Of a stretch of 34,314 nucleotides of DNA, positions 1-34,314 are shown in pieces. Each line of letters opens with the position of its first letter. Position 1 is the stretch's first letter. The notes beneath the pieces were generated by a model. The model did not search any database. It was not told the origin of the DNA and was given only the letters and a program-made list of their open reading frames with translations. Made by a program: the position numbers and the translations under genes. This DNA is from Parachlamydiaceae bacterium (GTDB taxonomy: Bacteria > Chlamydiota > Chlamydiia > Chlamydiales > Parachlamydiaceae), in contig JACDGH010000002.1 of the NCBI GenBank assembly GCA_013815395.1, positions 1 through 34,314 on the forward strand, given 5' to 3'.

Positions 1-9532: not shown

Positions 9533-10141
9533 CTATTCAGTATCGGATTCCGGTACAAAAATATCCGAATTTGTTTCTATTTCATTTAAGTAATAAGAGA
9601 ATTTAGGTGCAGATTTGTTTTTTAATTTTTCCTCTAGCAAACCTTCAATTTCTTTCATTTTAGCTATAAATTCTTGATCAATGAACTTATCAACATGTCC
9701 TTGATCCCCGAATGCTTCAGCCGCATTTTTTAATTTTATTAGTTGCTTTCTATATTCTGATTCAATTCTAGTGAATAAATTAACGCTTCCTTTTTTTCCA
9801 ATAATTTCCCCAAATATTTTAATTTGATCGATAATTTTACTTTTTAATTTTCTTGCTTTACCGCTCTCTAAAGATTCTAGGTTTCTGTATAAATTAAGGG
9901 TATTTGAAAATAAGGAGGTTATTTCATTTATTTCACCCGCGAGCGTCAGGCCATGAATTTCGGGTTTGCCTTTTTTGTTTATTATTCTATTCTTTGAAGT
10001 CTCAATAGCTCTCCATTGCACAGTACGACACCAATCACTTACTGTTATGGTAGATGGGGGTTCTTCTTTCCAATAATCGCAATATTCTACCTGAGTTGGT
10101 AGAACCTGGCACACACTTTTATTTATTACTTGAGAAGTCAT
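9533..10141 (-). CDS. hypothetical protein, tandem paralog A
   Basis: A 202-aa ORF with a GAGGGA Shine-Dalgarno upstream. It aligns with the next gene: EINEITSLFSNTLNLYRNLE vs QINEITTLFSKTFDIYTHLD, and KIIDQIKIFGEIIGKKGSVNLFTRIESEYRKQLIKLKNA vs KIVRQIKLFLDIIGKHENLSLLSKMESAYENQLVSLNEA. Confidence 0.8.
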   Translation of the reverse strand: MTSQVINKSVCQVLPTQVEYCDYWKEEPPSTITVSDWCRTVQWRAIETSKNRIINKKGKPEIHGLTLAGEINEITSLFSNTLNLYRNLESLESGKARKLKSKIIDQIKIFGEIIGKKGSVNLFTRIESEYRKQLIKLKNAAEAFGDQGHVDKFIDQEFIAKMKEIEGLLEEKLKNKSAPKFSYYLNEIETNSDIFVPESDTE

Positions 10142-10209
10142 ATTTTCCCTCTAATTAAATTTGATTAGATTAGATTAAAAATTCAAAAGTTTTTAATTTG
10201 CTATCCTGT

Positions 10210-10746
10210 TTAGGATTTTTCCCCTTTCATTTTGACGAAATATTCTTCATATCCAGAAAAAATTTGCTTTACTTCATCTTCAACATCATCCCAAATGATT
10301 GTCAAGCCTTTCTTACTAACATCACTTTTAAAAGATTTAATCACGCAAATTGCTTCATTAAGGCTAACAAGCTGATTTTCATATGCCGATTCCATTTTGC
10401 TTAAAAGACTTAAATTTTCATGTTTGCCAATAATATCTAAAAATAATTTAATTTGACGCACAATTTTAATTTTCCATTCTTTTTTTAAACCTTCGATTCC
10501 TACTATTTCCCTTTCAAAAAGATCTCTACCTCCTATAAATGCTTCATCTAGATGGGTATAAATATCAAAGGTTTTAGAAAATAAGGTTGTAATTTCGTTA
10601 ATTTGTGGAACCGTCAAGCTAGCTTTTAATTTGGCAGCATGTGACCAGTCTTTCAGGTCACTTAATAAGGGGGGTGTTTGCATCCAAGATTCAGAATATT
10701 GTACTGGTGGTGTTGGAACGCTATTTCTTCTAAGTTCAAAAGGCAT
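10210..10746 (-). CDS. hypothetical protein, tandem paralog B
   Basis: A 178-aa ORF with a GGAGA Shine-Dalgarno 7 nt upstream of the ATG. It is a paralog of 9533..10141. Confidence 0.8.
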   Translation of the reverse strand: MPFELRRNSVPTPPVQYSESWMQTPPLLSDLKDWSHAAKLKASLTVPQINEITTLFSKTFDIYTHLDEAFIGGRDLFEREIVGIEGLKKEWKIKIVRQIKLFLDIIGKHENLSLLSKMESAYENQLVSLNEAICVIKSFKSDVSKKGLTIIWDDVEDEVKQIFSGYEEYFVKMKGEKS

Positions 10747-11057
10747 GATTTTTCTCCATATTAAATTAATTAAATTAAATATTCCTTTAAATGGTAGATA
10801 TCATTTATATGCCACTCTTGAATATTTAAACGTTTTGTGATGGGCTTTTTTACAATCATAATTAAATGAATGAATAAATAATACTATATTAATTTATTTA
10901 TAGTAATTGTAAAAAAAATGATTGCATAGTAAATCGTTTTTGCATGATTGCTTATAAGACACATAAATTTTAAATATGGAAAATGCGCAGTGTATTCGAA
11001 AATGAATACTCTAACCCGGAGGATTAGAGTATGAAATTAAAGCCATTTAATTAGTTC

Positions 11058-11288
11058 TTACTTTTTAAGATGATTAAGAGCGCTTCCTGCTTTAAACCAC
11101 ACAATTTGACTTTCATTATAAGTATGGTTAAGTAAGATTTCTTCTGAATATCCATTTGCATGTCGTAAGCGCAAAGTCAAAGGCACTCCAGGGGAAAATG
11201 TAGTTAGACCGATAATCGAAAGAAGGTCATCTTCTAAAATTTTAATATAATCTGTAGGGTTGGCAAAAGTTAAGGCCAAAATCCCTTG
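11058..11288 (-). pseudogene. acn: C-terminal 76 codons of aconitase, cut off by the in-frame stop
   Basis: The same frame continues directly after the TAA as QGILALTFANPTDYIKILEDD...LLNHTYNESQIVWFKAGSALNHLKK. This is collinear with the C-terminus of mitochondrial-type aconitases ([21 protein letters not shown]). Confidence 0.8.
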
Positions 11289-13310
11289 TTATTTTAAATT
11301 GGTTTCGTGGATACGCGCAAAGCTTTTTACAATGATTGCTCGCCCACCGAGAAACCTTGGTTCCATAGCTGCATGTTCGCGCGAAGAACCTTCGCCATAA
11401 TTTTCATCACCAATCACTATCCAGCCCTTACCAGCAGCTTTATAATCGCGTGCAGTTTTAGAAAAGGCTTCAATTTCGCCATTTGTAAAATTTTTACCTC
11501 GTCCAATTTCTTCACGGAAAGCATTGACTGCACCGATAAACATATTATCAGAAATATTATCAAGATGACCCCTGAAACGTAGCCACTTACCTGCAGGAGA
11601 AATATGATCGGTTGTACACTTACCTTCAATTTTAGCCAAAAGATATAGATTAACCAGATCGGCGCCATCCCACTTAGTAAATGGCTTAAGCAACTGGATT
11701 CTAGAACTTTTAGGATCAACATCCACCTGTACTTTTGAGCCGTCGGCAGCAGGCTGTACGTAACCTGATTCCCCTGGATCAAAACCATTTTTTGGCAGTT
11801 CTTCACCATGCGGCGGCTGTAACTTGATGATTTGCCCTTGATCATTGGTTAATGTGTCTTTCATAGGATTAAATTTAAGATGACCAGAAAGTGAGATGGC
11901 AATCACAATCTCAGGGCTGGCCACGAATGAATGTGTGCCTGGGTTAGCATCATTACGGCCTGAAAAATTGCGATTATAAGATGTTAGAATGGAATTTTTT
12001 TCTCCGAAGACAACATCATGCCGTTTCCATTGACCGATGCATGGGCCGCATGCATTAGCTAGCACAAGTCCACCAATAGCTTCCAGAGTATCCAAAAGAC
12101 CATCGCGTTGAATAGTAGCACGAATCTGTTCAGAACCTGGAGTGATTGTTAGAGGGCATTTTGCTTTTAATCCATGCCTGATAGCCTGTTTTGCAATACT
12201 GGCAGCTCTTTCAATATCTTCGTAACTAGAATTAGTACATGAGCCGATAAGCGCTACAGACAATTTTTCAGGAAAATCGTGGGCATCAACCGCTTCGGCA
12301 AATTCGGATAGTTTCCAGGCTCGATCAGGTGAATAAGGACCGTTAATATATGGTTCTAGGGAGTTTAGATCGATTTCGAAAACTTGATCGTAGTAAGTTT
12401 CAGGATTAAGTTCGACATCTGTATCAGCTCGAAGGCAGTCGGAAACACCGTCTGCCAATGCGGCTACGTCCGCTCTCTCTGTGGCTCGTAAATAATCAGC
12501 CATGCGATGATCATATGGGAAAATAGAAGTGGTTGCTCCGATCTCGGCGCCCATATTGCATATTGTCCCTTTACCTGTGCAAGAAATCGACTTTGTTCCT
12601 TCGCCGAAATATTCGATAATTGCTCCAGTGCCGCCTTTAACGGTTAATATACCGGCAAGTTTTAAAATCACATCTTTAGAGGATGCCCAACCATTTAACT
12701 TCCCTATCAATTTAACCCCAATGACTTTTGGGAATTTTAATTCCCAAGGCATTCCGGCCATGACATCGACAGCATCAGCTCCACCGACGCCAATGGCAAT
12801 CATCCCTAAGCCGCCGGCATTGGGAGTATGAGAATCTGTACCGATCATCATACCACCTGGGAAGGCGTAGTTTTCAAGTACAACTTGGTGAATGATGCCT
12901 GCGCCTGGCTTCCAGAAGCCAATGCCGTATTTATTCGATATACTTTGTAAAAAGTCAAAAACCTCTTTACTTTCATGATTTGCACGATCTAAATCTTCTT
13001 TAGCACCTGTTTCGGCAAGGATCAGGTGATCGCAATGCACCGTGCTTGGCACTGCCGTGCGATTACGTCCGGAAGAATCAAATTGTAACAATGCCATTTG
13101 GGCGGTGGCGTCTTGCATGGCGACACGATCCGGAGAAAAATCGATGTAAGTCATTCCGCGTGAAGGCACATGAGTTAAGGCTTCAGGGATATGGGTGTAT
13201 AGTATTTTTTCTGTAAGTGTGAGTGGGCGATGAACTAGCTGCCGAGCGGCGTTTAGTTTAGCGGGTAATTCACTGTAAAACTTTTTAATAACATCCAAAT
13301 CGAACGGCAT
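11289..13310 (-). CDS. acn: aconitate hydratase (mitochondrial/AcnA-type), ending at an in-frame TAA
   Basis: [15 protein letters not shown], the Fe-S ligand context SCTNSSYED and [10 protein letters not shown], and the C-terminal [11 protein letters not shown] are aconitase hallmarks. The likely start is the ATG at 13310 (MPFDLDV), preceded by AGGAGA. The ORF track begins at a GTG at 13373. The stop at 11289..11291 interrupts the conserved ETNLK-K-QG. Confidence 0.9.
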
Positions 13311-13389
13311 CGCAACATCTCCTGAAATAAAACTCGTACATTTCTTTTTATCTTGTTTTTGGTAAAAAGTCACAAGCTTTTTTTAAAAT

Positions 13390-13468
13390 GAGTACCTTAT
13401 TGCCGGTGAGCCGCTAATATCTGTGGCTTAATATCAGATAGTATCGGCTCCCCGGCAACAAGGTACTC
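13390..13468. repeat. 79-nt near-perfect palindrome in the acn/nusB divergent spacer
   Basis: GAGTACCTTATTGCCGGTGAGCCG (13390..13413) pairs with CGGCTCCCCGGCAACAAGGTACTC (13445..13468) at 22 of 24 positions. An inner 6-7 bp extension (ATATCTG/CAGATAG) is also possible. Confidence 0.75.
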
Positions 13469-13529
13469 ATCCAATGCTTACCCTGAAGTCAATCAAATTT
13501 TTTCAATAGACGCTGAGTCGAATAACTTA

Positions 13530-13558
13530 TTGCGAAAGTTGCGAAATTGCTCTATAAT
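13530..13558 (+). promoter_or_regulatory. sigma70-like promoter candidate for the nusB operon
   Basis: TTGCGA (13530..13535), a 17-nt spacer, then TATAAT (13553..13558). This would give a roughly 290-nt leader before nusB. Confidence 0.4.
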
Positions 13559-13608
13559 AGCGTTTTGTCATGTTGGGTCTAAATGCTCATCTTTCGAAAA
13601 GAATTATC

Positions 13609-13741
13609 GCCCTCAGGAGCTGACAAGAAATCGAAGAAAATAGATCATACATTTGGCAAAGCCGACGCACTCGAGGGGCTTCGCCAAAGGCATCTATTTC
13701 CTTCTATTTTCTGTCAGCCTCTATGGGGCTCAGGTGTTTTT
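13609..13741. repeat. GC-rich long-hairpin repeat, copy A (same family as 23541..24151)
   Basis: The left arm is GCCCTCAGGAGCTGACAAGAAATCGAAGAAAATAGATCATACATTTGGC. It matches the reverse complement of GCCAAAGGCATCTATTTCCTTCTATTTTCTGTCAGCCTCTATGGGGC. The core GGCAAAGCCGACGCACTCGAGGGGCTTCGCCAAAGGC recurs at 24070..24100 and 23750..23780. A T7 run follows. Confidence 0.6.
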
Positions 13742-13854
13742 TTGCTATTTACCCACGGTTTTTGCCTCCGGCGCTATACTGTGTATTAGCCCATACGGGC
13801 AGTGCCTGTGGCACAAAATCTGAACTTTTACTCTCAAAAAGGATTTATTCCTGT

Positions 13855-14379
13855 ATGTCCGTGCCTGCTCAAAAATTTAGGGAAGCTGTGTTCCAATTGC
13901 TTTATAGTTATGATGTTGGACGTGGTGATGAAGATGACATGGTCGACTTGATAATGCATGAGTTAGCGATCACTAAGAAAGTGACCAAAGAAGCTCTCTC
14001 ACGCGTTGAAAAGATCCTTAAAAAACTTTCCGAAATCGATGCTATGATTGGCAAAACATCGCAATCATATACTTTTGAAAGAATTCAGAGTGTGGAGCGC
14101 AATGTATTACGCCTAGGACTGTATGAATTATTATTTGATGATGAAATTCCTCCAAAAGTTGCGCTTGCAGAGGCTATGCGAATGACCCGTAAATTTGGCA
14201 CGAAGGAATCGGCTTCTTTTGTGAATGCCATTCTGGACGCGCTTTATAAACAGAGCCTTGGGGAGCCAGTAGACATAAAACAGGTTTCATTGTCAGCTGC
14301 CGAATTGTCCAAAAGTGAACAAATAGCTTTAGAAGCAGCTTTGAATCCGCCACAAAAGCCCGAATTGGATGATGAATGA
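13855..14379 (+). CDS. nusB: transcription antitermination factor NusB
   Basis: FREAVFQLLYSYDV, ERNVLRLGLYELLFDDEIPPKVALAEAMRMTRKFG and ASFVNAILDAL are NusB signatures. The start is taken at ATG 13855. The N-terminal extension in the track (from 13723) runs through the repeat element. Confidence 0.9.
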   Translation: MSVPAQKFREAVFQLLYSYDVGRGDEDDMVDLIMHELAITKKVTKEALSRVEKILKKLSEIDAMIGKTSQSYTFERIQSVERNVLRLGLYELLFDDEIPPKVALAEAMRMTRKFGTKESASFVNAILDALYKQSLGEPVDIKQVSLSAAELSKSEQIALEAALNPPQKPELDDE

Positions 14380-15260
14380 AAAGTAAAGAGCCAGTCTTCT
14401 CTGAGCATATCCTACTAAAAGATTTTTGCACGTATGCCATAGGAGGACCCGCCCGCTACTTTTTAGAAATACGCACAATTGAAGACATGCAAGCAGCAAT
14501 AGCCTTCTGCTGCTCACATAACATTCATTACTTCGTTCTAGGTAAAGGATCAAATACCTTATTTGACGATCGCGGCTACAATGGGTGTATTTTACTTAAT
14601 AAAATTGATTTTTTTGAGCAACCCACTTCCGGAACATTTCATGTGGGTGCCGGTTACAGTTTCTCGCTTTTGGGAGTGCAGTCGGCCCGCCAAGGATGGA
14701 GTGGACTAGAATTTGCTTCTGGTATTCCAGGAAGTGTCGGTGGGGCCGTTTACATGAATGCCGGGGCGAATGGACATGAAACTTGTGAACATTTAGAGTT
14801 AGTCGATTTTGTCAATGAAGAAGGCTACTTAGAAATTATTCCTAAACAAGAATTATCATTCACGTATCGACATTCCCTTTTTCAAAAACGTAAAGGCGCT
14901 ATTGTGGGGGCTACCTTTCTATTGGAAGCGGATGCTTTAGCCCGCAAAAAGCAAATTGATATTGTAAATTATCGCATTAAAACACAACCTTACGGTGATA
15001 AGTCAGCTGGTTGCGTCTTTGTTAACCCTGATTGCGGTCATGCAGGCGCACTTATTGAGCAATATGGATTGAAAGGTTTTTCAATCGGTGGAGCAGCTGT
15101 GTCTACACTGCATGCCAACTTTTTAATCAACAATAACGGAGCTAGTTGTCAAGACATGCTAGATTTGATCCATCACATACAGGTAAAAATTAAAGAGGAA
15201 GCTGGCCTCAATCTTGAAACAGAAGTGCGTTATATCCCTTATAGTCCAGGGCATATATGA
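14376..15260 (+). CDS. murB: UDP-N-acetylenolpyruvoylglucosamine reductase
   Basis: A 294-aa ORF with an FAD-binding-type N-terminus (GGPARYF, LGKGSNTLFDD) and a MurB C-terminal domain (AGCVFVNP, LIEQYGLKG). It overlaps nusB by 4 nt (ATGA). Confidence 0.92.
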   Translation: MKSKEPVFSEHILLKDFCTYAIGGPARYFLEIRTIEDMQAAIAFCCSHNIHYFVLGKGSNTLFDDRGYNGCILLNKIDFFEQPTSGTFHVGAGYSFSLLGVQSARQGWSGLEFASGIPGSVGGAVYMNAGANGHETCEHLELVDFVNEEGYLEIIPKQELSFTYRHSLFQKRKGAIVGATFLLEADALARKKQIDIVNYRIKTQPYGDKSAGCVFVNPDCGHAGALIEQYGLKGFSIGGAAVSTLHANFLINNNGASCQDMLDLIHHIQVKIKEEAGLNLETEVRYIPYSPGHI

Positions 15261-16105
15261 ACCCATACCGTGCTGACCTTCATTGTCATTCAACTTGTTC
15301 TGATGGATCTTTATCACCAATAGAAATTATACAGTTGGCAAAAAAAATAGGCTTATCGGCTTTATCAATCACTGACCATGACACTATCGAAGCTTATAAA
15401 TCCGCATTTCCTGCAGCTAAAGAAGCCGGCATTGCATTGCTTCCAGGGGTCGAATTTTCGGCGATGCTGAATAACGTTAGTGTGCATGTTTTAGGATATG
15501 GCTTTGCTATTGATGAGCCTATCATTCAAACTTTCTGTAATCAACACTTCGAAAGACGTCATCAGCGCAATAGAGAAATTTTAAAGCTATTAGATAAGCA
15601 TGGAATGCCTATTTCCGAAGAGGAATTAATTGAAGCATGCCCATTCAATTTGGAACAACCCTTTAAACATAGCACTGGACGTCCCCATATTGCCTTAGCC
15701 ATGATAAAGAAAGGTTATATAAATAATATCTATGATGCCTTTGCAAGATATTTAGCAGAGGGTAAATCTTGTTATGCTCAAGGTGCTCCCTTTAGTGTGG
15801 AAGAAACGATAGATATTATCCACAGGTCTAAAGGAATCGCTATCATCGCTCATCCTCATCTCCAAAAAAGTAATAGAGTTATTAAAAAGCTTTTGGAAAT
15901 GAATTTCGATGGGATGGAAAGCTATTATGGTAACTTTCCTCTCCAGCGCCATCAAAAATGGTTGCAAATCGCTTTAAATAAAAACTGGTTAATTACGGGT
16001 GGCTCAGACTTTCATGGAACAATTAAGCCCCACATTCCTTTAGGGTGCTCTTGGATCGATGAAGAGAAATATCAAGCAGTACTTAATAAACTTCAATCGA
16101 TCTAA
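15257..16105 (+). CDS. PHP-domain phosphoesterase (TrpH/YciV-like)
   Basis: DLHCHSTCSDGSLSP, SITDHDT, IAHPH and GGSDFHG are PHP metal-binding motifs. It overlaps murB by 4 nt. Confidence 0.85.
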   Translation: MNPYRADLHCHSTCSDGSLSPIEIIQLAKKIGLSALSITDHDTIEAYKSAFPAAKEAGIALLPGVEFSAMLNNVSVHVLGYGFAIDEPIIQTFCNQHFERRHQRNREILKLLDKHGMPISEEELIEACPFNLEQPFKHSTGRPHIALAMIKKGYINNIYDAFARYLAEGKSCYAQGAPFSVEETIDIIHRSKGIAIIAHPHLQKSNRVIKKLLEMNFDGMESYYGNFPLQRHQKWLQIALNKNWLITGGSDFHGTIKPHIPLGCSWIDEEKYQAVLNKLQSI

Positions 16106-16113
16106 TTTCAACT

Positions 16114-17361
16114 ATGCAATATACTTATGTAGAACTTCTTGAACGTCTTTTTTCTGTCAATCTGCATAGCGGCATTAAATTAGGCTTGGATAACTGCCAA
16201 AAACTCAATGAGGCTCTTGGCTATCCTGTCAATAAATTCCCCTCCATTCATATTGCAGGAACAAATGGCAAAGGGTCTGTTTCTACTAAAATTGCAGCAG
16301 CTTTTGAAGCTTCAGGTAAGCGGGTTGGAATCTACACCTCCCCTCATATCGCATGTTTTCGAGAACGCATTCGCATTAATGGAGAAATGATTAGTGAGGA
16401 TGAGACAAAAAAGCATCTCTTGATTGTATTTAAATTAACTGAAGAGCTAAATATTCCCGCAACTTTTTTCGAAATTACAACTTTAGTGGCTTTAAATTAC
16501 TTTGCAATGCAGAAAGTGGACATTGCAGTGATCGAAACAGGATTAGGAGGTCGCCTGGATGCTACAAATATTGTTCACCCTCTCCTAACAATCATCACTT
16601 CTATCAGCCTTGATCACACCGAAATCCTAGGAAATACTCTAGAGGAAATAACTTTGGAAAAGGCAGGAATTATTAAGCCCGGAATTCCTATTGTCGTAGG
16701 CCCTAGAGTGCCAACAAAACCCATTCAAGAAATTGCAGCCCTAAATGCTTCGCCCTACATTCGGGTTGAAGGCTCTTTTGATTGTTTTCAAGCTGAAAAC
16801 AACTCCATCGCTGCCACGGCTTTAAACTATTTACATATTACTGAACAGGCTATTGAAGTGGGCCTTAAGGCTACTCCACCCTGTCGTATGGAGACGTGGC
16901 TGCCTGACCGGCTAGCAACCATTTTCCCTAATATTTCTCTACCTAAAGCGTTAATTTTTGATGTTGCTCATAACCCGGATGGAATCAGCCATTTGATCGC
17001 TGTCTTGCATCAGCAATTCCCAGGTACCTCCATCCGTTTTATAATAGGCCTTTCAAAAAGCAAAGATATCTTCACCTGTATAAATCTTATTAAAAACGCA
17101 GCTTCGCATATCTATTTAGTTGAGGCTCCTAGTGGCAGAGCAGCCCCTATTGAAGAACTTTCTAAAGAACTTTTGAGACAAGGTTTTTCGATATCCTCAA
17201 TATCTTGCGAGAGTTCAATCTCTCTTGCTGTCCAAAATGCCATTATTGCTGCCGGTCAGCTGACTAATGAAATAGTAGTTGTCTGTGGGACCTTTTTCAT
17301 TATGTCAGCTGCCCGAGCAGCGCTTGGCATCGTTGAACCTCAAGATCTTTTGTCAATCTAA
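16114..17361 (+). CDS. folC: folylpolyglutamate synthase / dihydrofolate synthase
   Basis: It has the Mur-ligase P-loop [11 protein letters not shown], plus [12 protein letters not shown] and [10 protein letters not shown]. It is 415 aa. Confidence 0.9.
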
Positions 17362-19956
17362 ATTCGCTTTAAAAGCATAGCCGCCTTTTTTCTCATAAGA
17401 AAGTTCTAGATGGCTATCACTTGGAATTTTACCTTCTAAGATAGCTTTAGAAAGCATATTGATAATATCTTGCTGAATAAGACGTTTTAATGGACGAGCA
17501 CCGAAATAAGGGTCATAACCCTCTTCTGCTAATTGAGCCACCACTTCTTTGGTCCACGACAAGCTAATATTCTTATCGCGAAATCGTTTGACTAAGCTAT
17601 TTAACTGAATAACCACAATTTTTTCCATATCCGCTTTCCTTAAAGGCAGAAAAGGAAGAATGTCATCCAATCTATTGATGAATTCGGGACGAAAATGAGA
17701 TTTGATGATAGGGTCGAGAATGGTTAGAAGAAAATCTTTAGAAATCTCACCTTTAGTATGTTCCATTTTCTCTAAAAGTTGATCAGAGCCAAGATTTGAA
17801 GTCATAACGAACAAGGCATTTTTGCAATTAACGACCCGCCCTTTGCTATCAGTAATACGTCCATCATCAAAAATCTGCAAAAGAATATTAAACACATCAT
17901 GATGTGCTTTTTCAATTTCATCAAAAAGCACTACAGAATAAGGACGGCGTCTTAGAGCCTCTGTGAGCTGCCCTCCTTCATCATAGCCTACATAGCCGGG
18001 AGGTGATCCAATCAATTTAGAAACACTATGTTTTTCCATGTACTCCGACATATCAAGTCGTATCAAAGCCTCTTCCTGATTGAAAAGCTGTTCAGCTAAG
18101 GCTTTTGCAAGCTCGGTTTTACCAACACCCGTTGGACCCATAAATAGGAAAGCTCCAATAGGTCTATTTGGATCACTTAATCCGGAGCGGGAGCGACGAA
18201 TAGCTTCACTCAGTGAAGTGATGGCCATATCCTGTCCTACAACTCTTTTTTCAAGATCTTTTTCCAAATGAAGCAGACGAATAGCTTCCCCTTCAAGCAT
18301 TTTATTGACAGGGATGCCCGTCCATTTGGCAACAATCTGAGCAATAAGATTTTCATCCACCTCTTCCTGAAGAAGGCGATTTGGTTTTTCATTCAATTGT
18401 TTTTGGACAGATTCAATCTCTTTTTGCAATTCAGGAAGACGTTGATAGCGCAATTCAGCAACTTTATTATAATCGGCCTTACGTTCATATTCCTCCTCTT
18501 GGAATCGCATCTGCTCCAAGTTATTTTTTTTCTCTTTTAAAGTTTGGATCAATTTCTTTTCCTGTTCCCATTGTTGCCTGAGAATTGCCAGCTCTTCTTT
18601 GATTTTACCAATTTTTGCATCAAGTTTTTCAGCCTCAGATTTGGAATTAAGGGTTTTTTCTCTAAGTAAGGCTTGATGTTCTATAATCAAGTGAGATAAT
18701 TCCCTTTCTTTATTGTCGATAGGCAGTGGACGACTCCCGAGCTGCATGCGAATAAGACTAGCGGCTTCATCGATAAGGTCAATCGCTTTATCAGGCAAAC
18801 GACGATCAGCTATATAACGATATGATAAGTAAACAGCAGCATGGATCGCAGATTCCGTGATGCGCACACCGTGAAAAATTTCATACCGCTCGCGGAGTCC
18901 ACGCAGAATAGCAATTGAATCTTCTAAAGTGGGCTCATTTACCATGACAGGTTGAAAGCGACGCTCTAGCGCGGCGTCTTTTTCGATATATTTTTGGTAT
19001 TCGTTGATGGTGGTAGCGCCAATGCAATGTAAAGTTCCGCGTGCTAAAGCAGGCTTAAGAAGATTAGCAGCATCCATTGCCCCTTCTGTTGCCCCTGCTC
19101 CAATTAATGTATGCGCTTCATCAATAAATAAAATAATTTGACCTTCGCTTTTTTCGATATCGTGTAAAATACCTTTGAGGCGCTCCTCAAATTCCCCCCT
19201 ATATTTCGTGCCCGCAACTAAGCTACCCATATCCAAAGCAAGAAGCTGTTTATCGCGCAAAGAATCTGGCACATCCCCCTGTACGATCCGTAGAGCAAGA
19301 CCTTCGACAATTGCTGTTTTTCCCACACCCGGGTCTCCAATAAGCATGGGATTATTTTTAGTGCGGCGACTTAACACCTGCATGGTGCGACGAATTTCTT
19401 CATCGCGACCAATAACTGGATCAAGCTTGCCCTCGCGTGCTCGTGAAGTTAGATTTTTGCAATACTTATCAAGTGTCTGTAAGCTGGCTTCAGCGCTAGG
19501 GGTATCCATATGCCTATCTCCTCGAATTTTTTTAATAGTTTCTTCCAGTTCTTTTAAGGAAATACCAGAAGTTTGTTTCCATTGAGCAAAAGGCTCCCCT
19601 CCGTTTTTCCAATAGGACACTAAAAAGTGGTCGCTACTGATATGAGAATCATTCCATTGCTTAGCAATACTCTGAGCATCAGCAATGCGACTTTGCAAAC
19701 TGCGCGCTGTTCCAGGAGGTTGAGAGGTCGTACCACTAAATGTGGGCTGTCGATTGACCTCCTGCTGCACTTTCTGTATTAGAATTTCGGGCTTTGTGTT
19801 TAAATTAGTGAGGACTGAGAGGAAATACCCTTGAGGATCTTTAAGAAAGGCTAATAAGAGATCATTTTCTGTGACCTCTGTATTTTTGCGTGCTTCTGCT
19901 TTGGAAAAAGCCTCTTGAATAACGGTAGTGACAGCATCAGTGAAATTAGGATTCAT
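17353..19956 (-). CDS. clpB: ATP-dependent chaperone ClpB
   Basis: An 867-aa ORF with two AAA+ modules ([15 protein letters not shown] and [15 protein letters not shown]), a long middle coiled-coil, and a Clp N-domain. Confidence 0.97.
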
Positions 19957-19997
19957 GCAATTTCCCCCATGACTTTTATGAATTCATATATATTTAT

Positions 19998-20026
19998 AGA
20001 ATAAAATGATCAAATTGACTTGTCAA
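19998..20026 (-). promoter_or_regulatory. sigma70-like promoter candidate for clpB
   Basis: On the minus strand: TTGACA (20026..20021), a 17-nt spacer, then TATTCT (20003..19998). GGGGGA lies before the ATG. The -35 element sits inside the palindrome TTGACTTGTCAA. Confidence 0.35.
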
Positions 20027-20089
20027 GCATAAGCTGAAGAAGATACAATTCATTTTCTGAAAAAAAATACAAAAAATTGAAATCTCCAC

Positions 20090-20119
20090 TTGATTTAATT
20101 TACACATGTTAGCTAGAAT
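20090..20119 (+). promoter_or_regulatory. sigma70-like promoter candidate for tRNA-Ser
   Basis: TTGATT (20090..20095), an 18-nt spacer, then TAGAAT (20114..20119). It lies about 28 nt upstream of the tRNA 5' end. Confidence 0.35.
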
Positions 20120-20146
20120 GGTACTCACAACACAAGTGAGTTATAC

Positions 20147-20231
20147 GGAAGAGTGGCAGAGTGGCCGAATGCGCCTGTCTTGAAAACAGAAGTCCTGAAA
20201 GGGACCGTGGGTTCGAATCCTACCTCTTCCG
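20147..20231 (+). tRNA. tRNA-Ser (anticodon UGA)
   Basis: The acceptor stem is GGAAGAG/CTCTTCC and the anticodon loop is CTTGAAA. It has a long variable arm GTCCTGAAAGGGACC and a T-arm GTGGG-TTCGAAT-CCTAC. It is nearly collinear with E. coli tRNA-Ser(UGA). No CCA is encoded. Confidence 0.93.
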
Positions 20232-20446
20232 TCCTTTTTATCCTTCTTAAGATTATTCTAGTATTATCAAAATTTTTCCTTATAAATTATTTCGATAGAA
20301 TTCAAACACTCCCTTTAAATAACGATATTTAGTTCATATATTTATTTAAAAAATTTGTAAAAAAATTACAATTATTATAGCATTTGACAAATCCTATAGG
20401 GATAGGATTTTATTTAAATAAAGAATACGATTAACAGGGAAATTAT

Positions 20447-20851
20447 ATGATTACTCAAGTGAACTACAATAGCATGCCAATATTTGACTTATCTCCTTAC
20501 GCTCATTTAGGTCTGCCTAGTTCGTCCAAAGACGCCGAAATATTTGCCGCAGCTCATGATGCCTTAGATAATTATAATATACTCGCTAAGATGCTGAAAT
20601 TCCCAGAAACTTTTAAATCAGAAACAGGAAAAGAGCCTACCGATAAACGTCTATATAAAATTTTTCAAGCTGCAATATGTGCACTAACTGAATCAAACGT
20701 TGAAAATTTACAAAGCGATTCCTTTGATATTAATAAAATCGGCGGGTTTGCTAAGGTACATTTAGATAAGTTAGAAACATTAAAGATCATGAAAATAAAT
20801 AAAATGGCAAATAGTATTAGACTAACTCCACAAGCTGATCAAAACAGTTAG
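20447..20851 (+). CDS. hypothetical protein
   Basis: A 134-aa ORF with an AGGGA Shine-Dalgarno 8 nt upstream. I recognise no family. Confidence 0.65.
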   Translation: MITQVNYNSMPIFDLSPYAHLGLPSSSKDAEIFAAAHDALDNYNILAKMLKFPETFKSETGKEPTDKRLYKIFQAAICALTESNVENLQSDSFDINKIGGFAKVHLDKLETLKIMKINKMANSIRLTPQADQNS

Positions 20852-20874
20852 ATCTTCTTTTTAATTAAATAATT

Positions 20875-20956
20875 GGGGTTGGTCTTCTTCCAATATAACG
20901 CCAAACTCTTGCTGGCCAAGCTTGAAGACCACCCCGCTGTTTCAGACTTTTTTTCC
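20875..20956. terminator. long hairpin plus T-run between convergent genes
   Basis: GGGGTTGGTCTTC (20875..20887) pairs with GAAGACCACCCC (20924..20935), leaving one bulge. A T7 run lies 14 nt downstream. The geometry is non-canonical. Confidence 0.3.
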
Positions 20957-21016
20957 TTATCTAATAATTTGACATATATACAGGTATGTTTCCCCCATTA
21001 ATGGGTCTTTGACTCT

Positions 21017-21559
21017 TTAAAAGAAATATAAAGATTTTTTTGCAATTATCTCTTCATCATTAACCTTAACACTATCAATAAGAAACGTATTTGGAGCTCC
21101 AAATGCTAATATGGGGGGAACAAACAGATTCTTAAAATGTTTAATGACTGATTTTATAACCGGCTGATTTGCGGGTGTAACAACAATCACAGCTCGGTTC
21201 TCGCAAAATTTGCCTCCGCGAAATACTTTTGCATCATGAATTTCATGCGCAATATATTCCATATTCACGAAAACCTTTACGGCTAATTCATCTATTTCAA
21301 ACTCTTGTGAATTTTTATTAGCGCTAACAATTTTACGCAAATCTGAAAACTGCTGAGATAATATTGATGATATTTGGCTAAAAGTAATTTTCATATCCGC
21401 CCCCTTATTTAGCTTTTCTACAGCCCTTATAATCAGCTTTAAGAAAATTGGCAACGACTTTTTAATGGTAAAGTGACCGTAATAAGATGTAGGGCAGTTG
21501 ATTGGAAAAGTTTGACAAACGCTTATTTCATTTTTTGCTGATTTTATTTTCTTATTCAT
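21017..21559 (-). CDS. hypothetical protein
   Basis: A 180-aa ORF with no recognised motif. Confidence 0.65.
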   Translation of the reverse strand: MNKKIKSAKNEISVCQTFPINCPTSYYGHFTIKKSLPIFLKLIIRAVEKLNKGADMKITFSQISSILSQQFSDLRKIVSANKNSQEFEIDELAVKVFVNMEYIAHEIHDAKVFRGGKFCENRAVIVVTPANQPVIKSVIKHFKNLFVPPILAFGAPNTFLIDSVKVNDEEIIAKKSLYFF

Positions 21560-21742
21560 CTTCTTTATACAATCTTAATCATTTTTAATTATGATTTTTT
21601 TTTAAAATTAATATCATAATTAAGAAAATAATTTTTATCTTTTATAATGTTAAAAAATATTACCGCGTTAAACAAATTTATATATTTTTTTAAATTCATA
21701 CTATATTTTCTTATTAATATTTCATTAAACAATAAGGTGTTT

Positions 21743-22369
21743 ATGACTTCAAGTTTTAATGCAATAAATAAAAACAAATCATTTGAACTAGATTTAACAA
21801 GTTTTCTTCCAGGAGGAAAATGGACCCCATGTGATGAAAAAGGGAAGTTTATTGATTCAAACAGAGCTATGTGGACAAAAGATAGCTTATCTGGGGCTAT
21901 CTATTTAAACCAACCTACTGATCACTTAAGGTTTAAACTTTCATTTTTGACAGGTTTTCTGGCGGGCATTATTGGTGGTAATGCAATAAGTTTAACAATA
22001 AATGCAGCTTATCGGACTTTAAAAGTTACTTCTCTATCACATTTTTGGTTGCCCATATCATGCATTAATCAAAATAAAGATGATAAATCTTTCCACCTTA
22101 GGACTCGATGCGCTGAAGTTGCTAAAGATATTTCAAGAATTGTAACAACACCTTTTGCTTGGTTAGGGCTATTTTTTGCCAGCTGGGCGGGTGCTTTTGA
22201 CCCTAGAGAAAATGGACCAAGAGATGGAGCTAAAATCTTTGCTTCCATAGAAATTGCCATGTATGGCGGGACTATGGGTGAAGGTCATTTCGGATGGGCT
22301 CCTTGTTATCAACCTAATGCCATTATCCATGGACTTGGAGGTGACATTAACCGAGAGCGTGCTTTTTAA
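21743..22369 (+). CDS. hypothetical membrane protein
   Basis: The start is taken at ATG 21743 (MTSSFNAI), preceded by AAGGTG. The upstream extension in the track is AT-rich junk. Hydrophobic segments are LSFLTGFLAGIIGGNAISLTINAAY and PFAWLGLFFASWAGAF. Confidence 0.7.
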   Translation: MTSSFNAINKNKSFELDLTSFLPGGKWTPCDEKGKFIDSNRAMWTKDSLSGAIYLNQPTDHLRFKLSFLTGFLAGIIGGNAISLTINAAYRTLKVTSLSHFWLPISCINQNKDDKSFHLRTRCAEVAKDISRIVTTPFAWLGLFFASWAGAFDPRENGPRDGAKIFASIEIAMYGGTMGEGHFGWAPCYQPNAIIHGLGGDINRERAF

Positions 22370-22473
22370 GGATTTGGCAAAAGCATATGCGATAGATTTC
22401 ACTCTAGAAAATGCTATCTAATTCTGACATTTTTCTAAAGGTTACTTTTAAACAAAAATTTAGGGTTAGTTAT

Positions 22474-23532
22474 ATGAACATTATAAGTAAAATTCATGAT
22501 TTAGATGTTAATAATTTATGCGCAACTAAAAGACAAAAGCTTGGAAAAGCAGTTAACTCTTTAAATAAAAAAATTTTTGATGTTATTGCAATATGCCTTA
22601 AGTCATTAAATGTAAGCCTTGCGCGGGCAGTAAAATCAAATCCAAAAATCACTTTTAGAACCACTCTGGGTGCGACAGAAAATCAACGTGTTTTCGTTTT
22701 TGGAGATATTCATGGAGAGTTGAAAGGGTTCGCTGAAAATCTTTTAAATGCCGGTCTGATTGATAATGAAGAAAAGTGGATTGGAGAATCCTGCCTCATG
22801 ATTCAAATGGGCGATGTCATTGATCGAGGAGCCAAGTCAGAAGAAGCTTGGGACTATTTAAATGAACTTCAAATGCAGGCTGAAAAAACATCAGGGAAAG
22901 TTATTAGGCTAACAGGCAATCACGAATTAATGGTGTTGCAGGGTAATTTTCATTATGCAAAGCATGTTATCAAAAATCCCGTAAAATTTTCTGAAAAAAT
23001 TAAAACTGAGATTTTAAATGGGAAAGTTCGTCTTGCTTATACCGATGGTAAGAGACTTTATACTCACGCAGGATTACGCAGTAAGCTAAGGGAACAAATA
23101 ATTAATGAGATTAGGGAAAAACAACCCTTTGCTGACCATCAAATTTTTGTGGAAGATATCGTTGACCATTTAAATAATCTTCTCGTGAAGGCAATTGAAA
23201 ACAATGACTTCACCCACGCTATTTTTAATGTTGGTTATTCACGAGGTGGGAAGCATAGCATTGGTGGTGTTCTATGGGAAGATGCCTCAGAAATGCTTCG
23301 TTCGTCAAGAGCTCTAGTTGTCCCTCAAGTTATTGGACATAACCCCCCAAGAAGTCGTGAAGAACCTCCAATCCGCATTACTGAATCCAAACGTCTTGTT
23401 ATTGTCGATGCTGGATTGAATCCTATCTATGGTGGACACCAAGCGTACGTGATTTTTGAAGGTGCGGACATCATTATAAAAAATAAAGTGGCCGACCTTT
23501 GGTTGCAGACTAAAACTAAGGACATAATATAG
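22474..23532 (+). CDS. PPP-family metallophosphoesterase (Ser/Thr-phosphatase-like)
   Basis: The motifs occur in canonical order: GDIHG (VFVFGDIHGEL), GDVIDRG, GNHE (LTGNHELM), and a later HAG/GH pair. The start is taken at ATG 22474 (MNIISK). Confidence 0.85.
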   Translation: MNIISKIHDLDVNNLCATKRQKLGKAVNSLNKKIFDVIAICLKSLNVSLARAVKSNPKITFRTTLGATENQRVFVFGDIHGELKGFAENLLNAGLIDNEEKWIGESCLMIQMGDVIDRGAKSEEAWDYLNELQMQAEKTSGKVIRLTGNHELMVLQGNFHYAKHVIKNPVKFSEKIKTEILNGKVRLAYTDGKRLYTHAGLRSKLREQIINEIREKQPFADHQIFVEDIVDHLNNLLVKAIENNDFTHAIFNVGYSRGGKHSIGGVLWEDASEMLRSSRALVVPQVIGHNPPRSREEPPIRITESKRLVIVDAGLNPIYGGHQAYVIFEGADIIIKNKVADLWLQTKTKDII

Positions 23533-23540
23533 GTTCAGAA

Positions 23541-23832
23541 GTTAGTAGAGCCGCACTTCCGAGACTGACAGGAAATAGCTGAACCAGGTCATTTGCCTTT
23601 GGAGTGCGCCAGCTCCTTCTGCGCCCTTTAATTCACGAGATCACTCTAAGCTCCCTAGCATATAATAAAGGAATCAGAGACTAAAAAACTTATTGCAAAA
23701 CCATTCTATTTTGCTACAATTATCTCTTGAATTAAAGGGCGCAGCAGGAGCTGATGCACTCCAAAGGCTTCGCCAAAGGCAAATTATCTATTCTGCTATT
23801 CTTTGTCAGCCTCGGAAGTGCGGCTCTACTAG
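23541..23832. repeat. 292-nt GC-rich inverted-repeat element, copy B (MITE/REP-like)
   Basis: The left arm 23541..23634 (GTTAGTAGAGCCGCACTTCCGAGACTGACAGGAAATAGC...CTGCGCCCTTTAATTC) is the imperfect reverse complement of the right arm 23729..23832 (GAATTAAAGGGCGCAG...TGTCAGCCTCGGAAGTGCGGCTCTACTAG). The centre is 94 nt and AT-rich. No ORF is present. Confidence 0.8.
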
Positions 23833-23884
23833 TTTTATAAATCATTACTCGTAAATAGTTTATGACTTATGGATATAGGATGGT

Positions 23885-24151
23885 CTCTGCCGCGCCCTTC
23901 AAATCAGGAGGTTCGTTGAAGCTTAATCCATTGATTTTAAAATAAAGAATTTTTAACTTTTATCCTCTTCAAAAGCGCACTGATATGCAGATTAAGAAGA
24001 CAAAAGCAAATAAATATATTTGAAATTAATGTATTCCGCTTCAATAGATCTCCTCAATTGAAAGGCGTGGCAAAGCCGACGCATTCCAGGGGCTTCGCCA
24101 GACCCAAATAATCCATTTTCTGCAATTCTTAAAGCATTGCAAGTGCAGCTC
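23885..24151. repeat. partial second copy (C) of the same repeat family
   Basis: CTGCCGCGCCCTTCAAATC (23888..23906) faces CAATTGAAAGGCGTGGCAAAGCCGACGCATTCCAGGGGCTTCGCCAGA...GCAAGTGCAGCTC (24055..24151). The right arm aligns with copies A and B. The outer left arm is missing. Confidence 0.55.
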
Positions 24152-24356
24152 AAATAATCTCCAAAAAATATGAAATTTGAATTTTTTACTAGATGATGTT
24201 CTGGGTATAGTTAGCTTATATAATACATATCCTATTGTCGCGATTTTAATTTTAAATTTTCATCTCATAAAAGGAAAACTGAAAAAGTTGTTGAATGAGA
24301 AAAAAAAATGTGCAACAATCATCATTTAACACTACTTTCTAACCACGAATTTTTTT

Positions 24357-24428
24357 ATGTTTAAAATGTCCCTCATTAATATTCAGAACAATATTGGGCG
24401 AGCCATAATGAGGTGCGGGCTTATGTGA
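24357..24428 (+). CDS. candidate leader peptide 1 (MFKMSLINIQNNIGRAIMRCGLM)
   Basis: A 23-codon ORF with four Ile and two Leu codons. Its 3' end (AGG TGC GGG) mimics the 3' half of the terminator that follows. It has no clear Shine-Dalgarno. It is homologous in layout to leader 2. Confidence 0.35.
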   Translation: MFKMSLINIQNNIGRAIMRCGLM

Positions 24429-24457
24429 TCGGTTTGCCGAACATAGCTTTAATCAGA

Positions 24458-24492
24458 GACCGCACTCTCCTAAGAGGTGTGGTCTTTTTTTT
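24458..24492 (+). terminator. intrinsic terminator / attenuator 1 upstream of brnQ
   Basis: GACCGCACTCT-cctaag-AGGTGTGGTC is followed by T8. Confidence 0.75.
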
Positions 24493-24562
24493 GCCCACAT
24501 ATGTAAGAAAAGTTAAAAAGAAAAAAAATTATAAAAATAAAGATTTAGAGAGAAAATTTAAA

Positions 24563-24646
24563 ATGTTCAATATGTGCATTGAGTCCAATAATAATCGAAT
24601 TATTGTGGTGATCCACGCTAAAACGAGGTGCGGACCTGTGCTTTAG
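24563..24646 (+). CDS. candidate leader peptide 2 (MFNMCIESNNNRIIVVIHAKTRCGPVL)
   Basis: A 27-codon ORF with a GAGAGA Shine-Dalgarno-like element about 10 nt upstream. It has five consecutive branched-chain codons, ATT ATT GTG GTG ATC (24599..24613). Its 3' end contains GAGGTGCGG (24625..24633), which mimics the terminator 3' half. Confidence 0.55.
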   Translation: MFNMCIESNNNRIIVVIHAKTRCGPVL

Positions 24647-24677
24647 GCTATTAGCCCATAGTTAGGTTGAAACTAAA

Positions 24678-24710
24678 ACCGCACTCTCGAAAGGGGTGCG
24701 GTTTTTTTTT
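24678..24710 (+). terminator. intrinsic terminator / attenuator 2 upstream of brnQ
   Basis: AACCGCACTCTC-gaaa-GGGGTGCGGTT is followed by T9. It lies 53 nt before the brnQ ATG. Confidence 0.8.
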
Positions 24711-24762
24711 GCTCTTGAGTGGTCCTTAAAAAAAAGACAAAAATATTAGATAGGTAAATAAA

Positions 24763-25905
24763 ATGAAAAACAAATGGCTTGTAATCACTACTGGATTTGC
24801 TTTATTTTCAATGTTTTTTGGATCGGGTAATCTCGTTTTCCCAATTACTGTGGGCCAAGAAAGCCAAGGACATTACCTGCTAGCTGCAATTGGCATTTTA
24901 TTTACAGGAGTAGTTGTTCCCTTTCTGGGGGTATTGGGAATGATGCTTTATAAAGGTGACATCTATAGTTTTTTTAATTGCTTTGGCAAAAAAGGAACAT
25001 TCTTGTTCATGTTCTTGGCCCTGTCACTAATGGGACCATTTGGAGTGCTTGCCCGTTGTTTAACAGTTGCGCACGGTGCATTACTTCTTTTATTGCCAAA
25101 TGCTTCATTACCCCTCTCAAGTATTCTTATGTGCCTTGTGGTCTATTTCATGGCAGTAAATAAAAATAACATCGTGTCCACCTTAGGAACAGTATTGACA
25201 CCATTTTTACTTTTAGCCATCACTGTTATTGCGTTTTCAGGACTAAATCAAGGAACTTTTCCTGAAATGTCAGCATCCAGTGGTTGGAATGCCCTGAAAA
25301 ACGGTTTTTTTCAAGGTTACCAAACAATGGATCTTTTAGCTGCATTCTTCTTTTCACAATTCGTAATTAAACACCTTTACAGCAAATTAGTGGGTAATAA
25401 TGGAGAAGCTTACTTACTTAAGAATTTTTATAAATCATCACTAATTGGTGGGGGCATTTTATCTTGTGTGTACTTTGCTTTAGTCTTACTCGGCTGGATC
25501 TATTCACCTTTATTGCTGAATACTCCACCACAAGAGATGTTGGGAGTGATTGCTATTGAATCTTTAGGCCCAATAGCAGCACCATGTGTATGCTTGGCAG
25601 TGTTGTTTGCATGCCTAACAACCTCAATTGTATTAACTTCCTTATTTGCTGATTTTTTACGTTCTGAAGTCTTGAAAGAGAAAATCGGAAACAAGCAAGC
25701 TTTGTTAATCACTTTAGGAATTGGTTTTGTTGTCTCGACATTTGATTTTGCGGGAATTGCCAGATTTTTAGGACCCGTTCTAGAAGCGACCTATCCCGCT
25801 TTAATTACTTTAACCATAGTCAATATTGCCTATAAATTTTTAGGCATGAAATCTTCGCATTGGCCTTTTACCTTGACATTGGCGGCTAAACTATGCTGGA
25901 TCTAA
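24763..25905 (+). CDS. brnQ: branched-chain amino acid transport system II carrier
   Basis: The N-terminus GFALFSMFFGSGNLVFPITVGQ is the BrnQ/LIVCS signature. The protein is polytopic and hydrophobic throughout. At 380 aa it is shorter than the typical ~440 aa. Confidence 0.9.
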   Translation: MKNKWLVITTGFALFSMFFGSGNLVFPITVGQESQGHYLLAAIGILFTGVVVPFLGVLGMMLYKGDIYSFFNCFGKKGTFLFMFLALSLMGPFGVLARCLTVAHGALLLLLPNASLPLSSILMCLVVYFMAVNKNNIVSTLGTVLTPFLLLAITVIAFSGLNQGTFPEMSASSGWNALKNGFFQGYQTMDLLAAFFFSQFVIKHLYSKLVGNNGEAYLLKNFYKSSLIGGGILSCVYFALVLLGWIYSPLLLNTPPQEMLGVIAIESLGPIAAPCVCLAVLFACLTTSIVLTSLFADFLRSEVLKEKIGNKQALLITLGIGFVVSTFDFAGIARFLGPVLEATYPALITLTIVNIAYKFLGMKSSHWPFTLTLAAKLCWI

Positions 25906-25973
25906 GAAGTAATAGAGAAATTTCTTAGGGGTATAATTAAGGATTAAAATTTGGTGAAACAATACCACTATTT

Positions 25974-26455
25974 TCATATCAACAATTTACATTTCCGCAT
26001 TTGATGAATCGCATCAACCATTGTTGATGAATTAGCAGCATTTCTAAAATTAATTGCATCTTGATTTTCATAGAGCTTATATTTTTCTAAATCGACGTCG
26101 TGGGAAACCTCACTTTGCCTACCGGAACGCTGAAAAGAAGCAGCCAATTCAACTTTCTGAAAAAAAATTCTTTTGTCATGGATTGGCATTGTAGGCAAAC
26201 CCAATTTGCCAACACTTCCAGTTCTGGTAGATCAAGAATTTCATATTGTTTCTTCGAGAATATTAAAACATCTAAAATATCCTTAGATAAAACATCTTGC
26301 CGCAAACCATGGGCCAATCCATGGTTAAATCTATGGACAACATATGGGATGCCGCTAATCACTCGCGAAACTTTTGAATTTTGGTCTTTATAATGAGATA
26401 GGAAGTATGATTTGTGGAAAGCAGGGCGCGACTCGCCCTTCTTTCCACAATTCAA
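25974..26455 (-). pseudogene. frameshifted, start-less gene remnant (His-rich motif HRFNHGLAHGLRQ ... SHDVD)
   Basis: Two overlapping ORFs (26087..26455 and 25974..26204) join across an A8/T8 tract at about 26160..26167. There is no ATG start in the upstream part, and its first codons lie inside a strong hairpin. Confidence 0.5.
26412..26450. other. GC-rich 17-bp hairpin of unknown role
   Basis: TTGTGGAAAGCAGGGCG-cgact-CGCCCTTCTTTCCACAA has one mismatch. No U-tract is present on either strand. Confidence 0.5.
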
Positions 26456-26593
26456 CTAGCCCAGAAATTAGAAAACGCTTAGAGAGCTTATTTAGCTAGA
26501 TTAAACAACCTAGAGCGAGAGACACCCTTACCATGTTAGTTAAAAAAATTTACGCGAATCTATCTCGGGCTCTGCCTTTATGGGGAAGAGATA

Positions 26594-27094
26594 TTAAAAA
26601 TGACCTTGAAACATTTTTCCAAAAGGCATTTTTTCTGCAGATTCACCACTCTGAAGAGCATATAACGCAAAAATTCCAAAACCAAAAGCCGGGTTGATAG
26701 TCGCCACAAACAATGCTAAAGCATAAGCGCTAACAGATCCAATCGACTTCCACTGAGACTTCATCGTTTGAATGGCAGAAGGTGATCTAAATAATAGGAT
26801 CGCTGAAATGGCAGTGGTGATTAAAAATAACACGACTAACACCCCTATCCATAGTGTTAAGATGCCTGAGATTAGAAGCGTTAGAAGGCGCAGAAAAAAG
26901 GGGTAACCAGTTTGACCTGTAAATCCTCCTTTAGGTGTCTCACCGCCTAAAGATTCCCATTGTTCTTTTCTTGGTGAAACTTCATCCACATATATGAAAT
27001 CAGGTGATATAGGTGCTGTATTTGACTGCTTTTTTGATGTATTTTTAGACGATTCTTCCCCATTAGAGTCTGGTGGAAATCGATAAATGACCAT
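26594..27094 (-). CDS. membrane protein with a long bilobed hydrophobic segment
   Basis: A 166-aa ORF with a GGAGAA Shine-Dalgarno 6 nt upstream. It has a hydrophilic N-terminus, then FFLRLLTLLISGILTLWIGVLVVLFLITTAISAILLF and SVSAYALALFVATINPAFGFGIFALYAL. It lies 39 nt downstream of sthA on the same strand. Confidence 0.8.
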   Translation of the reverse strand: MVIYRFPPDSNGEESSKNTSKKQSNTAPISPDFIYVDEVSPRKEQWESLGGETPKGGFTGQTGYPFFLRLLTLLISGILTLWIGVLVVLFLITTAISAILLFRSPSAIQTMKSQWKSIGSVSAYALALFVATINPAFGFGIFALYALQSGESAEKMPFGKMFQGHF

Positions 27095-27133
27095 GTAATT
27101 CTCCGCTGATAATACTAGCTATTTTCCTGGCTC

Positions 27134-28531
27134 TCATTTTTTGAGTTTAATCTTGTTGAAACCATTTAATGCAGCAACGCGATAGCCTTCGGCAAAAGTA
27201 GGATAGTTAAATATTTGATCGATAAAATAGTTAATTTTTGCGTGAAAGCTTATTGCAAGTTGTCCAATATGAATAACTTCTGTTGCATTTCTGCCTATGA
27301 TATGCACCCCAAGGATTTCCAAAGTTTCAGCATGAAACAATAGCTTAAACATGCCAATATTGCTTCCTGCAATATGACTTCGCGCAATTTCATAATAATA
27401 TGCACGTCCGACCTCATAATGATATCCCAGATCGCGCAATTCTTCTTCAGTATAACCGCAAGATGATATTTCGGGAATAGCATAAATGCCAACTGGATAA
27501 AATGTTGGAAAGTAACTTGCTTGAGCGCCGAAGGCATGTCTAGCTGCAAGGCGTCCTTGCTCCATACTTGTTGAAGCTAATGAAGGCCCACCTATTACAT
27601 CTCCAACAGCATAAATATTTGGTGCAGTTGTCTGAAAAAGGGCATTGACTGCGATATATCCCCTTTCGTTGAGATTAATGCCTGTGTTTTGAATTTGCAA
27701 TGCGTCGACATTTGACACTCTTCCCAAAGCATAGAGAAGGGTTTCCCCCATCAATGAAGTTCCATCTTTAAATTGTACATAGGCCTTATCACCACGTCGT
27801 TCAATAATTTCAGGTTCTTTATTTCCTAGAAAGCGCAGCCCAATGTCTGTCAAAGCTGTTTGCAAATGAATACCAATTTCAGAATCTAATAATGGGAGAA
27901 TGTGATCTTTTTTATCAACAATAGTGACTTCTGTTTCCAATGCCGCAAAAAAACTGGCATATTCAGAACCTATGATCCCTCCGCCTAGAACAATCATATC
28001 TTTAGGCACTTTATTCAGTCCAAGGATACGGGTAGAATCTAATATCACTTCATTATCAAAGGGAATATTGGTGGGATTGCGTGGCTTAGAACCCGTAGCA
28101 ATCATAAAAAAATCGCTTTTAATTTGAAATAACATGCGAAAATCATGATCGACAACAATAAGCATGTGTGAATTTTCAAAGCGCGCAGTTCCTATAATTA
28201 ATCGTATATTATTCTTTTTAAGTTGGCGATACACCATATTTCGCTCTTCTTCAATCACTTTATGTAAGCGGAAATTTAGGTCACTTATGGAAACATCTCC
28301 AACTTTATATGTCGCAGCAAAAAAGCTTCTATCATAAAATCGGGTCAAGTCAATGATAGCTTCTCTCAAGGTTTTTGATGGAATGGTACCATTATACAAG
28401 CAGTTGCCGCCTGGATCGGGTGCCCGTTCAATTACAATGACCTTTTTACCTAGCTTGGCGCCTTGAATAGCAGCCTTCTGCCCAGCAGGGCCCGAACCTA
28501 TCACAACTAAATCTGCAACAATTTCTTCCAT
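27134..28531 (-). CDS. sthA: soluble pyridine nucleotide transhydrogenase (Si-specific)
   Basis: It has the FAD fold [13 protein letters not shown] and a single-Cys motif [13 protein letters not shown] (compare the E. coli SthA motif GGGCTHWGTIPSK, which lacks the CxxxxC disulfide). The C-terminus [20 protein letters not shown] closely matches the SthA sequence [20 protein letters not shown]. Confidence 0.88.
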   Translation of the reverse strand: [465 protein letters not shown]

Positions 28532-28781
28532 ATATCATAAACTCCACAGTCCCAGATGCCTAGCTACCCTTTGTCTTATACAGTTAATATACATAGTTCA
28601 TCCCTCGAATATGTTCAATAAAAAGTGGTTAGACTCAGGAATTTGGTGATCACTCAACCTGAACGTGCATCATTAATGAGGCTTTGAAAGTTTCATGATC
28701 GCGCACTTAGTCAAACATTGAAGCCCAAGCACTTCCTTGACCTTCAAAAAAATTATATCCTTCAAAAAAAATAAGGAGTAA

Positions 28782-29258
28782 TCAAGTAACGCTGCTCAAT
28801 CCTAAAATGAGGCTGGCTTTATACCCTTTCTGCCCCAATTTAGCTTCAAACACCCCATGCAAGAAATGTCCACCATTTAATGGTTCAATGGGAATCAGAT
28901 TCAGCAAACACCTTAAGATATTCAAACACATCGTTACATACAAAATACATTGGATATAATAGTGGGAAGCAAAAACTTCTGATTCAAGAAGAAAGTAATG
29001 GGTGGCAATCAGAAGACTTTCGAATAAAGGACCATTCAGCGTGATGATAAGATCTTGTTTGCGCGTCATGCCATAGTTATTATACTAAGCCTGCCCTCCA
29101 AACGCCTCCAAGCTCACTGTGGGCCTGACCCCAAAATAGGCGGCGGTTAAAGCATACCCATATTCATGCACCAGCAGACTCACTACCATGATGCATCCGA
29201 CGAACAAATTTTCGATCGAAATTTCTCGATAAAGTCTTGTGAAAAGTAATAAGAAGAT
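28782..29258 (-). pseudogene. degraded M50 (site-2 protease-like) metalloprotease
   Basis: The minus-strand reading is ...VVSLLVHEYGYALTAAYFGVRPTVSLEAFGGQA-TAG-YNNYGMTRKQDLIITLNGP...IPIEPLNGGHF. The HExxH motif has decayed to HEYGY, there is an in-frame TAG at about 29085, and there is no start codon. The PLDGG-like motif (PLNGG) is retained. Confidence 0.75.
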
Positions 29259-29619
29259 CTAAAAGCTGGCATGTATTCGGACTGGAATGTTTAAAATGTA
29301 AAATTCAGTATATCCTTTATTATGTCTTAAAATCGCCTTATAAAGTATTCTACACGATTGGAGATCGGTAGCGTGGGTTATAAAATATTTGCTTGCATAT
29401 TGGACAAATACCATCGTTTTTATACTGTCAGAATCTTCCCACGCATCAATACATGAGGGACACATCAACCAATTTTCATCGCCTATCTGAGTTATTTGTT
29501 TAATCGAATTATTAGGAAATTCTTGATCCATCATTGCTTTCCAATATCGAAAAATGTGACCTTCTTCCTCTTTGAATAGGAATTACGCTTTGCTTATTTA
29601 CTGTGCCTTTAACGATCAT
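29259..29619 (-). pseudogene. decayed, internally deleted copy of the Zn-ribbon family found at 31.5-34.3 kb
   Basis: It retains the family 5' region (GATCATAAATAATCCCTGAATGATTATGAAATCTG) and MMDQEFPNNSIKQITQIGDENWLMCPSCIDAWEDSD. The N-terminal domain is missing and the C-terminus is frameshifted. Confidence 0.7.
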
Positions 29620-29660
29620 AAATAATCCCTGAATGATTATGAAATCTGCTTTGAATGTAG

Positions 29661-29950
29661 GCTATTGGATTAATTTTAAGGACATAAGGGACATAAAGGA
29701 CATAAAGGACTTAAAGGACAAAAAAGGGCTTAAACGTAAGACATATATTCGTAGGATTGAAAAGATAAACTTTTAGTCCCTTAAGTCCTTTATCTTCTTT
29801 ATGACCCTTAAGTCCTTAATGTCCTTTATGTCATTTCCTTTTGCCCTTTAAAGACCAACCTACAAATGATTCAAGTTGACAACATTGAGCAGGTCGCACT
29901 GGCTACTTTTTTGCCCACATCATACATTGGAAGAAATTAAACCAATAGTC
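29661..29950. mobile_element. roughly 290-bp MITE-like insertion with terminal inverted repeats and internal inverted 9-mer arrays
   Basis: The ends are GCTATTGGATTAATT (29661..) and AATTAAACCAATAGTC (..29950), which are inverted repeats. The paralogous locus at 33471..33483 reads AATGTAG-AGATAC with nothing between those two halves. No ORF is present. Confidence 0.6.
29676..29852. repeat. two facing arrays of the 9-mer TAAAGGACA (about 6 forward, about 8 reverse)
   Basis: The forward array is TTAAGGACATAAGGGACATAAAGGACATAAAGGACTTAAAGGACAAAAAAGGGCTTAA. After a spacer of about 42 nt comes TTAGTCCCTTAAGTCCTTTATCTTCTTTATGACCCTTAAGTCCTTAATGTCCTTTATGTCATTTCCTTTTGCCCTTTAAAG. Confidence 0.85.
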
Positions 29951-29984
29951 AGATATTAGAGATACGCTATTCAATCCTGATGTG

Positions 29985-30056
29985 CTATTCACTTGAGCTA
30001 AATTTTTTCGTAATCATTTCTATTATTTTTATGTCTTCTGAGTATATCTCAATAGA
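29985..30056 (-). pseudogene. 3'-terminal remnant of a paralog of gene 33509..33991
   Basis: It reads SIEIYSEDIKIIEMITKKFSSSE-stop, compared with HFEIYSEDIKTIEMISKKFSSSEITLKNL in the intact gene. Stop codons lie immediately upstream. Confidence 0.65.
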
Positions 30057-30308
30057 TTATTAACTGTTCTACTGAGCCTGCTTCATGTTAATATGTTTTA
30101 ATAACGTCATTCTCAGCGTCTCAGCGCTCCTCAGTGTCTCTGCGTTCCCCCCTTGGCCTCCAAAACATATTAAAACAGTCCTAAGAAAAAAGCCCGCTAT
30201 TTACTATTTTTTCTCATAGGTTTATGGCCGGCCATCAAGCAATTTGGCCCACTCTAAATTGACATTTATTTTATGTTGCTTTAACCTCTTGCTAACACTT
30301 CTAACGCA

Positions 30309-31205
30309 ATGTTAATTATGATGCGATTTATGACTAAATATATCATTTCGAAAAAAATTCTATTTCTTTTATTTTTTGCTTGTATTTCACTTGATTTGAA
30401 TGGAATTTCCTATGAATATTTTTCTAACGGATATTCTACATCAGTTCATGTTCTTACAGTTAACCCTAATGAAAATATTATAGTACCTGTCAAATCTGCT
30501 GGCGAGGAAATCGGAAGAGAAACTGTAATGACTCTTTCAAAACGTTATGGAGCAGTAGCTGCCGTCAATGGAGGATTTTGGAAACTAAACGGAAATCCTG
30601 CTGGAATATTAAAAATCAATAATCATTGGCACGGAACTCCTACTAAACCAAGAGGGGCAATAGGATGGTCAATCAATAATCCTAAAGTGTTAATTGATAG
30701 ATTATTAACAAATTATCAGATCAATGATTGTCTTTATCCTAATTGCGGTGAAATAGAAGTTATTCCAATGTCTATCCCTCCTAATACAACTCCAGAAGAG
30801 TGGAGAGAGGTTGAACATATTGTTGGAGGAACTCCTTTATTAGTAAGTAAAGGGTGTATAATTGAAGATTATAGCTCGGAGCAAACTCTTGAGTCATTTC
30901 TTGTTAAGAAGCATGCGAGAACTGCAGTTGGTATAAAAAATACTGGTGAATGGTTATTTGTCGTAGTTGATGGTCGTATTCACGGTCTTCTTGCGGGAAT
31001 GACAATGAAAGAATTAGCCGAATTGATGGTGGAGCTTGGTTGCATAGAAGCGTTAAATCTTGATGGAGGAGGTTCATCAACAATGATAATTGATAACAAG
31101 GTTATCAATGAACCATGCGGCAAAATTCAAGAGTTTGGAAAAGAGGTTGAGGCGGTATCCGATGCAATCTTAATTTTCCCAAAGAAAGCCTTAAAAAAAA
31201 TTTAA
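30309..31205 (+). CDS. phosphodiester glycosidase family protein (DUF2233-like), secreted or membrane-anchored
   Basis: It has an N-terminal hydrophobic segment KKILFLLFFACISL, then AAVNGGFW, GAIGWS, VGGTPLLV, ARTAVG, LFVVVDGR, GMTMKELAELMVELGC and ALNLDGGGSSTM. The start may be any of the ATGs between 30309 and 30327. Confidence 0.8.
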   Translation: MLIMMRFMTKYIISKKILFLLFFACISLDLNGISYEYFSNGYSTSVHVLTVNPNENIIVPVKSAGEEIGRETVMTLSKRYGAVAAVNGGFWKLNGNPAGILKINNHWHGTPTKPRGAIGWSINNPKVLIDRLLTNYQINDCLYPNCGEIEVIPMSIPPNTTPEEWREVEHIVGGTPLLVSKGCIIEDYSSEQTLESFLVKKHARTAVGIKNTGEWLFVVVDGRIHGLLAGMTMKELAELMVELGCIEALNLDGGGSSTMIIDNKVINEPCGKIQEFGKEVEAVSDAILIFPKKALKKI

Positions 31206-31498
31206 GAAATAAAGCCATTTGATAGACTCCATGCATACGTGTCAAAACAAATTTAAATTTATTTAAGTTTTTAACCGCTTTATGATCCGAATTCTGTGCT
31301 CGCCCCCCCATCCTTATAAATCGTCCTTTTTCATATTAAGCCGTTTTTTTTACAAGACTCTGGTAGAATACTCGATTTTCGGCTAGTTGCAAAAATAATT
31401 CGCCTTGCTGTCCATGATAAGCGTATTTTTTTGGCGTTTCGCTTAATGTGATTAATAAAAATCGACTAAGCAATTTTTTCTGTTTTTCTTTTTGTTCT

Positions 31499-31546
31499 TC
31501 AATCGGTAAAGAGCCGCCTATTATTTTCTATGCATTTAATGATCAT
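31499..31546 (-). pseudogene. 5' stub of a further family copy (MIIKCIENNRRLFTD-stop)
   Basis: It shares the upstream spacer and the first 8 codons with the array copies. It then stops, and a shifted frame continues IEEQKEKQKK into unrelated sequence. Confidence 0.5.
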
Positions 31547-31623
31547 AAATAAAATTCTGATTGATTCTGAAATTAGCTTTAGTAGTTAGAATTTCTTCGC
31601 TTCTTAAAGAATTACAAACTTGC

Positions 31624-32173
31624 TTAAATGGGGGATCGGTAGCGTGGGTTATGAAACAGCTGTTTGCACATTGGACAAATAACCATCGCATTTCTATTGT
31701 CAGAATCCTCCCAAGCGTCAATACAAGAAGGGCACATCAACCATTTCTCATCGCCAATTTGCGCTTTTTGTTTAATTGCATTGTTAGGAAACTCCAGATC
31801 CATTAATGCTTTCCAATAGCGAAAAATTCGGACCTCCTCTTCTTCTCCATCGGTTAAATTATTATAAAAAGAGTCATCCTTTATCATTTCAGGAAAACCT
31901 ATAACCATTCCTTTTTGGTCTGAATAATTTTATCGAGCAAAGCCAATATCGTGAGCCTAAAGGATTAATGATTTCAAAAAAGGAAGACAAACACCATGTC
32001 GGATAGCTACAAATTTTTTCTTCATTAACACAAAATTTAATACGTTGTCCAAATTGAAGAATTCCATATACAACATATTCTTTTCTAATGCGAATGTAAT
32101 CTTTGTCAGGAACTCCTTCTTGTTCTTCAATCGTTAAAGAGCTGCGTCTGTTTTCTATGCATTTAATGATCAT
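31624..32173 (-). pseudogene. Zn-ribbon family copy 1, frameshifted
   Basis: ORFs 31889..32173 (MIIKCIENRRSSL...) and 31624..31908 (MVIGFPEM...CPSCIDAWEDSD...CPMCKQLFHNPRYRSPI) together equal the intact 188-aa copy. There is a net 5-nt length difference near 31910..31925. Confidence 0.8.
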
Positions 32174-32238
32174 ATATATTCCCTGAATGATTCTGAAATT
32201 AGCTTTGGTTGTTGGGAATTTCTTTGTGTTTTACAAAG

Positions 32239-32805
32239 TCACAAACTTGCTTCAATGGGAGATCGGTAGCGTGGGTAATGAAACAGCTGTTTGCACATTG
32301 GACAAATAAACATCGCATCTCTATTGTCAGAATCCTCCCAAGCGTCAATACAAGAGGGGCACATCAACCATTTCTCATCGCCAATTTGCGCTTTTTGTTT
32401 AATTACATTGTTAGGAAACTCCAGATCCATTAATGCTTTCCAATAGCGAAAAATTCGGACCTCCTCTTCTTCTCCATCGGTTAAATTATTATAAAAAGAG
32501 TCATCCCTTATCATTTCAGGAAAACCTATAACCATTCCTTTTTTGTCATTATAATCCTCTTTTATCGAGCAAAGCCAGTAACGTGAGGCCAATGGATTAA
32601 TGATTTCGAAAAAAGGATATAAACACCATATAGGAAAGCTGCAAATTGTGTCTTCATAAACACAAAATTCAATATAATTACCGAATTGACAAAATCCATA
32701 TACAACATATTCTTTTCCGACAAGTATGTATTCTGTTTCAGCTATATCGGTGTATTTTTGGATAGATATTAAGCTGTGTTTGTTTTCTATGCATTTAATG
32801 ATCAT
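32239..32805 (-). CDS. Zn-ribbon family copy 2 (the only intact copy): variable N-terminal domain plus CxxC-16-CxxC C-terminus
   Basis: A 188-aa uninterrupted ORF. It reads MIIKCIENKHS...FFEIINPLASRYWLCSIK...EEEVRIFRYWKALMDLEFPNNVIKQKAQIGDEKWLMCPSCIDAWEDSDNRDAMFICPMCKQLFHYPRY. Confidence 0.85.
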   Translation of the reverse strand: MIIKCIENKHSLISIQKYTDIAETEYILVGKEYVVYGFCQFGNYIEFCVYEDTICSFPIWCLYPFFEIINPLASRYWLCSIKEDYNDKKGMVIGFPEMIRDDSFYNNLTDGEEEEVRIFRYWKALMDLEFPNNVIKQKAQIGDEKWLMCPSCIDAWEDSDNRDAMFICPMCKQLFHYPRYRSPIEASL

Positions 32806-32870
32806 AAATAATACCCTGATTGATTCTAAAATTAGCTTTGATTGTTAGAATTTTTTCGCTTCTTACAGAG

Positions 32871-33436
32871 TTACAAACTTGCTTCAATGGGGGATCGGTA
32901 GCGTGGGTTATGAAACAGCTGATTGCACATTGGACAAATAACCATCGCATCTCTATTGTCATAATCCTCCCAAGCGTCAATACAAGAGGGGCACATCAAC
33001 CATTTCTCATCGCCAATTTGCGCTTTTTGTTAATTGCATTGTTAGGAAACTCCATATCCATTAATGCTTTCCAATAGCGAAAAATTTGGACCTCTTCTTC
33101 TTCTCCATCAATTAAGTTATTATAAAAGCAATAATCATTTATTAATTCAGGAAAACCAAAAGCAAGACCTTTTTGGCCATTATCGTTATTTTTTATCGCG
33201 CAAAGCCAATAACGTGAGGCCAATGGATTAATGATTTCAAAAAAGGGAGATAAACACCATATTGGAAAGCTAGAAATACCTTCTTCATCTACACAGAAAT
33301 CAATTTGATCATCAAATTGACAGAGTCCATATACTACATATTCTTTTCCGATACGTATGTAATCTGTTTCAGGCACACCATCTTGATCTTGAATCGCTAA
33401 AGAGCTGCGTCTGTTTTCAATGCATTTAATGATCAT
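32871..33436 (-). pseudogene. Zn-ribbon family copy 3, frameshifted
   Basis: The conserved start MIIKCIEN is at 33436. One T is missing from the TTT near 33030 (CTTTTTGTTAATT vs CTTTTTGTTTAATT in copies 1, 2 and 4), so the Zn-ribbon half is out of frame. The original stop is at 32871..32873. Confidence 0.8.
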
Positions 33437-33508
33437 AAATATTCCCAGAATGATTATGAAATCTGTTTTGAATGTAGAGATACACAACTATTAATTCTTA
33501 AGGGTTAT

Positions 33509-33991
33509 TTATAAATTCTTAAGCGTTATTTCACTTGAGCTGAATTTTTTCGATATCATTTCTATTGTTTTTATGTCTTCCGAGTATATCTCAAAGTGTG
33601 ATGTATCAAATGCGCGTATTTCCAATAAAACCCCATTCCAACTTATAGATCGAAATGGCTCATCTTCTGTTTCTAGTTCGACAATTTGAATATTTTGAGA
33701 AGATAAATTGGCGTCAATACACAAAAAAACACCCCAAATGAATTGGTCAATTCCAGAACAATATTGAATAAATTCTGAATCAGTTCCTGTAGGATTCAAC
33801 TGAATATTGTTAAGGTCGTTTTTCATCGCCCCTATCCCTACTGCTTCAATATCTGCCCCATACCATATGTGCGGAGCCAAAAATTCTTTTAGCGTTTTAA
33901 TAATTAAAATTAATTGCGTTCCCAGGCAAATTACTTTGTCTGAAGGAAAACACTTACTCATAAGTAAAACTCGGTACTTTGGCTTAAACAT
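33509..33991 (-). CDS. hypothetical protein interleaved in the array (partner gene)
   Basis: A 160-aa ORF from ATG 33991 (MFKPKYRV). The track starts at a TTG at 34003. A remnant paralog at 29985..30056 sits next to the decayed family copy. Confidence 0.75.
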   Translation of the reverse strand: MFKPKYRVLLMSKCFPSDKVICLGTQLILIIKTLKEFLAPHIWYGADIEAVGIGAMKNDLNNIQLNPTGTDSEFIQYCSGIDQFIWGVFLCIDANLSSQNIQIVELETEDEPFRSISWNGVLLEIRAFDTSHFEIYSEDIKTIEMISKKFSSSEITLKNL

Positions 33992-34111
33992 TAATATTTC
34001 CAATTACTAATAGTTTTCAAAGTCCTCCGAGAAGTTCTCGAACTTGGCATATTTCAATAGGGATGCGCATTAGATATTCCTAATTTCCCTCAAAATATCT
34101 TTGAAACGGTC

Positions 34112-34314
34112 TTATTTTGTATTCTGTTCGATGGGAGATAGGTAACGTGGGTTATGAAATAACTGTTTGCACATTGGACAAATAACCATCGCATTTCTAT
34201 TGTCAGAATCCTCCCAAGCGTCAATACAAGAGGGGCACATCAACCATTTCTCATCGCCAATTTGCGCTTTTTGTTTAATTACATTGTTAGGAAACTCCAG
34301 ATCCATTAATGCTT
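34112..34314 (-). CDS. Zn-ribbon family copy 4, truncated by the window edge
   Basis: The frame is open to nt 34314 (KALMDLEFPNNVIKQKAQIGDEKWLMCPSCIDAWEDSDNRNAMVICPMCKQLFHNPRYLSPIEQNTK). The N-terminal half lies outside the window. Confidence 0.8.
   Translation of the reverse strand, partial: ALMDLEFPNNVIKQKAQIGDEKWLMCPSCIDAWEDSDNRNAMVICPMCKQLFHNPRYLSPIEQNTK

Follow-up and report, generated by a model that had tools for sequence, protein, structure and literature searches.

A conserved tandem leader upstream of brnQ and ilvB in Parachlamydiales-like chlamydiae with the sequence features of ribosome-mediated attenuators

Why should brnQ, the gene of a branched-chain amino acid (BCAA) carrier, be preceded in a Parachlamydiaceae bacterium by two tandem units, each consisting of a short open reading frame (ORF) and an intrinsic terminator? 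A preliminary description of the locus, which lies in a stretch of 34,314 nucleotides analyzed here as a whole (the window), had proposed ribosome-mediated attenuation. The elements it named are all found where it placed them (Table 1): the two units, the near copy of the terminator 3' half in the 3' end of both ORFs, and the Ile-Ile-Val-Val-Ile run of unit 2. Its gap of 30-45 nt between ORF and terminator, however, measures 26-28 nt from stop codon to stem. The answer we favor is that each unit is very probably a ribosome-mediated transcription attenuator sensing charged tRNA-Ile, and unit 2 also charged tRNA-Val. The sequence-level predictions of this reading hold throughout and are conserved in 40 homologous units of Chlamydiota, as can be seen in the anatomy and codon bias of the units, in their alternative pairings and in the genes that they precede.

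Table 1. Features of the leader region and brnQ, in window coordinates
Feature	Position	Strand	Details
Candidate leader promoter	24291-24319	+	TTGAAT, 17 nt spacer, TGC-AACAAT; weak, predicted from sequence
Unit 1	24357-24492	+	short ATG ORF, then intrinsic terminator with T8
Unit 1 leader ORF, u1 type, divergent	24357-24428	+	peptide MFKMSLINIQNNIGRAIMRCGLM, then stop
Unit 1 candidate segment 1, CCTCATTA	24371-24378	+	pairs with TAATGAGG at 24406-24413 in full-length MFE
Unit 1 segment 2, predicted antiterminator strand, GAGGTGCGG	24410-24418	+	codons Arg-Cys-Gly
Unit 1 central hairpin	24419-24448	+	holds ORF stop TGA 24426-24428; caps antiterminator helix
Unit 1 intrinsic terminator	24455-24492	+	stem AGAGACCGCACTCTC / GAGGTGTGGTCT + T8; -18.5 kcal/mol
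Unit 1 terminator parts			segment 3 ACCGCACTCTC 24459-24469; loop CTAA; segment 4 GAGGTGTGGT 24474-24483; T8 24485-24492
Unit 2	24563-24710	+	short ATG ORF, then intrinsic terminator with T9
Unit 2 leader ORF, u2 type	24563-24646	+	peptide MFNMCIESNNNRIIVVIHAKTRCGPVL, then stop
Unit 2 putative regulatory codons	24599-24613	+	ATT ATT GTG GTG ATC (Ile-Ile-Val-Val-Ile)
Unit 2 segment 1, UCCACGCU	24612-24619	+	possible anti-antiterminator pairing with GGUGCGGA in segment 2
Unit 2 segment 2, predicted antiterminator strand, GAGGTGCGG	24625-24633	+	
Unit 2 central hairpin	24634-24668	+	holds ORF stop TAG 24644-24646
Unit 2 intrinsic terminator	24675-24710	+	AAAACCGCACTCTC, loop GAAA, GGGGTGCGGTTTT, T9 24702-24710; 13 pairs; -18.1 kcal/mol
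brnQ	24763-25905	+	LIVCS branched-chain amino acid:cation carrier, 380 aa; Pfam PF05525, E 9e-52

The two units agree in 78% of the columns of a pairwise alignment, and both are more stably folded than shuffled sequences (z = -3.9 for unit 1 and -3.1 for unit 2). With at most one mismatch, GAGGTGCGG occurs eight times in the 34 kb of the window, against 1.6 expected, and four of the eight lie within these 350 nt; at the 3' end of each ORF it can pair with the 5' half of the downstream terminator. When transcripts are truncated after segment 3, the minimum free energy (MFE) structure pairs segment 2 of unit 1 with 24460-24469, and segments 2 and 3 of unit 2 form nine pairs, with or without a mask for a stalled ribosome. 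Segment 1 of unit 2 finds an alternative partner in the upstream GUGG of the Val codons among the MFE alternatives, and comparison with the family alignment shows that unit 1 has lost the canonical segment 1, CCACACC. The last codon of the Ile/Val run in unit 2 starts 14 nt before segment 2, and a weak purine tract, GAGAG, lies 11-16 nt 5' of its ATG. Unit 1, as had been pointed out, has merely scattered Ile codons and no Shine-Dalgarno (SD) sequence.

How far does this arrangement extend? A covariance model built from relatives (R1), with units counted at E < 1e-6 in 91 sources, finds 40 units in Chlamydiota contigs, all directly 5' of brnQ or ilvB and on the strand facing the gene. Exactly two of its matches fall in the window (24380-24492, 80.3 bits, in unit 1; 24595-24710, 96.3 bits, in unit 2). 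Loci searched later yielded five more at E < 1e-14, two each in L114 and L116 and one in L115, L116 being the window's own locus in another assembly. Among the sources searched, no R1 unit was found outside the Parachlamydiales-like brnQ clade, and the true matches in a metagenome scan lie upstream of brnQ, with one upstream of ilvB-N-C-A-D-E. The BrnQ homologues, with lengths of about 380 aa, show 73-88% identity; a taxonomic label is attached to a few of them and mostly points to chlamydiae (Protochlamydia, Parachlamydiaceae, Chlamydiae). The sensor part of unit 2 is 88% identical to that of L106 unit 2 (alignment A6 columns 1-118, terminator excluded). In the brnQ leaders without the motif (L012, L015-L020, L024-L041, L047-L048) no convincing analogous attenuator was seen; that of L047 carries MKLQCVFPTFLIIISIGS followed by T8, with no clear switch.

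The locus had been described as ilv-type logic on an importer, and the gene association bears this out to the letter: close relatives carry the same tandem leader at the head of ilvB-N-C-A-D-E, with ridA and brnQ downstream, which makes it literally an ilv/brnQ leader. L088, whose BrnQ is 88% identical to that of the window, has the order ilvB..E-ridA-brnQ. In L106 and L114 the chlamydial leader precedes ilvB, and L114 shows the order promoter, unit 1, unit 2, ilvB remnant, brnQ; the homology of these two loci to the window spans the leader and brnQ, which are only about 35 nt apart. Since a leader immediately in front of brnQ is seen in distant relatives as well, the layout of the window could equally well reflect a deletion of ilv genes or an ilv insertion in one sub-lineage. 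The family is an ilv/brnQ leader found in Parachlamydiales-like chlamydiae.

Of the 40 units, one is cut by a contig end and 37 have an ATG ORF in a single frame, with frame and length preserved: from ATG to the Arg codon, nearly all of the 37 measure 18-22 codons (range 11-25). Unit 1 of L095 and unit 1 of L011 have the ORF in a shifted frame, still stopping just after segment 2. Ile makes up 24.5% of the leader residues and 32% of the last 12 codons, against 8.7% in the window's proteins, while Leu contributes 5% against 9.6%. In frame, 164 of 585 codons are Ile codons, compared with 16 and 23 off frame, and stop codons number 4 in frame versus 40 and 42 off frame; the enrichment of Ile/Val codons is confined to the ORF frame, and since the units are phylogenetically related, binomial P values overstate their independence. 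Ile-Ile occurs in 29 of the 37 units and a run of at least three Ile/Val codons in 22; u1-type peptides of relatives read MFSSTHVDISIQIIIGHTTLRCGSM (L106) and MFSKTHVDISIQIIIRHTPLRCGPM (L114). Judged by these codons, the element is specific for Ile (and Val), with Leu codons depleted. Most leader ORFs, that of unit 1 in the window included, have no SD sequence. The last codon of the Ile/Val run lies a median of 17 nt before segment 2, and the ORF stops 7 or 10 nt past segment 2 in nearly all units, a position that fits a ribosome covering the antiterminator strand; a ribosome at the regulatory codons would leave the strand free. An ATG-TGA 'start-stop' after an SD-like GGAGGTG was also considered and rejected, as it is not conserved (variants ATC TGA, ATT TGA, ATG TAA and GTG CTT TAG).

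ORFs and segment mimicry are retained in the orthologous leaders, no loss having been seen, and the two alternative folds, antiterminator and terminator, prove to be both conserved and mutually exclusive when computed. The terminator is the full-length MFE structure in 28 of 29 units; its helix, 99.4% paired, covaries among the family members, as do the central-hairpin helices (family helices 2-4). In the alignment, which is derived from the covariance model and biased towards the model's structure, 89.4% of the cells of the termination conformation are paired, whereas slid partners give 41-47%; changes on both sides are seen in fifteen pairs, and the observed value exceeds those of all 500 shuffles. 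The antiterminator (2:3) helix, with a single one-nucleotide bulge, is paired in 96.9% of cells over the 40 units, and after truncation past segment 3 it is the MFE structure in 21 of 37 units, a number that rises to 30 once the stalled-ribosome mask is applied. The GUGCGG/CCGCAC core hardly varies, so that the support for this helix and for the 1:2 helix consists of sequence conservation and of replacements of G-C by G-U; truly compensatory changes are exceptional, with a single cell in the antiterminator helix. A further segment upstream, segment 1 ((A)UCCACRYY, Ile-His-Thr/Val codons), can pair with the antiterminator strand; its helix (family helix 1) reaches 85% pairing, largely by one-sided, wobble-compatible changes, and is absent from many truncated-transcript MFE structures. 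Segments 1-4 can thereby pair in the classical four-segment layout. As 21 of 37 units already have the antiterminator as their ribosome-free MFE structure, readthrough may be the default when the leader is not translated, unlike in the trp paradigm.

What would follow for the expression of brnQ? Taking the start of transcription, the stalling, and the direction and size of the regulation as we infer them, transcription would begin 5' of 24357 and the leader ORF would be translated while RNA polymerase advances. With Ile and Val plentiful, the ribosome would reach the stop codon, which lies 7-10 nt beyond segment 2 (GAGGUGCGG), within the 5' arm of the central hairpin. It would there cover segment 2, so that segment 3 (ACCGCACUCUC) could pair with segment 4 (GRGGUGYGGU), and the resulting terminator hairpin with its U8 or U9 would end transcription at about 24492 or 24710. 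Were Ile-tRNA or Val-tRNA scarce, the ribosome would stall in the Ile/Val run, 14-20 nt before segment 2, covering segment 1 and leaving segment 2 free for the 2:3 pairing, with the central hairpin as a cap; this pairing would block the terminator and let polymerase read into brnQ. With the units in series, expression would be the product of two readthrough probabilities.

Could the same switch be operated by something other than a translating ribosome? For a riboregulator that senses a ligand, a tRNA or a protein, the short ORF being incidental, one can cite the conservation of GAGGTGCGGACCTATG well past the needs of a generic stem, the lack of SD sequences in many leader ORFs and the ribosome-free antiterminator in 21 of 37 units. 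The invariance of segment 2 is, however, explained by a three-way pairing constraint (segments 1 and 3, plus coding), whereas the conserved frame, length and stop position of the ORF and its in-frame Ile enrichment would find no explanation in an untranslated RNA. Within the central hairpin, moreover, loops and inner stem vary freely and covary, so that there is no aptamer-like conserved core; Rfam has no matching family at threshold, and a cmscan at E <= 10 gave only sub-threshold, terminator-driven matches and neither a T-box nor a riboswitch. We therefore hold such a sensor to be highly improbable. Nor do we give much credence to a role of the peptide itself, in which the C-terminal Arg-x-Gly-Pro would be a SecM-like arrest motif holding the ribosome over the antiterminator strand. 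R-C-G-P, often with a Trp just before it, does occur in most units, with the spacing of the SecM arrest core R-A-G-P, but every nucleotide of AGG UGC GGA CCU is also under RNA-pairing constraint, each case of hairpin covariation (ATCTAT/ATAGAT, GCTTAT/ATAGC) brings an exchange of Pro for Ser or Leu, and the frame-shifted units end in EVRA or EVRT. The Pro replacements and these differing ends rule out an RxGP arrest as an essential element.

As compact ORF-plus-terminator modules of about 140 nt, the units might instead be independent small genes, encoding sRNAs or small proteins from their own promoter to their own terminator, with brnQ likewise transcribed from its own promoter. Attenuator-derived sRNAs such as rnTrpL exist (PMC7968998), and the A/T-rich spacers could hide promoters. 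Against this, the brnQ ATG follows terminator 2 at a distance of only 52 nt, in which no convincing promoter is seen; the units occur only immediately 5' of brnQ or ilvB, always on the same strand; the duplicated antiterminator strand would have no role in a plain sRNA terminator; and the peptide is poorly conserved outside the Ile run, its C-terminus being altered by frame shift. That the units are such genes would thus come as a considerable surprise.

Within the attenuation reading, do both units contribute? In nine tandem genomes compared (L114 left out), a genome's own two units are 48-65% alike, and each is 64-95% alike to a unit of another genome. As units are less alike within genomes than between them, the duplication must be old and both copies kept; by sequence they are two paralogous types from an ancient duplication. 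Unit 2 of the window is a predicted canonical sensor, while unit 1 is probably a weaker or partly decayed one that has lost the Ile run and the canonical segment 1, and it may sense nothing. A tentative extension of this, to which we attach some but not even odds, is that only unit 2 works here and unit 1 is a decaying duplicate, either a constitutive partial terminator or read through. Unit 1 has Asn-Asn-Ile in place of the family's Ile-Ile-Ile and Arg-Ala in place of His-Thr (segment 1, CCACACC), it has no SD sequence, its 80 bits are the lowest covariance-model score among close relatives, and its best match elsewhere is only 66% identical. Yet its ORF, stop position, antiterminator strand, central hairpin (with compensating changes) and terminator are all intact, it keeps four Ile codons, of which that at 24393 precedes segment 2 by 17 nt, a substitute for the segment 1 pairing is predicted (24371-78 with 24406-13), and both unit types are kept in nine of nine tandem genomes compared.

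Rather than a redundant duplicate, the pair could also be a long-maintained two-input gate in which the u1 type (…IQIIIxHT…) reads only Ile and the u2 type (…RIIVVIHxK…), with Val codons that in addition make up a GUGG/CCAC hairpin, reads Ile and Val. We consider this unlikely; if true, the response of the serial terminators would be multiplicative and ultrasensitive; it would originally have belonged to an ilvBNCADE-brnQ operon and have stayed with the importer once the biosynthetic genes were lost. The prematurely terminated RNAs of about 140 nt, abundant under this reading, could act in trans like rnTrpL.

The attenuators proposed here resemble several known systems. In E. coli and Salmonella, ilvL (ilvGMEDA) and ivbL (ilvBN) are likewise short BCAA-codon-rich ORFs followed by a terminator before ilv genes, with an antiterminator strand in or just after the ORF that copies the terminator 3' half, and ilvL shares ATT ATT ATC ... 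TGC GG and the GUGCGG/CCGCAC core with the chlamydial leader. The latter differs in its Ile(+Val) specificity, its depletion of Leu, its tandem arrangement and, in most genomes, its position before the importer brnQ only. R1 matches the E. coli thr, ilvGMEDA, leu and his attenuators in correct register. Homology to ilvL, suggested by the shared ATTATTATC…TGCGG, was considered and rejected: BLASTN against 5,426 E. coli genomes gave no match to the chlamydial leader, and the unrelated thrL outscores ilvL in the covariance model (32.3 against 19.3 bits, with ivbL at about 8). Judged from these comparisons, the likeness is one of class or convergence, not of family. Thr_leader (RF00506), Leu_leader (RF00512) and Phe_leader (RF01859) of Rfam belong to the same class and appear in right register at a sub-threshold 16-16.5 bits, far under the gathering 50-55 bits, and they differ in regulatory amino acid, lineage and sequence; none of Leu_leader, Thr_leader, His_leader, Trp_leader and Phe_leader has a gathering-level match in the window units.

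Outside the Proteobacteria, ribosome-mediated ilv-leu attenuators occur in S. aureus and Listeria (PMC5794164, PMC5864092), and BCAA attenuators are predicted in Corynebacterium and Lactococcus (reviewed in PMC6123439). They, too, combine a BCAA-rich leader peptide with a terminator, but they are single units that control biosynthesis, coupled to CodY and, in S. aureus, Leu-rich, in contrast to the Ile/Val-specific tandem units of Chlamydiota with their predicted control of import. Two serial ORF-dependent attenuators also precede a transporter-containing operon in the Salmonella mgtCBR leader (PMC3641672); its ORFs mgtM and mgtP, however, are mutually unrelated and sense ATP and proline/osmolarity, whereas the chlamydial units are homologous duplicates of overlapping specificity, each with its own intrinsic terminator. 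Tandem T-boxes and riboswitches are likewise serial homologous termination switches with a multiplicative or sharper response, but they sense uncharged tRNA or an RNA-bound ligand, as opposed to the position of a translating ribosome; the chlamydial units, about 115-140 nt long, have no match to RF00230 at E <= 10. Within Chlamydiae, the only attenuation-type control that we found discussed is that of C. trachomatis trpRBA (PMC7755916), which concerns another operon, a YtgR- and Trp-dependent logic and the Chlamydiaceae lineage. No Rfam family matches the leader at gathering thresholds, and a literature search found no description of a brnQ/ilvB leader element; the tandem ilv/brnQ leader is a previously undescribed family, and the mechanism proposed for it is classical.

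Few regulators are known in Chlamydiae, and almost no predicted attenuators have an assigned function (PMC2965389). The family, with its well-conserved signature, offers a dependable regulatory RNA for the phylum, through which BCAA import, and in some lineages biosynthesis too, appears to be tied to the supply of Ile/Val; it would imply that translation-transcription coupling serves regulation in these intracellular bacteria. As the mechanism is a textbook one, known biology is extended rather than changed. The leader may also hold a record of genome reduction, persisting while the ilv genes behind it are deleted, with L114 as an intermediate, and the amount of leader RNA relative to brnQ RNA could serve as a practical gauge of whether chlamydial symbionts are starved of amino acids within their hosts.

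L106 and L114 have a clear promoter, TTGCTT-17-TAAAAT, 5' of unit 1, in a stretch that is not homologous to the window. A promoter scan of the window gave no site clearly serving the leader; the candidate in Table 1, missing from the scan's list, agrees with the consensus at 8 of 12 positions. A perfect TATAAT at 24219-24224 is an alternative to it.

The leader of brnQ, the gene for a branched-chain amino acid carrier, holds two units of a short ORF followed by a terminator at 24357-24710, as the preliminary description had it, and sequence reading confirms their positions (see the table). The two are indeed homologous (78% column identity in a pairwise alignment), and both fold more stably than shuffled sequences, with z = -3.9 for unit 1 and -3.1 for unit 2. 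The 9-mer of segment 2, the antiterminator strand near the ORF 3' end, has eight matches with at most one mismatch in the window versus 1.6 expected, half of them within 24357-24710. Extra matches are due to CCGCACTTC/GAAGTGCGG, the ends of an imperfect, nested palindrome spanning about 290 bp (23543-23831) and located in the long non-coding stretch between a metallophosphatase gene and the leader. With outer arms of 41 nt (88% complementary) and inner arms of 54 nt (87% complementary), it resembles a MITE or long hairpin element. A long palindrome of another kind, with …CAGGATCGCAAGCGGCAGGATAAAAAAGGATAAG… and its complement, is found in a relative immediately 5' of the leader promoter region (L083, about 2060-2240).

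Features of the brnQ leader in the window
Feature	Positions	Strand	Basis
Unit 1 leader ORF, MFKMSLINIQNNIGRAIMRCGLM and stop	24357-24428	+	sequence reading
Unit 1 segment 2, GAGGTGCGG	24410-24418	+	sequence reading
Unit 1 hairpin, stop codon inside		+	sequence reading
Unit 1 terminator, T8 tail	24455-24492	+	sequence reading
Unit 2 leader ORF, MFNMCIESNNNRIIVVIHAKTRCGPVL and stop	24563-24646	+	sequence reading
Unit 2 Ile-Ile-Val-Val-Ile run	24599-24613	+	sequence reading
Unit 2 segment 2, GAGGTGCGG	24625-24633	+	sequence reading
Unit 2 terminator, T9 tail	24675-24710	+	sequence reading
brnQ, 380-aa PF05525 carrier	24763-25905	+	Pfam

Among 80 Chlamydiota loci collected by a BrnQ-alignment scan with one genome per species, more than 20 carry the element directly 5' of brnQ, its parts in the order short ORF, GAGGTGCGGACCTATGTGA, CCTAT/ATAGG hairpin, and ACCGCAC…GTGCGG with a T7-T10 tail. 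A covariance model built from the relatives' units, R1, detects 40 units at E < 1e-6, every one facing brnQ or ilvB, and exactly two in the window. Their carriers are relatives with a BrnQ sharing about 53% identity or more with the window's; neither R1 nor inspection of the leaders found the element before more distant brnQ genes. Homologues of the window's BrnQ are 73-88% identical; few have their taxonomy given, and most of those come from chlamydiae (Protochlamydia, Parachlamydiaceae, Chlamydiae). A pattern scan of metagenomes returned 12 true elements and 12 chance matches in GC-rich coding DNA. The window's brnQ locus with both units also occurs on a 20.7 kb contig (L116; NCBI GCA_020064125.1, JAITZQ010827806.1); a contig number this high points to a large assembly, of a host or a metagenome, that contains the window's chlamydia.

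In 37 of the 40 units an ATG ORF runs in the frame xAGG-UGC-GGx, nearly always with 18-22 codons from ATG to the Arg codon (range 11-25), encoding peptides such as MFRNQQIDIISMQMIIMIHTIWRCGPM, MFKSHIEPTIQRIIIIIHMKTRCGPMS and MLNKCADVRSIIIRIIVVIHVKSRCGPMP. Ile makes up 24.5% of leader residues and 32% of the last 12 codons, compared with 8.7% for proteins of the window; Val shows a mild excess, Leu is depleted, and in the GC-richer L011 the run consists of Val codons. This bias belongs to the reading frame, with 164 Ile codons in 585 in frame versus 16 and 23 off frame, and 4 stop codons in frame versus 40 and 42. Between the last codon of the run and segment 2 the median distance is 17 nt, and the stop codon comes 7 or 10 nt past segment 2. 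In unit 1 of both L095 and L011 the frame is shifted by 1 nt relative to the RNA motif, yet the ORF persists and stops just past segment 2; thus translation and its end point are conserved, rather than the C-terminal peptide.

The terminator is present in the full-length minimum free energy structure of 28 of 29 units. In transcripts truncated after segment 3, the terminator 5' strand, segments 2 and 3 pair as the antiterminator, with the central hairpin as its cap, in 21/37 units without a ribosome, in 30/37 when a ribosome is simulated by masking the last codon of the Ile/Val run, and in 1/37 when the stop codon is masked instead. These models are consistent with the suggestion that a ribosome at the stop favours termination and one at the run frees segment 2. 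Across the 40-unit alignment, 89.4% of cells are paired in the termination conformation versus 41-47% when the partners are slid. Both sides have changed in 15 pairs, and the observed values exceed those of all 500 shuffles; covariation is clear in the central hairpin and lower terminator stem (e.g. ACCTAT/ATAGGT to ATCTAT/ATAGAT). The ORF segment described as a copy of the terminator 3' half can likewise pair with the 5' half throughout the family, the antiterminator helix being 96.9% paired. Most of this pairing reflects invariance or replacement of G-C by G-U, as segment 2 has to code and presumably also to pair with segment 1. Segment 1 itself ((A)UCCACRYY) spans the Ile-His-Thr/Val codons; its pairing with GGUGCGGA is possible in 85% of cells, with wobble-compatible changes, which makes a classical four-segment layout with segment 1 as a functional strand plausible.

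For the family and unit 2, the best explanation, and a very probable one, is ribosome-mediated attenuation responding to charged tRNA-Ile, and for unit 2 also tRNA-Val. A ribosome at the leader stop codon would cover GAGGUGCGG and let the terminator form; one stalled in the Ile/Val run would leave GAGGUGCGG free to pair with the terminator 5' strand, giving readthrough into brnQ, and two units in series would multiply their effects. The analysis shows the anatomy and its conservation, a bias in codon content, the alternative pairings and the link to particular genes, in support of the ilv/leu-type logic originally proposed for this importer; a promoter, stalling and the actual response are inferred. 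In its proposed mode of action the element resembles the ilvGMEDA, ilvBN, leu and thr leaders of enterobacteria as well as the ilv-leu leader peptides of Gram-positive bacteria (PMC6123439, PMC5794164). The window units match no Rfam family, and BLASTN detects no specific homology of the chlamydial leader to E. coli ilvL. R1 scores on E. coli attenuators (ilvL 19, leuL 16, hisL 14, ivbL 8 and thrL 32 bits, the last at L118 204-309 in the correct register) reflect resemblance of class. The arrangement GGTGCGGG … CCCGCACC … GTGCGGG is common to thrL and the chlamydial leader, and the GUGCGG/CCGCAC core seems a recurrent solution among attenuators. ORF-dependent attenuators in tandem are known from Salmonella mgtCBR (PMC3641672), where the ORFs are unrelated to each other, unlike the chlamydial paralogous pair. 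Literature searches turned up no account of a brnQ or ilv leader from chlamydiae; the element is a real, well conserved, newly recognised example of a textbook mechanism, of interest to researchers on chlamydiae and regulatory RNA for its phylum, tandem paralogous architecture, importer control and link to ilv-operon decay.

Ten genomes have two units (the window, L008, L011, L021, L042, L045, L046, L095, L106 and L114). In all nine compared, i.e. all except L114, the units are 48-65% identical within the genome versus 64-95% to a unit elsewhere, and u2-type units group together. It follows that the duplication is old and that both copies, types u1 and u2, were retained. Unit 2 of the window is a canonical u2 (88% identical to that of L106). 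Unit 1, already described as the weaker for its scattered Ile codons, diverges most among the u1 units: Asn-Asn-Ile stands where the family has Ile-Ile-Ile, and Arg-Ala replaces the His-Thr codons of segment 1. Its antiterminator, hairpin, terminator, ORF and the position of its stop codon are intact. The single unit of L093 (3667-3784, - strand) joins a u2-type body (MFNKCIESIGIRIIVVIHVKS…) to a u1-type 5' context (GGTTTGAATCTTAGCT-ATGTTTAAC), and may be a tandem pair collapsed by unequal recombination.

Close relatives with ilvB-N-C-A-D-E(-ridA)-brnQ preceded by this tandem leader have a BrnQ 87-88% identical to the window's. In L106 a clear promoter and the u1-u2 leader precede ilvB-ilvN-ilvC-ilvA-ilvD-ilvE (304-7323, - strand), and the brnQ gene is interrupted some 25 codons in; L088 (1-9043), 93% identical to L106 in nucleotides over the ilv genes, has ilvB…ilvE-ridA-brnQ as one cluster, and its BrnQ shares 88% identity with that of the window. 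L114 (1149-1499) has promoter, u1 and u2, then an ilvB remnant of 116 aa joined to the ridA 3' end as all that is left before brnQ, and is thus a deletion intermediate that catches operon decay in progress. The window leader is orthologous to those of L114 and L106 (76-77% identity over about 310-350 nt), and where the homology ends, some 35 non-homologous bases lead to brnQ. The ilv genes may have been lost in the window's lineage, or they may have been inserted in that of L114 and L106.

Just downstream of brnQ, a 122-aa ORF (26087-26455, - strand; called as 71 aa in L116) weakly matches the SidE phosphodiesterase domain, a Legionella effector-type domain (PF12252, E 2e-6), and may be a fragment. 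The sole RNA gene recognised by Rfam and ARAGORN in the window is a tRNA-Ser (anticodon TGA) at 20146-20234.
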